From IMG/VR virus record IMGVR_UViG_3300037116_000299, positions 1-64,000 of that record: a stretch of 64,000 nt of DNA. The stretch is one strand, 5' to 3'. The position numbers were made by a program, and so were the translations under genes. Positions 1-64,000 of the stretch are shown piece after piece; positions within the stretch are counted from its first letter, which is position 1, and each line of letters opens with the position of its first letter. Below the pieces are notes generated by a model. It was not told the DNA's origin. It worked only from the letters and a program-made list of their open reading frames with translations, and did no database searches.

Positions 1-1098
1 TTAGTGATCACCTGGTTTGTAAGTTATCCTAGCCCCGTCGGCGCAGAGAGCTAAAAGACGCTTTCCGTCACGGGCCCAGATCATGTCAATCACTGGCGAG
101 CCGGCAGCTAATTCCGAGATGACACCACCTGAATTCAGATCAGAGATAGATATTCTTCCGGTTGACGGATGGTCATCGAGCATCCACCACCGGCCTGTAG
201 AAAAGGCACAGATCGGGCCCCCAACATGAGGTCGGCAAAGGTCTGCTTGCCCGACAGCTATCTCTTCAAGAGCCGGGGAAGAGTATATATATGCATCTAT
301 CGGACCATACCTATAAGCCTTATATTCCGCCGTACACAACACTAGGTGCCGGCTGTCGTAGCTCCACTTGATGTCTGTGATTCGTTGTGCGACTTCAAAT
401 TGAAATAGCTCCCGCAGGTCGGGGATGGAGAGCACCGCGATACGTTGGCCCGCTTCTTTGAGTGAGGCTACGGTCACCAGCAGCGAATCATTGCGATCTA
501 TATCGACAGGACCGAAACCATATAGCCCGTGCGAGCTATAGAGATCGTAAGGATAGTTGCACAGGTGAGAGATTTCAGACGCAAGCCTCACGCTAATGAT
601 TGGCTCACTCTCCAGTTCATCAGAGCTGAACAGTGCGTCCTGGCTATGATCAACGGCATCCAACTGATTTGCGTCCAGGTACTGGACGTTCCAAAGCTTC
701 AGTTGAGGGTCGTGATGTTGAGAGGTTGACGCAATATATCTACCGGACCGGGACCAACAAACATTCCAGAGGTCGTCCTGATGACGGCCGAACACTGTGA
801 GGAACTGCTTGCGTTGCAGGTCAAAGATTCGGAGGGCACGTTCGTGGTTGCCCGAGCCCGTAACAAGGAATCGCCCACCAGGCGACCACGCTGCACACTG
901 GGCTGATGTAGCCCATTCTGTGGTCTCACCGACGATGTATGAACTTCCATCATCGTCATAACATTCAAGCCGGTGTTCGTGAAACTTGTTGAGCGCTCGA
1001 CAGTATGTTCCGCTGGGAGATATCCATGCGGAATACAAAACGTCCGAACGGGGCGCCCGGTCTATCGTCCAAGGGCCATTGATCTCTGTTAGTGGCAT
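1..1098 (-). CDS. WD40/beta-propeller repeat protein
   Basis: Repeats 'AAWSPGGRFLVTGSG..LRIFD', 'GRHQDDLWNVCWSRSGRYIAS..LKLWN', 'IKWSYDSRHL', 'MIWARDGKRL'. ATG at 1098 with AAGGA upstream; TAA at 1-3. Confidence 0.75.
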   Translation of the reverse strand: MPLTEINGPWTIDRAPRSDVLYSAWISPSGTYCRALNKFHEHRLECYDDDGSSYIVGETTEWATSAQCAAWSPGGRFLVTGSGNHERALRIFDLQRKQFLTVFGRHQDDLWNVCWSRSGRYIASTSQHHDPQLKLWNVQYLDANQLDAVDHSQDALFSSDELESEPIISVRLASEISHLCNYPYDLYSSHGLYGFGPVDIDRNDSLLVTVASLKEAGQRIAVLSIPDLRELFQFEVAQRITDIKWSYDSRHLVLCTAEYKAYRYGPIDAYIYSSPALEEIAVGQADLCRPHVGGPICAFSTGRWWMLDDHPSTGRISISDLNSGGVISELAAGSPVIDMIWARDGKRLLALCADGARITYKPGDH

Positions 1099-1138
1099 GT
1101 GTTGGTCCTTTGAACAGCTGCGAAATCGAGTCAGGCCT

Positions 1139-1384
1139 TTAGGAGCGGATCTCAAGCTTCGTCGGCTCCATCGCCCGCCTCAGTTTCATCATCCGTTCGT
1201 TCTTGAACCTTCCGCTAATTCGATATCTAAACTTGGGATTTATGAGTTCGGGAGGGATGTCTTCGCGCTTGATAATCGCCAACTTGGGTTTAGTAGCTCC
1301 CGACAGGAAGTATGCGACACAAAGCACGACAGTATCAAGCCTCTCTCGCGCGGTCCGAGGATCGCTGGCGTGATTTGGACTCAC
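1139..1384 (-). CDS. small hypothetical protein
   Basis: 81-aa ORF filling the gap between the helicase and WD40 genes on the same strand; no motif. Confidence 0.3.
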   Translation of the reverse strand: MSPNHASDPRTARERLDTVVLCVAYFLSGATKPKLAIIKREDIPPELINPKFRYRISGRFKNERMMKLRRAMEPTKLEIRS

Positions 1385-1400
1385 GCCTAGCTCTGCCGCC

Positions 1401-3938
1401 TCACACTCTCCCTACCACGGTGTCGTAGAGCCCGTAATGTCTGAGATCCTTGTGGCTCTCGATGCCCGTATACCTCAGCGACGCATCCTCGTAGCGACGG
1501 AACGCGAACACCGCCTGATTCATCTGTTCGGTATTGAATACCTTGAGGCGCACGAGCAGATGGAAGTCCTTCACGGTCAGACCGGTGACGGCCAGGAACA
1601 AATCCGGCTCCAGCTTGGTGATCACGTCTTGTAGCGTGTTCTCGCGGAAATCGGTCAGGTACATAAACGCAGGGATGCGGGTCGCGAACTTGATCAGCTT
1701 TTCTTGTACGAGCTTGCGCTTGGACTTGTATTCCTTCTCTTCGTCTGTGAGCTGCTGCTTCTGTTTCTCGGTCAGTTCCTTGCCTTTGGCCTTGCCCTTG
1801 AGTTCCTTGACCTCCTCGCTCTTGTTGATGATGGTTTCGATGACATGATCTCCCAGCGCGCGCCAGCCCTCGATACGCTCTACGGCTGCCATCGCCTCGG
1901 GGTTATCAAGGATTCGGCGCAGCGTGTCGTTGTCCACGTTCACCAGCAGTGCGCTCTCCCATTTGCGCGCAAGCAGCGTAGCCGAGGTGCCTGCCATCGC
2001 GATGTCCAAAATACCGCCAGCATCGATTTGAGTCATGTTCGCGCCGTCGTAAGCCAGTACCGGCAGGAACGACACCAGGTCCTTGACGGCTTGTTCCGGA
2101 TTCGACTCGTTAGGCGAGAGTCCGATGCCGTATTCGCAGAGTTGCCTAAGCGCGCGCGTAGGTGCAAAGTCGAATACGAAGCACGCAGGTTTGAGGATTT
2201 CTTCCTCATTCGGATTGTCACCATTCGGGTTCATGATGGACCACGGAGACTGCACCCGAAAGGCTGCCTGGAAGTAGGTTTCAGGGCTCTTCAGATTGCG
2301 CAGCATGAGGATCGAGGACCATTGCGACACGGTCACGCCGGTGGTGAGTTTGCCGCATGACAGTGTGATGGTTTTGGTCGTGAACCCGCTCCCAATGGCT
2401 TTGCGTACCGGAGGCAGCGCCTCCAGGCCGATACCCGCCGACGCGCCAGCCGCCACGACAACCTGGTACTCATGCCAGAAGATGTTGTGCTTCTCAGCCA
2501 GCAGTTTCGCCATAGCGTGACATGCAGCGACGTTTGGCAGAAACCAGAACGAGTGCTGTAGGTACGGCAGAAGCCGCACATCCGAGTAAGGGAACGGCGG
2601 CGAGCCCGTCTTGAGGCCATCCACAATCTTCGGTGCGTACTGGCCTCGGATGATGTCCAGCCACTTTTGTACGTCGCTTTTGTGCTCGAACTGCGCGGCC
2701 TTTCCTGTGCCTGTACCCGCAAAGAACTCGTTGAGGTCGAACTCGTCGAACTCCCCACCGCTCGCTACCGTTAGCAGTTCGTCCGGCATCTGGTAGGTAA
2801 GCAGACGCATCTGCGGCAGAGCACCATAAGAGTTCCACTTGCCGGGACTCCTAACGGCGAATTCTTCCTTGGCGCGCTGTTCGTCGGTGTAAGTCCAGTT
2901 GAAGATTTGTTCTTCAATGAACTCGCCTGTTGCCAGCGCCTTGAACGGTGTTCCAGACAGGTAGAGATAGGCTTTCGTCGTGATGGGAAGGAACTCGGTT
3001 TCCTTCTCCGAAAGCACGCCGAGGTCTTCGTTCACATCTTCCAGCGCGGGGGCGTACTCGAGCTTAGACTCTTTCTTCGCAACGGCCTCTTCCTCGCCCT
3101 CAAACAGTTCCTTGGCGGTCTCCCGCCAGGCTCCGAAGTGGTATTCGTCAAACACAACGAGGTCCCAATTTACGGCGTGCAGCCATTCGTTTCTCGCTTT
3201 GATATTTCCCACCGCATCGCGACCCAGGAGGTCCTGAAAGGAACCGAAATAGACAACCGGCTTCTTGTCGTCGATTTTGGTGGGGTCGCTGTTGGAACTA
3301 CGGGAGAGATAATGCCACCCGTCAAAATCGGCATGGGATTCGAGATCGGTCTGCCATGCGTCTTCTACCGCAGGTTTGAAGGTCAGCACCAGCACACGCG
3401 TGACGCCAAGCTTCTTCGCTAGCTGGTAGGCCGTGAACGTCTTGCCGAAGCGCATCTTCGCGTTCCACAGGAAGCGCGGGACCGCATGCTGATCCTCAGA
3501 CCAGATCGAGTGAAAATAGTCGAATGTCTTGTCGACCGCCTCGGCCTGTTCACGACGCATCCGAAATGTCTGGTCGTGCGTGCCGGTGAAGTGTTGTCCC
3601 GTGCGCAGCTCGGTGAGCACGGTCTTCACATCCTTGACCGTGCAGCGCACCCATTCCAGTTCGGCGTTCTCGAACTTCTTCCTGATGAGCGCCGCGCGAA
3701 CCTCGTGGTCGCTGAAGATGGTTCCGTCGTCGCGCTCAGCGGGTTCGTCCACTTCGACGGTGAAGTTCTTGATGGCGGCGGTCTTGAGCTGCTCGGCGAC
3801 GCGCTGTTTCACATTGCGCGTTGTCTGCCCAACCTTGAGAAGACCCTTGTGCGCATTATCGTCGATCGAATAGGCGTAGATACGCGGCCAAGCATTCGGC
3901 TTGGGCGCAAGGATTTCCTCGATGGTTGGCTTACTCAT
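1401..3938 (-). CDS. restriction-type subunit: N-terminal GIY-YIG/T5orf172-like nuclease + SF2 (ResIII-like) DEAH helicase
   Basis: IYAY..LLKVGQTTRNVKQRV N-terminus; Walker A AKMRFGKT; DEYH; SGT; QAAFRVQ; overlaps the end of the MTase gene. Confidence 0.85.
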   Translation of the reverse strand: MSKPTIEEILAPKPNAWPRIYAYSIDDNAHKGLLKVGQTTRNVKQRVAEQLKTAAIKNFTVEVDEPAERDDGTIFSDHEVRAALIRKKFENAELEWVRCTVKDVKTVLTELRTGQHFTGTHDQTFRMRREQAEAVDKTFDYFHSIWSEDQHAVPRFLWNAKMRFGKTFTAYQLAKKLGVTRVLVLTFKPAVEDAWQTDLESHADFDGWHYLSRSSNSDPTKIDDKKPVVYFGSFQDLLGRDAVGNIKARNEWLHAVNWDLVVFDEYHFGAWRETAKELFEGEEEAVAKKESKLEYAPALEDVNEDLGVLSEKETEFLPITTKAYLYLSGTPFKALATGEFIEEQIFNWTYTDEQRAKEEFAVRSPGKWNSYGALPQMRLLTYQMPDELLTVASGGEFDEFDLNEFFAGTGTGKAAQFEHKSDVQKWLDIIRGQYAPKIVDGLKTGSPPFPYSDVRLLPYLQHSFWFLPNVAACHAMAKLLAEKHNIFWHEYQVVVAAGASAGIGLEALPPVRKAIGSGFTTKTITLSCGKLTTGVTVSQWSSILMLRNLKSPETYFQAAFRVQSPWSIMNPNGDNPNEEEILKPACFVFDFAPTRALRQLCEYGIGLSPNESNPEQAVKDLVSFLPVLAYDGANMTQIDAGGILDIAMAGTSATLLARKWESALLVNVDNDTLRRILDNPEAMAAVERIEGWRALGDHVIETIINKSEEVKELKGKAKGKELTEKQKQQLTDEEKEYKSKRKLVQEKLIKFATRIPAFMYLTDFRENTLQDVITKLEPDLFLAVTGLTVKDFHLLVRLKVFNTEQMNQAVFAFRRYEDASLRYTGIESHKDLRHYGLYDTVVGRV

Positions 3939-5610
3939 CGTCACCGATAACCGCCGAGTCGTGCGCGTTGCCAGTGAGATCCATCGGGCGAATCATCCAC
4001 TCAACAAACGCGATCTCTTTATCAGTTAGGCCATACTTCGCATAAAGCCTCTGATCAGTCCACTCCTTAGAGAAATTCTGTATAGGAACAAAGGTATAAA
4101 CCTTCTTTGTTGCGTCTTGAGCGGGCTTGTGCAACATCACCAAGAAGCGCGTCAGCTTGCACGAGATATAAGAGCAAACATTCTTGGCTTCACTCTCCGA
4201 CTTGAACGGGCCGATACAGAGGTAGGTTTCCGTTGAGACCGATCCAGGTTCGCCAACAAAAGGCCGACCGAGAACTGCCTTTGGCGGTGCATCTCGGCTT
4301 GCCCCGCCACCGCCTCGGTCGCCATATGCCCTCCCAATGAATACTTTCCATCCTTCAATCAAGTTGCCTTCGTCAGTCACATCGCTCCTTGAGACCCAGC
4401 CCTTGCCGCTTTGCTTGAACCCTGGGCCGCCGTTCCAGTAGGCGACGACATCGTTCTTCTGTCTGTTCGAACGAACTTTGAAGTTCGAGCGTATGCCAAA
4501 GGGCCTACTGGCTCTCACTAGATTCGTGAATCGTGACTTCTCCGGTATTAGAACGGAAGCGGCCTCCCCGCCTTCCACGGCAACAATCTTCTTCAAGATC
4601 GGCACTGCCTCGTTGTAGCGGATGAACACATCCGAGCCTTCCTCCAGCAAAGGTCGCGTGGCGCTCGATAGCACCGTACCTTCGTAATGCGTGACAACCT
4701 CGCAATCACCCGGCTCCTCGCGATTCCAGAGGAAGTAAAGAATGCCGCCCTGAATAGCCACGCCGGGAAAGGCTTCGCCGACCAGCAGGTAGTCATGAAT
4801 GGCGCGGGTGCGGCTGTCGGTCAGCATGCTTTCGCGAAACTCATCCAAACCTTTTCCGCCCGCAAACCATCGTGCGGGGATGACCAGCGACAGATAGCGC
4901 GGTTCGAGCTTCTTTGCCTGTTCCACAAAGAGGTGATAAATCGGTGCGGCACTAGCACCTTGCCCACCGTCGGCAAGTTGGTACGGCGGGTTCCCAACAA
5001 TCACGTCAAACTGCATGTTGCCTCCAAACAACTCGGCAATCCGAGCCTTGATGTCGTCCGTGTGGATGAACGCATAAGCGTGGGTCTCTATTCCCTCGCC
5101 GCGGTCCAGGACATCCTTGCTGGCACCGCAAAAGCTGCACCTGCCGTTAGCCCAGGAATGCTCGGTACGCTCGAACCAGATATTACCCTCATCGCTGTCA
5201 AAGCTCTTGGCGATGGAATGCTCCCCGGTCGCGTGCTTTGAGCAATAGAGGCTGCGCCGCGCGAGCAGGCTGGTGAGTCGGGTGGTGCCAACGCCGAACA
5301 CCTGCCGCGTCAGGATATGATCGACGCGGCTCTGGAGATCAGGTATCTCCGCTTCCAAACCCCTCGTGAGACGGCTGGTGATTTCGCGAAGGAATACGCC
5401 CGATTTTGTGCACGGGTCAAGAAACCGGATTGAACTATCCGCCCAGATGTCCGCCCCGCCATTGTTTGCTGCCCAAGTCTCGGCCAGTGTATCGAGCATC
5501 AGGTTTGCAAACTCAGGCGGTGTGAACACCTCGTCGTTGGATAGATTAGCTATGCAGGTCAGAACATCCGGGTTGCGCCCGCGAAGCGTAAAGCTCGCCT
5601 GATCGTTCAT
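3931..5610 (-). CDS. Eco57I-like N6-adenine DNA methyltransferase with C-terminal target recognition region
   Basis: EVFTP; motif I FLDPCTKSGVFL; motif IV FDVIVGNPPY; IPARWF. Confidence 0.9.
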   Translation of the reverse strand: MNDQASFTLRGRNPDVLTCIANLSNDEVFTPPEFANLMLDTLAETWAANNGGADIWADSSIRFLDPCTKSGVFLREITSRLTRGLEAEIPDLQSRVDHILTRQVFGVGTTRLTSLLARRSLYCSKHATGEHSIAKSFDSDEGNIWFERTEHSWANGRCSFCGASKDVLDRGEGIETHAYAFIHTDDIKARIAELFGGNMQFDVIVGNPPYQLADGGQGASAAPIYHLFVEQAKKLEPRYLSLVIPARWFAGGKGLDEFRESMLTDSRTRAIHDYLLVGEAFPGVAIQGGILYFLWNREEPGDCEVVTHYEGTVLSSATRPLLEEGSDVFIRYNEAVPILKKIVAVEGGEAASVLIPEKSRFTNLVRASRPFGIRSNFKVRSNRQKNDVVAYWNGGPGFKQSGKGWVSRSDVTDEGNLIEGWKVFIGRAYGDRGGGGASRDAPPKAVLGRPFVGEPGSVSTETYLCIGPFKSESEAKNVCSYISCKLTRFLVMLHKPAQDATKKVYTFVPIQNFSKEWTDQRLYAKYGLTDKEIAFVEWMIRPMDLTGNAHDSAVIGDDE

Positions 5611-6263
5611 ATGGGCTCCGCCAAGCCAATCTCCATCGGCAAACAGGCAAGCTCCCGCACACTCGTAGGCGGATATGCCTTGATCGGCGTGAAGATCTCA
5701 TGCTTGCCAAGATGGGCGAAGAGTGACCCTTCCTGACTGTAGGATGACATTTGCGTTAGATCGTCAAAGCGGAAGTCTCGCCGCTGGAACTTGCCCTTGC
5801 CGAGGTAGCCCCATTCGGCAAAGGTGATGGGCTGGCCGTCATGCATGCGCATCGTCAGCGCATCACCATGCACAAGATTCTCCGACAAGACATAGAAAGC
5901 GGCTCGATAGACATCATCGGACTCATCCACATTCAGGTAGTCAGCGAGAACCTCAAGCATCTTCGCGCGGCACTCAGCGATATTATCTGCCAGGATCTCA
6001 ATTCCGTAGGCGCACATCACCGCCAATAAGGCGTAATGCCGCCGCTCAAAGTCGGACTTGCCGAACTTGGCTTCGACGGCGGCCAGCTTGCGCTGGAGTA
6101 CAGGGACAAGGAAGTTTCCACTTCCGAAGGCAGGCTCCAGAAAACGAGAGTCGATGCGCTCGGTCTCGCCCTTCACCAGGTCTAGCATGTTCTCGACCAG
6201 CCACCGAGGCGTAAACACCTCCCCGTGATCGGCAACGCGCCTCTTGGATTTGATCAGACTCAT
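5607..6263 (-). CDS. short methyltransferase-like protein (SAM-binding half, no NPPY)
   Basis: GEVFTP, FLEPAFGSGNFL, YGIEI, VHGDAL; no motif IV; ATGA overlap with the downstream MTase. Confidence 0.8.
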   Translation of the reverse strand: MSLIKSKRRVADHGEVFTPRWLVENMLDLVKGETERIDSRFLEPAFGSGNFLVPVLQRKLAAVEAKFGKSDFERRHYALLAVMCAYGIEILADNIAECRAKMLEVLADYLNVDESDDVYRAAFYVLSENLVHGDALTMRMHDGQPITFAEWGYLGKGKFQRRDFRFDDLTQMSSYSQEGSLFAHLGKHEIFTPIKAYPPTSVRELACLPMEIGLAEPI

Positions 6264-6276
6264 AGGTTGTGGCTTG

Positions 6277-6537
6277 CTATCTCGACCAGCAGCTTGTGGC
6301 GGACTGCGACGATCTCCTTGGCAGACCACATCTTGCATATACATCATAGGATAGCCGACGCCCCGCCCGAGTGCGCGTGCGAGTGGGTACGTGGCAGTCG
6401 TCGAAGGTGAGCATGACGCGGGGCATGATGACAGCATCGGGTTTCTGATTGGGCGCAGGTGGCGGCGAGACCTTACACGCGCAGCAGATTTGACCTGACA
6501 ACCTCATCCGTGTCGTGGATGCTCGCTCCCCGCCCAT
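6277..6537 (-). pseudogene. possibly degraded small Cys-containing protein (MGGERAST..GQICCACK), apparently leaderless
   Basis: ATG lies just downstream of a TATTAT -10 flanked by GCGAA repeats. The N-terminus resembles an acidobacterial hypothetical family I recall; the C-terminus looks degenerate. Confidence 0.35.
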
Positions 6538-6555
6538 AGGCGAATAATAGGCGAA
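6536..6555. promoter_or_regulatory. direct repeat ATAGGCGAA x2 (11-bp period), LexA-box-like, overlapping a minus-strand -10 (TATTAT, 6545-6550)
   Basis: Minus strand reads TTTC-gcctatt-ATTC, matching the period of the GTTC-N7-GTTC box of Acidobacterium/alphaproteobacterial LexA. Confidence 0.55.
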
Positions 6556-6611
6556 ATCGTTGTGGATTTTGAAGATTGTCAGTTTGGCGCAACATCGTTT
6601 GCGATGAGAGC

Positions 6612-7475
6612 ATGGCGGGCATGGACAGACTTTCGTTTCTCGGGTTCTATCGCCGTGTGTTTCGGGATGCGTGGGAAGCGGCAAAGATATGGGTTCGAGA
6701 CAACGTATTCGTGGCGGGCGTCATGGCCACTGTGCCCGCCATCGCGATCTATCTCGCAGATCATAGCCACGCGATCGACTGGCCAGTCATGAGGCTAACG
6801 CTGTGCATGTATGCCGGATTGTTGATTCTGTACTATGCCTTTCATCTCATTAGGGCACCCTGGCTCCTCCACCGCAGTAAAGAAGAGCAATTGATCGCCG
6901 CTGACGACGAGCGGGATAGTTATGCCGCGAAGCTGAGAGAGATTGAGGATGACAAGCCGGAGATTGTCCAAGCGGGAGCAGTTGTCGAGCCTATAGGTTT
7001 CGGAATTCAGGGGTCTATGACGCCGTATTTTACCGCCGAGTTCGTAAAAATGAGGTTCGTCAATAAACCTAAAGGGAATTCGGAACGTGCCATAGCACGC
7101 GCAGTTAGAGCCAAAATCAAGTTCATTGATTCTGATTCGAAGGCACTCTTGCTGGAAATCGATGGTAGATGGGACAGCACCGATCAGCCATCCACGAGGC
7201 AATATGGCACGACTCGGAATGACCTCCTCCCGATGAATTTCGGAATCGAAGAAGCACAACAAATCGACATCGCCTTTTGGGATGCGGGGATACGCAAGTT
7301 TGTTGGGTTCAACAATGACAGCTATAACTTTGCACTGTATGGGTACAAGAAGCCGGGGTATGAGTTATCGGCAGGGCCGATAACCGCTGAGATACGACTG
7401 GTTGGAATCGGGGTGAACAAAACGTTCTCTATGACGTTTGGCACCGACCTCCAGGGCAGAGTAGTGCTCCTTTGA
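6612..7475 (+). CDS. membrane-anchored hypothetical protein (2 N-terminal TM + coiled coil + beta-rich domain)
   Basis: Hydrophobic segments VFVAGVMATVPAIAIYL and LTLCMYAGLLILYYAFHLI; long ORF. Confidence 0.7.
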   Translation: MAGMDRLSFLGFYRRVFRDAWEAAKIWVRDNVFVAGVMATVPAIAIYLADHSHAIDWPVMRLTLCMYAGLLILYYAFHLIRAPWLLHRSKEEQLIAADDERDSYAAKLREIEDDKPEIVQAGAVVEPIGFGIQGSMTPYFTAEFVKMRFVNKPKGNSERAIARAVRAKIKFIDSDSKALLLEIDGRWDSTDQPSTRQYGTTRNDLLPMNFGIEEAQQIDIAFWDAGIRKFVGFNNDSYNFALYGYKKPGYELSAGPITAEIRLVGIGVNKTFSMTFGTDLQGRVVLL

Positions 7476-7821
7476 AGCAGTTGTTTCACGCCAGTCACCG
7501 ATCCATGAACCATTAACCATCCCCAGTCCCGGCGGATCAGGTGACCGAAGAAGGACAGGATAGGCGACATCCTTGACGGCCTAGAAGCCTCGGTCGCCTG
7601 GACCTGACCTTGGATGATCCGATCTGATAGCCGGTCCTCTGGCTAAATCACTTCGTTCCAACGGTGCCAGTACAGCAACAGACTGTGCCACCAACGCATC
7701 GCATTCTCTCCTATTGGGCGTGCCAGCACCGCCCTGTAACGAGTCACCTCCGTGGACTCGGTGACATTCATCACGCAACTCAATTCCTGAGACCGCGCCT
7801 TACCCCGCTACCCAGCCGGAG

Positions 7822-7837
7822 GCGTACAATAGGCGAA
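7822..7837. promoter_or_regulatory. second LexA-box-like repeat GCGTA-caatag-GCGAA overlapping a plus-strand TACAAT -10
   Basis: Same spacing as the 6540-6555 site with one mismatch; lies upstream of the 7901 operon. Confidence 0.4.
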
Positions 7838-7900
7838 TACCAAAACAATTGCCGTCCACGGATGCCGGGGCCGGTTTCCAAGATGTGAAGGGAGGCGGTT

Positions 7901-8578
7901 TTGAAGGAACTGCCGTTCGATCCTTACGACTTCTTCGGCTACATCGCGTCCGGCCTCGTGCTAGTCGTAGTGGCACAACTGACCCTTGGGTTCCCGAGGG
8001 TCTTCGGTGCCGACCTCAAGCCCTTCGACATCGCAGTCACGGTGTTGGCGGTCTACATTGCCGGGCAGATCGTGGCCGGTCCAGCAAAGGCGATCTTCGA
8101 AGACTTCTTCGTACACAAGGTACTTGGCAGTCCCACAAAGAACCTTCTTCGCCCTAAGCCTCATCCCATGCTGAGGGTCATCTTCCCCGGCTTCTACAAG
8201 CCGCTCCCACCTGTCACCTGCGCAAGAATTGCCGCGAAGGCTGCCGTGGTGGCCGCCGGAGCTGAGAACGCAGAGGGCATCTTCCTAACGATCAGGTACG
8301 CCCCCGAGGTCCTCGCAAGTGCTTCCCTGATCGCCAAGATTGACACCTTCCGAGACATGTACGGTTTCAATCGCAACGTCTCGTTTAGCCTCTTGCTCGC
8401 GTCCCTCTGCCTTGCCATTGCCGGTCATGGCCAGGGCCGGGCTGAGCTTAGTCACTACGCTATCGCGGCGTTCATCTGCGGGGCACTTCTTTTCTATCGC
8501 TACCTCAAGTTCTTTCGCCAGTATTCGTATGAACTCTTCAACGTATACGCCTGCATGGGCGAGAAAGGCACGACCTGA
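7901..8578 (+). CDS. 4-TM membrane protein (YDFFG...YGFNRN type), putative defence-associated
   Basis: GGAGG SD before TTG; two TM pairs flanking a soluble loop; TGATG coupling to the MBL gene. Confidence 0.75.
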   Translation: MKELPFDPYDFFGYIASGLVLVVVAQLTLGFPRVFGADLKPFDIAVTVLAVYIAGQIVAGPAKAIFEDFFVHKVLGSPTKNLLRPKPHPMLRVIFPGFYKPLPPVTCARIAAKAAVVAAGAENAEGIFLTIRYAPEVLASASLIAKIDTFRDMYGFNRNVSFSLLLASLCLAIAGHGQGRAELSHYAIAAFICGALLFYRYLKFFRQYSYELFNVYACMGEKGTT

Positions 8579-9399
8579 TGTTCACGTTTACGTTGTTCGA
8601 TGTCGGCCATGGATTCTGCGCATACGCCACTACGCCTAAAGGGGCGAACATTCTGTTCGACTGTGGCTACGATGTTGATCTGAAGTTCTATCCATCCCGG
8701 TACTTCGCTGATCGTCGCATCACACAGATAGATCGTCTCTTTCTGAGCCACTTCGATCAGGACCACGTGTGCGACCTCCCTGATCTTCGAAAAGTGGTGA
8801 CCTTTGGGTCTATTCATCGCAACTCTTCTGTCCCAGTAGATGTCATTAGGCGTGAGAAACAGCAGGGAGGCATCGTCACGACTGCAATGGCAAGTGCCCT
8901 TGATATGCACCAGAACTGGACAGGCCAGGTGACGATGGAACCCGACTGGGGAGGGGTGACGATTAGTACCTTTTTCAACCTGTATCCCAGCTTCACGGAC
9001 ATGAACAATTTGAGCGTGGTCACCTTTCTGGAGTACGGCGGAACTGGAATCGTCATCCCCGGAGACCTTGAAGGGGAAGGTTGGTTGGAGCTTCTAAAGA
9101 ATCCGGAATTTCGTCTGTGTCTGGCTCGAACGGAAATCTTTATCGCATCGCACCACGGCAGAAACGCCGGCTATTGCGAAGAGGTTTTCAACTATTGCAA
9201 CCCGGCGATCATCATCCTGTCCGACAAGGGTATCGTTCATGGCAGTCAAGAACACGACTACACGAAACATGCGATCGGCATCCCCTGGGACGGCGGTTCA
9301 CAGACGAGGCGAGTGCTGACAACCCGGAGCGATGGTCACATTCGCATCACAAAGGAAGCGGGGAAAGGATTCTTCATCAACTCCAACGTGACACTGTAA
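8578..9399 (+). CDS. ComEC/Rec2-like metallo-beta-lactamase-fold hydrolase (stand-alone)
   Basis: FDVGHG, FDCG, SHFDQDH, PGDLE, ASHHG, TTRSDG motifs. Confidence 0.85.
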   Translation: MFTFTLFDVGHGFCAYATTPKGANILFDCGYDVDLKFYPSRYFADRRITQIDRLFLSHFDQDHVCDLPDLRKVVTFGSIHRNSSVPVDVIRREKQQGGIVTTAMASALDMHQNWTGQVTMEPDWGGVTISTFFNLYPSFTDMNNLSVVTFLEYGGTGIVIPGDLEGEGWLELLKNPEFRLCLARTEIFIASHHGRNAGYCEEVFNYCNPAIIILSDKGIVHGSQEHDYTKHAIGIPWDGGSQTRRVLTTRSDGHIRITKEAGKGFFINSNVTL

Positions 9400-9423
9400 C
9401 CAGCTTTCTGTACTGCTCATCAG

Positions 9424-9594
9424 TCAGGTGAGCTTCCCGTACTGCTCCCGCGCTCGCTTCAACCAGACGGCACCGCGGCCCATGCTGATCCCGCGTTCAA
9501 TCGCCTGACGACCGGCGAGGTTGAACTCGGCTCCGCCACGCCTGGCCAGGTCAATGATCTCGACCTCAGCCGTCTGCCAGGGACGGGAACCAAG
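9424..9594 (-). pseudogene. start-less gene remnant (..EIIDLARRGGAEFNLAGRQAIERGISMGRGAVWL..EQYGKLT*)
   Basis: Protein-like reading frame with no start codon after an in-frame TAA; resembles the C-terminal half of an acidobacterial hypothetical family (recollection, unverified). Confidence 0.45.
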
Positions 9595-9742
9595 TTAGTT
9601 ACTAGCACCCCTTGTGGTCGCCTAGCCTCAAGGTCCAGTCTAAAGCGAAGCAGCTTATTCGCCTAAACGGCGGTGGTCACCCGCCTGATTCCTGGCCCGC
9701 TCGCCTCTTCCGTGGCCGGGAGCTGTCCGAAAAGGGGTTCCA

Positions 9743-10270
9743 ATGCATATTCCGACAATCTCAAGACGGACGCTCACACTCGCTCTAGGAGCATTTTTGA
9801 GTTGCTCCTTGGTCGCGGCTCAAAAACCTGACGAGGGCATCGCAAAGGCGAGGGCCGCTTGGGAGAACAGCTTCAATTCGAAGGACCTGCCTGGATTGAT
9901 GTCTCTTTATGCCGACGATGCGGCGCTACTGGCGACTTCAGGAGAACGGATCGTCGGCAAGGACAAGATCGCCGCGTACTTCAAGGCCCTCTTCGACTCC
10001 TCTAGCACGCTGCACGTGAAGCTGAACAGCGAAACGACTGCTAGCGCTTCTGACCTGGGCTATGACAGCGGAACGTATGAAGAGGTCGTGACACATGCCG
10101 GAGGAACGACCATCAGTGGCAATGTTGTTGTTTCGGGAAACGTTCAGATAAGTGGTGGTGGAGAGTCGCGAGAGATTTCAAATGGCAGCTATCTGTTTGT
10201 GTTGACGCGTAAGGCAGGAAAATGGCTATTTACACAGCAGGCTTGGACCATACACGCGCAGCCCAAGTAG
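9743..10270 (+). CDS. secreted NTF2/SnoaL-like (DUF4440/YybH-like) protein
   Basis: Signal peptide; 'WENSFNSKDLPGLMSLYADDA..GKDKI', 'GYDSGTY', 'GSYLFVL..GKW'. Confidence 0.8.
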   Translation: MHIPTISRRTLTLALGAFLSCSLVAAQKPDEGIAKARAAWENSFNSKDLPGLMSLYADDAALLATSGERIVGKDKIAAYFKALFDSSSTLHVKLNSETTASASDLGYDSGTYEEVVTHAGGTTISGNVVVSGNVQISGGGESREISNGSYLFVLTRKAGKWLFTQQAWTIHAQPK

Positions 10271-10311
10271 CGGCTTACTGCTGAGGACACACGACCTCAA
10301 ATCGAGAACAA

Positions 10312-10515
10312 TCAGGGACGGATCTTGATTTCAAATGTCTGGCGGAGATTGGAGAGCACCATGTGCAGGTACTTCTCTGCCCCGATCTCCCGGATCAGTT
10401 TGACTCCGGCGGCGATCCAGACATCTTCCGCGACAATTGCTGGTTCAGAAAGACAGTAGATTGGGTTGGTCATCATCTCTCTGACTCTTTCTGCAGTCCA
10501 TGGCTCTTGATCCAT
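10312..10515 (-). CDS. small hypothetical protein
   Basis: 67-aa ORF (WTAERV..NPIY..W..GAEKYL), divergent from the 10646 cluster. Confidence 0.55.
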   Translation of the reverse strand: MDQEPWTAERVREMMTNPIYCLSEPAIVAEDVWIAAGVKLIREIGAEKYLHMVLSNLRQTFEIKIRP

Positions 10516-10598
10516 AAGGCCGGCATCCTGGGCCGGACGACGAGTCTAGCACAACAACAAAAAGGCCAGGTCATCGTTCGACCGGCCAAGTAGGGATA

Positions 10599-10629
10599 GC
10601 TTTGGTACTTTCGCCCGGGGCCGCATGCT
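10599..10629 (+). promoter_or_regulatory. putative element-specific promoter GCTTTGGTACTT-N12-G-CATGCT
   Basis: Identical 12-mer and spacing to the site at 17192-17222; lies upstream of the plus-strand cluster. Confidence 0.4.
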
Positions 10630-10645
10630 GGCCTTGAGGTGAAAG

Positions 10646-10870
10646 ATGACTGACGGCGTTGATATCCCAATCCCTGAACCGCTTCCAGCCAAGCTGGTGG
10701 CTTTCCTGTACCTGCTGATGCGGGACAACCTGCCCGTTGGTGACGTCGCCGGCATCCTGCAGAACCACGTCCGCAAGCTGGCCACCTTGAATCCGAAGGG
10801 CTGGCTGTTCTCGAACACCCACCTGGAAGCCTATGCGCGTGAGATCGCGGCCGAGCTGGTGCAACCGTGA
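10646..10870 (+). CDS. phage-type hypothetical protein
   Basis: GAGG SD; 'LVAFLYLLMRDNLPVG..FSNTHLEAYA'. Confidence 0.65.
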   Translation: MTDGVDIPIPEPLPAKLVAFLYLLMRDNLPVGDVAGILQNHVRKLATLNPKGWLFSNTHLEAYAREIAAELVQP

Positions 10871-11286
10871 CCGGCGAGACCATGACTCATCTGTTCGCCG
10901 CCGGCTTCATCATGGTCATGATCGGCCAGGTCTGTGTCTTCGGCATGGTCATCCGCCCGGCGTGGCCGGACGAGCTGAAGGAGTGGTTCAAGGACCAGTG
11001 GGATCCAGCCTGGCGTTCCCGCGGCGGTCACTACAACTTCGCGCCCCTGGAGAATCGGCTCGAGCAGATGACCCGGCATGAGATCGCCAAGAAGGCTACC
11101 TTCGGCTGGAAGCGGTTGCACTGTCGGCGGCGCACTCTGAAGCCGCGCCGCCTGGCCATGCAGTTGATCTGGCGGTTGACTTCGTATGCGCACACCTCCT
11201 GCCAGTGTGCTTGTCATTCCCCGCGTTTTGGATGTGCTCAGACCTGCGGCACCCAGACCAACATGTATCACGAGCCCTGCTGCTAA
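10867..11286 (+). CDS. hypothetical protein, N-terminal TM and Cys/His-rich C-terminus
   Basis: GTGA overlap with the previous gene; CQCACH..CAQTCG..HEPCC. Confidence 0.55.
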   Translation: MTGETMTHLFAAGFIMVMIGQVCVFGMVIRPAWPDELKEWFKDQWDPAWRSRGGHYNFAPLENRLEQMTRHEIAKKATFGWKRLHCRRRTLKPRRLAMQLIWRLTSYAHTSCQCACHSPRFGCAQTCGTQTNMYHEPCC

Positions 11287-11295
11287 GGAACGAAC

Positions 11296-12072
11296 ATGCA
11301 ATGGCTGATTCAAGACTCTGGCGTCACCTTTGACTGCCTGGATCGCAATGTGAAGCCCCTGGTCGAGGCTGTCGATCACCGCGGGCTTCCGCGGACCTGC
11401 GTAGGCTACGTCCCGTTCGTCCACACCCTCACGGGGATTGAGGGCCTGGATCGTAGTGTGCCTACGATGTTCTATGGCTCAACCAAATTGGCTGAGCTGG
11501 CCATGACCTCCGGCTTTGCGCCCGGCGGCTTCTACGATGCCGCCTGGTTCGATCCGGGCAACTGGGTAAGGAAGCGGCCTGACCTTCTGAACGAAGCTCA
11601 GACCAGGATCACTGCCGGCCAGCTCCGCCAGACCTGGATCTCCGAGCCGACCTTCGTCAAGTCCGTCGACGCCAAGGTCCTCACCGGCATGGTGCTCGAG
11701 GGTCCGGATCGAGGCTGGTGGACTGAAGAATACAGCCACGTGAAGGACACCGACGTGTTGACGGTGAGCCCGGTTCAGACGATCGACCAGGAGTGGCGTT
11801 TCTTTATTGTAGAGGGCGAAGTTGTCGCCGGATCTCAATACAGGAAGGACGGTTGCCTGCGCTGGCGGGCTCCGATCGATGACTTCGTCTGGTTCCAGGC
11901 CAGGAAGATGGCGAAACTCTGGCTGCCGGCGCCGACAGTCGTCATGGACATCTGCCTGACCAAGAACAACTGGTTCAAGGTGGTCGAGTTCAACTGCGTC
12001 AACTCGAGCGGCTTCTACTCGGCCGACGTGGGCGCATTCGTCGATGCAATGGAGAAGGCCTATGCGGGATAA
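11296..12072 (+). CDS. ATP-grasp domain protein (DUF4343/R2K-like)
   Basis: FVKS..KVLTG, EWRFFIVEGEVV, VMDI, VVEFNCVNSSGFY. Confidence 0.85.
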   Translation: MQWLIQDSGVTFDCLDRNVKPLVEAVDHRGLPRTCVGYVPFVHTLTGIEGLDRSVPTMFYGSTKLAELAMTSGFAPGGFYDAAWFDPGNWVRKRPDLLNEAQTRITAGQLRQTWISEPTFVKSVDAKVLTGMVLEGPDRGWWTEEYSHVKDTDVLTVSPVQTIDQEWRFFIVEGEVVAGSQYRKDGCLRWRAPIDDFVWFQARKMAKLWLPAPTVVMDICLTKNNWFKVVEFNCVNSSGFYSADVGAFVDAMEKAYAG

Positions 12073-12253
12073 GTGCAGGGCAGTCCTCCGGGCGCACCTT
12101 CGCCGCAACCGGGCTCGCACCTGGCTGGCGGCGAACGCTCCGATCGCCAGGCGCAACGGAAAGACCAGGGCCACCATGGCACTCTTTGAGTACCATCGCC
12201 GGGTGTTCTGGAGTTCAGTCAAGCAAATCATGGAGGCAGTAGATGGAAGGTAA
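12062..12253 (+). CDS. small basic hypothetical protein
   Basis: Overlaps neighbours at both ends in the same operon. Confidence 0.45.
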   Translation: MRDKCRAVLRAHLRRNRARTWLAANAPIARRNGKTRATMALFEYHRRVFWSSVKQIMEAVDGR

Positions 12254-12503
12254 CGAGCAGCTCACCCCGGATCAGATCCTGGCCAACGGTCATATCACTT
12301 TGGATATGATCTTCGACTTGTACACCAGAATTCTGATGGACGGATTCGTGTCGGATGGACCTCTGTTCACCTCGATGAATCAGCTCCAGGAGTGGCGGCC
12401 GGACCTGACCGACGAAGTCCTGGCGGAGTCGGGCTTCATCCGCGGCGTTCATATCGCCCACATTCACGATGGTTTGATCGAACCTTACGCCGTGCCGGAT
12501 TGA
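12243..12503 (+). CDS. hypothetical protein
   Basis: GGAGG SD; 86 aa; last gene of the cluster. Confidence 0.55.
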   Translation: MEGNEQLTPDQILANGHITLDMIFDLYTRILMDGFVSDGPLFTSMNQLQEWRPDLTDEVLAESGFIRGVHIAHIHDGLIEPYAVPD

Positions 12504-12588
12504 GAAATAGTAGGGTAGTATTTCTAAATGCTTTCCTGCGACAAAACGTGACACTATTCGCTGGAAACAACTGATTCTGTGAGGCTTC

Positions 12589-12792
12589 TCATCTCGGTGA
12601 GAAGCCTTTCTGATTGAGCACCTTTTGCAGCTGCACCAGGGCCTGCTTCATCAGATCAGCCTCTTCGTCGTCTACGGCACAGGCACGGATCTGGGCCCAC
12701 TGCAGACGCTTGACGAACTCAGCCAGCGCCCAGGCTGCCTTGGGGAAGAGGGAGAGATCAAGGTCGACAGTTGGCTCGGACATGGTGTCCAT
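12589..12792 (-). CDS. small MGE protein (DUF7706-like)
   Basis: 'AWALAEFVKRLQW..IRACAVDDEEA..M..L..GFSPR', a pattern I recognise from plasmid/phage proteins. Confidence 0.65.
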   Translation of the reverse strand: MDTMSEPTVDLDLSLFPKAAWALAEFVKRLQWAQIRACAVDDEEADLMKQALVQLQKVLNQKGFSPR

Positions 12793-13068
12793 AGTAGCTC
12801 AGGTGCAGGCCAGTTCCTCGTCCTTGACTTCGACTGAAGAAGTTACCGTACGGTGTCTTTTCGCCATGACACCGCTCGGTGACATGCAAATGATCCCGTG
12901 CGGGATGATTCTGCTTTCAAAAGCACCTTGTCGCCCCTGGTACAAACATACTTGGCTCATCAGACTAGAAGTTCTTGCGTTTTCTGTCGCTTGCAGAATT
13001 CTACCTGTGTCAGACCTTGTTTTTGTCCGGTTTTCGTGGATGAATAGGGGTTATAGGGGGTTTACTTT

Positions 13069-13191
13069 ATGTCGAAGTGCGAGCGGACGTCACGGCGGGT
13101 TGCGAGGCTTGCGGCGAAACAGATGCGCAATGGGAAGCGAAGCGAGCGAAGTGTTGCAGCTTCGTCGCTACGGGCGCGCAGGCGCGGCTAA
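13069..13191 (+). CDS. 40-aa basic peptide MSKCERTSRRVARLAAKQMRNGKRSERSVAASSLRARRRG (not in ORF track)
   Basis: AGGGGG SD; TSxRVAxxA..SVAxSxL pattern; stop is 1 nt before the next start. Confidence 0.55.
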   Translation: MSKCERTSRRVARLAAKQMRNGKRSERSVAASSLRARRRG

Positions 13192-13192
13192 C

Positions 13193-13453
13193 GTGGAACT
13201 TGTTCTTATTGAATGGCTGGACTCCCGCAGGGGAGAGGGGTGGGTGCGGCTGGACGAACTCGACAGCACTGTAACCAGGTGTCGCTCGGTCGGCTGGATT
13301 GTGGCTAGGGACCGTGATTCGGTCACTCTTGCCGGACACCTTGGAGAGAATCCCGATCAGTGCTGCGGCGACCTGACAATCCCCCAAAAAGCAATGCTCA
13401 GAATGACCCCTCTAAGTATCCCAAAAGCCGCGCTAGCCGCATCAGCGAAGTAG
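13193..13453 (+). CDS. small phage-type protein (LIEWLDS..CRSVGW family)
   Basis: GTG directly after the peptide; C-terminal part of track ORF 12614..13453. Confidence 0.65.
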   Translation: MELVLIEWLDSRRGEGWVRLDELDSTVTRCRSVGWIVARDRDSVTLAGHLGENPDQCCGDLTIPQKAMLRMTPLSIPKAALAASAK

Positions 13454-13672
13454 TTCAAACGTCTCGACTCCAAGCGCGATGGCGAGGCGTTCCAGTACCA
13501 GCACTCCCGGCTCAATTTGGGCGGTTTCCAGACGCGCAAGATGGGCCTGCTCAATCTGAGCGTGGTCGGCAAGCATCCGCTGGGACCATCCCTTCTTTAT
13601 TCGAAGGCTGCGCACCTTCTGTCCGATTCGGAGACAGATGGAGGGAGGCGCGGCCAATTTCCCGGTTGCCAT
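13442..13672 (-). CDS. XRE-family HTH transcriptional regulator
   Basis: IGQKVRSLRIKKGWSQRMLA..HLARLETAQIEP..LAIALGV. Confidence 0.85.
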   Translation of the reverse strand: MATGKLAAPPSICLRIGQKVRSLRIKKGWSQRMLADHAQIEQAHLARLETAQIEPGVLVLERLAIALGVETFELLR

Positions 13673-13744
13673 CCTGCAAGCATGGCGTTAGGCTGGGGGG
13701 CGTGTTGATGTCGGATAGAACATCAAAACTAAGGAACGATCCCC

Positions 13745-14431
13745 ATGAGACGCCTGCACGTCTTACCTGTAGTTATCCTCTGCGCCCTGGCTGGGTGTTC
13801 GTCGGGAATGTCCGGCGGCTCGGCGGCCAAAACTGGAACGGGCGGCACGTCGAGCGATTACGTTGCCCTCAGTCAGACAATCTTCATGGGCGACGTTATT
13901 ACGCAGAACTGGCCGCAAGCCGCGAGTCCGGCAACTGCCATCACCATCACGGAAGGAGCGGCGGGCGATTTTGGAAAGTTTGATAGTAAGTGCGTGACTG
14001 GTTGTAGTCCGTCCGCATTGCAGATTGCCGCTCCAAACAATAAGCGCCTTGTGATCTTGGTTGGTGAGGTTGATGCTTTGACGCTATGTGGTGGCGGAAC
14101 TGACGCGGATTTCTCTTTCAATCTGAGTACGCTAGTTGGGGCCGCGCAATCACTGTTTGGGTTGGAGGTGTGGATTGGGACGGTCCCGCCGATTTACTCG
14201 CCAAACAACGGCGCTCTTACCTGCCAGACGGCGACGGCCACTATCAACCAACAGATAGGTGCTGTGGCGCTCGCCAGCGGAGTACGCGTCTTAGACTTCG
14301 CCAGCGTTCTTAATTCTTCAAACGACTTCAGCGCGAAGCCGCCCGTGCAAGCCTTTGGAATTCCGTACAGTCTGCCCAATACGGTTGGATATGCGGCTAT
14401 GACTACGCTCTACACGCAAGATAACCAGTGA
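13745..14431 (+). CDS. lipoprotein with degenerate SGNH/GDSL fold
   Basis: Lipobox LAGC; blocks FMGDVIT, LVGEVD, SLPNTVGY; Ser and His absent at the expected positions. Confidence 0.7.
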   Translation: MRRLHVLPVVILCALAGCSSGMSGGSAAKTGTGGTSSDYVALSQTIFMGDVITQNWPQAASPATAITITEGAAGDFGKFDSKCVTGCSPSALQIAAPNNKRLVILVGEVDALTLCGGGTDADFSFNLSTLVGAAQSLFGLEVWIGTVPPIYSPNNGALTCQTATATINQQIGAVALASGVRVLDFASVLNSSNDFSAKPPVQAFGIPYSLPNTVGYAAMTTLYTQDNQ

Positions 14432-14734
14432 GGCGAAGTACTAGGGGCGCTTCGTGAGCGCAAGTATTGGTTTTAGGATGAATTGGGCAGTTTGCTTGTA
14501 GTCCATCGGCGCGGGCGCTTCGTTTGCTTGATCCGCGAGCTTACCCCATTCCTGTTGTGATTCGCTATCATGTTGGAATTGCTCATCTTGGGCGCTCATT
14601 CCGCACCCCTGATGAGTGAAGTATGTTTGTACCCTCTTCCCGTACGGGATGATCCAGACGCACGAAAGGCAGGCTCCAGGCCTGCCCTTGTGAATGTTCT
14701 CAGAATGCGATCGCTCGTTCTCCGAATGAGAACG

Positions 14735-15199
14735 CTAGGCGCTGGCGGTGCTGGGTGTCCGGATCTCCTGGATGACCGGAGTCTTGCGTAACTCCAGGAG
14801 CCCGAAGCGGCCATCCTCGGTCTTGTAGAACTCGCGGCCCGCGGAGGCCCGCTTGTAGAGCATCTGGTCCAGGGTCTTCGCCGGATCGATGCCGTAGGTG
14901 GTGCGAATCATGACCTTCAGATCGTCGGGAGACTTCTCGGTGCCGGCGTTGCGCAGCACGGTCCTGGCCATATCCAGGGTGTTGGGCTGCTCCTTGCGGT
15001 TCACTGGGCCTTCGGTCAGGGCCCGGACAGGCTGCGGCTGGTAGGGCGCAGTTCCAGGCTGGACGAATCCATCGAGAGCGTTGCGCGCCTCAATGGTGTT
15101 CTTGATCGAAGTCCTATACCGCTCTAACTGGTCGATCTTGGAATCGATCCCGGCCAGCTCCTGCTCTAAAGCCTTGATGACTGCATCGTTCATAGACAC
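14735..15199 (-). CDS. coiled-coil + HARE-type winged-helix DNA-binding protein
   Basis: N-terminal heptads; 'TLDMARTVLRNAG..L..MI..FYKTEDGRFGL'. Confidence 0.7.
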   Translation of the reverse strand: MSMNDAVIKALEQELAGIDSKIDQLERYRTSIKNTIEARNALDGFVQPGTAPYQPQPVRALTEGPVNRKEQPNTLDMARTVLRNAGTEKSPDDLKVMIRTTYGIDPAKTLDQMLYKRASAGREFYKTEDGRFGLLELRKTPVIQEIRTPSTASA

Positions 15200-15241
15200 A
15201 TCCTAGACTTTCTGCAGACCGAGTGTAAGGCCTGCTCCAGC

Positions 15242-15270
15242 AGTAGAGCACGCAGTATAGGACTTGTCAA
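15242..15270 (-). promoter_or_regulatory. sigma70-type promoter TTGACA-N17-TCTACT with TGn extension
   Basis: Perfect -35 (15265-15270), 17-nt spacer, ~40 nt upstream of the 15199 start. Confidence 0.6.
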
Positions 15271-15491
15271 TACCTATTTTGTACCACTCTAAGACAGCTC
15301 TTCCCTTCTGAGGGTTCAATCTTATACAAAGTGAAACGATTGTTCTTGACGGGGAGCGGTGGCGCGGCGGCTGCCGCGCGGTCCATCTGACGAAGGCCAC
15401 TGATCATGCCCCAGGTCACCAGGGTGCAGAGGACAGGCAGGATCGGGATGTGGGCGCAGAGCGAGTACAGCGTCCGCCAAAGGCTTCCCAT
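15267..15491 (-). CDS. small membrane protein (tentative)
   Basis: GGAG SD; hydrophobic IPILPVLCTLVTWGMI. Confidence 0.4.
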   Translation of the reverse strand: MGSLWRTLYSLCAHIPILPVLCTLVTWGMISGLRQMDRAAAAAPPLPVKNNRFTLYKIEPSEGKSCLRVVQNRY

Positions 15492-15526
15492 TCGAGTTCT
15501 CCGTGAGAGTCATAACCCTAAACAAC

Positions 15527-15555
15527 ACAAAACAAAGACAAATACAAATACAAAG
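15527..15555. repeat. five near-tandem ACAAA units in an AT-rich tract
   Basis: acaaa-acaaag-acaaat-acaaat-acaaag. Confidence 0.6.
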
Positions 15556-15564
15556 TGAGAGGGT

Positions 15565-15767
15565 TGCTCAATGGAAAGCCAGATGGCGCGAGAGGTCCCC
15601 GCGTCTGTCTAGTATAGGAACCAGGAGGTCAAGAGCCCCGAAACCAATAACACCACGCGGCATCCTGCCGACTTCTCCCACGCCTACCTGTTATAGGAAG
15701 GGGCCCACCGCGATTGAGCATTGGTGGGCCCAAATGAGAACGGCCGGAGCACGAGGCCCCGGCCGTT
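15565..15767 (-). other. structured intergenic region: two GC-rich hairpins plus loop-to-distal complementarity
   Basis: Stems 15701-15731 and 15739-15767; loop ATTGAGCA (15713-20) complementary to TGCTCAAT (15565-72). Confidence 0.45.
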
Positions 15768-15783
15768 GAGAGAGTGAAGATCG

Positions 15784-16911
15784 CTACGCGGCCTTCTCTG
15801 AGATGACAACATGGCCCCGCAGATACTGCATGACCTCGTTGTACTGTTGGCGCGCCGTCTGGGTACTACACTGCAGCAGCGCCGCGACCTGGACCCAGTT
15901 GTACTCCTTGCAGTAGACCATCTGGAGGATCCAGCGCTCCTGCGGAGTCAGCGTGCGGAAGAGACGGTCATCGGTACTCTTGACCCAGGCGTCAGTCATG
16001 CGACTGATGTCCACCTGGGAGTGCATCAGGTCCGTGTCCGCCGCCCAGAGAACGCCGTTGGCATCACTGAAGTTGCCGTCTGCGCTAGGCAGCGCAGTGG
16101 CGTAGATGCGAGTATCGCCTGCAGCAGCTTCAGCGACTCCGCTCGGCCGATAATCGAGTTGCAGAAGGCCTGGCCGCGCTTCGAGTTCATTACGCCGAGC
16201 CTTGATGAACTCGATGAGATAGAACCGGAACTGGCGTTGCGCGTGATAAACAAACCCGATCGGCCCTGACTTGAAGAATGCCGGCTTGGGTGGCCACTCC
16301 GGCCCCCTCTTGTAACCGAGAACCTTCCGCCGCGGACCGTATACCGCGACCAGGTATCCCTTGCTAACCAGCAGCCGAACACACCTAACAGCATCAAAAT
16401 CCAGCTCTGCTGAGATAACTTCGGCTGTGAACTGCTTGTTCCCGAACTTCGCATCAACTACCTCGCATACCTGGCGCACCTTATCCGTGTACTTGGGGTC
16501 GTAATGGTGGCATGCCCGGAGAAAGCACATGACCATCACGTCGTACACTTCATCTGTCGACAATTGCTTGAACGCCAGGTGGAGGGAACGGCAGGCTTCT
16601 GAAAGCGTAGCCATATCATCGGTCTCGCCAGGGGCCAAGAGATTGCGCAGCATGTTCGCCGCATCCTTACCAGGACGCGAGCGCAGGCTGGGCAGCTGAC
16701 CACGAATCACCATGTTGGTGTACTTGATCAGGATCCCGTGGAAACACTGCACCAACGTCAGGAAGAGACCTTCTTTCTCAGGTCCGTCCGGCAGGTTGGC
16801 GTAGCGAATGGCGAGCAGATTGACAGCATCGCGATCGTGGAATTCGTCATCGGCAGGCACAGCCCATTTCGACGCGTAGTGGACCGACGACAGATTGTAA
16901 GAACGGGACAT
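15784..16911 (-). CDS. phage-type sigma-70-like factor with inserted winged-helix-like segment (alternative start 17175)
   Basis: Region 2-like 'DEVYDVMVMCFLRACHHYDP' and 'FVYHAQRQFRFYL'; region 4 'LTPQERWILQMVY..WVQVAALLQCSTQTARQ'; GAGG SD before ATG 16911. Confidence 0.7.
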   Translation of the reverse strand: MSRSYNLSSVHYASKWAVPADDEFHDRDAVNLLAIRYANLPDGPEKEGLFLTLVQCFHGILIKYTNMVIRGQLPSLRSRPGKDAANMLRNLLAPGETDDMATLSEACRSLHLAFKQLSTDEVYDVMVMCFLRACHHYDPKYTDKVRQVCEVVDAKFGNKQFTAEVISAELDFDAVRCVRLLVSKGYLVAVYGPRRKVLGYKRGPEWPPKPAFFKSGPIGFVYHAQRQFRFYLIEFIKARRNELEARPGLLQLDYRPSGVAEAAAGDTRIYATALPSADGNFSDANGVLWAADTDLMHSQVDISRMTDAWVKSTDDRLFRTLTPQERWILQMVYCKEYNWVQVAALLQCSTQTARQQYNEVMQYLRGHVVISEKAA

Positions 16912-16978
16912 CAGGATTCCTCTCGGTGTTTCGTGTCCCCACACGGAAGAGAGAGTTGTCCTGATAACTAACCGCTTG

Positions 16979-17182
16979 CTAGGCGGCTTTGCTGAGTACC
17001 TCAGCACGATCGGTGGCGGTGCGGCGACCTTCTTCACCATCGCTGGTGCGAACTGTTTCCGCCGGCATGGGCCAACGAGTAGTGCGGATTGGAGACGACA
17101 TCCCCTGCCGCGGACTGAGATAATCCTGAGCGAACGGGAAAGCGAGTTGTCTTGGATCAAGTGCTGCTGAGACATGTGTCAT
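16979..17182 (-). CDS. possible 67-aa protein (QLAFPF motif, ends KAA)
   Basis: Alternative reading to the N-terminal extension of the sigma ORF; ambiguous. Confidence 0.35.
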   Translation of the reverse strand: MTHVSAALDPRQLAFPFAQDYLSPRQGMSSPIRTTRWPMPAETVRTSDGEEGRRTATDRAEVLSKAA

Positions 17183-17191
17183 AACTCCTCC

Positions 17192-17222
17192 AGAATACGA
17201 AGCGTGATTGAAGTACCAAAGC
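17192..17222 (-). promoter_or_regulatory. putative promoter GCTTTGGTACTT-N12-G-TATTCT
   Basis: Intergenic, upstream of the sigma-like gene; same 12-mer and spacing as 10599-10629. Confidence 0.45.
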
Positions 17223-17782
17223 TACGCGGCAGCCGCCAGGACAGGACGTCTCGTGACCAATCTTTGAATCCAGGCCCTGAAGTCCTCATACGATGAGTCA
17301 CTCTTCGCCCTGTTACAGGTTTCGCAGCAGGTCACAACATTGCTGGATTCATAACCTTTCGAACTGTCGATCCGGTCGATCCCGTTGTAGGTGAAGGTTT
17401 CACCCTTATGGAGTCTGGTTGTGTGCGGCGAAAGATCACAGTAGTGGCAATCACCTTGGAACAGGTATTCCAACTCCTCGCGGGTCAACTCAAATGCCAA
17501 CCCTCTGCGCTTTGCATTGCTCCGGTAGTCAAGAATGATCCGCGTACACATGGCGTAACCAGCAGGTTTGTGTCCCATCTTCTGAATCTCACGGCCGTGT
17601 TCACGACGGGACTCAGTCCAGAGGCAACCGCAACTGTTGGTGCATTTGCCCAGATTCGACCGATACACAGAGGCTTCATTGCCGCAGTCACAATCGCAAA
17701 TCCAGTAGCCTTCTTTCTCCGAAGACCGTTCGCGAACGACAAGACGTCCGAATCGCTTGGTTGGGTACACTCTAGGCGACAT
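17222..17782 (-). CDS. HNH homing-type endonuclease
   Basis: RFGRLVV..WICDCDCG; CHYC..GIDRIDSSKGY..NVVTCCETCNRAK. Confidence 0.9.
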   Translation of the reverse strand: MSPRVYPTKRFGRLVVRERSSEKEGYWICDCDCGNEASVYRSNLGKCTNSCGCLWTESRREHGREIQKMGHKPAGYAMCTRIILDYRSNAKRRGLAFELTREELEYLFQGDCHYCDLSPHTTRLHKGETFTYNGIDRIDSSKGYESSNVVTCCETCNRAKSDSSYEDFRAWIQRLVTRRPVLAAAA

Positions 17783-18476
17783 CGATCTTCCGATCTTTGA
17801 AGTAGGTCTTTACCACATCGGCGACGACTTCCTTCTGGGCTACCACCAGGTCCTTCTCGTGCGTGTTGGTGATCGCGCGGCCGAGCTGCGTGAGCGCGAA
17901 GGCGTCGGCGATGTTGTTGTCGTCGAAGTCCGCGCCGTAGCGTTTGAAGACTTCCTTGAGCACGATGTCCTTCTGAGCGCCGCCTTTGCCGGTGATGAAC
18001 TTCTTCACCTGCGTGGGTGGGACCTCGATGTACGGGATCTTCTCGTCCCAGAGCGCCAGGCGCGTGACGCCGCCCAGCTCCCCGAGCGAGATGCCGCTCG
18101 AGCCCTTGGCGCCGAAGGCATAGCCCTCGATGAGGACCAGGCACGCGATCCGTGGCGGAGCGCAGTTCGCGTCCTCGGGTCGAACTCCGTACCGCGCCAT
18201 GGAAAGAACGTGTTCCCGCAGCCAGACCAGGCGCTTCATACCCAGGATCTGGACCACCTTCTTACTCTTGTTGGGATTGGGCTCGAAGACACCCTGGGTG
18301 GTCTCGCCGGTCTTGAGGTTGGTGAGACACCAGCCAGTGTGTTCGAGGGACATGTCGAGGCCCAGGATGTGCTCTGGGGCCGACAGATAGACGGGTGTGG
18401 CAGCCGTGGGCTTGTTGAGTCCAGCAATGCTGGGCATCTTGACCTTCGGTGCTTTCATCGTGGGTGCGGTTGTCAT
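17772..18476 (-). CDS. ruvC: RuvC-like Holliday junction resolvase
   Basis: ILGLDMSLEHTG, LIEGY, ELGGV, PTQVKKFITGKGGAQK, DDNNIADA. Confidence 0.85.
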   Translation of the reverse strand: MTTAPTMKAPKVKMPSIAGLNKPTAATPVYLSAPEHILGLDMSLEHTGWCLTNLKTGETTQGVFEPNPNKSKKVVQILGMKRLVWLREHVLSMARYGVRPEDANCAPPRIACLVLIEGYAFGAKGSSGISLGELGGVTRLALWDEKIPYIEVPPTQVKKFITGKGGAQKDIVLKEVFKRYGADFDDNNIADAFALTQLGRAITNTHEKDLVVAQKEVVADVVKTYFKDRKIDVA

Positions 18477-18937
18477 ACTTCGAACAGATCCTTCCCTTGC
18501 TTCTTCTGGTCCGCCGCGATCGATTCGATCCGCTGCTTGACTCCGGACTTGGCTTCGAGCAGGATTCGGCCAATCTCTTCAACGTCAGCTTTGTAGTAGG
18601 CCAGGGACACAACCCATTCCCCAGTGGAGAGCAGCTTCGGACGCTGCGCCAACGGGATGTCGGTGAAGCGACGTTTCATGCTCTCGAAGATGTTGTACAG
18701 ATCCCTGGTCAGCGGATTCTTCAGCGAGTCCGCCTGCATGATAGCCACCAGGCACTTGAACTCGACGACCGTGAACGGGATCCGGTAGCTGTACCGGGTC
18801 GGCATCTTGACGACGCCGGCGACCGGGTGCATCCAATCGCGATCGGAGAAGATCTCGCCACGCTCGTAGTGCCGAAACCAGTCGACGATCTTCGCCAACA
18901 GGGTGTCGCACGCAGGTCGAAACCAGAGAGGTCCCAT
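18473..18937 (-). CDS. hypothetical protein
   Basis: Coupled overlaps at both ends. Confidence 0.7.
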   Translation of the reverse strand: MGPLWFRPACDTLLAKIVDWFRHYERGEIFSDRDWMHPVAGVVKMPTRYSYRIPFTVVEFKCLVAIMQADSLKNPLTRDLYNIFESMKRRFTDIPLAQRPKLLSTGEWVVSLAYYKADVEEIGRILLEAKSGVKQRIESIAADQKKQGKDLFEV

Positions 18938-19143
18938 TAGCGCCCCTGCCTGCCGAGTATCTCGCTGCTGAGACTGCCGTTAGAACGGCCATACTTGGGG
19001 TTGATTACGGTAGGTGTGAGCCCGCCTTCGAACTGCCCCATCTTGCCGATGCCTTTGACGTTGCGCGCCGGCGCCTTGATGGGAGCTGACGGCACCTTCC
19101 CGCCACGCATCTTCGGTCCTCGCAGTGCCAGTTTCTTTGCCAT
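18937..19143 (-). CDS. small basic hypothetical protein
   Basis: SD present; K/G-rich. Confidence 0.55.
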   Translation of the reverse strand: MAKKLALRGPKMRGGKVPSAPIKAPARNVKGIGKMGQFEGGLTPTVINPKYGRSNGSLSSEILGRQGR

Positions 19144-19158
19144 GTGACTTCCCTTTCG

Positions 19159-20073
19159 TTACCAGTTGCGATCCTCAAAGAGGATCTGTTGTTCGATTGC
19201 AGGCCTGGGCTGGACGGGATTCAATGCGTCCCGCGCTTCCTTCTCAACCAGGCCGCGAAAGATACGATCAAATGTCGATGCGGACATGGGTTCAATTCCC
19301 TGCCAGTTGATCCCCTTCATCGTGACTGTGTTCGCCGTAACGGTACCTCCTGGCCGGTAGTCATACGCGTCGAAGAAGTGAACGACACCTGGCTCGATGC
19401 GGTCATCAGCGACGATGCGCATGACTGCGCCTTCGACGTTGACCTGGCCGATCTCTTGAGGAGGCCGTTCAATTCCCGGCCGTGGGCGCGGGATGCCTGT
19501 ACCAGGAGGCCAGCAACCTTCCAGGGCAGGACCTTCATGGCGCACAAACCGTTCTTCATAGCCGGTCCCTTTGCATTCAGGGCAATCATGACTATCCTCG
19601 CCAGGGGTTCCATCCCACTGACCTGGTGTCCCCGGAATGAGGCCAGCCTGACAATGCATGCAAGGACGTGAGTAGTCTCTCGACGGACGCTGTACGGACG
19701 GCCCCTCTGGATCTACCCGAGGAGGGTCATTCAACATCTCAACGAAGGCGTTGGGAATCAGGAATCCATTGGGGTCGTACTGTGGCCGAGGCCCTCCAAA
19801 TAGTGTGGTCGGCACCAGCGTATTGGTCATCTCCCGGTCCAGAATCTCGCGCAAACGCCGGCTGAACTGGTTACTCTCTTCCGGAGTAAGGTCGACACTC
19901 ACCGATCCCGAAGCTCCTCCGTTGAACCCGTACACCGACTCGATTGAGCGGGACGGTGTGATCTTGAAGTCAGTCACGGTACCCAGCGCGTGCCAGCCGC
20001 CCTCGGCTCCTTGCATACGAGCCATCCATTCGGGCGCCTCTGCCTGGTTCGCCATCTTGATTTCGACAGGCAT
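19159..20073 (-). CDS. mosaic hypothetical protein with CxxC..CxxCxGxG (DnaJ-type) zinc finger
   Basis: CMHC..CPECKGTG; TAATG coupling. Confidence 0.65.
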   Translation of the reverse strand: MPVEIKMANQAEAPEWMARMQGAEGGWHALGTVTDFKITPSRSIESVYGFNGGASGSVSVDLTPEESNQFSRRLREILDREMTNTLVPTTLFGGPRPQYDPNGFLIPNAFVEMLNDPPRVDPEGPSVQRPSRDYSRPCMHCQAGLIPGTPGQWDGTPGEDSHDCPECKGTGYEERFVRHEGPALEGCWPPGTGIPRPRPGIERPPQEIGQVNVEGAVMRIVADDRIEPGVVHFFDAYDYRPGGTVTANTVTMKGINWQGIEPMSASTFDRIFRGLVEKEARDALNPVQPRPAIEQQILFEDRNW

Positions 20074-20435
20074 TACCCTACCCTCTCGTCGTCGAGCAGC
20101 GGATCGTACTCAATCTGCAGCATCTCGCGGCGGTGTTCTTCTGCCAGTTCCTGGTTGGTCTTCACCGGGCGCTGGGCCACCAGGGGAAACCGGGGTGTGA
20201 CCCGTCCTCTACCCAGTACGGCCGAGACGGTATCGACCCCGAACCCGATGTTGCCTTCGAAGATCTGATACCCGCCGCCGCGCATGACCGAATAGTCCAC
20301 GCGGGCGACGAAGTGTTCATGTCCTCCAGGGAAGCCCACATCGAAGCGGGCCACGTCAGAAGAGGTCAGTGCCAGGTGATTTCGCACCGCAACGTAGGCC
20401 TTCTGCCGCATCTCTGGATCCACTGTCCTAGCCAT
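20073..20435 (-). CDS. hypothetical protein
   Basis: In operon; 120 aa. Confidence 0.65.
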   Translation of the reverse strand: MARTVDPEMRQKAYVAVRNHLALTSSDVARFDVGFPGGHEHFVARVDYSVMRGGGYQIFEGNIGFGVDTVSAVLGRGRVTPRFPLVAQRPVKTNQELAEEHRREMLQIEYDPLLDDERVG

Positions 20436-20450
20436 TCTGTTTATCCATGA

Positions 20451-20493
20451 GGTGGCTGATAATCATCCGTGAAGTGGTTGATTATCAGCCGCC
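20451..20493 (-). other. intergenic 15-bp inverted repeat/hairpin
   Basis: GGTGGCTGATAATCA-N13-TGATTATCAGCCGCC. Confidence 0.75.
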
Positions 20494-20496
20494 GTT

Positions 20497-21069
20497 CTAG
20501 CGCAGGTTGGCCAGGGCCTTCTGGTCAACGATGCCCTTCTGTTCGAGGAAGAATGCAAGCGCATCGAAGATGGTCGTGTCTGCGATGTGAGAGAGCCAGT
20601 CTTCATGGGACCGCATAACTGCGACCGTATTCGGATGGCACTTCACCGCGTAGATGTTGATCATCAGCTCGGCCTGTTTCTCGGGTGCCTTCATCAGCCA
20701 CTCGGGATACATCGAAGCGTTCGACTTGTGGCACTGCCCGCACTGCCCTTTGGCGTTGAAGGCGGGGTTCTTGCAGGTGCAGAGGGAGTGCCTGACCAGG
20801 AAAGCATCCATCGTCTCCCGGAAGACCACGTAGAACGTATTGGTCGGGCGGTGACGAACGGTGGCCAGGTGCTCGTAGTAGGTGACGTCCTCGCCTACCG
20901 GAGTGGTCCCGGCGATCTTCGACAGGCGCGAGTCCACTTCATTCGACTGGCGCCTGCCGGTGGCTCCCGGCAGGGGGAAGATCTTGTTGCTTTCGATCTC
21001 CAGCCCTACCAGGAACGCGCGGTTGATATTGCGAACGGGGTCTTTGAACCCCGCGAGGTTGGTGGCCAC
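20497..21069 (-). CDS. hypothetical protein with CxC..CxxC insert
   Basis: In operon; YEHLAT..YVVFRET. Confidence 0.7.
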   Translation of the reverse strand: MATNLAGFKDPVRNINRAFLVGLEIESNKIFPLPGATGRRQSNEVDSRLSKIAGTTPVGEDVTYYEHLATVRHRPTNTFYVVFRETMDAFLVRHSLCTCKNPAFNAKGQCGQCHKSNASMYPEWLMKAPEKQAELMINIYAVKCHPNTVAVMRSHEDWLSHIADTTIFDALAFFLEQKGIVDQKALANLR

Positions 21070-21767
21070 TACGCGCCCCCACCCTGCCGCTGCATGCGCC
21101 CGCGAGCGCCGCCCGGAGCGACGGAGCGTCCGGCCGTCTCAACGTGGCGTGTGCCGTCGTTGGACTGTGTGGAGCCGCTGGCGATGTTGGACCTGCCGCG
21201 GTTCCCGTGGGCAATCGGGAGATCGTGGTTCGCATACGCGCCATCCGGAGGCTGAGGCAGGCTCATGTCGCGCCCGCCGGTCTGCTGCGGCTGCTGTGGC
21301 TGCTCAGCTTCGCCCTCGTCGCCTGAAGCGGGCTCAAGGCCAGCGACCACGTCGACGGTCTCGCCGGCAACGAAGGCATTGAACTGCTCGATCAGGTTGT
21401 TGACGACGCCCAGAAGGTTGTCGTGCTCGGCGGGGCTGACCATGCCCTGGGCCATCAGGTCCAGGCTACGCTGCTTGCTGTAGTCAGCCGCGGCCTGCAA
21501 GGACTCCGCGAACAAAGCGCGTTCGCTGCCAGCTGGTACTGCCGAGTTGAAGCCCGGGGGCAACTGCAGTTCGCCACATACGCAGCGGTAGACCTTCATC
21601 GGCACCGTGCTGATGCCGCGGAACCCGTTGGAGCCCGGGGTGTACATCGAGGCTTGGACCTCGGTGAAGTACACCGATCCGCACTTCCCACAGAAGGCTG
21701 GCTGGTTGACATTGTTGACGGCGGCAGCGACCCTTTGGGCGCTAGTCGTTACTCGGGGCTTGATCAT
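21069..21767 (-). CDS. zinc-ribbon protein with disordered C-terminus
   Basis: CGKCGS..CVCG; GAGGAG SD before ATG 21767. Confidence 0.7.
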   Translation of the reverse strand: MIKPRVTTSAQRVAAAVNNVNQPAFCGKCGSVYFTEVQASMYTPGSNGFRGISTVPMKVYRCVCGELQLPPGFNSAVPAGSERALFAESLQAAADYSKQRSLDLMAQGMVSPAEHDNLLGVVNNLIEQFNAFVAGETVDVVAGLEPASGDEGEAEQPQQPQQTGGRDMSLPQPPDGAYANHDLPIAHGNRGRSNIASGSTQSNDGTRHVETAGRSVAPGGARGRMQRQGGGA

Positions 21768-21957
21768 TCGACTCCTCTTCCACTTGCTTCTTGGTTTTGC
21801 CACAGATCAGGCATACGGCACGGTCTCCGTACTTGTGTTCATGCGGCCGGTGATCTTCAATTGCCATGTCGGTGATGCGGAACCGGATCGCTCCGGTCTT
21901 CGGATCTGCTATCTTCAGCACCTCTTCGCAGTCCGACCCAACGTAAATCTCATCCAC
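21742..21957 (-). CDS. small Zn-binding protein (HEH..CLIC)
   Basis: GGAGG SD before GTG. Confidence 0.55.
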   Translation of the reverse strand: MDEIYVGSDCEEVLKIADPKTGAIRFRITDMAIEDHRPHEHKYGDRAVCLICGKTKKQVEEESNDQAPSND

Positions 21958-22636
21958 GGAACACCTCCCGACAGGTCTTGAGAGCGCAGCGGTCGCAATG
22001 GTTGCCGGCCACCGGATACTTCGGCATCTCAACGGTCTTCAGTATTGCCGAGACCCACTTTGCTACCAAAGCCACGTCCACTTGTTTCCGTTCCCAGGCG
22101 GTCCCCTCCAACAGCGGCAGGTGATAAATCCCTACCTCGGTGGCAGTCGTAGACCGCATCACGTGGAGATATCGCAGCATCTCCAGGACGTCCGGGCACT
22201 GATGGAACTTCGGCCGACGGCTGTGCACCATCAGGAGCAGCGGCTTCTTGTACCCGGACCGGCTGCGGCCGCGGCGCTGGACCATGGCGTACTGGCCCAG
22301 GACCGTCTGACCGTCGATGAGCATCTCGTACGATGTCACTGGGATCAGAGGTTCGAAGAGCTGCAGGAACATGTAGATCCGCTTCGCCGCCGTGTTGCCA
22401 TTGCGCACGGCCTGGTAGAAGAGCGCGTCCTTGACCCCCGATGGATCCTGTTGCTGCCAGAACCACAGGAACTTCGAGCGCAGGTTAGGCACCGGCACAA
22501 GGCGGCCGTTGAAGGCCTCCAGGAGCGCCCACTGCATGAGCCTCTCGGCACAGGCAGCAGGGTCCCGCAGCGTGTCGACAGGGCTCAGCAATGGGCAGGT
22601 CAGATGGTCAGCCAGGACCTTCTCGGAGAGGGCCAT
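21950..22636 (-). CDS. degenerate Cas4/AddB-like PD-(D/E)XK-fold protein
   Basis: N-terminal TCP and C-terminal GNHCDRC..C; catalytic D..ExK not evident. Confidence 0.55.
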   Translation of the reverse strand: MALSEKVLADHLTCPLLSPVDTLRDPAACAERLMQWALLEAFNGRLVPVPNLRSKFLWFWQQQDPSGVKDALFYQAVRNGNTAAKRIYMFLQLFEPLIPVTSYEMLIDGQTVLGQYAMVQRRGRSRSGYKKPLLLMVHSRRPKFHQCPDVLEMLRYLHVMRSTTATEVGIYHLPLLEGTAWERKQVDVALVAKWVSAILKTVEMPKYPVAGNHCDRCALKTCREVFRG

Positions 22637-23229
22637 CAGGCGGCCGCTTGATCCAGGACAGGAACCCGGTAACTGCGGGCGGCGATCTCATCCAAGGTCG
22701 GAAGCACGGGTGCCCGTTCCTCGTACGACACCCTGAAGGCATTGGGGTGTACCGGCAGTTCGCGGGCAGTTCCCTTCCCGTCCGGAAGCGTCGCAGCTGC
22801 GATCGTGATGGCATGCTCCAGGTTGTCGACCGTCCAGCCGGCGCACTCCCGCACCATCGCATGGTTGTGCAGGTTGCCCTTTTCTATGATCAGGATGATG
22901 GGAATGTTGTTGGCATTGGCCCAGCCGATCTCAATCATGGTGCCGATCGAGACCCGTGTGGCCCCAAGCAGGTTCATGATGATCAGATCGGAACGGGTGC
23001 AGTCCATCCGGTCCCGCGTGGTGATGCCCTTGGCTGTGGTCAGAGGGTCATCTTCGTAGGTGTCCTCGATGATGCCGACCCTGGCGAGCCGAACATCCTT
23101 GGCGCGCAGAGGCGAGATCGCCTGGAACTCCTTCGGCAGGGCCTGGGCGACATACTCCCGCCAGTCCTGCCCTTGGTCATAGGTCAGGCCCGTAATCGGG
23201 CCCGCCAGGTAAACGAGAAAGTCGCGCAA
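22636..23229 (-). CDS. nucleoside 2-deoxyribosyltransferase / nucleotide N-hydrolase-like protein
   Basis: VYLAGPI..WRE..SPLR..RD..SD..SIGTMIEIGWA. Confidence 0.85.
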   Translation of the reverse strand: MRDFLVYLAGPITGLTYDQGQDWREYVAQALPKEFQAISPLRAKDVRLARVGIIEDTYEDDPLTTAKGITTRDRMDCTRSDLIIMNLLGATRVSIGTMIEIGWANANNIPIILIIEKGNLHNHAMVRECAGWTVDNLEHAITIAAATLPDGKGTARELPVHPNAFRVSYEERAPVLPTLDEIAARSYRVPVLDQAAA

Positions 23230-23616
23230 CTAAACCCTCCATCCTGCAGCCGGAGCTTCTGTCTCGGCCTGTACTGCATCTGCCACGACGACCTGGGCAG
23301 GTTCCTCGATGACCAGAGCCACCGGCTCTGCCACCACAACTTCACCGACGGCGGCGATCTCCACGGCGGGTTCCGCCGGCAGATCCACTTCACCGGCGGC
23401 CGGCAACTGGATCTCGAGGCCGGTCTCGTCGAAACGAGTCTCGAGCGGGTACGAGATGATGTTCTCGGCCCTATGACCGGTCACCTTCACGAATGCCGCT
23501 TCCATGCCCAGCTCAACCACCATGTCTTCGGGGACTAAGACCTGGTTGCCGGTCCCCGTATACTCTCCGCCTGCAAACGACGGATCGAATTCCACCTTAT
23601 AGTTCAGGTTCTTCAT
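23230..23616 (-). CDS. hypothetical protein with acidic/Ala-Val-rich tail
   Basis: ATGA coupling to the upstream gene. Confidence 0.65.
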   Translation of the reverse strand: MKNLNYKVEFDPSFAGGEYTGTGNQVLVPEDMVVELGMEAAFVKVTGHRAENIISYPLETRFDETGLEIQLPAAGEVDLPAEPAVEIAAVGEVVVAEPVALVIEEPAQVVVADAVQAETEAPAAGWRV

Positions 23617-24467
23617 GACTTGCTCTCCATTAGCGGGTGGCGAATGCTGTCCCGCACTTCCAACCCGCAGGGTGTCTTCTTCGTTCCGAAGAAGTGATCA
23701 GGAAAGGGCCTGACCAGCCATGGCACGTAGAGCGCGCCGTTGATCCGGGAGACATCGACCATTTGGGGATCGATATCGCAGCCGTACAGCCTGAGCGAGT
23801 AGTTCGAGGCGTGCAACAGCATGCGGCCGGTGCCTACACACGGATCGCATACCGTCTGCGACCTCGACACCTCCTGAGGAATGCCAGTGAAGTTCATCTG
23901 AACCATGAAATCCACCACCTCATGCGGCGTGGGAAAGAAAGCGTTGGGGTTCCAGGAACCCTTGTGGCCGGCGATCCAGGATCCGAAGTAGTCGTACGGT
24001 TCGAGCAGGAATGGTCCCAGGTTGAAGGTCCGATACAGGAACTCCTGGACATCCTCCGCCAGCGCCGGCACGGCCTTGTTCAACCCAAAGCCCCAGAGCA
24101 ACCAGTCCAGAAACGTCTGCACCGGACTGGTCACCTGGTTCGCCAGGCGGTTGATGATCACATCGAGCTGCTTGTAGGCAGCTGTCCGATCGACACCGCC
24201 TGTAGGGCCAAACCTGACCTGTGGAATAGGATCGGCCAATATGCGTCCGGCTTCCATACAGCGAAACCAGTAGGTCCACCGGCCGGTCGCATCAGGATGG
24301 GTGTCCGACAGCATAAGGTAGTAGGCCAGCCATCCGCGGTACGTCCAGGGCTTGCGGGCGTCCTCGATCAGAGGGACTCGCCCGCGCGCCTTCACGAACT
24401 GCGACCACTCGCAGTCCTTGATCGGAATCACCAGGTCAAATAACGAAGGTTGTGTTGCTGTAGCCAT
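23613..24467 (-). CDS. N6-MTase-like protein, SAM-binding part only
   Basis: FFPTPHEVV, VCDPCVGTGRML, YGCDID; no NPPF/Y. Confidence 0.75.
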   Translation of the reverse strand: MATATQPSLFDLVIPIKDCEWSQFVKARGRVPLIEDARKPWTYRGWLAYYLMLSDTHPDATGRWTYWFRCMEAGRILADPIPQVRFGPTGGVDRTAAYKQLDVIINRLANQVTSPVQTFLDWLLWGFGLNKAVPALAEDVQEFLYRTFNLGPFLLEPYDYFGSWIAGHKGSWNPNAFFPTPHEVVDFMVQMNFTGIPQEVSRSQTVCDPCVGTGRMLLHASNYSLRLYGCDIDPQMVDVSRINGALYVPWLVRPFPDHFFGTKKTPCGLEVRDSIRHPLMESKS

Positions 24468-24474
24468 TAGGCTC

Positions 24475-24795
24475 CTAAGTCAGTTCTGCACGAACTGTGC
24501 GCAATTGGTTCTGCCAACCCGGCCGCATCTCCACATCTTCGAAGGTGCAGCTGGGCTGGGTTGAAGCGCGGCCTTGCTTGCGCTTTCGGTTGGGGTTCTT
24601 ATGCACCTCACGCTTGACCCCGAGAAGAGATCTCAGGTTCGACAGCGCGTTGTGCCAGGCGTAGTAGTCCGAGGGAGTTGCTGAGATCACATAGGTCTGG
24701 CCGTTGGACAGCCGGTAGACCATGTGGCACGCTGACCGGACCAGGACTGCTCCGTCACGAGCGAGCAGAGACGTCACTTCATCCTTGGCGTTCAT
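24475..24795 (-). CDS. HicA-like (dsRBD-fold) protein
   Basis: LLARDGAVLVRSACHMVYR..TPSD..N. Confidence 0.55.
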   Translation of the reverse strand: MNAKDEVTSLLARDGAVLVRSACHMVYRLSNGQTYVISATPSDYYAWHNALSNLRSLLGVKREVHKNPNRKRKQGRASTQPSCTFEDVEMRPGWQNQLRTVRAELT

Positions 24796-27404
24796 CCGCG
24801 CGTCAACCTTGCGCGATGAGGCGCCCTGGAGTCGCGATCGGAACGAGCTGTAGCCAGCTCGGCCGCGGCCGCGATCTCGGTGTCCTTATACTGCTGTTGT
24901 TCCGAGTCGGGGCACTCGGTCATCTTCCCGGAGAGGTTCTCCAGGCGGTAGAAGATCGAACCCGTCTTGCCGCTGACCTTGTTCTTGTCGACCAAGATCT
25001 CGATCACCGGCTTGCGGATATGCACGCGCGACTGACACCCGTCAGGATTCGTGCGTGTCTCCATGAACTCCGAACTCTCCCACCATAGGTGGATGTTCTC
25101 CGGAGCGCTCGACCAATCCTGCAGTTGGTTGTAGACGCCCACGTTGGCCTTGGCATCGAACGACAACCCACGCGAACCCTTGAGGTTCAGGTAGCTGGGT
25201 TTGACGCCCGCTTTCATGGTCTCGCTGGGGATCTCCATCGTGAAGATGGCCGTGGTGCGCAGCGAGGCGATGATCTCCTCGTTGACGTACCGCGACATGG
25301 CCCGGATGTACGACTCGCCAGTCTCGTTCGAGGTCAGGCTGTACAGATGGAAGTTGTCCCCGATGACAATGAGGACCCGGTCTTCGTACTTGCGGCGAAG
25401 ATCCTGGACCACTGCCTTGAGGCATTCCAGCGTACCGGGGACGATCGACGGATCGACAACGATCAGCCGACCTTCCTCGTGCATGCGGCGATACCAGGAC
25501 TTGGCAGCGTAGTAGCGCTCGTGGAAGTTCTCCGGTGCGTCCTGCTGCCCCTGCGGATCGGTCAGGTAGTAACCCGGCCGGCGGAAGCAGTCACTCGGCA
25601 TGCCCGTCTTGGCGCCCAGCAGCCGATTGATCCGGTCATTCATCGAGTCGTCCACGGTGTGCAGAAGGATCTGCACCTCGGGGTTGTTCTCGAGGAGACC
25701 GATGATCATGTTATCGAGCCAGATGCTCTTGCCGTGATGGGGCTTGCCGGGCAGACTGAACAGCGAACCGTACCGCGGGATGCCGCCAAAGATGGCATCG
25801 AAGCGGGGAAACCCGGTCCGCAACTCAAACTGCGTGACGTTCTTCTCCTTATGGTCGAACAACAGGTCGATGGTCTTGAGGACCGACTCCAGGTTGAATC
25901 CGACCTTGCGCTTGTTGAGAGATTCCAGCTGCGTTGCGGCGGCGTGGAGGTGGGCCTCAATCTTCGATGGATCCTGACGAACCTTCTTCATCAGGTTGTC
26001 GGCGATCAGGCAGCGCTCCTCTTCGAGCCGTGCGTCGTCGGCGTCCATCAGCCGCAGGACTTCGCGCAGCACGAACTCCTCGTTGGTGTTGGTAATGCGG
26101 GCCAGCTCCTTCGCGCGCTTCATGCGGACGACGTTCGAAGGCTCGTTGACGATCAAAGGCAACGTGGATTCACAGATGGTGAACGCATCCTCGCCGCTCT
26201 CAACCCGCTGTTTCAGGCTCCAGGTGAACAGATCCAGGCGGTCCAGCTTGCGCCAGGCCTCCACACCCGCTTCGAGGGTCGAGTAACTACGGACAAACTC
26301 GTCCGGATCCTTGATCCCTACCGGGGTGGTTGTCACTTCCAGGCGAAGCCCGACGTTGCCGCCAGCCTCCTCGACCATCTTGACGACCCGTTCAGTTCCC
26401 TTCTTGCCCGCCTTGTCGTTGTCCATGCCGACGATGATGTGTTTCTTGCCCATTCCGGTCAGCAGCAGGAGGTGCTCGCGCGTGAAGGCAGTTCCCAGGG
26501 TGGAAACCACTCCCAGGTCTCCGCCGCCGTACAGGCTGACGCAGTCCGGGTTGCCTTCGACCACTGTGATCGGGCCGTCGTACTTCTTCGCCAGGTCCAG
26601 GTTGTAGAGCACGGTCTTCTTATCGAAGAGGGTTCCCTCTTCCCGGGTGTGGATGTACTTCTTCGGCTCGTACTTGCGTGTGCCGGCCTCAAACTCCTTG
26701 ATCTGCTCGGCATACTTCAGGTTGCGGGCCGAGAAGCCCACCACCGTTCCGTTGATGTCGCGGACGGTGTAGATCAACGCGCTCGGAGAGAAGATCCGGC
26801 TGGCGTTGTAGTGGTTATTCTGGGGATCATCGGCCAGGTCGCAGGACTTCAGGAATTCCAGCGAGTGTTTGTACTGCACGGTCATCCGGTGCAGGAAGTC
26901 CTCGTTCGAGAGGACTCCGCCGATGCCCAGCTTGTAGCGCAGCGACTGCGGCCAGCGATAGTTGCCCACTGAGTCCTGCACCACCTGAGGCAGCTCCACG
27001 TCCTTGAGGTGGCGGATGATCTGGCTGGCATGAGAGTAGGCGCTGATGACTTCCATCTCGCGCAGCTCTTCCGTGCTCAGGTCGGGCGCATCGAAGGCGA
27101 TGCCAAACCGGTCGGCCAGGTACTTGACCGTCTCGGTCACCCAGCCCGGGCCCGCGGAGGGTCGGCCTTCAAGCCATACGCATAGGTCAAAGATGTCGAA
27201 CGACGTGCTGCAGGAGAAGCACCAACCGCGGCTGCCCTGACGAATCAGGCAGGCCGACGGGTGCTTGTCCGGATGGTCCGGATTCGGGCACGTGAACTTC
27301 TTGCCAATGTCGTATCCGAACGAGGTCAGATACTGCGCGACGTACTGCGGTTCTTTGAGCTGCGCGATGCCCTGATCGAATGCCTGTCTGCTGGTGGTGC
27401 TCAT
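24792..27404 (-). CDS. DnaG-type primase fused to DnaB-like helicase
   Basis: Zn finger CPNPDH..CFSC; VVGFSAR; KYI; Toprim VEGNPD/MDND; Walker A GKPHHGKS. Confidence 0.9.
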   Translation of the reverse strand: MSTTSRQAFDQGIAQLKEPQYVAQYLTSFGYDIGKKFTCPNPDHPDKHPSACLIRQGSRGWCFSCSTSFDIFDLCVWLEGRPSAGPGWVTETVKYLADRFGIAFDAPDLSTEELREMEVISAYSHASQIIRHLKDVELPQVVQDSVGNYRWPQSLRYKLGIGGVLSNEDFLHRMTVQYKHSLEFLKSCDLADDPQNNHYNASRIFSPSALIYTVRDINGTVVGFSARNLKYAEQIKEFEAGTRKYEPKKYIHTREEGTLFDKKTVLYNLDLAKKYDGPITVVEGNPDCVSLYGGGDLGVVSTLGTAFTREHLLLLTGMGKKHIIVGMDNDKAGKKGTERVVKMVEEAGGNVGLRLEVTTTPVGIKDPDEFVRSYSTLEAGVEAWRKLDRLDLFTWSLKQRVESGEDAFTICESTLPLIVNEPSNVVRMKRAKELARITNTNEEFVLREVLRLMDADDARLEEERCLIADNLMKKVRQDPSKIEAHLHAAATQLESLNKRKVGFNLESVLKTIDLLFDHKEKNVTQFELRTGFPRFDAIFGGIPRYGSLFSLPGKPHHGKSIWLDNMIIGLLENNPEVQILLHTVDDSMNDRINRLLGAKTGMPSDCFRRPGYYLTDPQGQQDAPENFHERYYAAKSWYRRMHEEGRLIVVDPSIVPGTLECLKAVVQDLRRKYEDRVLIVIGDNFHLYSLTSNETGESYIRAMSRYVNEEIIASLRTTAIFTMEIPSETMKAGVKPSYLNLKGSRGLSFDAKANVGVYNQLQDWSSAPENIHLWWESSEFMETRTNPDGCQSRVHIRKPVIEILVDKNKVSGKTGSIFYRLENLSGKMTECPDSEQQQYKDTEIAAAAELATARSDRDSRAPHRARLTRG

Positions 27405-27407
27405 TCG

Positions 27408-27986
27408 TTACTCTCCCGTGAGGTACCCAAGTACGCGAGCGAAGTCGGTTTCCATAAACACCACGACTCCAACTCCATGTTTGTTACGCAGGACCAGTCC
27501 GCCGATCGGCTTTCCAGCGCGCTGCGCGTCTTCCCGAACCTTCCGCATCTCCGACAAGGAGACGACTGGGTTCTCGTTCTTCGATTGATTCTTGTTGTCG
27601 AGCGTGATCATGCCGGCGCTCATGTCGCCGTCCTTGAAACTGCGGCCGGAGTTGATGGTCGGAGTCACGTTCAGCTTCTTGACGGCCTGCGACTCGGAGT
27701 ACGCGGCCCGTTTACCGAGCGAACGCTTCGTCCGGTCGACGCCGAGGCGTTTGGTCAGACTGGCGGCTGCCTTGTCCTTCCGCTTGGTCAGCTTCTCCTG
27801 TTCCAGAACAGGATGCCGATCGCGCGGATTGATAGGACGCCATTGCGTTGTCGTGACATGTGGATTGTCCGAGGCCAGGCGGCAGTCGTTACAGTGAGCA
27901 CTGCCCTTCCCCATGTTGCTGACGGAATACTTACATCGGGAACCCACAGAACACTCTGTGGGCTCCCCGATCCGAAACAAAGCCAC
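27408..27986 (-). CDS. Cys-rich N-terminus + Hjc-like PD-(D/E)XK nuclease
   Basis: C..C..CNDC; SE..NSGRSFKDGD..LDNK. Confidence 0.6.
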   Translation of the reverse strand: MALFRIGEPTECSVGSRCKYSVSNMGKGSAHCNDCRLASDNPHVTTTQWRPINPRDRHPVLEQEKLTKRKDKAAASLTKRLGVDRTKRSLGKRAAYSESQAVKKLNVTPTINSGRSFKDGDMSAGMITLDNKNQSKNENPVVSLSEMRKVREDAQRAGKPIGGLVLRNKHGVGVVVFMETDFARVLGYLTGE

Positions 27987-27994
27987 GATCGCTC

Positions 27995-29272
27995 CTATGC
28001 TGCGGTTGGAAGAGCAGATTCGACCTGCTCCTCGCTGGCGAGATCCTCCGACTCGGCCGCGGCCGCTTCGTCAACCTCTTCGACACCAACCTCGACATCC
28101 TCGCCATCGATCAGGTTGACGATGTACTGCCAGGCAGCCTGGCCGTACGCCGAATCCCCTGTCAACAGCCGGTACGTCGCCAATTCACCCTGGCCCTTGA
28201 AGCTGGCATTCTTCTTCTTCTCCTCGATGTTCTTGCCTTCGCCGAGGATGTAATGCCAGCCGCCCTTCTGCACCGAAAGGATGCCCAGAGCGATTGCCTG
28301 GTTGAAGTAGGAGTAGGTCGTCGACATGCCTTCCCCGTTGATGTAATACAGGTCAACGAAGCGGCCCTTGTCGCCGATCTTGTTCTTGATGATCTTCACG
28401 CGGCAGATGAAGCCGTACGGCTTGCCGTCATCTCCACCCTCCTTCAGGGTCTTGATGTCGGACAGTTCCCAGCGCATCGTGGCGTAGAACGGCAGCGCCT
28501 TGCCTCCGCTGGTGACGTAGGTCGTGCCGCCGGATGGGTTGTAAGCGCCCACAGCCATGCGGGTTTGGTTGCACCACGCGCAGCACGCGCGGTAATTCTT
28601 GTTCTCACGGAAAAAGGCGCTGAGCTTCTTGGAGATGCCGCCAACCTGACGGTTGTCTTCCACTTCCTTGAGCGCATCGTCCTTTGAAGCGAGAGCATCG
28701 ATTGAATCAATGATCAGGAAGTCGAACACATTCATCGCCTTCTTCACGATTCCCAACACGTCGTCGCAGTAGAGGTCAATCTTCTCCGGCTCGTCGTCAT
28801 TGAAGCTGAAATGCGAACGCAACAGCCGCACGGGGTAAAGATTGTCGCCGCATTCGGCCGCGGTGGTCTTCAATCCGTTCAACGTCATGTACGCCGTCGT
28901 GATGGTCTGCTCGATGTCCGCGATGCCGACCCGGAAACCCAGCGATTGCAGGACCGCTGCAATCTTGAGCAACAGGGAAGTCTTGCCCGAACTCTCCTTC
29001 TTGGAGAAGACCTCTACGTGCCGGGCGCGCGGCATTCCGCTCTTACCCTGAGCAGCCAGCTGCTCATTGATGGCGGCGTCCAGATCGGGGAAGCCTGTGG
29101 TCATGCATTCAACGTCCATGCCAATCAGGTTCTCCGCCAGCTGTAGCGCGTCTGCCAGTCCGAGTCCTTCGAGTTCCTTCTCAAAGAGATCGTTCTTTGT
29201 CTTGGGGAGTTCCTCGACCTCTTCAGCCTTCGCTTTCCCCTTCTTCTTCGGTGCTGCCTTAGCTTTCGCCAT
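27995..29272 (-). CDS. recA: RecA/UvsX recombinase
   Basis: TTGFPDLD, KESSGKTS, IIDSIDAL, NQTR, TSGGKALPFYA, IIKNK. Confidence 0.9.
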   Translation of the reverse strand: MAKAKAAPKKKGKAKAEEVEELPKTKNDLFEKELEGLGLADALQLAENLIGMDVECMTTGFPDLDAAINEQLAAQGKSGMPRARHVEVFSKKESSGKTSLLLKIAAVLQSLGFRVGIADIEQTITTAYMTLNGLKTTAAECGDNLYPVRLLRSHFSFNDDEPEKIDLYCDDVLGIVKKAMNVFDFLIIDSIDALASKDDALKEVEDNRQVGGISKKLSAFFRENKNYRACCAWCNQTRMAVGAYNPSGGTTYVTSGGKALPFYATMRWELSDIKTLKEGGDDGKPYGFICRVKIIKNKIGDKGRFVDLYYINGEGMSTTYSYFNQAIALGILSVQKGGWHYILGEGKNIEEKKKNASFKGQGELATYRLLTGDSAYGQAAWQYIVNLIDGEDVEVGVEEVDEAAAAESEDLASEEQVESALPTAA

Positions 29273-29287
29273 GAATCACTTCCCTTT

Positions 29288-29770
29288 CTATGAAAAGCGT
29301 CCGTTCGGACGGCCATTGTCTTCGAGTCCAGCCAACTTCTTGCAGAGGTTCACGCGGGAATCGATGCTGTAGATCAGGCCTTCCAGCCAGGTCTCCAGAC
29401 CGACGAACCCAGCAGTCAACCGCTTCTGATACGCCGCGCGCTCGAACTCCGTGACGCCCTTGGTGCGGGCGACGATGAAGTGATCGCTCTTGCAGTGCTC
29501 GACGAAGCACTTGGCCAGTGAATGCCAGCGGGACGTGCGTTCCCGCCAGCGTTCCACCTCGGTCATGTGATCGAGCTGGCTGATGACGTCCGTCGACCGG
29601 ACATCCTGGCCGAGGAGACGGATCAGCGGAGCGCCGGCCTCGTAGATCGCGTCCTCAAACTTGGCGAGTTCCGCGACCAGGTCCTCTTCTTTCGTGAGGG
29701 CCAGGATCTGCCGGACCCGGCTGACCGGAGCGACCTTCGGCTTGGGGAAAGTAATGGTGCTAGCTGCCAC
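29288..29770 (-). CDS. helical protein, possible UvsY-like recombination mediator
   Basis: Coiled-coil character; immediately upstream of recA; function inferred from position only. Confidence 0.55.
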   Translation of the reverse strand: MAASTITFPKPKVAPVSRVRQILALTKEEDLVAELAKFEDAIYEAGAPLIRLLGQDVRSTDVISQLDHMTEVERWRERTSRWHSLAKCFVEHCKSDHFIVARTKGVTEFERAAYQKRLTAGFVGLETWLEGLIYSIDSRVNLCKKLAGLEDNGRPNGRFS

Positions 29771-29954
29771 AAATCACCTCATTCTTGATGGTTGCGACAA
29801 CCTGGGACGCTGGCAGTTGATCCTGCACGTACTTCTGGATATCCCGGGCCATCTGTTGAATCTTCTCGACCGTGGTTTCGGGCGGGAAGACCAGGCTTGC
29901 CCTGATCTCCAACAGCGCCGACCCCATGACGTACTGCTTCTTCTTGTTAGCCAA
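29760..29954 (-). CDS. small hypothetical protein
   Basis: Overlaps both neighbours in the operon. Confidence 0.55.
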   Translation of the reverse strand: MANKKKQYVMGSALLEIRASLVFPPETTVEKIQQMARDIQKYVQDQLPASQVVATIKNEVICGS

Positions 29955-31224
29955 AGGTCACCTCGGCCGCGGGATCGAGCAGCAGGGACTGCAGATCGAT
30001 GAGCGTGTACTCCAACTCCGGACGTGAGACCTTCAGGCAGTGACCCGCCACCGAGCAGTAGCTGCACTGCCAGTCGCCGATCCTCTGAATCTTGTTCTTG
30101 TTGTAGTCGGCGAACTTGGTCTTGCCGATCTCCTTGTGCTCGTGGAGCAGCTTGATCCGCTCCGGAGAGTAGGACCACTCGTACTCCGCCGGTGGCCAGT
30201 AGTCGTTCGGCAGGGCGCGCACTTCGTTCTCGAGATGCTTCAGGTAGGCCAGCTCGGCCGCCTGCTCATCCTTCGACTTCTTGATCGGGATCTCGACTTC
30301 CATCACATCCTGGGCGCAGAAGACCAGCTTCAACGTCGGAGGCGGCTGGATGCCACGATCGGACAGGTTCTGGGCGGCGGCGCCGCGGGCGCGGAACCAG
30401 TAGCCCTGGATGGTCTTATACCGGGTGTAGATCGATTCCAGGTTGAAGACCTTGAAGGGCACGCCATCGACCATCGGATAATGAGCACCGTCGAAGTCCT
30501 CGAAGATCTCGATGGTGAACTCCTTGCGGGAGGCATCGCCGCGGTCGACGTAGATCAGCTTGGCGCCAATCGGGCCGTCGTCCATCGACTCCACCATCTC
30601 CATGTCCGCTTCGCAGCGGTAGCGATGCTCGAAGGGAATTCCCTGGACGGCCAGTTCATGCTGCTTCTTGTTCATGGCCATCGTGTCGTCGAGCGACTTG
30701 CGGATCATTGCCTTCAGCCTCATGCCCGTGCGGGCTTCGAGGAGATAGAGGCATATCTGCATCAGGTTTTCGTACTTCGGTTTGTTCTCCGTTTCGATCT
30801 GTTTCTTGGCGAAGTAGCCGGAGTAGGACTTGATCTCGCAAAGCCAGCCGCGCTTGTCCACCGGGTCAATGGTGATGACGTCGAACTCGAGCGAGAGGGT
30901 GATGTCCCGGATGAAGTGCTTGACCCCGTTGGCCGCATAGATATTGGCCATCTTGGTCTGCTCGGTCAGGTTCGACTCAATCTCCCGGCCCATAACCCAT
31001 TTCCAGGCGCTGGTGGCGTCGGTGGGATTGGTGATGGAGAAGCCCATCATGCGCATATAAGCCGCACGGTGGCACTTGCCCGCGATGTTCCACAGGGTCT
31101 TGTCGACCCGCAGAGCGGATGCCTCGGACGGCCAGACTGCCGGCGTCTTGGAGGCGTAGGGTTCACCCATCTCGAACGCGATCAGGGCTGGATCGAGGTG
31201 CTTGAAGATCTCAAATTGAGCCAT
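29947..31224 (-). CDS. Cas4-like PD-(D/E)XK exonuclease with Fe-S staple (solo)
   Basis: GKCHR; EFD..CEIKS; QICLY; WQCSYCSVAGHC. Confidence 0.8.
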   Translation of the reverse strand: MAQFEIFKHLDPALIAFEMGEPYASKTPAVWPSEASALRVDKTLWNIAGKCHRAAYMRMMGFSITNPTDATSAWKWVMGREIESNLTEQTKMANIYAANGVKHFIRDITLSLEFDVITIDPVDKRGWLCEIKSYSGYFAKKQIETENKPKYENLMQICLYLLEARTGMRLKAMIRKSLDDTMAMNKKQHELAVQGIPFEHRYRCEADMEMVESMDDGPIGAKLIYVDRGDASRKEFTIEIFEDFDGAHYPMVDGVPFKVFNLESIYTRYKTIQGYWFRARGAAAQNLSDRGIQPPPTLKLVFCAQDVMEVEIPIKKSKDEQAAELAYLKHLENEVRALPNDYWPPAEYEWSYSPERIKLLHEHKEIGKTKFADYNKNKIQRIGDWQCSYCSVAGHCLKVSRPELEYTLIDLQSLLLDPAAEVTFG

Positions 31225-31231
31225 AGTTTCC

Positions 31232-31951
31232 TTATGCTGCGAGTGTTGCGATGATTGGTTTCTGGTAATGCGGGCAGTGACTTTCAAAGCCCGCGATTCT
31301 CATGCCCTCGATACGGGCGGCAATTCTGGGGAAGCCGTGGTCGATGTGGCCGGCGATGGGATACGACCCGTCGCAGGTCTGGAAGATCACAGAACCGTCC
31401 GGCTGCACCGCCAGGCGCAGTGGTCTGGTGTCCCAGTCACAGCGCTGACTGCAGGCGATCGGCCGACCCGCCAGGCGTCCCATGGGAAGGAACTCGGTCT
31501 CAGCTGCCTTGATCTCGAACTGTTCCGGGTAACGCTCGCAGAACTTGGCCAGGATCTCGGCGTTCTGGACCCGCTGATGAGCGGCCGTAGAACTGACGAA
31601 GACCTTGAATCCGAAGTGTTTGGCGTACCACTTCACGATGGTGGCGTCATGCTGGTCCCTCGACCAGTAGCCGTTCGAGATCATGAACTTGGGCTTGTCC
31701 TGTGGCAGCCAACCCATGATTCCGGCATTCTCGTTGAGGAACATCGTTGGTTCGCCGCCATAGAAGCCGAACGAATTGATGCGGTCCATCGGAATGGTTT
31801 GGATGAAGTCATAGAGCGCGCTCAGGCTCAAGCGATCTTTGACCTCGGGGCCGGAACTATACATGCAGAACGGGCAGCGCAGGTTGCACTCCCGCGAGTA
31901 CATGAAACTGAGATCGAAGAGATTGGAGGTTCCCTGTAGGTTCCAGACCAT
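31232..31951 (-). CDS. radical SAM protein
   Basis: CNLRCPFC, YGGEP, ISNGYW, GR..CSQRC..C. Confidence 0.9.
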   Translation of the reverse strand: MVWNLQGTSNLFDLSFMYSRECNLRCPFCMYSSGPEVKDRLSLSALYDFIQTIPMDRINSFGFYGGEPTMFLNENAGIMGWLPQDKPKFMISNGYWSRDQHDATIVKWYAKHFGFKVFVSSTAAHQRVQNAEILAKFCERYPEQFEIKAAETEFLPMGRLAGRPIACSQRCDWDTRPLRLAVQPDGSVIFQTCDGSYPIAGHIDHGFPRIAARIEGMRIAGFESHCPHYQKPIIATLAA

Positions 31952-32160
31952 CAGAAAGCCTCCGCGCGTCGCATGGAATCGGCGGTAAAACCAAGGCCCC
32001 AGATCACCATCACGAGTTGGCCGATCTGCGCCCAAACCGGGCCGTGCTCAACAATCGTCTGGTGAAGGGCAAACAGATTCGTAAGCGTCAGCAGCAGGCA
32101 CAGGAATCCAAAGCCCTGCCAGGCGATTCTGCCCGGAATTACTTCGTTGATTGGTCTCAT
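31951..32160 (-). CDS. small 2-TM membrane protein
   Basis: Two hydrophobic segments; TGATG coupling to the radical SAM gene. Confidence 0.6.
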   Translation of the reverse strand: MRPINEVIPGRIAWQGFGFLCLLLTLTNLFALHQTIVEHGPVWAQIGQLVMVIWGLGFTADSMRRAEAF

Positions 32161-32188
32161 ATCTCCCCAACATACTGTCAGTACGGAA

Positions 32189-32214
32189 GGCACCAAAGCT
32201 TGCGCCTTGGTGCC
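32189..32214 (-). terminator. hairpin with GCAA tetraloop after the AAA gene (weak U tract); overlaps a promoter-like motif
   Basis: mRNA GGCACCAAGGC-GCAA-GCUUUGGUGCC-UUCC. Confidence 0.55.
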
Positions 32215-32220
32215 CCCAGG

Positions 32221-34185
32221 TTATGCAGCGTCTGCCAGCTGCAGTTCTTCAGCCCGAGCGATCCAGTCCAACGGGCAGTAGTCGAAGTTGTCGACATGCA
32301 CCAGCGCCAGGTTGATCATCTTCTCCACTTCGCGAGTGTTCGGGACCACCACCTTGAAGGCGTGGTTCCAATCGTCCAGCTGAATGGTGAGGTCGAGCTT
32401 GCCGTCAAGCTTGCGGTCCTGGCGAGTCATCCTGCGATAGGCTGACACCAGGAGCTGCTCGATCTCAGCGCCGGTCCAGATCCTCTTCTTGTCGAAGAGA
32501 AGCTGACCCAGACCCTGTCCAGGCTTGTCCTTGGTGGCTTCCAGTTCCGGCGACAGAACCATCTTCTGTTTCCGAGTCTGGGCAGCCAGGATCGACCAGC
32601 GTCCCTTGTTGTCGCCCTTGACAGGCGGCAGCATGGGAATCTTGACGTCGATACGGCCAGCACGAATCAGGGCAGCGTCGAGCAGGTCAGGCCGGTTGCT
32701 GGCCATCAGGGCAACAACCTTGCCCTGGCGCCCAGGATCGGACAACCATGTCATCAAGTTGTTGAACATGCGGGCCGAGGTTCCGGAGTCGCCGCCGCCG
32801 GAGCGGCCGCTCGAAAGGACTGAGTCGACTTCGTCAAAGAACGCGATGCAGGGCGCCGCGGCTTCAATCGCCTCGATCAGCTTGCGCATGTTCTTCTCGG
32901 TCTCTCCAACAATGCCACCGAATACCTTCCCGAGATCGACCTGCAGGAAGTTGACACCAGCCTCGTAGGCCAGAGCCCAGGCGATCATGGTCTTGCCGGT
33001 GCCCGGAGGTCCGGTCATCAGGGCGCCGCGGGAGCAAAGCTTGCGGTTCCCTTCCTTGAGAGGCTTGATGATCTCCCAGCGACAGTAGTCCTTGAAGTGC
33101 TCGTGACCGCCGATCTGGTCGAAGCCGAAGGTGGGTTCCTTGATGTCCAGGATCCCGCCGTACTCGTCGTCCAGCGCCCGCTTCTTGCGTTCCTGCACCA
33201 TCGGGAAGTCCAGAGGGATGCGGGACCGCCAGGAGTTGAGGATCACGTCCTTGAGCTGCTTGCGATTCATGCCGGCCGACTGGTTGGCAAACTCGGCCAG
33301 GTTGAAGTCGGAAGCGAAGTCGATGCCGCGAACCTCGAGATTGTCCCCTACCTTCAGGGCCCCATCCAGCTCCACCTTGCGGAGGATCGACTGGTTGAAG
33401 TTGGTGATCCACTCAGTACGGTCCTGCAGATTCGGCTTGCGAACCACGTGACTGACTGCCAGCTCTCCGCGGATCGAGTCCTGAATGTCCGAGATGTGCC
33501 GGGTCATCAGGATGATCCGGTTCCGGGATCCAAGGACAGTGTCCTGGGCCCAGTTGCGGGCATTGATGATGGCCGCACGGTCCTGGACCAGGTTGGCGAT
33601 CTCGCCGCGCGGAAAGAGTGCGTCCGCGTCGGTGATGACCAGGGTCATGACCAGTTCCTTGCGTAAGGTTTGCTGCTGTGCCTTGCGGACCTCGTTGTCC
33701 ATCAGGATCTGCTTGGAGATCGAGAACCACTTGTTGAACAGCATCATGGCGGAGTCAGGGCTGCCGGGGTGGAAGTAGTCTTCTCCCATCTCGTTGATCG
33801 CCTCATCGCCCATGATCTGCTTGAAGGCGTCCTTGAACATCTCGTAGCTGCGGGTGTCCGGAAACTCCAGGCCCTGCGAGGTGTTGTAGAACGCCATGAC
33901 TCGGACCTTCTCCGAGACTCGGGCGTTGGTCTGCTGGACGCCGATCTCCTGGCTGTCGGGGCGCGCGTCCGGGTTCAGGCCGCGCTGGATGTTGTCATCG
34001 AAGTTGCAGGCCAGAACCTTCTTGATGCCAAGATTGCTGCCGGCGTTATCGACGAAGTCGTAGATGTTGCCGTACAGGAGGAACAGGTGCGAGATCTGCG
34101 CCTGATAGTCATCCTTGATAGCGCGGATGAAGTCAGGTTCGCCGCGCTGGATCACTCGGGTCGGTCGTGTCGTTCTGGGTGGCAT
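32221..34185 (-). CDS. AAA+ ATPase (Ycf46/CDC48-like; degenerate N-terminal + active C-terminal AAA module)
   Basis: FDQIGG, GPPGTGKT, GIVGETEKN, FFDEVD, ASNRPDLLDAALIRAGRID. Confidence 0.92.
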   Translation of the reverse strand: MPPRTTRPTRVIQRGEPDFIRAIKDDYQAQISHLFLLYGNIYDFVDNAGSNLGIKKVLACNFDDNIQRGLNPDARPDSQEIGVQQTNARVSEKVRVMAFYNTSQGLEFPDTRSYEMFKDAFKQIMGDEAINEMGEDYFHPGSPDSAMMLFNKWFSISKQILMDNEVRKAQQQTLRKELVMTLVITDADALFPRGEIANLVQDRAAIINARNWAQDTVLGSRNRIILMTRHISDIQDSIRGELAVSHVVRKPNLQDRTEWITNFNQSILRKVELDGALKVGDNLEVRGIDFASDFNLAEFANQSAGMNRKQLKDVILNSWRSRIPLDFPMVQERKKRALDDEYGGILDIKEPTFGFDQIGGHEHFKDYCRWEIIKPLKEGNRKLCSRGALMTGPPGTGKTMIAWALAYEAGVNFLQVDLGKVFGGIVGETEKNMRKLIEAIEAAAPCIAFFDEVDSVLSSGRSGGGDSGTSARMFNNLMTWLSDPGRQGKVVALMASNRPDLLDAALIRAGRIDVKIPMLPPVKGDNKGRWSILAAQTRKQKMVLSPELEATKDKPGQGLGQLLFDKKRIWTGAEIEQLLVSAYRRMTRQDRKLDGKLDLTIQLDDWNHAFKVVVPNTREVEKMINLALVHVDNFDYCPLDWIARAEELQLADAA

Positions 34186-34429
34186 TGGATACCTCAATGA
34201 ATTCGGACATGGCGAGCTGCCCGGGGCCGTTGGTTGACGGCATGTCCCGCAGGAATCGCTCGCGTGTGATGTAGTGTTCGAGATATGCCTGCAGTGCTGA
34301 CGTTTCGTCAGACGCAACCATCAGGCATTGTCGATAGATAGGGTCTTCCTCGATGCGTTCCATGTCGAGGGAGATCCGGGCCATCAAGCCGAGGCGCACC
34401 TCGAGCAGGTCTTCGGGACTGCGAGCCAC
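34133..34429 (-). CDS. hypothetical protein
   Basis: AAGGAG SD; in operon. Confidence 0.55.
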   Translation of the reverse strand: MARSPEDLLEVRLGLMARISLDMERIEEDPIYRQCLMVASDETSALQAYLEHYITRERFLRDMPSTNGPGQLAMSEFIEVSNATQNDTTDPSDPARRT

Positions 34430-34431
34430 GG

Positions 34432-34662
34432 CTACTCCTTTGCGGTGATGCTTTCGGAGCGAACCTTGGACGCAGTCAGCGTTCCAATCGAAACGCCCAG
34501 GGCCAGATGGTCGATCGCTTTGCCGCGGAGCTGCTTGCGCAGCAGTTTGCCTGCATCCTCGGCATTGTCGGCGACCATCTTCTTCTTTAGCCGGAAGGTG
34601 CCGGTCACCTGACCGGACACCTCGACTGTGAACTCGTGAAACCTATGCTGCTTCTTGGACAC
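34432..34662 (-). CDS. small basic hypothetical protein
   Basis: GTG with GGAGG SD; C-terminal part of track ORF 34432..35187. Confidence 0.55.
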   Translation of the reverse strand: MSKKQHRFHEFTVEVSGQVTGTFRLKKKMVADNAEDAGKLLRKQLRGKAIDHLALGVSIGTLTASKVRSESITAKE

Positions 34663-35257
34663 AGTTGGCCTCCAATCCGCCGATGTTGAACCGCAGCGCC
34701 TTGAGAATCGAGTACGCGTGCAGTGCGCCAGTGAGCGCCCCATGTGGTTTCGGCTCGGCTGGCAGGCCCAAGGCCTCGGCAACATAGTCCTTGCCCAGCT
34801 TGGCTTGTGGTCCGAGGATTCCCCAGGCAATGCTGGGAAGATCGAGCAAGTGGCGATCGAATGGACCAAAGCGCTTGAGGTCGTCATCGTTGTTATGGGG
34901 GAAGTAGGAATGGATCGGAGGCTGGATGAAGCCAAGCTCGAAGTGAGCATTCCACGACGACATGATCGCGTTCCGGCCGAACTCGAAGAACGAAGTCCAG
35001 GCATCCCGCCGGCGGACAGCGAATTGCCACCGCTCAGGGGTGTAGCCGTTGACCTCGAGGGCTTTGGGCTGAGCCAGCTCAAGACGCCAGGGCTCGATCT
35101 TGACCTGGAACGTGCTCTGGATCGCCAGCGTTCGCTGATGACAGAGGACTGCGCCGATCTCGAGGACATCGTGAATCGCGGGGTCAAGACCAGTGGTTTC
35201 GAGGTCCAGGATCAGCAGGGGACGATCTTGAAAGCTATACTTCTTCGCTTCAGGCAC
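34643..35257 (-). CDS. DEDDh 3'-5' exonuclease (DnaQ/RNase T-like)
   Basis: ILDLETTGLD, EIGAV, WNAHFE, LLD, HGALTGA (two expected Asp appear substituted). Confidence 0.85.
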   Translation of the reverse strand: MPEAKKYSFQDRPLLILDLETTGLDPAIHDVLEIGAVLCHQRTLAIQSTFQVKIEPWRLELAQPKALEVNGYTPERWQFAVRRRDAWTSFFEFGRNAIMSSWNAHFELGFIQPPIHSYFPHNNDDDLKRFGPFDRHLLDLPSIAWGILGPQAKLGKDYVAEALGLPAEPKPHGALTGALHAYSILKALRFNIGGLEANCVQEAA

Positions 35258-35909
35258 AGGCCAGCTCCAGTTCACCCTCATCTTCGTCGCGAGGGTGGTC
35301 AATCGGGTCCAGCGTCTCCGGGAAACCGGTGATCTGGATCAGACCGTCATCTAGGTTCACGTCCATTTCGACGATGTTGTTCGGGTTGAGGTCCTTGGAG
35401 GAGTAACGCTTGGTCAGGAAGTGAACTTCCTGGTTGCGCGAACCACACAAGGGCTTGTCGTCGCAGCGCTGCAGTTCGTTGTAGCGGCCGGCGATGATGA
35501 AGTCCATGCGGCTCAGGATTTCCTTGGCCAGCTTGGCGTCGCCGGGCACCATCATGCCCAGGCCTGGGTTCCACCACTGGAACTTGCCTGCTTCCAGCTC
35601 CTGGCGGGTGTATCCGGTGAAGCTGCCAACTGTGAATCCAGGTCGGCGCTCCTTGAGATAGTCGATCAGTACGTTCAACGCGGGCGCCTGCTGGAAGGGC
35701 TCTCCACCGGAGAACGTCACACCTTCAACGTCCTGCGCAAGGATCCAATCCGCGACCTCGCTGATCAGCATGTCCTTCTCGGGTGCAAAGGCATGGGTCT
35801 CGGGATTCCAACAGCTGGCGCACTTCAAGGTGCATCCCTGGAGCCATACCACGCTTCGTTCTCCGGGCCCATTGGCTCCGGATCGTGCAATCTTGTTGTG
35901 GATAAACAT
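35250..35909 (-). CDS. NrdG/PflA-like radical SAM protein (4Fe-4S single cluster)
   Basis: NGPGER..WLQGCTLKCASCWN, GVTFSGGEPFQQ, GSRNQ. Confidence 0.9.
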   Translation of the reverse strand: MFIHNKIARSGANGPGERSVVWLQGCTLKCASCWNPETHAFAPEKDMLISEVADWILAQDVEGVTFSGGEPFQQAPALNVLIDYLKERRPGFTVGSFTGYTRQELEAGKFQWWNPGLGMMVPGDAKLAKEILSRMDFIIAGRYNELQRCDDKPLCGSRNQEVHFLTKRYSSKDLNPNNIVEMDVNLDDGLIQITGFPETLDPIDHPRDEDEGELELACA

Positions 35910-35925
35910 CGGTTGTTCCCTTTCC

Positions 35926-36273
35926 CTAACTCGGCTTGCGCAAACCCTTGAAGCCTGCCGGATCTTCCTCGGTTAGCTCGGCGATCCGCTTCAGCAGTTG
36001 TTGATTGACCAGCTCGAGAGCCATCACCTCGGCGGTTTTGATCCGCGAACGGGTCACGCACGTGAGGCATTCGATGATCTCGAGTTCGAACATGTGGATC
36101 TTGCCCAACTCGGTGTGGACTAGCGCGCCGTTCTGCCAGTCCTCTTTTCGGTCGATCTGGCTATTGCCGATCAACACATAGCTTGTGGAGCCGCACCGCG
36201 GACATTTGATATCACTGCCATCAATGTCCGCGGCGCTCACAAATTGCTCCATCATTACCAGCACTTCGGCCAC
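35926..36273 (-). CDS. zinc-ribbon protein
   Basis: CPRCGS..CLTC. Confidence 0.65.
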   Translation of the reverse strand: MAEVLVMMEQFVSAADIDGSDIKCPRCGSTSYVLIGNSQIDRKEDWQNGALVHTELGKIHMFELEIIECLTCVTRSRIKTAEVMALELVNQQLLKRIAELTEEDPAGFKGLRKPS

Positions 36274-36279
36274 TGGAAG

Positions 36280-36477
36280 CTACCGCCCGTTGGTCAGAGC
36301 GTTGCCCTGACCCTGGCAGGGAGCTGCGCCCGGCTTCGGCGTGTCTTTGGTGACGGTGCCCATGGTTTCGAAGGCTTTCTGGACAGCTGCACAGCCGTTG
36401 CCCTGGAAGCCGTCGGTGTCGACCGTGAACTCCTTGTCGGTCACGTTCACGTCGATTGTGATGAGTTTTCTCGGCAT
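36280..36477 (-). CDS. DUF2997-like protein
   Basis: ITIDV..TVDTDGFQGNGC..F..MG. Confidence 0.75.
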   Translation of the reverse strand: MPRKLITIDVNVTDKEFTVDTDGFQGNGCAAVQKAFETMGTVTKDTPKPGAAPCQGQGNALTNGR

Positions 36478-36520
36478 CTTCTTTACCTTTCTAGGTGGTG
36501 AGGGAGGGTGAAGCGGGCGC

Positions 36521-36940
36521 TTACGCGCCCACCTTCTCGTATTGCAAGCGGACATGCTGCTTGCCGTTGACCTCGTACTTCTGAGGGGCTCCAACCACAC
36601 GCAGGCCCAGTTTGGCAGCCGTGGCCTTGGCCTTGGTGACGATGTACTGTCCTTCGACCTTGTCCATGAAGTTCTCCGGGGTGATCGGGCTCATGATGTA
36701 CGGATCCATGCCGATGGTGTAGAACCCATCCGCTTCTTTCTTGAATCCGATGTCGCCACGCGACCCGGTGTCTTCCTTGCGGAGGAGGATCTGGTAGCCC
36801 TTGCGGTTGTCGGCTCGCGTATCTCCGCGAACCGTCTGGTCCTGTCCTACGACGGGCGAGTAGCCCATGTGCTTCAGGGTGTCGACCAAGCACTTCTCGT
36901 GGTTCATCGACTTGGCTTTGAGCTGACGGAAACTGCTCAT
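36521..36940 (-). CDS. DUF1257 (Ycf35-like) protein
   Basis: MSSF..LVDTLKHMGY..VRG..DIGFKKEADG.Y..D.Y..QY..G. Confidence 0.8.
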   Translation of the reverse strand: MSSFRQLKAKSMNHEKCLVDTLKHMGYSPVVGQDQTVRGDTRADNRKGYQILLRKEDTGSRGDIGFKKEADGFYTIGMDPYIMSPITPENFMDKVEGQYIVTKAKATAAKLGLRVVGAPQKYEVNGKQHVRLQYEKVGA

Positions 36941-37653
36941 ACGGTGGTACCTTCTTTCGGTTGGAATGGCTCGAGCATGTTGCGCATCTGGTACTCGAGG
37001 CTGTAAGTGCTGGTGAGTTTGTCGCGCGGAAAGAGCAGCGCCGGCGGGGCTTGCCCATAAGCCGGCACGATCCGAACCCCCTGTTGTCCCGCCCCCGCGC
37101 TAGTGGCAAACGCTTCCAGACCAGGGGTCGGCATCGTTGCAACGTACGCGTTGGTGGAGCGCCAGAGTAACGCCATGTCCTTGAGGACCAGATCTTCCCT
37201 CTTGCTGAAACATCCAGTCAGAGAGCAGGTGTGCCCGCCTGGTTCAAAGTAGCGATCAGTCGTGTTCTTTGCGCCATCGATTCCGTGAAACCGAACGATG
37301 TGGTTCTTGAGCACGATATGCTGTCCGTGCTCCTGCGCTGTGGGGTAGAACGTCGAGGTGTACTGGCTGTAGCCGGCTTTGGACTCGTCATTGGGAACCC
37401 ATTTCAACAGGGTGCCGAACTTCTTTGCGTCCGAGCTGGTGCTGATAAAGGCGGTCTCCTCATACATCCAGAGATTGACCTCTTCATCAGTCAGAAAGCA
37501 GGCCTGGATAACATTCCCACAGGTAGGGCACCGGTGTCCGTAGATCAGATCCCGTTCGAGGTTCGGCGCCTTCGGGTTCCCCCGAAAGGCCGGCCGCGGT
37601 GTGAATAAGAGCTTGCAGGACTTGTCACCGGGAGCCCCTGTCAGTTCAATCAA
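36937..37653 (-). CDS. hypothetical protein (CPTC..HTC..C)
   Basis: Coupled overlaps. Confidence 0.7.
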   Translation of the reverse strand: MIELTGAPGDKSCKLLFTPRPAFRGNPKAPNLERDLIYGHRCPTCGNVIQACFLTDEEVNLWMYEETAFISTSSDAKKFGTLLKWVPNDESKAGYSQYTSTFYPTAQEHGQHIVLKNHIVRFHGIDGAKNTTDRYFEPGGHTCSLTGCFSKREDLVLKDMALLWRSTNAYVATMPTPGLEAFATSAGAGQQGVRIVPAYGQAPPALLFPRDKLTSTYSLEYQMRNMLEPFQPKEGTTV

Positions 37654-37958
37654 TAGGACCTCCTGTAGATGCGGGCATATTCATCGCCCTCCTTCTCGAT
37701 CCGTGCGTGAGCGACGCTCATACACGATTCCTGTTGTGGCATCAGGTAGAGGAAGTCAGGCCAGAGCATACGAAATACCTCGGGCTCGATCTTCATAACC
37801 TGGAAGAAGGTGGTGTTCGATTCAACCGAACACTTGAACCCCTTCGCGACCGCGTTGAGCAGCCGCGCCCAGACGAATGCGGATTCCCGCGGGATATAGC
37901 GGAGACGATTCATTGCCTCCACTACCTGCAGGACATTCTTCTCTTGCTCAGGGGTCAT
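37650..37958 (-). CDS. hypothetical protein
   Basis: Coupled overlaps. Confidence 0.65.
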   Translation of the reverse strand: MTPEQEKNVLQVVEAMNRLRYIPRESAFVWARLLNAVAKGFKCSVESNTTFFQVMKIEPEVFRMLWPDFLYLMPQQESCMSVAHARIEKEGDEYARIYRRSY

Positions 37959-38293
37959 GAAGCTGGCACCCCCGGCGGAAGCCGCTGGGCGTCATAAAAC
38001 TCCTGCAATCGCTGCAACCCCAGATTTGAGAGACGAATGAACGGATCGAGTAGCCGGTAGGCCTGCTCTCCTGTTTTCTCGTTCATCAAGTTGAGCCGGT
38101 AGAAGTCGGTGTTCGGGTTCACGTGATACACCCCGCCAACCGTAACCGCTTCCACAATCCCCATCCAGTCCCACTGAGCGTGGCCGGAACCCCGGCTTAG
38201 ACGGTATGCTTGCATCACCGTCAAAAGCCGAGACTCCAGATCCGTTGTGGGATCGGGCAGCGACAACTTCAGATAATCCGACTTGCTGCTCAT
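37955..38293 (-). CDS. hypothetical protein
   Basis: ATGA overlap with the SNF2 stop (MSSKSDYL...). Confidence 0.65.
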   Translation of the reverse strand: MSSKSDYLKLSLPDPTTDLESRLLTVMQAYRLSRGSGHAQWDWMGIVEAVTVGGVYHVNPNTDFYRLNLMNEKTGEQAYRLLDPFIRLSNLGLQRLQEFYDAQRLPPGVPAS

Positions 38294-41175
38294 GCTAGAC
38301 GTTCCTCCATCATCTCCAGGTCCGGGATGTAGACAAGTTCGTCGTCTCCCAGGTCGTCCCTGATCTGCAGTCCGAGGGCTTCTTCCTCCTCGAGAACGCG
38401 CTGTGCGAAGAACTTCACATCGAAGTCCATAGCTCTCCGGTTCATGACCTTCCGATCGAGCGCCTGTTCCGCGCCGACCATCTTGCCGTAGAAGACCGTG
38501 TAGATATACTCGTCCAGCGAATTCTGCGAGACCATAAGGTAAACATCGCAGTTTCGATCCCGCGGTGTCGGCGCCATAGTCCTCGACCAGGCCTGGCATT
38601 GCCAGGCAGGTGACCAAAGCATGTCCGTGCAGATGGTGACATCGGCACAGGACGCATCGATCGATTCACGGACCGCCCGCGTGCCTGCGATATACACCCA
38701 GGCATCTGGATCGTTCGCGAACCGTTCCATGCTGTCAGCCCGTCTCTCGTCTCCCCAGCTAGTGATGAGGCGGATCGGGTTGTACTGCTTCAGCTCCTTC
38801 TCCAGCAGGCACTGCATCTCGATGAAGTCCGAGATGATGAAGACCTTCTTACCCTGCTCGACGCTGTCGGCGACCAGCTTCTTGATGTATTCCATCTTGC
38901 CGCCGCCGGGCGGCCCGGTGTACACCTCGCTTCCGAACTTCCGGTTGATGCGTTCCGGAGAGGTTGCGATGGTGCGCAGTGCGGACATCTTGGCGATGAC
39001 CAGGGTCTTGTTGACCTCGTTGCCCTTCTTCTCAGCGTCCTCGACCATCGCTTCATACTGCTTGCGGAAGTCGCGGAGCGCGTCGAGCATGACAGCGGCC
39101 TGCTTGTGGTGCATCGGCACCGTCACCTTCTTGATGCTAGGCCGAGGCTGGAGCATACCCGCCTCGATCAAAGACGACTTGAAGAGCGGATCCGAGTAGT
39201 TGCGGCGAACGATCTTGGACTGCATCGTGCGCCACCAGTCCGGGGGATTGACCAGGAACGGAGTCCGTTTCCGGATCGTCTTGGTGATCTCCAGGCCTGT
39301 CTCCTCATCGATCTCGCCTGTCGGCTTCTCCAGGTACACGAAGTCGCAGAACCGCTTCTCGAACTGCACACTACCGTCCTTGCCCCGCCAGGGGAAGTCC
39401 GGGCTGGGTGCATTGACGGCCCAATACAGGGGCCAGTACGCATCCAGCGGAGAGTTCGAGAGCAGCGTGCCGGTCATCCCGATGCGACGGCGCGTGCGGA
39501 AGGCATACAACGCCCGGGCGTTCTGGGTATTCATAGCCTTCGCATTGTGGATCTCGTCGCCCACGATGACTGGATACCGTCTCGATATCCGGCGGTAACG
39601 CGGTGGTTGCCACGCTCCGTCGGTTGCACCACACTCCTGGCACTGGCGGCCCTTGATTCGGGTTCCGGTGCAGCGCGCGTGAAGCGCCAGGGCTACATCG
39701 ACGTAGGTTCCCGGCTTGTGATGGGTGAGACGATTGCCTACAGCAGCCCAGGCGGCGCCGCGGTGAGACTTGCCTCCCTTGACGATGCCGACCTTGGGGC
39801 CGGATGTAGGGAAGGCCTGGTTGCGGTTGTCGGTCTGCCAGGCACAGCGCGAGCTGCGGCACACGTAGCCCTTGGATGTCGTCCAGGCAGCTTTCGTGGT
39901 CACACCCTTATCTGCCAGCAGGGGACGCTCCATGGGGTCGCCACAGTGCGGGCACGGGTTGTGCTGATAGACAAGGATCTCCTGCGGATCGCTCTTGTCC
40001 CATTCGACCTTGCGGCGAACCATGCGCTCCGGAGCACGCAGATAGTTCTCGTAGTCCTTGCGCTCGCGCAGGCTGGGATCGTCCATCTCCTTGATCCAGT
40101 CCAGGGTGAAGAGGTAATACTTACCCTCTTTCTCCAGGTCCGAATACTTGTTGACGAAGACGAAGTTATCCATGCCCAGGCGCTGGAACTCCTTGCGGAA
40201 GGCCAGACGGACGTTGCGCGTGCCGATGACGCCGATCTTCTTCGAGCCCCAAAGCTCGCAGATAGTAATCGCCTCGGATGTCTTACCCATCCGCATCAGC
40301 TTGCAGTTGATGACGCCGCGGTTCATGGCCTCGAGCACAGCGTCCAGACGGACGTGCTCGTAGAGGGGATGTTTCTTCCCTTCTTCCAGGGCCTTGCGAA
40401 CGAAGTCCAGCTTGTTCAGCCGGCTAGTCATCTCAGCAACGCGCTCAGGATACTTCTGGTCGATGGTGGCGCCGAACTCAACGCTTTCGCTGTCGTCGAG
40501 CCACTCCTCCATCGGAGGATCCAGCTCGGTCCAGTCGTACAGCTTGGACTTGGCTACCATATTCACACTGGAGTTGTGCGAGACAGCTTCCGTGCAAATG
40601 GTGACCTGATCCATGCCGTCCGTACCGCCGCCGGCGTTGGTAACCAGGTATCGCTTCCCCTTGACGAAGGTTTGCGAGACCTGGCCGGGTGCCACATAGT
40701 CCTTGATGCACAGCAGGTTCGTGCCCGGGCAGCAGCGGCCGAAGAGAGGAACCTCTTCGTCATTGCTGACAGCCACGGCCGGATAGGGCGCTGACTCCAG
40801 CTCTCGGCGGCGATACTCCTTACGGATGTAGCCCTCGAGGCTGGGAGAGGTGCCGATCTCGATCCCGTAACTGCGTAACAGACCGCAGAACGGGTGCTCG
40901 TTGATCTTGCCCTTCAAGTGCTGCCACAGCTCGATCTTCTTGTAGTCGGTGACCGGAATGCCTTCAGCGTTGTAGAAGTCCGGGGACTTCATCCACTGGC
41001 AGGACATACGGATCTGCAGCTCGCGTAGAGCGTCAGCAGCGAAGACATCGCTGGGTTTGATGAGGAGGTACTTCCCGCGCTTGTGTAACATCACGCTGGG
41101 CTTGGACGCATCCAGGATGACCGGGAAGTCAAACGCTAAGGTGCACTCCAGTTCACGTATCCGTGGCCTTCTCAT
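38290..41175 (-). CDS. SNF2/SF2 helicase with Zn-finger insertion
   Basis: MRMGKT, GDEIH, MTGTLLSN, RESID, WSPAWQCQAWSR. Confidence 0.88.
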   Translation of the reverse strand: MRRPRIRELECTLAFDFPVILDASKPSVMLHKRGKYLLIKPSDVFAADALRELQIRMSCQWMKSPDFYNAEGIPVTDYKKIELWQHLKGKINEHPFCGLLRSYGIEIGTSPSLEGYIRKEYRRRELESAPYPAVAVSNDEEVPLFGRCCPGTNLLCIKDYVAPGQVSQTFVKGKRYLVTNAGGGTDGMDQVTICTEAVSHNSSVNMVAKSKLYDWTELDPPMEEWLDDSESVEFGATIDQKYPERVAEMTSRLNKLDFVRKALEEGKKHPLYEHVRLDAVLEAMNRGVINCKLMRMGKTSEAITICELWGSKKIGVIGTRNVRLAFRKEFQRLGMDNFVFVNKYSDLEKEGKYYLFTLDWIKEMDDPSLRERKDYENYLRAPERMVRRKVEWDKSDPQEILVYQHNPCPHCGDPMERPLLADKGVTTKAAWTTSKGYVCRSSRCAWQTDNRNQAFPTSGPKVGIVKGGKSHRGAAWAAVGNRLTHHKPGTYVDVALALHARCTGTRIKGRQCQECGATDGAWQPPRYRRISRRYPVIVGDEIHNAKAMNTQNARALYAFRTRRRIGMTGTLLSNSPLDAYWPLYWAVNAPSPDFPWRGKDGSVQFEKRFCDFVYLEKPTGEIDEETGLEITKTIRKRTPFLVNPPDWWRTMQSKIVRRNYSDPLFKSSLIEAGMLQPRPSIKKVTVPMHHKQAAVMLDALRDFRKQYEAMVEDAEKKGNEVNKTLVIAKMSALRTIATSPERINRKFGSEVYTGPPGGGKMEYIKKLVADSVEQGKKVFIISDFIEMQCLLEKELKQYNPIRLITSWGDERRADSMERFANDPDAWVYIAGTRAVRESIDASCADVTICTDMLWSPAWQCQAWSRTMAPTPRDRNCDVYLMVSQNSLDEYIYTVFYGKMVGAEQALDRKVMNRRAMDFDVKFFAQRVLEEEEALGLQIRDDLGDDELVYIPDLEMMEERLA

Positions 41176-41192
41176 ACAGCGTCACCCCCGAA

Positions 41193-41235
41193 CACCGGGA
41201 GAAGCCGCAGCTTGAACGGCAGCTTCCCCCGGGTG
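41193..41235 (-). other. intergenic imperfect hairpin (G-U pairs on the mRNA strand)
   Basis: CGGGGGAAGCUGC-N10-GCGGCUUCUCCCG. Confidence 0.65.
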
Positions 41236-41259
41236 GCCTGGTAGTAGAGAAAACCTGAA

Positions 41260-42117
41260 TCAAGCAGACAGCCCAGGAGAACTACTCCCAACAGCGTCAG
41301 CAAACTCAGTAGAATCGGTTTCGAAAGCAAGGTGGTCTCCTTCAAGTGGCTGCATGCGTGTCTGTGCCCGTTCCGCTTCGGCGAGCCGGTCGGGGCGGAA
41401 CTGGAACCTGGTGCCAGGCGCAGGTCCCTGGCGCTGCCACCGCGCCAGACGAGCGCACTGCTGGCGGTAGCGGCGAGGTTGATAACGAATCAGCTCGGAC
41501 ACGTCGTCCGGGTTCTTGGGTTCGGTGAGGACTTCATCCAGATCCTGGCTGAAGAACTTCATGGGGATGGTCTCGCCCCGCAGCAAACTGCGAGAGACAG
41601 ACCGGTTATTCAACAGGGCGATGAACGTCTCGATCTGCTTGCGGTTCTCACCGATCAAGCGCTTGCGTTCGGCACGAAGGGCCGAGACGAAACGCTCCAC
41701 AGGGAACGGCATCTCCAGCAGATCCCACTGCGCATCGATACACGCCAGCTTCAGCTGCTCATCAGTGAGTGTGAGCACGCGCGTGACACGCTTGCCCTGC
41801 GCCTCATCGAAGAACGTGTCCCGCATGTAGCGTGCGCACTGCCAGGTTTCTGGCCGACTTGCCCTACAGCGAAACAAGTATTCGACCGAGAACCAGAATT
41901 CGTCTGCACTGGTTCCGTTCTGGCCCAAGCCAAAGAACAGATAGTTTGAACAGGCGTCCTTCAAAGACTCAGCCAGCATGGTACGCTCGCCGGGAACCCC
42001 GGAGAAGACATCCACCAACTGGCCTCCCAACATAGACGGGCCTTGCAGGTTACATTTGTCCAGGCGCTCATGGCCCCCAAACGGGTTCTTTGCCATCCCG
42101 CCCCTGCCGTTACTCAT
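41260..42117 (-). CDS. hypothetical protein
   Basis: ATGA overlap with the HU-like gene; long ORF. Confidence 0.7.
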   Translation of the reverse strand: MSNGRGGMAKNPFGGHERLDKCNLQGPSMLGGQLVDVFSGVPGERTMLAESLKDACSNYLFFGLGQNGTSADEFWFSVEYLFRCRASRPETWQCARYMRDTFFDEAQGKRVTRVLTLTDEQLKLACIDAQWDLLEMPFPVERFVSALRAERKRLIGENRKQIETFIALLNNRSVSRSLLRGETIPMKFFSQDLDEVLTEPKNPDDVSELIRYQPRRYRQQCARLARWQRQGPAPGTRFQFRPDRLAEAERAQTRMQPLEGDHLAFETDSTEFADAVGSSSPGLSA

Positions 42118-42407
42118 TTGATCTCCAATTCCCGCGGTGTGAAAACAACGCGATAACGCTTGCGATAAATCACTCGGACTCGTCCAAGCCGCCAGCATCG
42201 TTCAGGGGAGCGACTCTGTTTGACCACGGAAAACCGGCCAAATGGCAAGTCGACTACCTCATGTCGCGTCAAAGCTTCCTTGATGGAATCGAAGACAAGA
42301 TTGACGAAACTGTGGGCTTCCTCCCAGGAGAAACCCTTGGAGGCAAGTACCAAAGACAGAGGATGCGTTTTCCCAATCGCATACTTCTTCTTCTTCTTGT
42401 TAGCCAC
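42114..42407 (-). CDS. HU/IHF-like DNA-binding protein
   Basis: GFSWEEAHSFVNLVFDSIKEAL..VDLPFGRFSV..VVFTP. Confidence 0.75.
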   Translation of the reverse strand: MANKKKKKYAIGKTHPLSLVLASKGFSWEEAHSFVNLVFDSIKEALTRHEVVDLPFGRFSVVKQSRSPERCWRLGRVRVIYRKRYRVVFTPRELEIK

Positions 42408-42411
42408 AGGA

Positions 42412-43368
42412 TTAGGCCTTCGCCCAGATGTCGGCTTCAACAACCTGGACACCCCAGTCGTACTTCTCCGGTCCCAGCGCGATCCAGCCTGGGTTGCCGA
42501 GCGTTGGTACGATCCGGTGATAAGCAGCATTCATGCAGTCGGCCATGATCTTCTTGACCGGCGGGATATGATCCTGACGGACGTGCATGACAATCTCGTC
42601 ATGTACGACCAGGAGGAACCTGGCATCGTAGATGAGCGGCGCCGTAAACGACCCGCCACGTACAGCCTTGTAGATCTCCGGCATCGCCATCTTCAGGATG
42701 TCGGCATTGCCGGCCTGAATTGGCATGTTGCCGGCCCACCGCTTGATCTGAGAGAGCAACTCCTCAGCTTCCGGATCCCCGGCGGCTGGCAGTTGGTAGA
42801 ACCGCTTGCGGCCGCGCGGGCTGGCGCTATAACCCAGCTCGATGGCCAGACGGCCCTGGTTGTCCAGCCAGGCCTTGAGAACCTTGAAGGTGCAGAAGAA
42901 CTCCTCGATGAAGTCTTTGGCTTCCTCGACGGTCATACCCGTCATCAGAGCCACCCGAGTGGGGCCTGCCCCGTAGGGAACGCCAAAGGTCACAGTCTTG
43001 ATGCGTGACCGGATCAGGGCGAGTTCGTTGTGGCGGGGATGGCTCTCGGTGCTGCGAGCCTCCTCCATCTCTTCGTAAGTAAACTTGAAGCGGGCGCCAA
43101 ACACCTTCGTTGCATTGAAGGTGTGAACGTCCTGTCCGGAGTTGATGGCGGCGATCAGGATGGGATCTCCCGAAGCGTGCGCCATCAGCTTTACTTCGAT
43201 CTGCGCGTAGTCCGAGGCCAGGATCTTGTAGCCTTCGTCGGCCCGGATTGCCGAGCGCGGGTCGGGGACTGACCACTCCAGGACGTTCGTCTTGAAGTTC
43301 CAGAAATAGGACTTACCTGCAAAGTCCCCGACCTTTTCCCGCTCAACCAACACTGCTGCTTCTGCCAC
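42412..43368 (-). CDS. polA: DNA polymerase A, C-terminal (palm/fingers) subunit of a split enzyme
   Basis: Motif A DYAQIE; motif B RSRIKTVTFGVPYG; GNMPIQAGNAD; motif C VHDEIV. Confidence 0.92.
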   Translation of the reverse strand: MAEAAVLVEREKVGDFAGKSYFWNFKTNVLEWSVPDPRSAIRADEGYKILASDYAQIEVKLMAHASGDPILIAAINSGQDVHTFNATKVFGARFKFTYEEMEEARSTESHPRHNELALIRSRIKTVTFGVPYGAGPTRVALMTGMTVEEAKDFIEEFFCTFKVLKAWLDNQGRLAIELGYSASPRGRKRFYQLPAAGDPEAEELLSQIKRWAGNMPIQAGNADILKMAMPEIYKAVRGGSFTAPLIYDARFLLVVHDEIVMHVRQDHIPPVKKIMADCMNAAYHRIVPTLGNPGWIALGPEKYDWGVQVVEADIWAKA

Positions 43369-43371
43369 GAT

Positions 43372-43803
43372 CTACTCCTGTGGTTCGTCGTCCCCGCGGT
43401 AAAGGCCTTCTTCTCCGCCGTTCTCATCTACCTGGCGTGCCTGTTGTTCCAGGGAAGCCCGTTGAACCTTCATGGCGTTGCGCATGTCACCTTCACTGAA
43501 GGGACATTCAAAGATCAGCTCGCCGCTTTCGCGGTAAGCAGCCCACACGGGCTCGCGCGCGATCGCCGGGAACTGTTCAGCAGCTTCCTGCATCAGGAGG
43601 ATGAAAGAGATCTCGGCATTGGCTGCGTCGATCTGTCGCTTGCGATCGGCAATGGCCGACTTACGGGCAGACGCTACAGCCAGCTCACGCTGGACCTGCA
43701 GTTCTTCGTAGCGCAACTCCAGGGCGGACTTGATCTTGTCGTCTTCGAGTTCAGATAGGCGTAACCGCAGGGGCTTGAACGCCCGACGCTTGGAATCACT
43801 CAT
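43372..43803 (-). CDS. coiled-coil hypothetical protein
   Basis: Lies between the polA halves; heptad pattern. Confidence 0.7.
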   Translation of the reverse strand: MSDSKRRAFKPLRLRLSELEDDKIKSALELRYEELQVQRELAVASARKSAIADRKRQIDAANAEISFILLMQEAAEQFPAIAREPVWAAYRESGELIFECPFSEGDMRNAMKVQRASLEQQARQVDENGGEEGLYRGDDEPQE

Positions 43804-43973
43804 AGTTCTTTCTCCATGTCTTGGTGCAGAGCCTGCACCAGGTTGTTGTCGTACCTATCCGGGGCGTGGTAAGCCCCAAGAGCAGCCACAACGAGGGCCG
43901 CGGTACGATGGTTGAGGGTAAGGACCATGTCCCCTGAAGGGGATTTGCATCCCACATAGTTGGGACTGGTCAT
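43800..43973 (-). CDS. 57-aa hypothetical protein MTSPNYVGCKSPSGDMVLTLNHRTAALVVAALG... (not in ORF track)
   Basis: ATGA overlaps at both ends. Confidence 0.6.
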   Translation of the reverse strand: MTSPNYVGCKSPSGDMVLTLNHRTAALVVAALGAYHAPDRYDNNLVQALHQDMEKEL

Positions 43974-44152
43974 GACGGGCGCACCTGGGTCTCCAGGCGT
44001 TCCGCCACGGCGATTGCAGCGTCATCGTCCGGGGAGAGAATAGCCAGAGCATCGGCGACCAAGTCGGCCGTCTTCTTGTTCATGATGAGAGTGGTTACCT
44101 CTCCCATCTCGACCACGCTCCACTGGAACTTCTTGTGCGATTCCACATTCAT
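43970..44152 (-). CDS. small hypothetical protein
   Basis: ATGA overlaps at both ends. Confidence 0.6.
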   Translation of the reverse strand: MNVESHKKFQWSVVEMGEVTTLIMNKKTADLVADALAILSPDDDAAIAVAERLETQVRPS

Positions 44153-44370
44153 GCGGCTACCTGCTCTCGCAACAGCGGAGCAATCTCGGTGGTCGAGACT
44201 GGGTTCTCCGACGAGCCGTCCCAGACATGGACACGAAGTTTGCCTTCGTAGACCTCGATGTAGATCTGGGAGGGGAAGTTGGGATCCGTATCTGGAGAGT
44301 CCCTGAATCCGCGGACTCCTATCTCCAGACCTTCAGGGCCGGTTCCAAGGGTGTCTAATTCAATGCGCAT
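44149..44370 (-). CDS. small hypothetical protein (IYIEVYEGKLRVHVWD)
   Basis: AAGGAGG SD. Confidence 0.65.
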   Translation of the reverse strand: MRIELDTLGTGPEGLEIGVRGFRDSPDTDPNFPSQIYIEVYEGKLRVHVWDGSSENPVSTTEIAPLLREQVAA

Positions 44371-44372
44371 CG

Positions 44373-45797
44373 TTAGGCAGCCTCCTTGAGCTGCTGGCTT
44401 TCGACGGCCAGGCGTTCTGCACGCATGGCTGCGATCTGTGCTCCGAATGCCGACATGACATGCTCGATCTCTTCGGGCCGGCGCACCGGGGCGTACAGCT
44501 CCTTCGGCTTCGGAAACTGCTGTGCATCAGAGCTGAAGCGTCCGGTCGCGATCGTGGCCTTGTCTTCCCCGCCACTCTTGCGTCCTTCTTCTTCCCCTGA
44601 GCCCAGCTGCTTGAAGCGAGGGTGCCACTTGCCGGTGTGCTGGTTGATCTTGTCGACCATGTTGGTGCCGTAGGTCGAGGTCATCTTGGTGACGTTCGAG
44701 AACTCGGCCATCAGCTTGCACATCTCGCGCTGTTCCGGAGAGAAGTCCTTGCCCTTGACCTTGTTCTTGGTGACGTCCTTGAGGGTGTCGCGGCGAATGT
44801 CATCGAGATTGATATCGATCTCGCGCAAAGCGGCCAGCTTCTCGGCGTTCGACTTGAGGTTGAATACCGAGTCCAGTCCGGGGATCAACGATCCAACCAG
44901 ACTTCCCTGCTGCTTCTTCATCGCCGTGAACAGCTTGAAGATCTTCTCGCCGAGGTCGGACTCATGCTGCGTCCAATACTCGATGATCTGGCGCATGATC
45001 GGCACGCTCAGGTTGACGCCGTGGATCTCCATCTCCGCGGTGGGGAAGATGACATCGAACTCATCCCTGGCAGTGTCCAGAAGCTGCCACTGTTTCAGCA
45101 GCTTAGACTGGTCCTGCATCAGCGGGAACATCAGCACGATATCCCGGGCAGAGTAGTACGCCATGCTGCGCGTCAGCTTCCTCCGCTCGTCATCGAGACC
45201 GATGAACATGTCGCGTACGGCCTTGTTGATCAACCAGTAAGGCTCATGCCGGCGAACGCAGTCCGCCAGGCCTACCTTCATGGCCAGAAGCCCGGCAACC
45301 AGGATCTGTTCGGCGAGCATGGAGCAGTAAACCCGCTGCATGTGGACGCCGTACTTGACCAGGAGCCACTTGAAGTCATAGATCGCGTTGTGCAGCAGGT
45401 GTAGGAACTTGTCCGACTCCAGCCACGCTTTGAACTCGACCACCAGGTCGGGATCGATCAGATAGACCTGGTCCTCGTTGCCGATCTGGAACAACACCAT
45501 CCGGGTATCCGGATTGACCGGGTTCATCGAATAGCCCTTGTCGCCCTTGACGGTGCGGCCGGTGGTCTCGGTGTCGATTCCATGGATCCGGATGCGGTCC
45601 AGGAACTCTTTAATTGGGGCCAGGTCTCCAGTCGAGGTGACCTGGATGACCTGGTTTTGATCCCAGGCCCCAGGTTCCCACGCACTTTGCAGCCAATCCG
45701 GCCGGCCAACGATGCGATAGTTCACTGGAACGTGCATCTCCAGTGGAGTACACACCGGACCACGGGAGTGACCGCTACTGCGTCCTCTAGGTGCCAT
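44373..45797 (-). CDS. polA: DNA polymerase A, N-terminal subunit (3'-5' exonuclease + thumb)
   Basis: Exo I IDTETTG, Exo II HNAIYD, Exo III YSARD; EMEIHGV; FNLKS; TYG; HPRFKQ; ATGRFSS..QQFP. Confidence 0.92.
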   Translation of the reverse strand: MAPRGRSSGHSRGPVCTPLEMHVPVNYRIVGRPDWLQSAWEPGAWDQNQVIQVTSTGDLAPIKEFLDRIRIHGIDTETTGRTVKGDKGYSMNPVNPDTRMVLFQIGNEDQVYLIDPDLVVEFKAWLESDKFLHLLHNAIYDFKWLLVKYGVHMQRVYCSMLAEQILVAGLLAMKVGLADCVRRHEPYWLINKAVRDMFIGLDDERRKLTRSMAYYSARDIVLMFPLMQDQSKLLKQWQLLDTARDEFDVIFPTAEMEIHGVNLSVPIMRQIIEYWTQHESDLGEKIFKLFTAMKKQQGSLVGSLIPGLDSVFNLKSNAEKLAALREIDINLDDIRRDTLKDVTKNKVKGKDFSPEQREMCKLMAEFSNVTKMTSTYGTNMVDKINQHTGKWHPRFKQLGSGEEEGRKSGGEDKATIATGRFSSDAQQFPKPKELYAPVRRPEEIEHVMSAFGAQIAAMRAERLAVESQQLKEAA

Positions 45798-46564
45798 TAC
45801 GCCGCCTTTACTGCCTGGTCCCTGACAAGATACGGGAGAGGCGAACTGACTGTTGGTTCGGAGATGCGACGAAGAACTTCCTCCTCGATCGTCGAGGCAA
45901 GTCCTTCCTTGGTTGAAGATTCGTAGATGTCCAGCACAAAGGTGCGGGGCAGAGGTTTCAGATACTTCAGGTAGGCATTCTGGATCGTCCGCTGAGGCTC
46001 AACGTCGTTCCAGGTCTTGCCGTCCTGCTTGCCGGCCTCGCCGCCGCGCCGGGCATTGGCCCGCGCCAGAGCCCAGGAGATATCTTCCTCACGGTGCATG
46101 CCGCGGGTAGGCGGCGGATAAGGAACGAAGATGTGAGGGCCGCGCGCCACCATCAGAATGGTCAGGTCCGGGATGATGCCAAAGTTCAAGGCATAGGTAT
46201 CCATCGTCCACTCAGGAGCCTTGCGGGCGGCCGCGGCGCCGTACGCAAACTGAGAGTCTGCATACCGGTCGCTGATAACCACCTTGCCTGCTTCAACCGC
46301 ATTGGCGATGTCGCCTGCATTCTGAATGTGGTCAGCCAGAAACAGCATGTCCGCAACGCCAGGATGCATTGCATGGGTCGTAGGGTCCGTAAACAGAAGT
46401 GAACGCACCCCACTGCCGATCAACGAGCCCGACCGCGCATCGCCCGGTTCCTTGGTGTTGACCACGATGTAATCCCGAGCCTGCAGGGTCTGGGTCAGCA
46501 GTCCTACCTGCGTGGACTTGCCTACTCCATCGATGCTTTCGAAGGAAATGAATAAGCCTCTCAA
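45797..46564 (-). CDS. tmk: thymidylate kinase
   Basis: FISFESIDGVGKSTQ, TKEPG, ISDRYADSQFAYG, PDLT. Confidence 0.9.
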   Translation of the reverse strand: MRGLFISFESIDGVGKSTQVGLLTQTLQARDYIVVNTKEPGDARSGSLIGSGVRSLLFTDPTTHAMHPGVADMLFLADHIQNAGDIANAVEAGKVVISDRYADSQFAYGAAAARKAPEWTMDTYALNFGIIPDLTILMVARGPHIFVPYPPPTRGMHREEDISWALARANARRGGEAGKQDGKTWNDVEPQRTIQNAYLKYLKPLPRTFVLDIYESSTKEGLASTIEEEVLRRISEPTVSSPLPYLVRDQAVKAA

Positions 46565-47079
46565 GCGCTCACCTCCGGCTGCTGCTTCTTGATGACCATG
46601 GCCAGATCGGCCGGTGAATAGGTGTCGGGCTTGATGACCTTACCGTCTTCCCGCTTGTGGATGGTGCCATCGGGCCAGACCTTGCTCAGGTTCGAGCGCT
46701 GGACTTCGTCCCAGGCCGGCGGAACATACAGGCCAATCGCATTGGCGGCGCCGTAGGTGACAACCAGGGTGTCGGTGATGGCGTCCGCCATTTCTACCAG
46801 ATCAGGTTCGACAGTCTCATCGATCACGACGTGGGGACCTGCTCCCTTATTCAAGGCTGGAACGTCACAGCCCGCCGCGTGAACGAATTCCAGTGCCTCT
46901 TCAAACATCAGGCGGGCGCGGAGCAGGAGAGTATCCCGGTCGGGGATGCCTGGAAATGGGCGGATCTCCTGGTCGTAAAGCGTCATCAGCACGCCGATGT
47001 CGCCTTGCGGGTTATAGGTGCGAACCGCCGCGATGTTCTTGGCTACTTCGGGGCCATACGTCAAAACTGTCGTGTTCAT
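46561..47079 (-). CDS. MazG-superfamily (DR2231-like) dUTP/NTP pyrophosphohydrolase
   Basis: RLMFEEALE, EMADAITD..V.YG, EVQRSNLSK, REDGKVIKP. Confidence 0.85.
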   Translation of the reverse strand: MNTTVLTYGPEVAKNIAAVRTYNPQGDIGVLMTLYDQEIRPFPGIPDRDTLLLRARLMFEEALEFVHAAGCDVPALNKGAGPHVVIDETVEPDLVEMADAITDTLVVTYGAANAIGLYVPPAWDEVQRSNLSKVWPDGTIHKREDGKVIKPDTYSPADLAMVIKKQQPEVSA

Positions 47080-47093
47080 GCCTATCCTTTGGG

Positions 47094-47363
47094 TTATGCA
47101 AACTCTTTTACCGGAGTTGGTTCTATGCTGGTGTCCTCGATCAGGCGAATGATGTCACAGCCCTCATAGGGCCAGGGCATTGGGTTCCCCGGGTATCGAC
47201 TGTTGTAGCGATTCAAGTTGTCAGCCACCATGGTCAGGTGCGATTTGAGCGTCGCCCTTCTCCACACCTTGCCTGTCTTGTTGAAAGGTGGACGCGTGCC
47301 GCCTCCTGAGAAGAGTCCGTCGCTGAAGCGGCGGATCATGTAATGGTTCCTGTCAACAGCCAC
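47094..47363 (-). CDS. phage hypothetical protein (GLFSGGG..F..GKVW..LKSHL)
   Basis: Pattern typical of small phage proteins. Confidence 0.6.
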   Translation of the reverse strand: MAVDRNHYMIRRFSDGLFSGGGTRPPFNKTGKVWRRATLKSHLTMVADNLNRYNSRYPGNPMPWPYEGCDIIRLIEDTSIEPTPVKEFA

Positions 47364-47365
47364 GT

Positions 47366-47767
47366 CTATCCTTTCGGCCGGGTCCAGGTGCGCAGAACGC
47401 CATCGGCGGCGCACCAGGCTTGAAACAGCGCGGTCACCCGCTGCCACAGAGGGCGGTCGGTCAGATCTACCACCGAGCCTTCTTCCGTGATGATGAGGTC
47501 GTAACTGCGCAGGAGAGCCTGCAGCAGCTTCATCTCGACGCCCATACCGGACTTGTTCAGGGTCTCGAGAATCAACCCTGCATCGGTCAGGAAGAGCGTC
47601 TTGGTGCCTGGGCGGGTGTAGGCGTAGAAGGTGAAGAACTCACCGTTCCGATCCTCGAACGCGGTCACGAACTTGACCGCGTTGTTCAGATCGACCTTTT
47701 CCACCTTCAGGCTGGCGAGCACGTGTCCAAGAGCTTCCTGGACCTGCTTCACATCCTTTGCGGTCAT
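47366..47767 (-). CDS. DUF1828-like protein
   Basis: TAFEDRNGE..Y..LTDAG..L..L. Confidence 0.6.
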   Translation of the reverse strand: MTAKDVKQVQEALGHVLASLKVEKVDLNNAVKFVTAFEDRNGEFFTFYAYTRPGTKTLFLTDAGLILETLNKSGMGVEMKLLQALLRSYDLIITEEGSVVDLTDRPLWQRVTALFQAWCAADGVLRTWTRPKG

Positions 47768-48030
47768 ACGTCGAGCTGGCGAACGGAGTCGAGGCTCAGC
47801 TCGGCATTGCCAGTGTGAAACGCGTGGTCGAGCTGCTCTGCCTCGGCGGCGGGCATGGCAAAGCGCAGGGTGACTACCCGTACTGAACCATTCGGCTTGA
47901 GAGCGGAGAGTTGTGAATCCGCAACGATGACCCTGTCCTTGAACAGATCGACACCATTGCCGTAAACCGCGTTGACATTCAAGCGGACCAGATTGTTTGT
48001 GCTGCCCATTGTGTTGCCTTTCGGAATCAT
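47764..48030 (-). CDS. hypothetical protein
   Basis: In operon. Confidence 0.55.
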   Translation of the reverse strand: MIPKGNTMGSTNNLVRLNVNAVYGNGVDLFKDRVIVADSQLSALKPNGSVRVVTLRFAMPAAEAEQLDHAFHTGNAELSLDSVRQLDV

Positions 48031-48035
48031 AGAAG

Positions 48036-48079
48036 TGGTGGGACGGGATCCAGTTTTACCCGGACCCCCTCCTCCACCA
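48036..48079 (-). other. long imperfect hairpin downstream of nrdJ
   Basis: mRNA UGGUGG..GGGGUCCGG-GUAAAA-CUGGAUCCC..CCACCA. Confidence 0.65.
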
Positions 48080-48094
48080 AAGCCACGACGCGCT

Positions 48095-50968
48095 TTACGA
48101 ACAGCCGGTCGTTGATCCGCACTCCATGCACTTGAAGCAGGATCCGTTCCTCACCGTCAGGGCACCGCAATCAGGACAGGCTGGGGAGTCCGAAGACGCC
48201 AGGCCTGTTGATGTGGTGGGAGCTGCTGAGACCGGCGCCGTCGCCGGCTTGGTCTCGAACAACACACCCTGTTTGGACTTGAGGAACTGAAGCTCCAACC
48301 ACCGGGCCAGGTAGTCCATGATGGACTTCGCGTAACCCAGATCGGCATTTCCTGTCCAGCCGCTGGGATCAAAACCGGTATGAGCCAGCTTCGAACACAG
48401 GGTTGTTAGAGGAACGCCATGCTGCAGTGAGAGGGAAAAGACCAGCGCAAATGAATCCATGAGCCCGGAGAGGGTAGACCCTTCCTTGGCCATGGCGACA
48501 AAGATCTCCCCAGGCTGACCGTTCTTGTACAGACCGACGGTGAGGTATCCTTCATGCCCGGCAATGGAGAACTTGTGAGTGACGGCAGGCCGGGTGTCCG
48601 GAAGCCGGTGACGAACCGCGTGCGGCGGAGCGTTCAGATCGTCCAGGACAGCTGCCACAGCCGGCAACCCTGCCAGAATGTCGCCAGCGGTTCCAGGCTC
48701 TGTCTTGCCCTTGTCCTTCTTGGTGGTGAGCACCTGGTTGGTCTTGGACCCGTCGCGATAGATTGCCACGGCCTTCACGCCCATCTTCCAGGCCTGCAGA
48801 TACGCCTCGGCAATGTCTTCCACCGTTGCGTCGCTGGGCATGTTCACCGTCTTCGAGATCGCGCCCGACAGGAACGGCTGCACTGCTGCCATCATCTTGA
48901 TGTGACCAAGATAGTGGATGCAACGCGTACCCTTTTCTGGCTTGAACGACGTGTCGAAGACAGGAAGATGCTTGGCCTGCAGCGTGCTTCCCTCCAGCGA
49001 ACCGTTCTTGTCGATGTACTCGATCAACTCATCCACATGGGCTGGGTTGTAACCCAGCTCACGCAACGCCGCTCCAACCGTCTCGTTGACGATCTTCATG
49101 ACACTGCCGCCGACCAGCCGCTTATACTTCACCAGGGCCAGCTCGGGCTCGATGCCGGTGGTATCGCAGTCCATCATGAAACCTATCGTGCCCGTGGGCG
49201 CGAGAACGGTGACCTGAGCATTGCGATAACCGGACGCCTTGCCCTGGCCGAGGACCTTGTCCCAGACCTCGGCAGCGCTGTTGAACAGAGCCGCGTTGGG
49301 TGAGCCAGAGTCGGACACGAACTGCTGCGCATGTTTCCTGTGCAGCTTCATGACTCCCAAGAAGGAGTCCTTGTTGATGAAGTATCCCGGAAACGCACCG
49401 GAGCGCTTGAGTTTACCGCCGCCGGCGGCAACACAGTGTCCTGTATGCAGCTCGTAGTCATCGATCAGCTTTTCACCTGCCGGAATCAAGGCAGTCATGG
49501 TCTCGGCAATCTTGCCCGAGGTCAGGTAGGCCTGGCCCGTCATCAGTGAAGTGACGGCGCCGGCGAATGCGCGACCGATCTGGCTGTCATACGGTTCGCC
49601 CAGGGCCATGAGAAGGGCACCCAGGTTGGCGTAACCCAGTCCAAGCGGACGGTAGTCATGCGAGTTCTTGCCGATCGTTTCCGTCGGGTACCCGGCGAAG
49701 TCGATCAGGATGTCCTGCGCCAGGATGAAGATCTCGACGGCGTGCTTGAATGCAGCCACCTTGAAATTGCCATCCTTGTCGATGAACTTGAGCAGGTTCA
49801 GGCTGGCCAGGTTGCAGGCTGAGTCGTCCAGGAACATGTACTCCGAGCAAGGGTTCGAGCTGTTGATACGGCCCGACGTCTTGCAGGTATGCCACAGGTT
49901 GATGGTGTCGTCAAACTGCATGCCGGGATCGCCGCACGCCCAGGTGGCTTCGGCAATCTTCGTCAGGACAGCGCTGGCATCCAGGCTGTCGACTGGAGCA
50001 TTCGGATGTTTGACCCCGAAGGTGTTATACCGCTCCTTCTTGGCCGCACGATCCATGAACAGATCGCTGACCCGAACCGAGTTGTTGGCGTTCTGGTAGA
50101 AGACGGAGGTATAAGCCTCGCTGTCCGGACCGCTGGTCCCGTCATAGCCCATGGCCATCAGGGCCTGGGCCTTCTTGTCTTCCTTCAGCTTGCAGTCGAT
50201 GAAGTCCAGAATGTCGGGGTGCTCGACGTTCAGGATGGCCATCTTCGCCGCGCGCCGTGTCTTACCGCCCGACTTGATGACGCCGGCGAAGGCATCAAAC
50301 CCACGCATGAACGACAGCGGACCGCTGGCCTTACCTCCGCCCGAAACGGCTTCCTTGGAAGAACGCAGCGAGCTGAAGTTGGTGCCAGTACCGCTTCCGA
50401 ACTTGAACAGCATGGCTTCGGTCTTGGCCAGGGCCATGATGCCTTCCATGCTGTCTTCGACGCTGTTGATGAAGCAGGCCGAGCACTGCGGAGTGGTGTA
50501 GCCGGTGGCCGCATTCTGAATCGCGTGCGCCTCCGGGTTCCAATGCCAGCTGGTGGCCTGAGCGTTGGGCTCGTAGCGGTCGCACCCTACGTTGAATTCC
50601 ACCGGCGAGTTGAATGCGCCGTACTGGTTCAACAGCAGATAGGAGAGTTCATGCGAGAAGATCTTGGCATTCTCCACATCGAAGTAGTTCTGCTTCAGAC
50701 CCGACGCGGTGATGCTGTCCACCACACGGCCGATCAGCTGATCGACTCCGCTCTCACGGGCCGGCGAACCGAGCTTGCCGTGGAAATACTTGCTGGCCAC
50801 GATGTTCGTTGCCGACATCGACCAGCTCTTGGGGACGCGGACCTCCTTCTGTTCGAAGATGGTCTCGCCCTGGGAGTTGGTCAGCGACGCAGTGCGCGTA
50901 TCCCACTCTATCTGTTCGGAAGGCGAAGCGCCTGCAGTGCTAAAGAAGCGCTGTACTTGGATAGTCAT
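48095..50968 (-). CDS. nrdJ: class II (B12-dependent) ribonucleotide reductase
   Basis: FNSP, PQCSACFI, GGKTRRAAKM, SNPCSEY, APTGTI, SGAISKTVN, YRDGSK; TSCPD domain and C-terminal CPDCG/CMECG. Confidence 0.95.
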   Translation of the reverse strand: MTIQVQRFFSTAGASPSEQIEWDTRTASLTNSQGETIFEQKEVRVPKSWSMSATNIVASKYFHGKLGSPARESGVDQLIGRVVDSITASGLKQNYFDVENAKIFSHELSYLLLNQYGAFNSPVEFNVGCDRYEPNAQATSWHWNPEAHAIQNAATGYTTPQCSACFINSVEDSMEGIMALAKTEAMLFKFGSGTGTNFSSLRSSKEAVSGGGKASGPLSFMRGFDAFAGVIKSGGKTRRAAKMAILNVEHPDILDFIDCKLKEDKKAQALMAMGYDGTSGPDSEAYTSVFYQNANNSVRVSDLFMDRAAKKERYNTFGVKHPNAPVDSLDASAVLTKIAEATWACGDPGMQFDDTINLWHTCKTSGRINSSNPCSEYMFLDDSACNLASLNLLKFIDKDGNFKVAAFKHAVEIFILAQDILIDFAGYPTETIGKNSHDYRPLGLGYANLGALLMALGEPYDSQIGRAFAGAVTSLMTGQAYLTSGKIAETMTALIPAGEKLIDDYELHTGHCVAAGGGKLKRSGAFPGYFINKDSFLGVMKLHRKHAQQFVSDSGSPNAALFNSAAEVWDKVLGQGKASGYRNAQVTVLAPTGTIGFMMDCDTTGIEPELALVKYKRLVGGSVMKIVNETVGAALRELGYNPAHVDELIEYIDKNGSLEGSTLQAKHLPVFDTSFKPEKGTRCIHYLGHIKMMAAVQPFLSGAISKTVNMPSDATVEDIAEAYLQAWKMGVKAVAIYRDGSKTNQVLTTKKDKGKTEPGTAGDILAGLPAVAAVLDDLNAPPHAVRHRLPDTRPAVTHKFSIAGHEGYLTVGLYKNGQPGEIFVAMAKEGSTLSGLMDSFALVFSLSLQHGVPLTTLCSKLAHTGFDPSGWTGNADLGYAKSIMDYLARWLELQFLKSKQGVLFETKPATAPVSAAPTTSTGLASSDSPACPDCGALTVRNGSCFKCMECGSTTGCS

Positions 50969-51002
50969 TCATGTCCTCTTAGTGAAAGGTTAGGGGGGAA
51001 TT

Positions 51003-51020
51003 CCTGATCCGGGGATCAGG
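51003..51020. promoter_or_regulatory. perfect inverted repeat CCTGATCC-GG-GGATCAGG upstream of nrdJ
   Basis: Seen directly; function unknown. Confidence 0.5.
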
Positions 51021-51038
51021 TGAAGTGCTTACTTGCGA

Positions 51039-51353
51039 CTAGCTGTTGAGGAAGGCCGCGATGGCCTCAGCTAAGTGGCGCGAGAAGATGTGGGTTGCGA
51101 TCGGCGTGCTGGCGCTGCCATCGTGATCGCGCAGCAGGCACTCGTCTCCGACCTGCTCGACAACGACCTTGCCTGTATAGGCCTTCTCCTGGCGGGCAAA
51201 GCCCAAAGCCAGGCCGGCACGTACCTGGGCTCGTCTCTTCATAGCCCGGAGACGTGCTGCCTCTGCTTCAGAAGGAGGAATCAATGTGTGGACAGACAGC
51301 TCACCAACGTCAGTCCATCCAGATCCGGAAACCCATTCACGGTGTTGAGGCAT
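51039..51353 (-). CDS. hypothetical protein
   Basis: TGATG coupling. Confidence 0.6.
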   Translation of the reverse strand: MPQHREWVSGSGWTDVGELSVHTLIPPSEAEAARLRAMKRRAQVRAGLALGFARQEKAYTGKVVVEQVGDECLLRDHDGSASTPIATHIFSRHLAEAIAAFLNS

Positions 51354-51535
51354 CAGTCCTCCTCGTCGTCTTCATCCAGGTCGTGACCGGAGTCTTCCGG
51401 CACTCCCCCGACCTCGAGGTAATCCTCTTCCTCGCCGACGATGACCAGAGTGAGACCGCCCTCGTCGACGGCGATCTCCTCGTCTCCACTGCGGCCCTTG
51501 AGCCACTCACGCAAATCACGAATACTGGTTGCCAC
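51353..51535 (-). CDS. small acidic protein
   Basis: AAGGAG SD; D/E-rich. Confidence 0.65.
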   Translation of the reverse strand: MATSIRDLREWLKGRSGDEEIAVDEGGLTLVIVGEEEDYLEVGGVPEDSGHDLDEDDEED

Positions 51536-51675
51536 TAGTTCTCCTTTTCATCGGTCGATTCGCAGGTGTGATCACCCATGCAATCTGCACAGAGGCCGTC
51601 ATCCCCACACTCAGGACAACTCTGAACTTCAGAGTCTTCGATCTCTTTAGTGCAACGAGAGCAGTTAGTCTTCAT
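51535..51675 (-). CDS. 46-aa Cys-rich zinc-finger microprotein (CSRC..CPEC..CADC..HTC; not in ORF track)
   Basis: GGAG SD; TAGTG coupling to the next gene. Confidence 0.65.
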   Translation of the reverse strand: MKTNCSRCTKEIEDSEVQSCPECGDDGLCADCMGDHTCESTDEKEN

Positions 51676-51680
51676 GGGCG

Positions 51681-52781
51681 CTAGTTCTCCTCTTCGTCCG
51701 TTGTTCCCTGCTTGAACTTCAGGGTGTTGATGTCGTCTGCCTTGTCCAGCTCGCCCTCGCGCGAACCCAGATAGACCGGCTGATACAGCGAGCCACCGGG
51801 GTAGGCATAGAGATAGCGAACCTCGATCAGATCACCCTCGTTCGGGATACCAAAGTTGGGGAGGATGGTGACGTTGCCGACACCCACCAGTTCCTTGCCG
51901 TTCTCCATACCCAGCACTACGCTGCGCTTGCCATCGTTGATGGAACGCACGAAGCAGGTGCAGCTCTGAACGAACTTGAACTTGAGCTGATTACCACCGC
52001 TATTCGGGCGACCAGGGACGTAGGGCGCGCCGCGGCGCTTGAATACCACGCCCTCTGCCCGCTGCTCACGAAGCCGATTGTAGGCAGAGCGTTTCGACTC
52101 CCGGCCGCGGAAGGTGAAGACCCTGCAGACCTGGGGATACGGCGCCATCTTGTCCTCGGTATCGAAGAAAGCCGACAGAGCGACCTCGCGCGAGACAACA
52201 TCTTCCTGAGTGAGATCCTGGCCATGAAGCGACAGGATGTCGAACAGGAAGTAGGTGTCGCCAACGGCTTCGCCATCGAGGACTGCTGACTTGTCGCCGA
52301 GACGATCCTTCAAGCGCTGTTCGATGAAGGTGGAGATCGGAACGATCAGGCCCTTGCGGTTCGAACCCGTGATCACTTTGTTGGCAGCCTCGGTCATCAG
52401 CCGGACGCCGTCCTTCTTTTCCTGCATGATCCAATCGTCGTCTGCAATCAAGCGCTCAACCATATCCTCGTCGATGGCATTGAGCAGCTGGGGCACACGG
52501 CCGGATACCTGGCCGGCAAGCTCGGTGCCTGCGTAGGGCGTGCCGTCTTCGCCAGGGGTATAACCCTTGGCGGTCTTCTCAGCAACCAGCTTGAGGTAGA
52601 TCTTCTGGGCCTTGTCCTCGTCGACCGGACTGGCGGTCTTGGTGCCGGTCTGTAACGTAGAACCGCGGCGGCCGTATTGGAAGTTGACGACGAATCCGCC
52701 ATCTGCCTTCTCAATTTGAGCGTGATAGACCTTGTCGCTACCACCGTCACGGTAGTAGAGACTCGTTGTTTGAACTGACAT
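51681..52781 (-). CDS. WGR-domain ATP-dependent DNA/RNA ligase
   Basis: SDKVY..QYGRRG; QEKKDGVR; LDGE; FDIL; EGVVFK; KFKF; short OB-like tail. Confidence 0.85.
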   Translation of the reverse strand: MSVQTTSLYYRDGGSDKVYHAQIEKADGGFVVNFQYGRRGSTLQTGTKTASPVDEDKAQKIYLKLVAEKTAKGYTPGEDGTPYAGTELAGQVSGRVPQLLNAIDEDMVERLIADDDWIMQEKKDGVRLMTEAANKVITGSNRKGLIVPISTFIEQRLKDRLGDKSAVLDGEAVGDTYFLFDILSLHGQDLTQEDVVSREVALSAFFDTEDKMAPYPQVCRVFTFRGRESKRSAYNRLREQRAEGVVFKRRGAPYVPGRPNSGGNQLKFKFVQSCTCFVRSINDGKRSVVLGMENGKELVGVGNVTILPNFGIPNEGDLIEVRYLYAYPGGSLYQPVYLGSREGELDKADDINTLKFKQGTTDEEEN

Positions 52782-52795
52782 GATTTCCCTTCCTT

Positions 52796-53410
52796 TTATG
52801 TGAGTAGTTTGATTCCAGGCGCTTCGAGGCGGGCCAACCCTTCCGGGGTAGTCAGCAGGGCGTTCAATCGATCACGCAGGACCTCGATCTGATCGACGAT
52901 CCGCAACAGATTGGCCCAGACGTTGTCGGTATAAGGCAGGTGGTAGCGGTTCTCGTCATGCTGCCAGTCCGCAGAGAGCACGTGGAGTGTGAAGTCCCGG
53001 CCGGCGAAGTAGTGAGCCTCAGAGATCCAATCCTTGCGGGCCTTTTCCTGGTCAGGAATCGGATCACCCTCTTCCAGCTCTTCTTCCCATCGGTGTTCCA
53101 CCCAGTCGTCGTTGGCCTTCTTCGCAATCCAGCTGCGATCGAGAGTGAACCCCACGAACGAGCGTTCCTGACAGGCGAATGGCTTGAGCTGGTTCACCGT
53201 GATGATCGGCTGCCATTGCAGATCGTGAGTTGCCAGGATCTGATCATGGGCAAGCCGCCGCAGCTCCTCAATCGAGGGCTTGCGAAAGGTGGTACCGCCC
53301 AACACAAAACAGAAGTCGGCGCGGTTCTTGTCAAAGCAGAGAGATACCCTGACACCCAGCCTATCGAATCGGTAGTCCTCAATGTGCTGAGGTTTAGCTG
53401 CACGTGCCAT
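52796..53410 (-). CDS. hypothetical protein
   Basis: In operon. Confidence 0.7.
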   Translation of the reverse strand: MARAAKPQHIEDYRFDRLGVRVSLCFDKNRADFCFVLGGTTFRKPSIEELRRLAHDQILATHDLQWQPIITVNQLKPFACQERSFVGFTLDRSWIAKKANDDWVEHRWEEELEEGDPIPDQEKARKDWISEAHYFAGRDFTLHVLSADWQHDENRYHLPYTDNVWANLLRIVDQIEVLRDRLNALLTTPEGLARLEAPGIKLLT

Positions 53411-53797
53411 CTAACCCTCCGTCCCCGTAAGAGCCATTGCAACTCCCGCGGCCGCCTTGATGGCATGCCGCTTGCGGAAATGGAGTGGGGACTTCTGCTC
53501 AACCCGCCGCAGTTCGCGCTGGGTTTCCTCGTCGAAGTCCAGATCACAGGTGTCACAGAGAGCAAGGAGCGTAACCCCAATGCCTCCCATTTCCTGATAC
53601 ACCATGCCAACCGGCCGGCTGTAGACACGCTCGACCAACTTCAAAGCATCGTCCTTGGTCACTTCCAAGGCCTGGTTCAGCTCAAGTGTCTCTTCGAGGA
53701 ACCGTTTGGCGCGTTCCTGGCGCGAGTAATATACCGAAGCACCGAAGCAGTTGATGACCCAGTGACGAATTCGAGTCGTCAGTCCTGTCAAATCCAT
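53411..53797 (-). CDS. MazG-like nucleotide pyrophosphohydrolase
   Basis: W..FG..ERAKRFLEETLEL..QEMGG..TL; TAATG coupling. Confidence 0.7.
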   Translation of the reverse strand: MDLTGLTTRIRHWVINCFGASVYYSRQERAKRFLEETLELNQALEVTKDDALKLVERVYSRPVGMVYQEMGGIGVTLLALCDTCDLDFDEETQRELRRVEQKSPLHFRKRHAIKAAAGVAMALTGTEG

Positions 53798-54846
53798 TAC
53801 GCGGCACTCCTTTGGCTCCGGATCCCCTGGACCCGGTTGCATATCTTATGAACGGAGGCGACCGCGGCCGACAGCTGCAGGCCCGTCTCCGGGGTATTGT
53901 GATCGGTCAGTTCATGAATGAACTCGGCCAGCAGGTCCGCGCGAGACGGCGGACAGTTGGCTTCCAGCAGCTTCTTGCGGAAGAACCCGCTCAGAATGAT
54001 CCGGATATCCGCACCATCCCGCGGCTCAGCGCCCTCGAGCAACTCGCGCGCCTCAAACCAGTTGCCCTGGATCACGGCGCCGCACAGCTTGCCGACGTTG
54101 ATCTTGCCGGAGATCGTAGGAATGACGGCCGACTCTTCCGGGGTCATGCCTTTGGCCAGGTTCTCCACGGCCGTGACGATGTCGCCTGGCGCGTTGATAC
54201 CGCGACCGATGAGCAGCGCTTCGAGCTGGGCCAGGTCGGTATCTTTCCAGCCGCCTTGGGGCTCGGCGTGCGGCACGACCTTGACGATCAGGTCCTTGAC
54301 CTCCCAGGGCATCAGGCCTCCCAGGACATAGCGGGCAGACATGCACCGCTTCATCAACTCGGCGCGCAGCTTGGTTGGATCGCTGGTACAGAACATGAAG
54401 AGGTTGTTGCCGTCCGGACTCTCCACCGGCTTGAGCAGGACGCTCTGGGCGGCCGTGTGCATCGCCTGGCACTCATCGAAGATGAGCGAGCGGAAAGAGC
54501 CGTACGCCGGCGCGTAAGGAAGAATCGCCAGCATGTCCCGGATCTCATCCGCTGATCCTTCTGCGGCACAGTTGCGATCCAGGATCTCCATGTCCGCTTC
54601 GTGGGCCAGGCAGTCGTCGCAGGGCTCCCCAAAGGGAGCATGCTGACAGTTGACCGAGACCGCAATGATCTTTGCCAACGTGGTCTTGCCCCCGCGGGAC
54701 ATGCCCTCAAAGAGCATCGCCGTGGGCACACGACCGGAGGAGAACTGATTGCGCAACTGGTGGATGACGTTCTCGTAACCGACCACTTCGCTGAAGCGGC
54801 GGGGGCGAAGGGCAGCACTGAGATTGCGTGTGATTTCCTGGATCAT
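53797..54846 (-). CDS. dnaX: clamp loader large subunit (DnaX gamma/tau-like)
   Basis: LRPRRFSEVVG, GGKTTLAKI, NC..PCDDC, FDECQ, LLKPVE, KRC. Confidence 0.88.
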   Translation of the reverse strand: MIQEITRNLSAALRPRRFSEVVGYENVIHQLRNQFSSGRVPTAMLFEGMSRGGKTTLAKIIAVSVNCQHAPFGEPCDDCLAHEADMEILDRNCAAEGSADEIRDMLAILPYAPAYGSFRSLIFDECQAMHTAAQSVLLKPVESPDGNNLFMFCTSDPTKLRAELMKRCMSARYVLGGLMPWEVKDLIVKVVPHAEPQGGWKDTDLAQLEALLIGRGINAPGDIVTAVENLAKGMTPEESAVIPTISGKINVGKLCGAVIQGNWFEARELLEGAEPRDGADIRIILSGFFRKKLLEANCPPSRADLLAEFIHELTDHNTPETGLQLSAAVASVHKICNRVQGIRSQRSAA

Positions 54847-54849
54847 TTG

Positions 54850-55110
54850 TTACTCCTCATTCGAATCTGGCCGGGTATCCAGATGACAGCAGTTCCGGCA
54901 TTCATAGTGGCCATCGCCCTTACAGTCGTTCCAGTCGCCCAGCTGATGCGGCCGCGGCGAGTAGGAAGCGCAAGGCATCTCTGGATCCCGGTTCCCCGGA
55001 ACTCCTACAGGTTTGCGGCGGTCCGGTGAGCCTTTCGCCCAGCGGCGGTAAGCGAACAGCGCCACCCGCTTCCAGAACGACTTGAAGCTCAGATCGAGTG
55101 TCAACGTCAT
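54850..55110 (-). CDS. small Cys/His-rich protein
   Basis: PC..CKGDGHYECRNC. Confidence 0.6.
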   Translation of the reverse strand: MTLTLDLSFKSFWKRVALFAYRRWAKGSPDRRKPVGVPGNRDPEMPCASYSPRPHQLGDWNDCKGDGHYECRNCCHLDTRPDSNEE

Positions 55111-55604
55111 ACCGCCACCGCCTCCGCCACTGCACCAACCACCTTGTCCGGCGTCACGGGTTTGATCGTTTCGATGAACATGGTGTAGACGGGCTTGCGA
55201 CCTGCCTTCTCGGCAGCGTGCAGCATCGTCCTGTTCTTCACGTAGATCCCGCTCGACAGTGTGGTGCAGTCCTCTTCCAGCACCCAGGCTTTCACCTGGT
55301 CGTACATCTGCTGGTAGATTCCATTGCCGCGCCGAAGTGGATCGACCCAGGACATGGTGATGAAAGCATCCTTGCGATACTCGAAGGGCTTCCAGGACAT
55401 GAAGCCCACCAGCCTGTGTGCCGGGTCACCGTTGAAGTGATTCGCCTTGGCCTCGCGGACCAGCAGGACGTGATCTTCCCAGCTCATGGACTGCTCAAAA
55501 CGATCGGCATACTCCGTGCGTGCGAGTTCCGAGTAGACCCCCATAGCCAGGCCCCATTGGCCTGACATGATGATCTTGTTGAAGCGTTCAAATACCAGTT
55601 CCAT
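55107..55604 (-). CDS. GNAT acetyltransferase
   Basis: WVDPLRRGNGI; N..M..K.G. Confidence 0.8.
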   Translation of the reverse strand: MELVFERFNKIIMSGQWGLAMGVYSELARTEYADRFEQSMSWEDHVLLVREAKANHFNGDPAHRLVGFMSWKPFEYRKDAFITMSWVDPLRRGNGIYQQMYDQVKAWVLEEDCTTLSSGIYVKNRTMLHAAEKAGRKPVYTMFIETIKPVTPDKVVGAVAEAVAV

Positions 55605-55617
55605 TACTGCCTCTTCT

Positions 55618-56841
55618 CTACTGTTTATCTGGACGCATGCGGTGGAAGACCGGGAACTTGAGGCTGTTCTTCTCCGTGATGCCCTTGTGCTTGACCTCGA
55701 CGACCTTGCCCACCAGCGTTCCGGCCTGGAACTCGACCCAGAGCGCGATCCGTTCCTTGTTGTCGAAGCCGGTACCGACCTCGCTGGTCACCGTGACGGT
55801 GGGAAAGACGCTCTGGCCGATCAGGTCAGGAGCGATGTTGCCATCGTCCTGCAGGAAACCAAAGACCATGAGCCCGCCCAGCATGCCGGCGCATTTACCC
55901 CGGCCCTCGTAGGCACCCTCGATCTTGAAATCGCCATCCTTCATGTCGGCGATGAAGTCACCCGTAAACTCGGGCTTCCACTTCAGCCACACGCCGGACT
56001 TGCGATATTCGTAGAGGCCGTCGGCACGCTTGACAACGATGCCTTCCTTGCCTTTCTCGATGACCTGGAGACGGGCATAATCGATGATGTTCTCGAGGGC
56101 GCCCTCCTCGTACGGATTCTCCTGGATCTTGCAATCTGGACCGTTCACCTTCTGAATGAGTGTGACGATCTGCCTCAGATTCACCTTGCGACGAGATAGA
56201 AGGTCCCTGCATGTCGTGGCATCAAACTCTGCTTTCGGCAGAACGTCCCAAACCTTGTAAACGAAGCCCTCGGCTTGTGGATCGTCCTCGTGCAGTCGGA
56301 GCAGTCCGCCGGCTGCATTGAAATCCAGGGTCAGATGGACAATCTCTCCATCGAGCACAATGTCGTCACAGGACTCGTACGCAGCGGCCGCGGCTTCAAG
56401 CTGTGCTTGGATAAACCGCACGTTATGGTGAGGCAGGCCCGTTGACGTCAAAAGCTCGGCTTTCCCGTTCTTGATATGAGCGGGGCAGCGGTAGCCATCT
56501 TCCTTGGGCTCGAAATAGACCCAGGTCCAGTCTTTGGGCGGTTTCGCAGGGTCATAGACCTTGCAGAGCTGGATGCCTTCACGCTTGCGGCGGACCACGA
56601 CAGGACCCTGCTTCAGGAGTGCCGGCCACGGCGTTTCAGGGCTGCAGTCCATCGGGATTGTCATAGGGGCATCACCGAAACACGCCCGGACGTCGGCTCC
56701 GGCCTGCGCCAGGGACTGAAGAATGACCTCCTTCACCGGCGAAGAAGGTGCTCTCAGTACGATCTCGTCATGTACTGTGGCGACCACATACTGCTTCAGA
56801 TCTTCCGGTATGCAATCAAACAGCGTTGGGTTCGTGTTCAT
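55618..56841 (-). CDS. ATP-dependent DNA ligase with N-terminal PolA-motif-C-like segment
   Basis: EPKEDGYR, LDGEI, WD, EGIVVK, WLKWK, EVGTGF, LKFPVF..RPDK; N-terminal VHDEIV. Confidence 0.9.
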   Translation of the reverse strand: MNTNPTLFDCIPEDLKQYVVATVHDEIVLRAPSSPVKEVILQSLAQAGADVRACFGDAPMTIPMDCSPETPWPALLKQGPVVVRRKREGIQLCKVYDPAKPPKDWTWVYFEPKEDGYRCPAHIKNGKAELLTSTGLPHHNVRFIQAQLEAAAAAYESCDDIVLDGEIVHLTLDFNAAGGLLRLHEDDPQAEGFVYKVWDVLPKAEFDATTCRDLLSRRKVNLRQIVTLIQKVNGPDCKIQENPYEEGALENIIDYARLQVIEKGKEGIVVKRADGLYEYRKSGVWLKWKPEFTGDFIADMKDGDFKIEGAYEGRGKCAGMLGGLMVFGFLQDDGNIAPDLIGQSVFPTVTVTSEVGTGFDNKERIALWVEFQAGTLVGKVVEVKHKGITEKNSLKFPVFHRMRPDKQ

Positions 56842-56995
56842 CGGTTCCTTGGTATTGCCGGATCAGCGCCGGTTCGGGGTAAGTGCAATGACACTGAATG
56901 AAGATCGCGGCATCCCAGGGAGTGGTTCCACCTGAGTCGGCTGACCCTGTCCCGTGACAGGTCAAGCAGTCGGGATCAGGCTGGATCGTCGTCAT
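56816..56995 (-). CDS. small Zn-finger protein (CLTCHGTG..CHC)
   Basis: Overlaps both neighbours. Confidence 0.5.
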   Translation of the reverse strand: MTTIQPDPDCLTCHGTGSADSGGTTPWDAAIFIQCHCTYPEPALIRQYQGTDEHEPNAV

Positions 56996-57158
56996 CTTCG
57001 CCACCCACGATCACATCGACCGTATAGGTCTGCTTGCCATCGACGACGATGCCTTCTGTTGGGCCGTCCGTTTCCACGTCGATGTCTTGCACGTAGTTCA
57101 CACCCTTGACGAATGCTTCAGCTTCCGCCAGTGAATCGAATACGTTGGTTGATCTCAT
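56976..57158 (-). CDS. small acidic protein
   Basis: AGGAG SD before ATG 57158. Confidence 0.65.
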   Translation of the reverse strand: MRSTNVFDSLAEAEAFVKGVNYVQDIDVETDGPTEGIVVDGKQTYTVDVIVGGEDDDDPA

Positions 57159-57280
57159 AGTTCTCCTGCCGGCATACAAAATCGGCCGGTACGAATTGGG
57201 ATTTGAAAAGGGAAAAGGTAGAAAACGCGTAAAACGTCCAACAACAGAACCCGTTTTTGGCCTCGCGTGAAGCCCTTTCC

Positions 57281-58006
57281 CTACATCATGCCGAGACCCT
57301 TCGCCTCGCGATTCTCCCTGGCCTCTACGGCCAGTTCGGTAATGCGGTTCTGTTCGATGAACTCGCGCTTGAAGTAATCGAGCGCGCGCTCTACGACCGC
57401 GTTCTTGTCCATCGAAGGCTTCTTTACCACCCAGACCGGATCGACCATGCAAAAGACCGGAACGCCCGGCAGGTACGAAGTCTCGAACCACTGGGCATCG
57501 TGGGTCTTCGCCTTCGGCTTGTCGTTGGGCGTGTCCCCGGTCCCCAGCAGGGCGGACGCGGCCACCCAGCCCAGGGCAATCACTGCCTTGAGATTGGGCA
57601 TGGCGCGCAGGACGCGCAGGCAGCGTGGGCCAAAGCAGGCCGAGATCTCGGTGGCTTCCGGCTCACGCTGGATCTCCTCGATTCCCTTCTTGACCTTGGG
57701 AGGCATGCATTGAATCACCGAAGTGATGAAGACGTCTTTCTGGGTGTCCAGACCGATGAGCTTCATCCACTGCTCGAAGGCGCGGCCGTGGGCGCCCACC
57801 AGGGCGACACCTCGTTCGCTCTCCGATTCGCGCGGAGCCTCATTGACAAAGGCCAGCTCGGCGAAGGGATTACCGCGGTAGATGAAGCCGCGGTTGTAAG
57901 GATGGAGCATGCTGAGGCGGCAGTTCTGACAGGCCGAGGAGATCGACTTGATCACCTCGGCCACGTCTTCCTGCTCGACCTCAACGCTATCGAATAAAGT
58001 TGCCAT
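57281..58006 (-). CDS. family 4 uracil-DNA glycosylase-like protein (Fe-S Cys kept, active site divergent)
   Basis: CQNCRL, GNP, VNEAP, QCMPP, EISAC, ALGWVA. Confidence 0.85.
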   Translation of the reverse strand: MATLFDSVEVEQEDVAEVIKSISSACQNCRLSMLHPYNRGFIYRGNPFAELAFVNEAPRESESERGVALVGAHGRAFEQWMKLIGLDTQKDVFITSVIQCMPPKVKKGIEEIQREPEATEISACFGPRCLRVLRAMPNLKAVIALGWVAASALLGTGDTPNDKPKAKTHDAQWFETSYLPGVPVFCMVDPVWVVKKPSMDKNAVVERALDYFKREFIEQNRITELAVEARENREAKGLGMM

Positions 58007-58160
58007 ATCGTTTGCCTACAGTCTCCGCAGCTGCTTTGAAGATCGAATCGCGGTAAGAGGTTCGTGCGGCCATCATGATGACGCCGACAAAGGTCACCGC
58101 GACCAGCAGCCAGAAAGTCTTCGTCAGCAGCCGGGCGAACATGAATAGAAGTATGTCCAT
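57987..58160 (-). CDS. small membrane protein
   Basis: Hydrophobic FWLLVAVTFVGVIMM. Confidence 0.55.
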   Translation of the reverse strand: MDILLFMFARLLTKTFWLLVAVTFVGVIMMAARTSYRDSIFKAAAETVGKRYGNFIR

Positions 58161-58164
58161 GGCT

Positions 58165-59391
58165 TTACTGCCAGACGGGCATAATGACGTACCGCGACTC
58201 GACAGCATCGTCGACATCGTCTACGACCAGGCCCTTGTTGAACTTGGCCTTGTCGTTGTAGTCGTGAATGCCAATCCGCAGTGTCTCCTTTGAGGAAGTG
58301 CTGGCTGCATTCTTGAGGTAGTCGAGGTTGACCGTGACCTTGACGTCCAGGTTCTCCGGCACACCTGCTTCCAGCGTGATCGGCATCTCGTCCGAGATAT
58401 CCGACACGTTCAGCTTGTTGTGGGCCGAGATCTTCAGCGTCTTGCCGTAGATCTCAAGGTGAGCCAAGCGGGCATCGTCGAAAGCGGTGACGCGGCCGAG
58501 GATCTGGCACAGCTCCTCGCGGTTGACGGTGAACCAGTAATCCGGCACGTGCATGTCGATGGTTTTCCCGATATCCGGGAACTTGCCAATCAGCAGGCGG
58601 GTACCAAAGAACGTGTCTTCGCCCATCCGGAAGAAGAGCTTGGAAATGTCGCCGGTGGCGTTTCGTGCGCCCTCGATAACACGAACGTCCTCTTCCTTGC
58701 GCACCAACTTGGCGAGCGAAGGCAGGGCCACGTCCGGGATCAGGATGTTCTCCATCTCCTTGGGACCCTTCTGGCCCTTGATGACGATCCGGGCGCAAGC
58801 GTGCGCATCGGTCGCATGGGCCTCGTAGCCACGGTCGGTAGACACCAGCTTCATGCCGCTGAAAGCAAAGCGCTGGGTGGCCTCGTTCTCGCGTGGGATA
58901 CAGAACTGTGCCCGGCGCACGAACTCGTTCAAATCCTTGCCCTTGACCGTGTAGCTGGGCGCTTGCTTGAACGGAATGGCATTCATCCTGGAAGCCATGA
59001 TGTCGGTTCCCTTGGAGTCGTAACCCAGGTGGAAGACGTTACGACCGATCTTCACCCGGATCCGGGAAGGCTTGTCGCTGCTGCCGGCCTTGCCCTTGCT
59101 GGGCGAGACCAGTTCAATCTCGGCGAGATCGCCAGGATTGCGGCTCTGCAGCCCGGCGCGGAGCTGATCCGGATCAAGCAGGGTCATGCCGGCCATTTCA
59201 ACGGTGGCCTGAAGCTTCACGGTGGACTCGGCAGTGATGTTGGTCGAGTACAGGAAGACGGCAGACGAAGTCTCGGTCTTGTGGACCGATACGAAGATGC
59301 CGCCGGTGCCTGCATCCTTCTTCTTATCGATGGTCGCTGAGACCTTGTTGACGGCGTCGAGTAAATCGCCGGCTTTGACACTGAACTTCAT
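58165..59391 (-). CDS. dnaN: DNA polymerase sliding clamp (beta subunit-like)
   Basis: MKFSV..L..V; ATDAH; TRLLIGKFPD; VNLDYL; YVIMPV. Confidence 0.88.
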   Translation of the reverse strand: MKFSVKAGDLLDAVNKVSATIDKKKDAGTGGIFVSVHKTETSSAVFLYSTNITAESTVKLQATVEMAGMTLLDPDQLRAGLQSRNPGDLAEIELVSPSKGKAGSSDKPSRIRVKIGRNVFHLGYDSKGTDIMASRMNAIPFKQAPSYTVKGKDLNEFVRRAQFCIPRENEATQRFAFSGMKLVSTDRGYEAHATDAHACARIVIKGQKGPKEMENILIPDVALPSLAKLVRKEEDVRVIEGARNATGDISKLFFRMGEDTFFGTRLLIGKFPDIGKTIDMHVPDYWFTVNREELCQILGRVTAFDDARLAHLEIYGKTLKISAHNKLNVSDISDEMPITLEAGVPENLDVKVTVNLDYLKNAASTSSKETLRIGIHDYNDKAKFNKGLVVDDVDDAVESRYVIMPVWQ

Positions 59392-59537
59392 GATTGCTCC
59401 ATTTCTTTAGGAGGACGCGACGAGATTGATTACTCGCCGTCCAGGGGTTTTCAACCTGGCTTTCCACCGTTGGCTTGGCCTTCGCCTTCGGCCTGGGAGA
59501 GCGCGACATCGCTGTCTCCCCGCGCGTCCATACTTGG

Positions 59538-60380
59538 TTAGGCTGCCTTCTGTTCGACCAGGCGCTGTTCTGCTTCGGGCGTAACCTGAGCATTGCGGCG
59601 TTTCTTCGAGCAGGCGGCACAGAGGGGAACCCCGTACTGAGCCTGGCTGCGCAGGAATACGTCCCAGAAGTGGAGCGAACGCTTGTTGTGCTGCGCGTCC
59701 TCGTATTCCACCGTCACGATCGGATCGGTGCACTCCGAGCAGTCCTTGGCCGGGTACGCCCAGTCAGGAATCTGAGGCTGATCGGTCCAGCACTTCTTGA
59801 TGGAGTTGTACTTGCACTCCTGGGTGGGAAATGCGTACAAATACCGGCCTGGACCCCATTTGGACATCGCGCGCTTGTAGGCCTGCGCCTCTGCCGTGGT
59901 GATCCAGTTGCCGTCGGCCGTATCCTTGGCGCCGGTCGAATCATGCCAGACCCAGCCGAGGACCGGACCCATCCAGATACCGACTCGAACTACGAGTCCA
60001 ACCTGGTAGGCGTTGACTTCCTTCGCCGGTTCCAGAACCCGGGCATTGCCCTGCTCGTCCTTGTTCTGCCAGTCCAGCCGGGCCTTGGCCAGTTTGGTGT
60101 AGGGCGCGATGTCGACGCGAACCACTTCGGACTGCCAGAAGCCTGGTCCGATGACGGCATCCATGCGTTCGGTGTAAACGCGCGAATCCGCATAGGCGGC
60201 CGCGGTAGCGACGCCGCTCTTGATGGTCTGCGGCAGGAAGTAGATGTCCTCGGGATTGAAAGGTTCTGCCAGGCTTCGCAGCGTTGCCTTGAAGTCCACG
60301 TGGTAGGCCGGGAGCGTGGCGCCCGGGAAAGCGAGTATAACCGGCGGCGCGGCCGCGGCTGTGGTGGGTTTGGTTGCCAT
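59538..60380 (-). CDS. Rad52/Sak-like single-strand annealing protein with C-terminal Zn finger
   Basis: LAEPF, AYADSR..ERMDAV.G..W, AYKRAMSKWGPGRYLY; CSEC..CAAC. Confidence 0.85.
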   Translation of the reverse strand: MATKPTTAAAAPPVILAFPGATLPAYHVDFKATLRSLAEPFNPEDIYFLPQTIKSGVATAAAYADSRVYTERMDAVIGPGFWQSEVVRVDIAPYTKLAKARLDWQNKDEQGNARVLEPAKEVNAYQVGLVVRVGIWMGPVLGWVWHDSTGAKDTADGNWITTAEAQAYKRAMSKWGPGRYLYAFPTQECKYNSIKKCWTDQPQIPDWAYPAKDCSECTDPIVTVEYEDAQHNKRSLHFWDVFLRSQAQYGVPLCAACSKKRRNAQVTPEAEQRLVEQKAA

Positions 60381-60387
60381 TTCTCTC

Positions 60388-60558
60388 CTAGTCGAAGTAG
60401 TTGAATCGAAACATCAGGTGACCGGCCTTCATGACCTTCTTGGCTGGCTTTTCACACTTGGGGCAGGACTGATCGACGTCAGAATCAGACATCTTGAGCA
60501 GCTTCTCGAACTTGTGAGCGCACTTCTTGGAAGTGCACTCGTAGTCATACATGGGCAT
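60388..60558 (-). CDS. FmdB-family zinc-ribbon protein
   Basis: MPMYDYEC..C.HKFE..CPKC. Confidence 0.8.
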   Translation of the reverse strand: MPMYDYECTSKKCAHKFEKLLKMSDSDVDQSCPKCEKPAKKVMKAGHLMFRFNYFD

Positions 60559-60886
60559 GGGTTTGATAACTCCTGGAGGCGATAGTGCGGTTGAAGATAC
60601 TCGCCGCGATCTTGCTGAAACGCGAACAGAACACATCCTGCCTGCGGTGAATGTCCCGCAGTTCGGCCATTCCTCCGTCATTGAGACGGTAGCCGGTTGA
60701 TCCACGATCGACGTACGTGACCGTGAGTCCGTTCAGAACCGCGTCGAACCGGCTGAGGCTGTTCTCCATCAGCAGACCGTATCGCTTGTTCATCACTAAG
60801 CACACTGACAGTAAGTTCGCTTCGGCCATACGATGGTCGGGGGCGGCTTCCAGCAGTAGCAGAATCATGCGTTCCATCAACATCAT
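60545..60886 (-). CDS. hypothetical, winged-helix-like protein
   Basis: ..L..L..TYV..YRLNDGG..L; TAATG coupling. Confidence 0.55.
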   Translation of the reverse strand: MMLMERMILLLLEAAPDHRMAEANLLSVCLVMNKRYGLLMENSLSRFDAVLNGLTVTYVDRGSTGYRLNDGGMAELRDIHRRQDVFCSRFSKIAASIFNRTIASRSYQTHAHV

Positions 60887-61257
60887 TACGAGACCTCTTC
60901 TACCTTTGTGGTTCCATCGGGACTACCAAAGACACGGTAGCGAGCACCCCAGTGCGGGGTTCCGCAATGCGTCTTGACGCGTTCCAGGGCCCGGGCGGCT
61001 GTCTGACAGAGGCTCTCAAGCAGCTCGCCGCGGAACACTGGACTTTTGACATGCCGGCCATCTTCCACCACATCCACGTGAGGGACAGTCCATACTGGGC
61101 CGTCAGTTCCTTTCACGTAGTTGATGTTGGTGATCGCCGTATCATCCCCAGGCCCCCAGCAGAGCGATACAGACGCGCGGATTCCGCTCGCTTCTGAATC
61201 GGGCTTGCTGGGCACCAGCACCAGGGCGTGGGTCATACCTTTCAATTCTCGGGACAT
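60886..61257 (-). CDS. SpoVG-like nucleic-acid-binding protein
   Basis: RASVSL..AITNINYVKGTDGPVWTVP pattern. Confidence 0.55.
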   Translation of the reverse strand: MSRELKGMTHALVLVPSKPDSEASGIRASVSLCWGPGDDTAITNINYVKGTDGPVWTVPHVDVVEDGRHVKSPVFRGELLESLCQTAARALERVKTHCGTPHWGARYRVFGSPDGTTKVEEVS

Positions 61258-61264
61258 GGGGCTC

Positions 61265-63562
61265 CTATGCAGCCTTAGGCAGGTTCGCCTCGGCCTTCAC
61301 TTCCTTGCGGATGCGATGGGCCAGGAATGTGAAACGCTGGTTGACGTCACACTGTTCGACCGCGAGCTTCACCGCATTCCAGGCGGCAATGAACACGATC
61401 ATCTTCTTGGCACGGGTATTCGCCGTGTAGAGGAGATTTCTCTGCAACATGGGGAAGTGGTGATTCGTCATAATGCAAATGACAAAACTGAACTCGGAGC
61501 CTTGACTCTTGTGCACCGTGGCCGCGTAAGCAAGGACCAGATCATCGGTCTCTGCATACGGATAGCGCACGATCTTGCCATAGAAGTCGATCTGGATCTC
61601 TTTGTTGATCTCATCGAACTCCTTGATGAAACCAATGTCGCCGTTGAAGATCTCCAACTTGTAATCGTTGGACAACTGCATGACGCGATCGCCAATGCGG
61701 AACTTCTGAGCCCGGATCGCAACTTCCTTGCCGTCGGGATTGAGTGTGGCCTGCAGCACGGTGTTGAAGACGGGGAAGCCAGCAGGTCCCTTGCGCATCG
61801 GCATCAGTACCTGGAGATCCCGTACCGGATCGATTCCATGCTTGACGACGATCCGATTGATCACCGCCGGCAGCATCTTCTTGATCCACTCCAGGTCGTC
61901 TTTGCCTTTGCCCTCACCTTCCGTAGCCTTCGGTACCTCCATGAAGTAGGAATCCGCTTCGATGTTGCGGCCCTTCTTCACGTCGGGGAAGATCGGCATC
62001 TGGCCGGTCCGGATCTTATGAGCGTTCCGGATGATCAGCGAGTTCTCCGCCTGGCGGAAGATCGTCTCCAGCTTGGTCACGTGGACCCGGTTGGAGTTGA
62101 TCAGGTCCCGCAGGACCATGCCAGGGCCGACTGAAGGCAGTTGGTCGATATCACCGACAAAGACTACCGAGCAGGCGTCCGAGACAGCATCCATCAGGGA
62201 GTCCGCCAGCTGAATGTCCAGCATGGAGGCTTCGTCCACAACCAACAGGTCGCAGTGGAGCGGATTGCTGCGATCCCGCAGGAAGTCGCCCATCTCCGGA
62301 TCCCATTCCAGCAGCTTGTGGATGGTCTGGGCTTCCTGTTCGGTCACCTCGGACATCCGCTTGGCCGCGCGGCCGGTAGGCGCGCACAGCTCCACCCTCA
62401 GACCCAGGCGAGCGGCGGTGCGCAGGAGCATCTTCAGCGTCGTGGTCTTGCCGGTTCCAGGACCTCCCGTCAGAATCGACAGGTTGTTCAGGAGGGCGGC
62501 GATGACCGCATCCCGCTGCTGTTCATTGGGGATTTGACCCAGGTCGGCTTCAACACGCTCCAGGGTCTCCTCGATGCCCCGAGGGGCAACGTGCAGGAAA
62601 CTCTGCAGCTCGCCAATGCGGCGGGCCAGACGTACCTCCGCCTCATGAATGTGAGGCAGATAGTAGAAGACCCAGGGCTTTCCATTGACCTGAATCTCTT
62701 CCTTCATCAAACGCTTGCGATCGACAGACCGGGTAATGGCGGCAATCGCCTCCAACTCCGGCAACTGCATCTCCTCGTCCTCGGTAACGCCGCGCCGGCT
62801 GCTGGCAATCTTGCGGACTGCCGTAATCAGGTCCGCGGCGGGAAGGAAGCAGTGACCGTGACCGGTACCTTCGGTCACCACATGGGTCACAGCTGCCTCC
62901 GTACGCTCCGGACAACGCTCAGGCCATCCCATGCGCTTGGCGAGGTCGTCGGCCTTCCTGAAGCCAATCCCGTCCACGGCCATGGCCTTGTACGGGTTCT
63001 TCTGGAGGGTCTCGGTGACCTTGTTGCCGAAGATGGCGATAAACCGCTTGGCCCATACATCGCCGATGCCGAACTGCGCCAGCCACAGACCCACCTGCCG
63101 AAGCAACGGATCGTGGTTCTCCAGCCAGGAGGCAGCAATCTTGTCGGCCTTTGCCTGGGTGATCCCCGGACATTCCGCCAACCGCATCGGCTGCTTGTCC
63201 AGGATCTCGATGATGTCGTGGCCGAAGTGAGCAGTCAGTTGTGCCGCTGTCTTCGGACCCACACCCTCGACCCAGCGTTCGAGAAAGCGTTGCTTGCCGA
63301 CCAGGCTGGTCGGGATTAGCTTCACGGCCTGGGACGCAACGAAGGTTGCGCCGTACTTCGGATCGTCCACGACTTTGCCGTAGAACTCGAACAGATCCTC
63401 TGGATCCCAGTCTGGAATCTCTCCTTTGACGGAGAGGTCGGGTCCTGGCTGTTCTGGATGAACACTCACGATCCGGAAGATGTTGCCTTCGGAGCTGGTG
63501 CCCTGGCGCGGATAGCGCTGCCACATGATGTTGCCCCGGAACTTCTGCAGATCGTCTTCCAC
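61265..63562 (-). CDS. recD2: RecD2-type SF1B helicase
   Basis: YG..F; HhH GVGPKTA and GIGFRKAD; GGPGTGKTT; APTGRAAKR; VDEASM; GDIDQLPSVG; IFRQ; TVHKSQGSE; YTANTRA. Confidence 0.95.
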   Translation of the reverse strand: MEDDLQKFRGNIMWQRYPRQGTSSEGNIFRIVSVHPEQPGPDLSVKGEIPDWDPEDLFEFYGKVVDDPKYGATFVASQAVKLIPTSLVGKQRFLERWVEGVGPKTAAQLTAHFGHDIIEILDKQPMRLAECPGITQAKADKIAASWLENHDPLLRQVGLWLAQFGIGDVWAKRFIAIFGNKVTETLQKNPYKAMAVDGIGFRKADDLAKRMGWPERCPERTEAAVTHVVTEGTGHGHCFLPAADLITAVRKIASSRRGVTEDEEMQLPELEAIAAITRSVDRKRLMKEEIQVNGKPWVFYYLPHIHEAEVRLARRIGELQSFLHVAPRGIEETLERVEADLGQIPNEQQRDAVIAALLNNLSILTGGPGTGKTTTLKMLLRTAARLGLRVELCAPTGRAAKRMSEVTEQEAQTIHKLLEWDPEMGDFLRDRSNPLHCDLLVVDEASMLDIQLADSLMDAVSDACSVVFVGDIDQLPSVGPGMVLRDLINSNRVHVTKLETIFRQAENSLIIRNAHKIRTGQMPIFPDVKKGRNIEADSYFMEVPKATEGEGKGKDDLEWIKKMLPAVINRIVVKHGIDPVRDLQVLMPMRKGPAGFPVFNTVLQATLNPDGKEVAIRAQKFRIGDRVMQLSNDYKLEIFNGDIGFIKEFDEINKEIQIDFYGKIVRYPYAETDDLVLAYAATVHKSQGSEFSFVICIMTNHHFPMLQRNLLYTANTRAKKMIVFIAAWNAVKLAVEQCDVNQRFTFLAHRIRKEVKAEANLPKAA

Positions 63563-63655
63563 TGATACCCCTGAACCTGACTAACAGTCAGTATGTCTTG
63601 CGGACGGTTATTTCCCTATAAGGGGAACTGCCTATATCCGTGTGAAATGCTGGTT

Positions 63656-64000
63656 CTATGCTGCTTTAGTGGTAGCGATCACACGCCCATGGCGCCGGAT
63701 CGGCGTAACCACAGCGAACTCGAGATCGAGCTGGCCTTCAGAGAAACTCTTGATGGGCACGGCACTGATCAGGTTCGCTTCACAGATCTGTTCGAGATCG
63801 ATGATCAACTTACCGGACAGGCCCCAGTCCAACTCGACCGTGAACAGTTCCTCGGCATCGAATTGCTCCCGCAGCTGGGCTCTTCCCAGCCGGATCGCGT
63901 CGGTTACAAGATCCGCACCGACACTAAAGTGCAGTTCAAGACCGGTCTTAGTCCGGTCGCCCAGACGAAACGTATATCGGTTCATACTGTCCTTTCCCAA
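63656..64000 (-). CDS. hypothetical protein (start near the window edge)
   Basis: Reading frame reaches the window end; QLDLEF; ends KAA. Confidence 0.6.
   Translation of the reverse strand: MGKDSMNRYTFRLGDRTKTGLELHFSVGADLVTDAIRLGRAQLREQFDAEELFTVELDWGLSGKLIIDLEQICEANLISAVPIKSFSEGQLDLEFAVVTPIRRHGRVIATTKAA

What the first reader, a model, noticed from the sequence alone, without database searches (positions are those of the whole stretch)
56620..56841. DNA ligase carries a copy of the PolA motif-C/C-terminal segment at its N-terminus
Seen: ligase residues ~18-72 (VVATVHDEIVLRAPSSPVKEVILQSLAQA..PMTIPMD..W) parallel the end of PolA-C (LLVVHDEIVMHVRQDHIPPVKKIMADCMNAA..W). The 14-mer ATCTCGTCATGTAC is identical at 42593-42606 and 56762-56775. 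Inference: either a relic of an ancestral pol-lig junction or duplication, or a functional module that lets the ligase dock onto or swap into the split polymerase, coupling gap filling to sealing.
Basis: partly seen in the sequence, partly recalled or inferred. Interest (0 to 1): 0.62.

Follow-up and report, generated by a model that had tools for sequence, protein, structure and literature searches.

The report
Phage ligase with PolA-like N-terminal insert
A jumbo-phage DNA ligase has a real, translated 79-residue N-terminal arm containing a short stretch that weakly resembles the catalytic "motif C" hairpin of family A DNA polymerases. That stretch is a fast-evolving, clade-specific insert and not a recent copy of the phage's own polymerase; the better-conserved feature is a terminal docking peptide that the neighbouring uracil-DNA glycosylase also carries.

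Summary
The ligase ORF (55618-56841, minus strand, 407 aa) starts at 56841. Its N-terminus is conserved in orthologs, and in two relatives the start overlaps the stop of the UDG gene.

Residues ~13-50 match family A polymerase motif C weakly but consistently:
- Pfam PF00476 gives E 0.11, 0.032 and 0.0025 in three orthologs.
- All 45 PDB hits of the module profile are family A polymerases.
- hhalign against the phage PolA-C family gives P 2.7e-4.
- At most 1 of 3000 shuffles reaches the real score.

No test is decisive. The shared 14-mer is at chance level, and DNA identity ends with the VHDEI(V) codons. The rest of the claimed parallel (residues 51-72, ending in W) is not conserved.

The module occurs in only one ligase clade and evolves about 8 times faster than the core. 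HDE becomes HDA or PDE in orthologs. Relatives that lack the module have the same split PolA, so nothing supports docking into the polymerase.

The oldest and most conserved element is the terminal peptide P-x-L-[FW]-D. The adjacent UDG carries it too (M[AF]TLFD, conserved), as does a DNA methyltransferase. I read it as a probable docking peptide for the phage's beta-type clamp; this is inferred, and the co-fold gave no verdict.

Interest is modest.

The parts
55618..56841 (-). ATP-dependent DNA ligase ORF, 407 aa. The NTase and OB core spans residues ~78-407; the motif I lysine is K113 (EPKEDG).
   Evidence: Pfam PF01068 46.9 bits and PF14743 38.9 bits, both above cut-off. Foldseek gives E 1e-20 to Prochlorococcus, T4 and Lig E ligases. 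20 orthologs were aligned.
56815..56841 (-). N-terminal peptide, residues 1-9 (M-N-T-N-P-T-L-F-D). It is a conserved terminal short linear motif, P-x-L-[FW]-D.
   Evidence: P5, L7 and D9 are invariant in the long-form orthologs. The motif is also present in distant short-form ligases (MSPFLWD, SEYLWD). dN is 0.04-0.2 here, against 0.5-1.3 in the rest of the extension.
56692..56805 (-). PolA motif-C-like module, residues 13-50. It is predicted as helix 13-18, beta-hairpin 19-23/26-29 with H24-D25 at the turn, then helix 36-46.
   Evidence: AF2 full-length model, pLDDT 53-77. Pfam PF00476 positions 324-367 match at E 0.0025-0.11. PDB profile hits are all family A polymerases. hhalign P 2.7e-4.
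56605..56691 (-). Hypervariable, probably disordered linker, residues 51-79. It precedes the conserved KxGPVV start of the ligase core.
   Evidence: pLDDT below 50. It is rich in indels and unconserved. dN is 1.3 against the closest relative.
56762..56775 (+). 14-mer ATCTCGTCATGTAC. Its reverse complement encodes V-H-D-E-I of the ligase.
   Evidence: at chance level.
42593..42606 (+). The same 14-mer, here encoding V-H-D-E-I of PolA-C motif C.
42412..43368 (-). PolA-C: the C-terminal piece of a split family A polymerase (motifs A, B and C), 318 aa. The region compared with the ligase is residues 242-292, i.e. 42493-42645.
   Evidence: PF00476 159.6 bits, profile positions 142-361. 187 homologs of similar length. 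Alignment A3.
44373..45797 (-). PolA-N: 3'-5' exonuclease plus the N-terminal part of the polymerase domain.
   Evidence: PF01612 at E 1.7e-9; PF00476 positions 28-132.
57281..58006 (-). Family-4-type uracil-DNA glycosylase. Its N-terminus (M-A-T-L-F-D) carries the same terminal motif as the ligase.
   Evidence: PF03167 56.5 bits. Orthologs in L004, L006 and L009 start M-F-T-L-F-D.
58165..59391 (-). Phage-encoded beta-type (DnaN-like) sliding clamp, the candidate partner of the terminal motif.
   Evidence: PF02767 31.3 bits. It is syntenic with UDG and ligase in relatives.
53797..54846 (-). Clamp-loader-like AAA+ protein.
   Evidence: The orthologs in L004 and L005 carry PF13177.
23613..24467 (-). 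N6 DNA methyltransferase-like ORF. Its N-terminus contains Q-P-S-L-F-D.
   Evidence: No ortholog was found in G001 or G002, so its conservation is untested.

Best explanation
The window is the first 64 kb of a 214-kb phage record. Its replicative ATP-dependent DNA ligase carries a real, translated 79-residue N-terminal arm made of three layers.

(1) Residues 1-9 are an old terminal peptide, P-x-L-[FW]-D. The neighbouring UDG also has it at its N-terminus, and so does a DNA methyltransferase. It most likely docks these DNA-processing enzymes onto a shared replisome partner, and the phage's own beta-type sliding clamp is the best candidate. That step is inferred, not shown.

(2) Residues ~13-50 are an insertion found in one ligase clade only. 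It is predicted as helix, beta-hairpin, helix. Its best match anywhere is the motif C hairpin plus following helix of family A polymerases. The most likely origin is a captured and now decaying fragment of the 3' end of some polA gene. It is non-catalytic and acts at most as a small structured spacer.

(3) Residues 51-79 are a hypervariable, disordered linker to the NTase domain.

The arm therefore works as a tether, comparable to the N-terminal PIP-box arm of eukaryotic ligase I. It is not a polymerase part.
For: The start is real:
- The N-terminus is conserved in orthologs.
- The start overlaps the UDG stop in L004 and L006.
- AAGGAA lies upstream of the ATG.
- dN is lower than dS in residues 1-50.

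PolA likeness:
- Pfam PF00476 positions 324-367 are the top or joint-top hit for three orthologs.
- PDB profile searches return family A polymerases at motif C.
- hhalign gives P 2.7e-4.
- Shuffles reach the real score in at most 1/3000 trials for the three closest orthologs.
- PolA-C is the best non-self hit in the six-frame genome.
- AF2 places H24-D25 at a hairpin turn followed by a helix.

Clade-specific and weakly constrained:
- The six long-arm ligases form one clade, support 80/81.
- dN is 0.52 for the module against 0.068 for the core.
- HDE becomes HDA or PDE.

Terminal motif:
- It is shared by ligase and UDG and conserved in four genomes.
- The methyltransferase has QPSLFD.
- The bacterial clamp-binding consensus is QL(S/D)LF (PMC9690074).
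- Clamp and clamp-loader genes sit in the same conserved cluster.
Against: - Every PolA match is below curated or conventional significance: 12-17 bits against the 34.3-bit cut-off, and PDB E values of 0.16-2.7.
- Single-sequence phmmer against the PDB does not find PolA.
- The three best orthologs are related, so they are not independent tests.
- The N-terminal arm folded alone is low-confidence, pLDDT 58.
- Clamp binding is untested: the co-fold of the clamp with ligase residues 1-32 gave no verdict.
- The motif has N/S-P-T/F in place of Q-L-S/D.
- Other partners, such as SSB or the polymerase, are not excluded.
Confidence: 0.5

Rival explanations
1. Chance or convergent resemblance. The module is an ordinary clade-specific insert (a beta-hairpin with an acidic turn, then a helix) with no evolutionary link to any polymerase. 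VHDEIV is a coincidental hexapeptide.
For: - All E-values are marginal.
- The 14-mer is at chance level.
- Single-sequence searches miss PolA.
- The region evolves fast, so an old signal should have decayed.
- The pair was selected after the fact.
Against: - PolA is the top family in Pfam, in the PDB and in the phage's own six-frame proteome, each time at the same motif C position.
- The best Pfam score comes from P0002, which has the least of the hexapeptide (THDEIT). There the match runs on through the helix and last strand, profile positions 332-367.
- The predicted secondary structure agrees with PolA.
Confidence: 0.35
2. One reading: the module lets the ligase dock onto, or swap into, the split PolA, coupling gap filling to sealing.
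For: - Both are replication enzymes of one phage and the polymerase is split.
- The hairpin core (D25, P32, E38) is invariant in five orthologs.
- PolA-C lineage members carry [GN]-P-x-L-[FY]-D just before motif C, resembling the ligase N-terminal peptide.
Against: - Relatives without the module have the same split PolA.
- PolA-C has its own complete motif C and C-terminus in all full-length relatives.
- The module lacks motifs A and B.
- Its catalytic residues drift.
- It evolves quickly.
- It is not confidently folded alone.
Confidence: 0.07
3. Annotation artefact: translation starts downstream (M60 or M64), and the PolA-like stretch is untranslated leader.
For: In-frame ATGs exist at residues 60 and 64, with a GGTGA upstream. 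Most ligase orthologs are ~60-75 residues shorter.
Against: - The N-terminal peptide and hairpin are conserved at the protein level across genomes that differ heavily at synonymous sites.
- The start overlaps the UDG stop in two relatives.
- M60 and M64 are not conserved.
Confidence: 0.03

Closest known systems
Family A DNA polymerase palm, motif C hairpin plus following helix (Klenow, Taq, Bst Pol I)
   Same: Both have a strand, H-D-E turn, strand, then a helix. Profile matches fall at Pfam PF00476 positions 324-367 and at Bst residues 534-585. The L-x-x-P after the second strand resembles Bst and Taq L-E-A-P.
   Different: Only ~35-45 residues match. Motifs A and B are absent. Scores are far below the family cut-off. 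The catalytic D/E pair is not conserved across orthologs. The segment sits at the N-terminus of a ligase.
Eukaryotic DNA ligase I and archaeal ligases with a terminal PCNA-interacting peptide. That ligase I carries the peptide at its N-terminus is from my own knowledge; PIP motifs in general are reviewed in PMC9690074.
   Same: A short hydrophobic/aromatic peptide at the extreme N-terminus is followed by a flexible arm and then the catalytic core. The same kind of peptide is present on a UDG.
   Different: The clamp here is beta-type (DnaN-like), not PCNA. The motif is P-x-L-[FW]-D, not Qxx[LIM]xx[FY][FY] or QL(S/D)LF. Binding has not been shown.
T4 DNA ligase and Prochlorococcus/Lig E-type minimal ATP-dependent ligases
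   Same: The NTase plus OB core is shared; Foldseek gives E 1e-17 to 1e-20. T4 ligase also contacts its sliding clamp (PMC6212786, title and abstract).
   Different: T4 has an alpha-helical DNA-binding domain at its N-terminus. This ligase has no such domain, only a peptide, a small insert and a linker.
Fusions of replication and repair domains in phage enzymes, e.g. family A polymerases fused to UDG (PMC13697223, abstract)
   Same: A phage replication enzyme carries a piece of another replication or repair protein.
   Different: Those fusions carry whole, active domains. Here only a non-catalytic fragment-sized likeness is present.

Membership tests
ATP-dependent DNA ligase (NTase plus OB fold) | Nucleotidyltransferase domain with the motif I lysine (KxDG) | tested here: met
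   PF01068 46.9 bits against a 26.2-bit cut-off. E111, K113 and R118 are invariant and G116 is conserved in at least 90% of 21 sequences.
ATP-dependent DNA ligase (NTase plus OB fold) | C-terminal OB-fold domain | tested here: met
   PF14743 38.9 bits against a 28-bit cut-off. Foldseek matches solved ligases at E down to 1e-20.
Family A DNA polymerase (for the N-terminal module) | Profile match above the family's curated threshold | tested here: not met
   11.9, 13.6 and 17.2 bits against a 34.3-bit cut-off. Only positions 324-367 of 381 are matched.
Family A DNA polymerase (for the N-terminal module) | Conserved catalytic motif C (H-D-E) together with motifs A and B | tested here: not met
   HDE is present in the window, P0001 and P0002, but is HDA in P0004 and PDE in P0005. 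No motif A or B is present in the ligase.
Family A DNA polymerase (for the N-terminal module) | Strand-turn-strand-helix topology of the palm around motif C | tested here: inconclusive
   The full-length AF2 model gives E19-23, E26-29 and H36-46 at pLDDT 53-77. The arm folded alone gives no strands, pLDDT 58.
Beta-clamp-binding peptide (QL(S/D)LF type) | Short consensus-like hydrophobic peptide at a protein terminus | tested here: inconclusive
   N-P-T-L-F in the ligase, A-T-L-F in UDG and Q-P-S-L-F in the methyltransferase, against the consensus QL(S/D)LF. The match is partial.
Beta-clamp-binding peptide (QL(S/D)LF type) | Conserved in orthologs and shared by several clamp-client enzymes of one genome | tested here: met
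   Ligase. UDG in four genomes. Other LFD instances were rejected: 8578-9399 lies inside a metallo-beta-lactamase fold, and 145845 is internal to a longer frame.
Beta-clamp-binding peptide (QL(S/D)LF type) | Physical binding to the clamp's hydrophobic cleft | tested here: inconclusive
   The co-fold of the clamp with ligase residues 1-32 scored 0.22, below the 0.34 mark: no verdict.

The most novel reading that the evidence does not exclude
The ligase arm mimics the polymerase's own partner-binding surface. PolA-C proteins of this phage lineage carry a conserved [GN]-P-x-L-[FY]-D loop six residues before the motif C strand. The ligase has N-P-T-L-F-D followed by a motif-C-like hairpin, and the UDG has T-L-F-D. 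If that loop is how the split polymerase holds the phage clamp (or another hub), then ligase and UDG would compete for the same site. That would give an ordered polymerase-to-UDG/ligase hand-off, built from a borrowed piece of the polymerase.
Probability: 0.1. Interest if true: 0.6.

Novelty: new variant of a known kind. Interest (0 to 1): 0.3.

Why it matters
If the module really derives from polA, it is a small, datable example of a catalytic-core fragment captured as a non-catalytic spacer in another replication enzyme. It would also show how quickly such relics decay.

The shared N-terminal peptide on ligase and UDG is of more practical use. It gives a testable handle on how an uncultured jumbo-phage replisome with a beta-type clamp recruits its nick-sealing and uracil-repair enzymes.

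Neither point changes current understanding of ligases or polymerases.

Tried and rejected
- Co-fold of the phage clamp with ligase residues 1-32: score 0.22, below the mark, no verdict. It is not evidence either way.
- AF2 of the arm alone: pLDDT 58 and pTM 0.24, too poor for a fold search, so none was run on it.
- Single-sequence phmmer of the window arm and the P0002 arm against the PDB: no PolA hits.
- Profile search of the module in the own genome through the genome search: only the module itself. A --max hmmsearch in the sandbox then put PolA-C second at E 0.13.
- Close-relative scans of IMG/VR with the ligase and with PolA-C: nothing. The alignment-based scan added only short-form ligases.
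- ESM Atlas feature search of residues 1-79: the nearest clusters are unnamed short viral proteins. One 73-aa cluster with PF00476 in 12% of members sits at rank 23 with score 0.87; this is a lead only.
- Other N-terminal LFD ORFs were rejected as motif instances: 8578-9399 (metallo-beta-lactamase fold), and 145845-146672 (internal to a longer frame and not conserved).
- The idea that relatives have a PolA-C lacking motif C, with the ligase complementing it, was rejected. The short PolA-C hits are contig-end truncations or one frameshifted sequence, P0050.
- The contig behind L004 could not be searched whole.

Full report
**Context.** The window is the first 64 kb of a 214.3-kb virus record. 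It holds a replication module, all on the minus strand:
- a beta-type sliding clamp (58165-59391);
- a family-4-type UDG (57281-58006);
- the ligase (55618-56841);
- a GNAT (55107-55604);
- a clamp-loader-like AAA+ protein (53797-54846);
- a second, WGR-containing ligase-like protein (51681-52781).

About 12 kb away lies a family A polymerase split into PolA-N (44373-45797) and PolA-C (42412-43368), with a 143-aa ORF between the two pieces. The same gene order (clamp, UDG, ligase, loader, second ligase) recurs in metagenomic relatives.

The 14-mer carries no weight. The window contains 21 direct matches of 14 nt or more, against 6-18 in shuffled sequence. Codon-by-codon comparison shows DNA identity only in the V-H-D-E-I(V) codons. 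There has therefore been no recent DNA duplication.

BLASTP aligns ligase residues 3-57 with PolA-C residues 242-292 at E 0.10.

**Is the segment translated?** Yes.
- Twenty orthologs were found. The ligase core begins at residue ~78 (K-x-G-P-V-V...), and the six most closely branching ligases have arms of 59-81 residues.
- The extreme N-terminus is conserved: P5, L7 and D9 are invariant.
- In L004 and L006 the ligase start overlaps the UDG stop.
- The window has AAGGAA just upstream of the ATG.
- The alternative starts M60 and M64 are not conserved.

**Is it PolA-like?** Weakly, but consistently.
- Pfam PF00476 is the top or joint-top family for the arms of the window, P0001 and P0002, at E 0.11, 0.032 and 0.0025. 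It always matches profile positions 324-367 of 381, i.e. motif C through the last strand.
- A profile of five arms finds mainly family A polymerases at the top of the PDB, with Bst residues 534-585 at E 0.16.
- A profile trimmed to the module finds only family A polymerases: 45 of 45 hits, at E 0.8-2.7.
- hhalign against the phage's PolA-C family gives P 6e-4 and 2.7e-4, with probabilities of 28% and 42%.
- Against a PolA-C HMM, 0/3000, 0/3000 and 1/3000 shuffles reach the real scores of the three closest arms. For P0004 and P0005 the counts are 21 and 41 of 3000.
- In a six-frame search of the whole genome, PolA-C motif C is the best non-self hit. E is 0.13, or 0.25 with the window left out of the profile.
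- AF2 on the full ligase predicts helix 13-18, strands 19-23 and 26-29 with H24-D25 at the turn, and helix 36-46, at pLDDT 53-77.

Several points weigh against the likeness:
- Every score is below threshold.
- Single sequences do not find PolA in the PDB.
- The arm folded alone is poor.
- The pair was chosen after scanning many proteins.

I put descent from a polA fragment at roughly 55-65%.

The scores are no better against the phage's own PolA-C family (7-8 bits) than against the generic Pfam model (12-17 bits). The invariant L-x-x-P after the hairpin resembles Bst-type Pol I rather than the phage's own PolA-C. If a donor existed, nothing identifies it as this phage's polymerase.

**How does it evolve?**
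- The six long-arm ligases form one clade, with support 80/81. All other orthologs lack the module.
- Within the clade, HDE becomes HDA in P0004 and PDE in P0005, and is unrecognisable in P0007.
- Between the window and its closest relative, dN is 0.068 in the core, 0.52 in residues 13-50 and 1.3 in residues 51-79. The L004/L006 pair gives the same picture.
- Residues 51-79 have pLDDT below 50.
- Two relatives whose ligase lacks the module (G001, G002) have the same split PolA, broken at the same Pfam position.
- All full-length PolA-C relatives keep their own motif C and C-terminus.

A role as a part or docking piece of the split polymerase is therefore unsupported.

**What is conserved?** The terminal peptide P-x-L-[FW]-D.
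- It also occurs in distant short-form ligases (MSPFLWD, SEYLWD), so it predates the module.
- The UDG gene next door starts M-A-T-L-F-D in the window and M-F-T-L-F-D in three relatives.
- A DNA methyltransferase-like ORF starts with ...Q-P-S-L-F-D.
- L[FW]D is rare in this proteome: 23 occurrences in about 68,000 residues of a crude gene set.
- The bacterial clamp-binding consensus is QL(S/D)LF (PMC9690074).

By analogy with the PCNA-binding N-termini of eukaryotic ligase I and of UDGs (my own knowledge), I infer a docking peptide for the phage clamp. The one co-fold I could run gave no verdict, so this remains an inference.

One more observation: PolA-C proteins of this lineage carry [GN]-P-x-L-[FY]-D six residues before motif C. 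This is the stretch BLAST paired with the ligase's T-N-P-T-L-F-D. It could be coincidence, or the same partner motif inside the polymerase; that is the novel case.

**Verdict.** The feature is real and the arm is translated. The PolA likeness is genuine at the level of "best match anywhere" but statistically marginal. It is confined to ~35-45 residues, is not a copy of the phage's own polymerase, and shows no sign of being needed by the split polymerase. The arm is best read as a tether, made of a docking peptide, a decaying small insert of probable polA origin and a disordered linker. That makes it a new variant of a known kind, of modest interest.

Noticed in passing
window 57281-58006 (-); L004 9279-10004; L006 8981-9706; L009 1734-2459: The UDG next to the ligase starts with M-[AF]-T-L-F-D in all four genomes. 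This is the same terminal motif as the ligase's P-T-L-F-D / P-F-L-W-D, so the two probably share a docking peptide.
   Followed up: partly
window 23613-24467 (-): An N6 DNA methyltransferase-like ORF has an N-terminal Q-P-S-L-F-D, close to the bacterial clamp-binding consensus QL(S/D)LF. No ortholog was found in G001 or G002 to test conservation.
   Followed up: partly
window 51681-52781 (-); L005 4888-5988; L004 13644-14753; L009 5741-6835: There is a second ligase-like gene in the same module: a WGR domain fused to an ATP-dependent ligase/RNA-ligase-type NTase domain. It is conserved in relatives, so the phage has two NTase-type ligases.
   Followed up: no
window 42412-45797 (-); G001:C1:97115-99241; G002:C1:150140-152266: The family A polymerase is split between Pfam positions ~132 and 142, just before motif A. 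A 143-aa ORF with no Pfam match (43372-43803) lies between the halves. The same split occurs in relatives, and 187 PolA-C-sized homologs exist in metagenomes.
   Followed up: partly
PolA-C family (alignment A3; window residues ~244-249 = 42623-42640): This lineage has a conserved [GN]-P-x-L-[FY]-D-A-R (or T-W-E-D-A-R) loop immediately before the motif C strand. It is aromatic-acidic, like the ligase and UDG terminal peptides.
   Followed up: partly
P0050 (254 aa, on a 258-kb contig): A close relative's PolA-C diverges into unrelated sequence after F-Y-T-L-P. It looks like a frameshift, either an assembly error or a broken gene.
   Followed up: no
ligase N-termini of P0004 vs P0019/P0020 (L004 10001-; L009 2938-): The first ~20 residues (S-P-F-L-W-D..L..P-E-G-x-Q-V-V-E) are much more alike than the ~45%-identical cores, although the proteins sit in different clades. 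Synonymous divergence in the arm also exceeds that of the core. Both points hint at recombinational exchange of 5' ends.
   Followed up: no
window 55107-55604 (-): A GNAT acetyltransferase gene sits immediately downstream of the ligase. It is conserved in L005 but absent at that position in L004 and L009.
   Followed up: no
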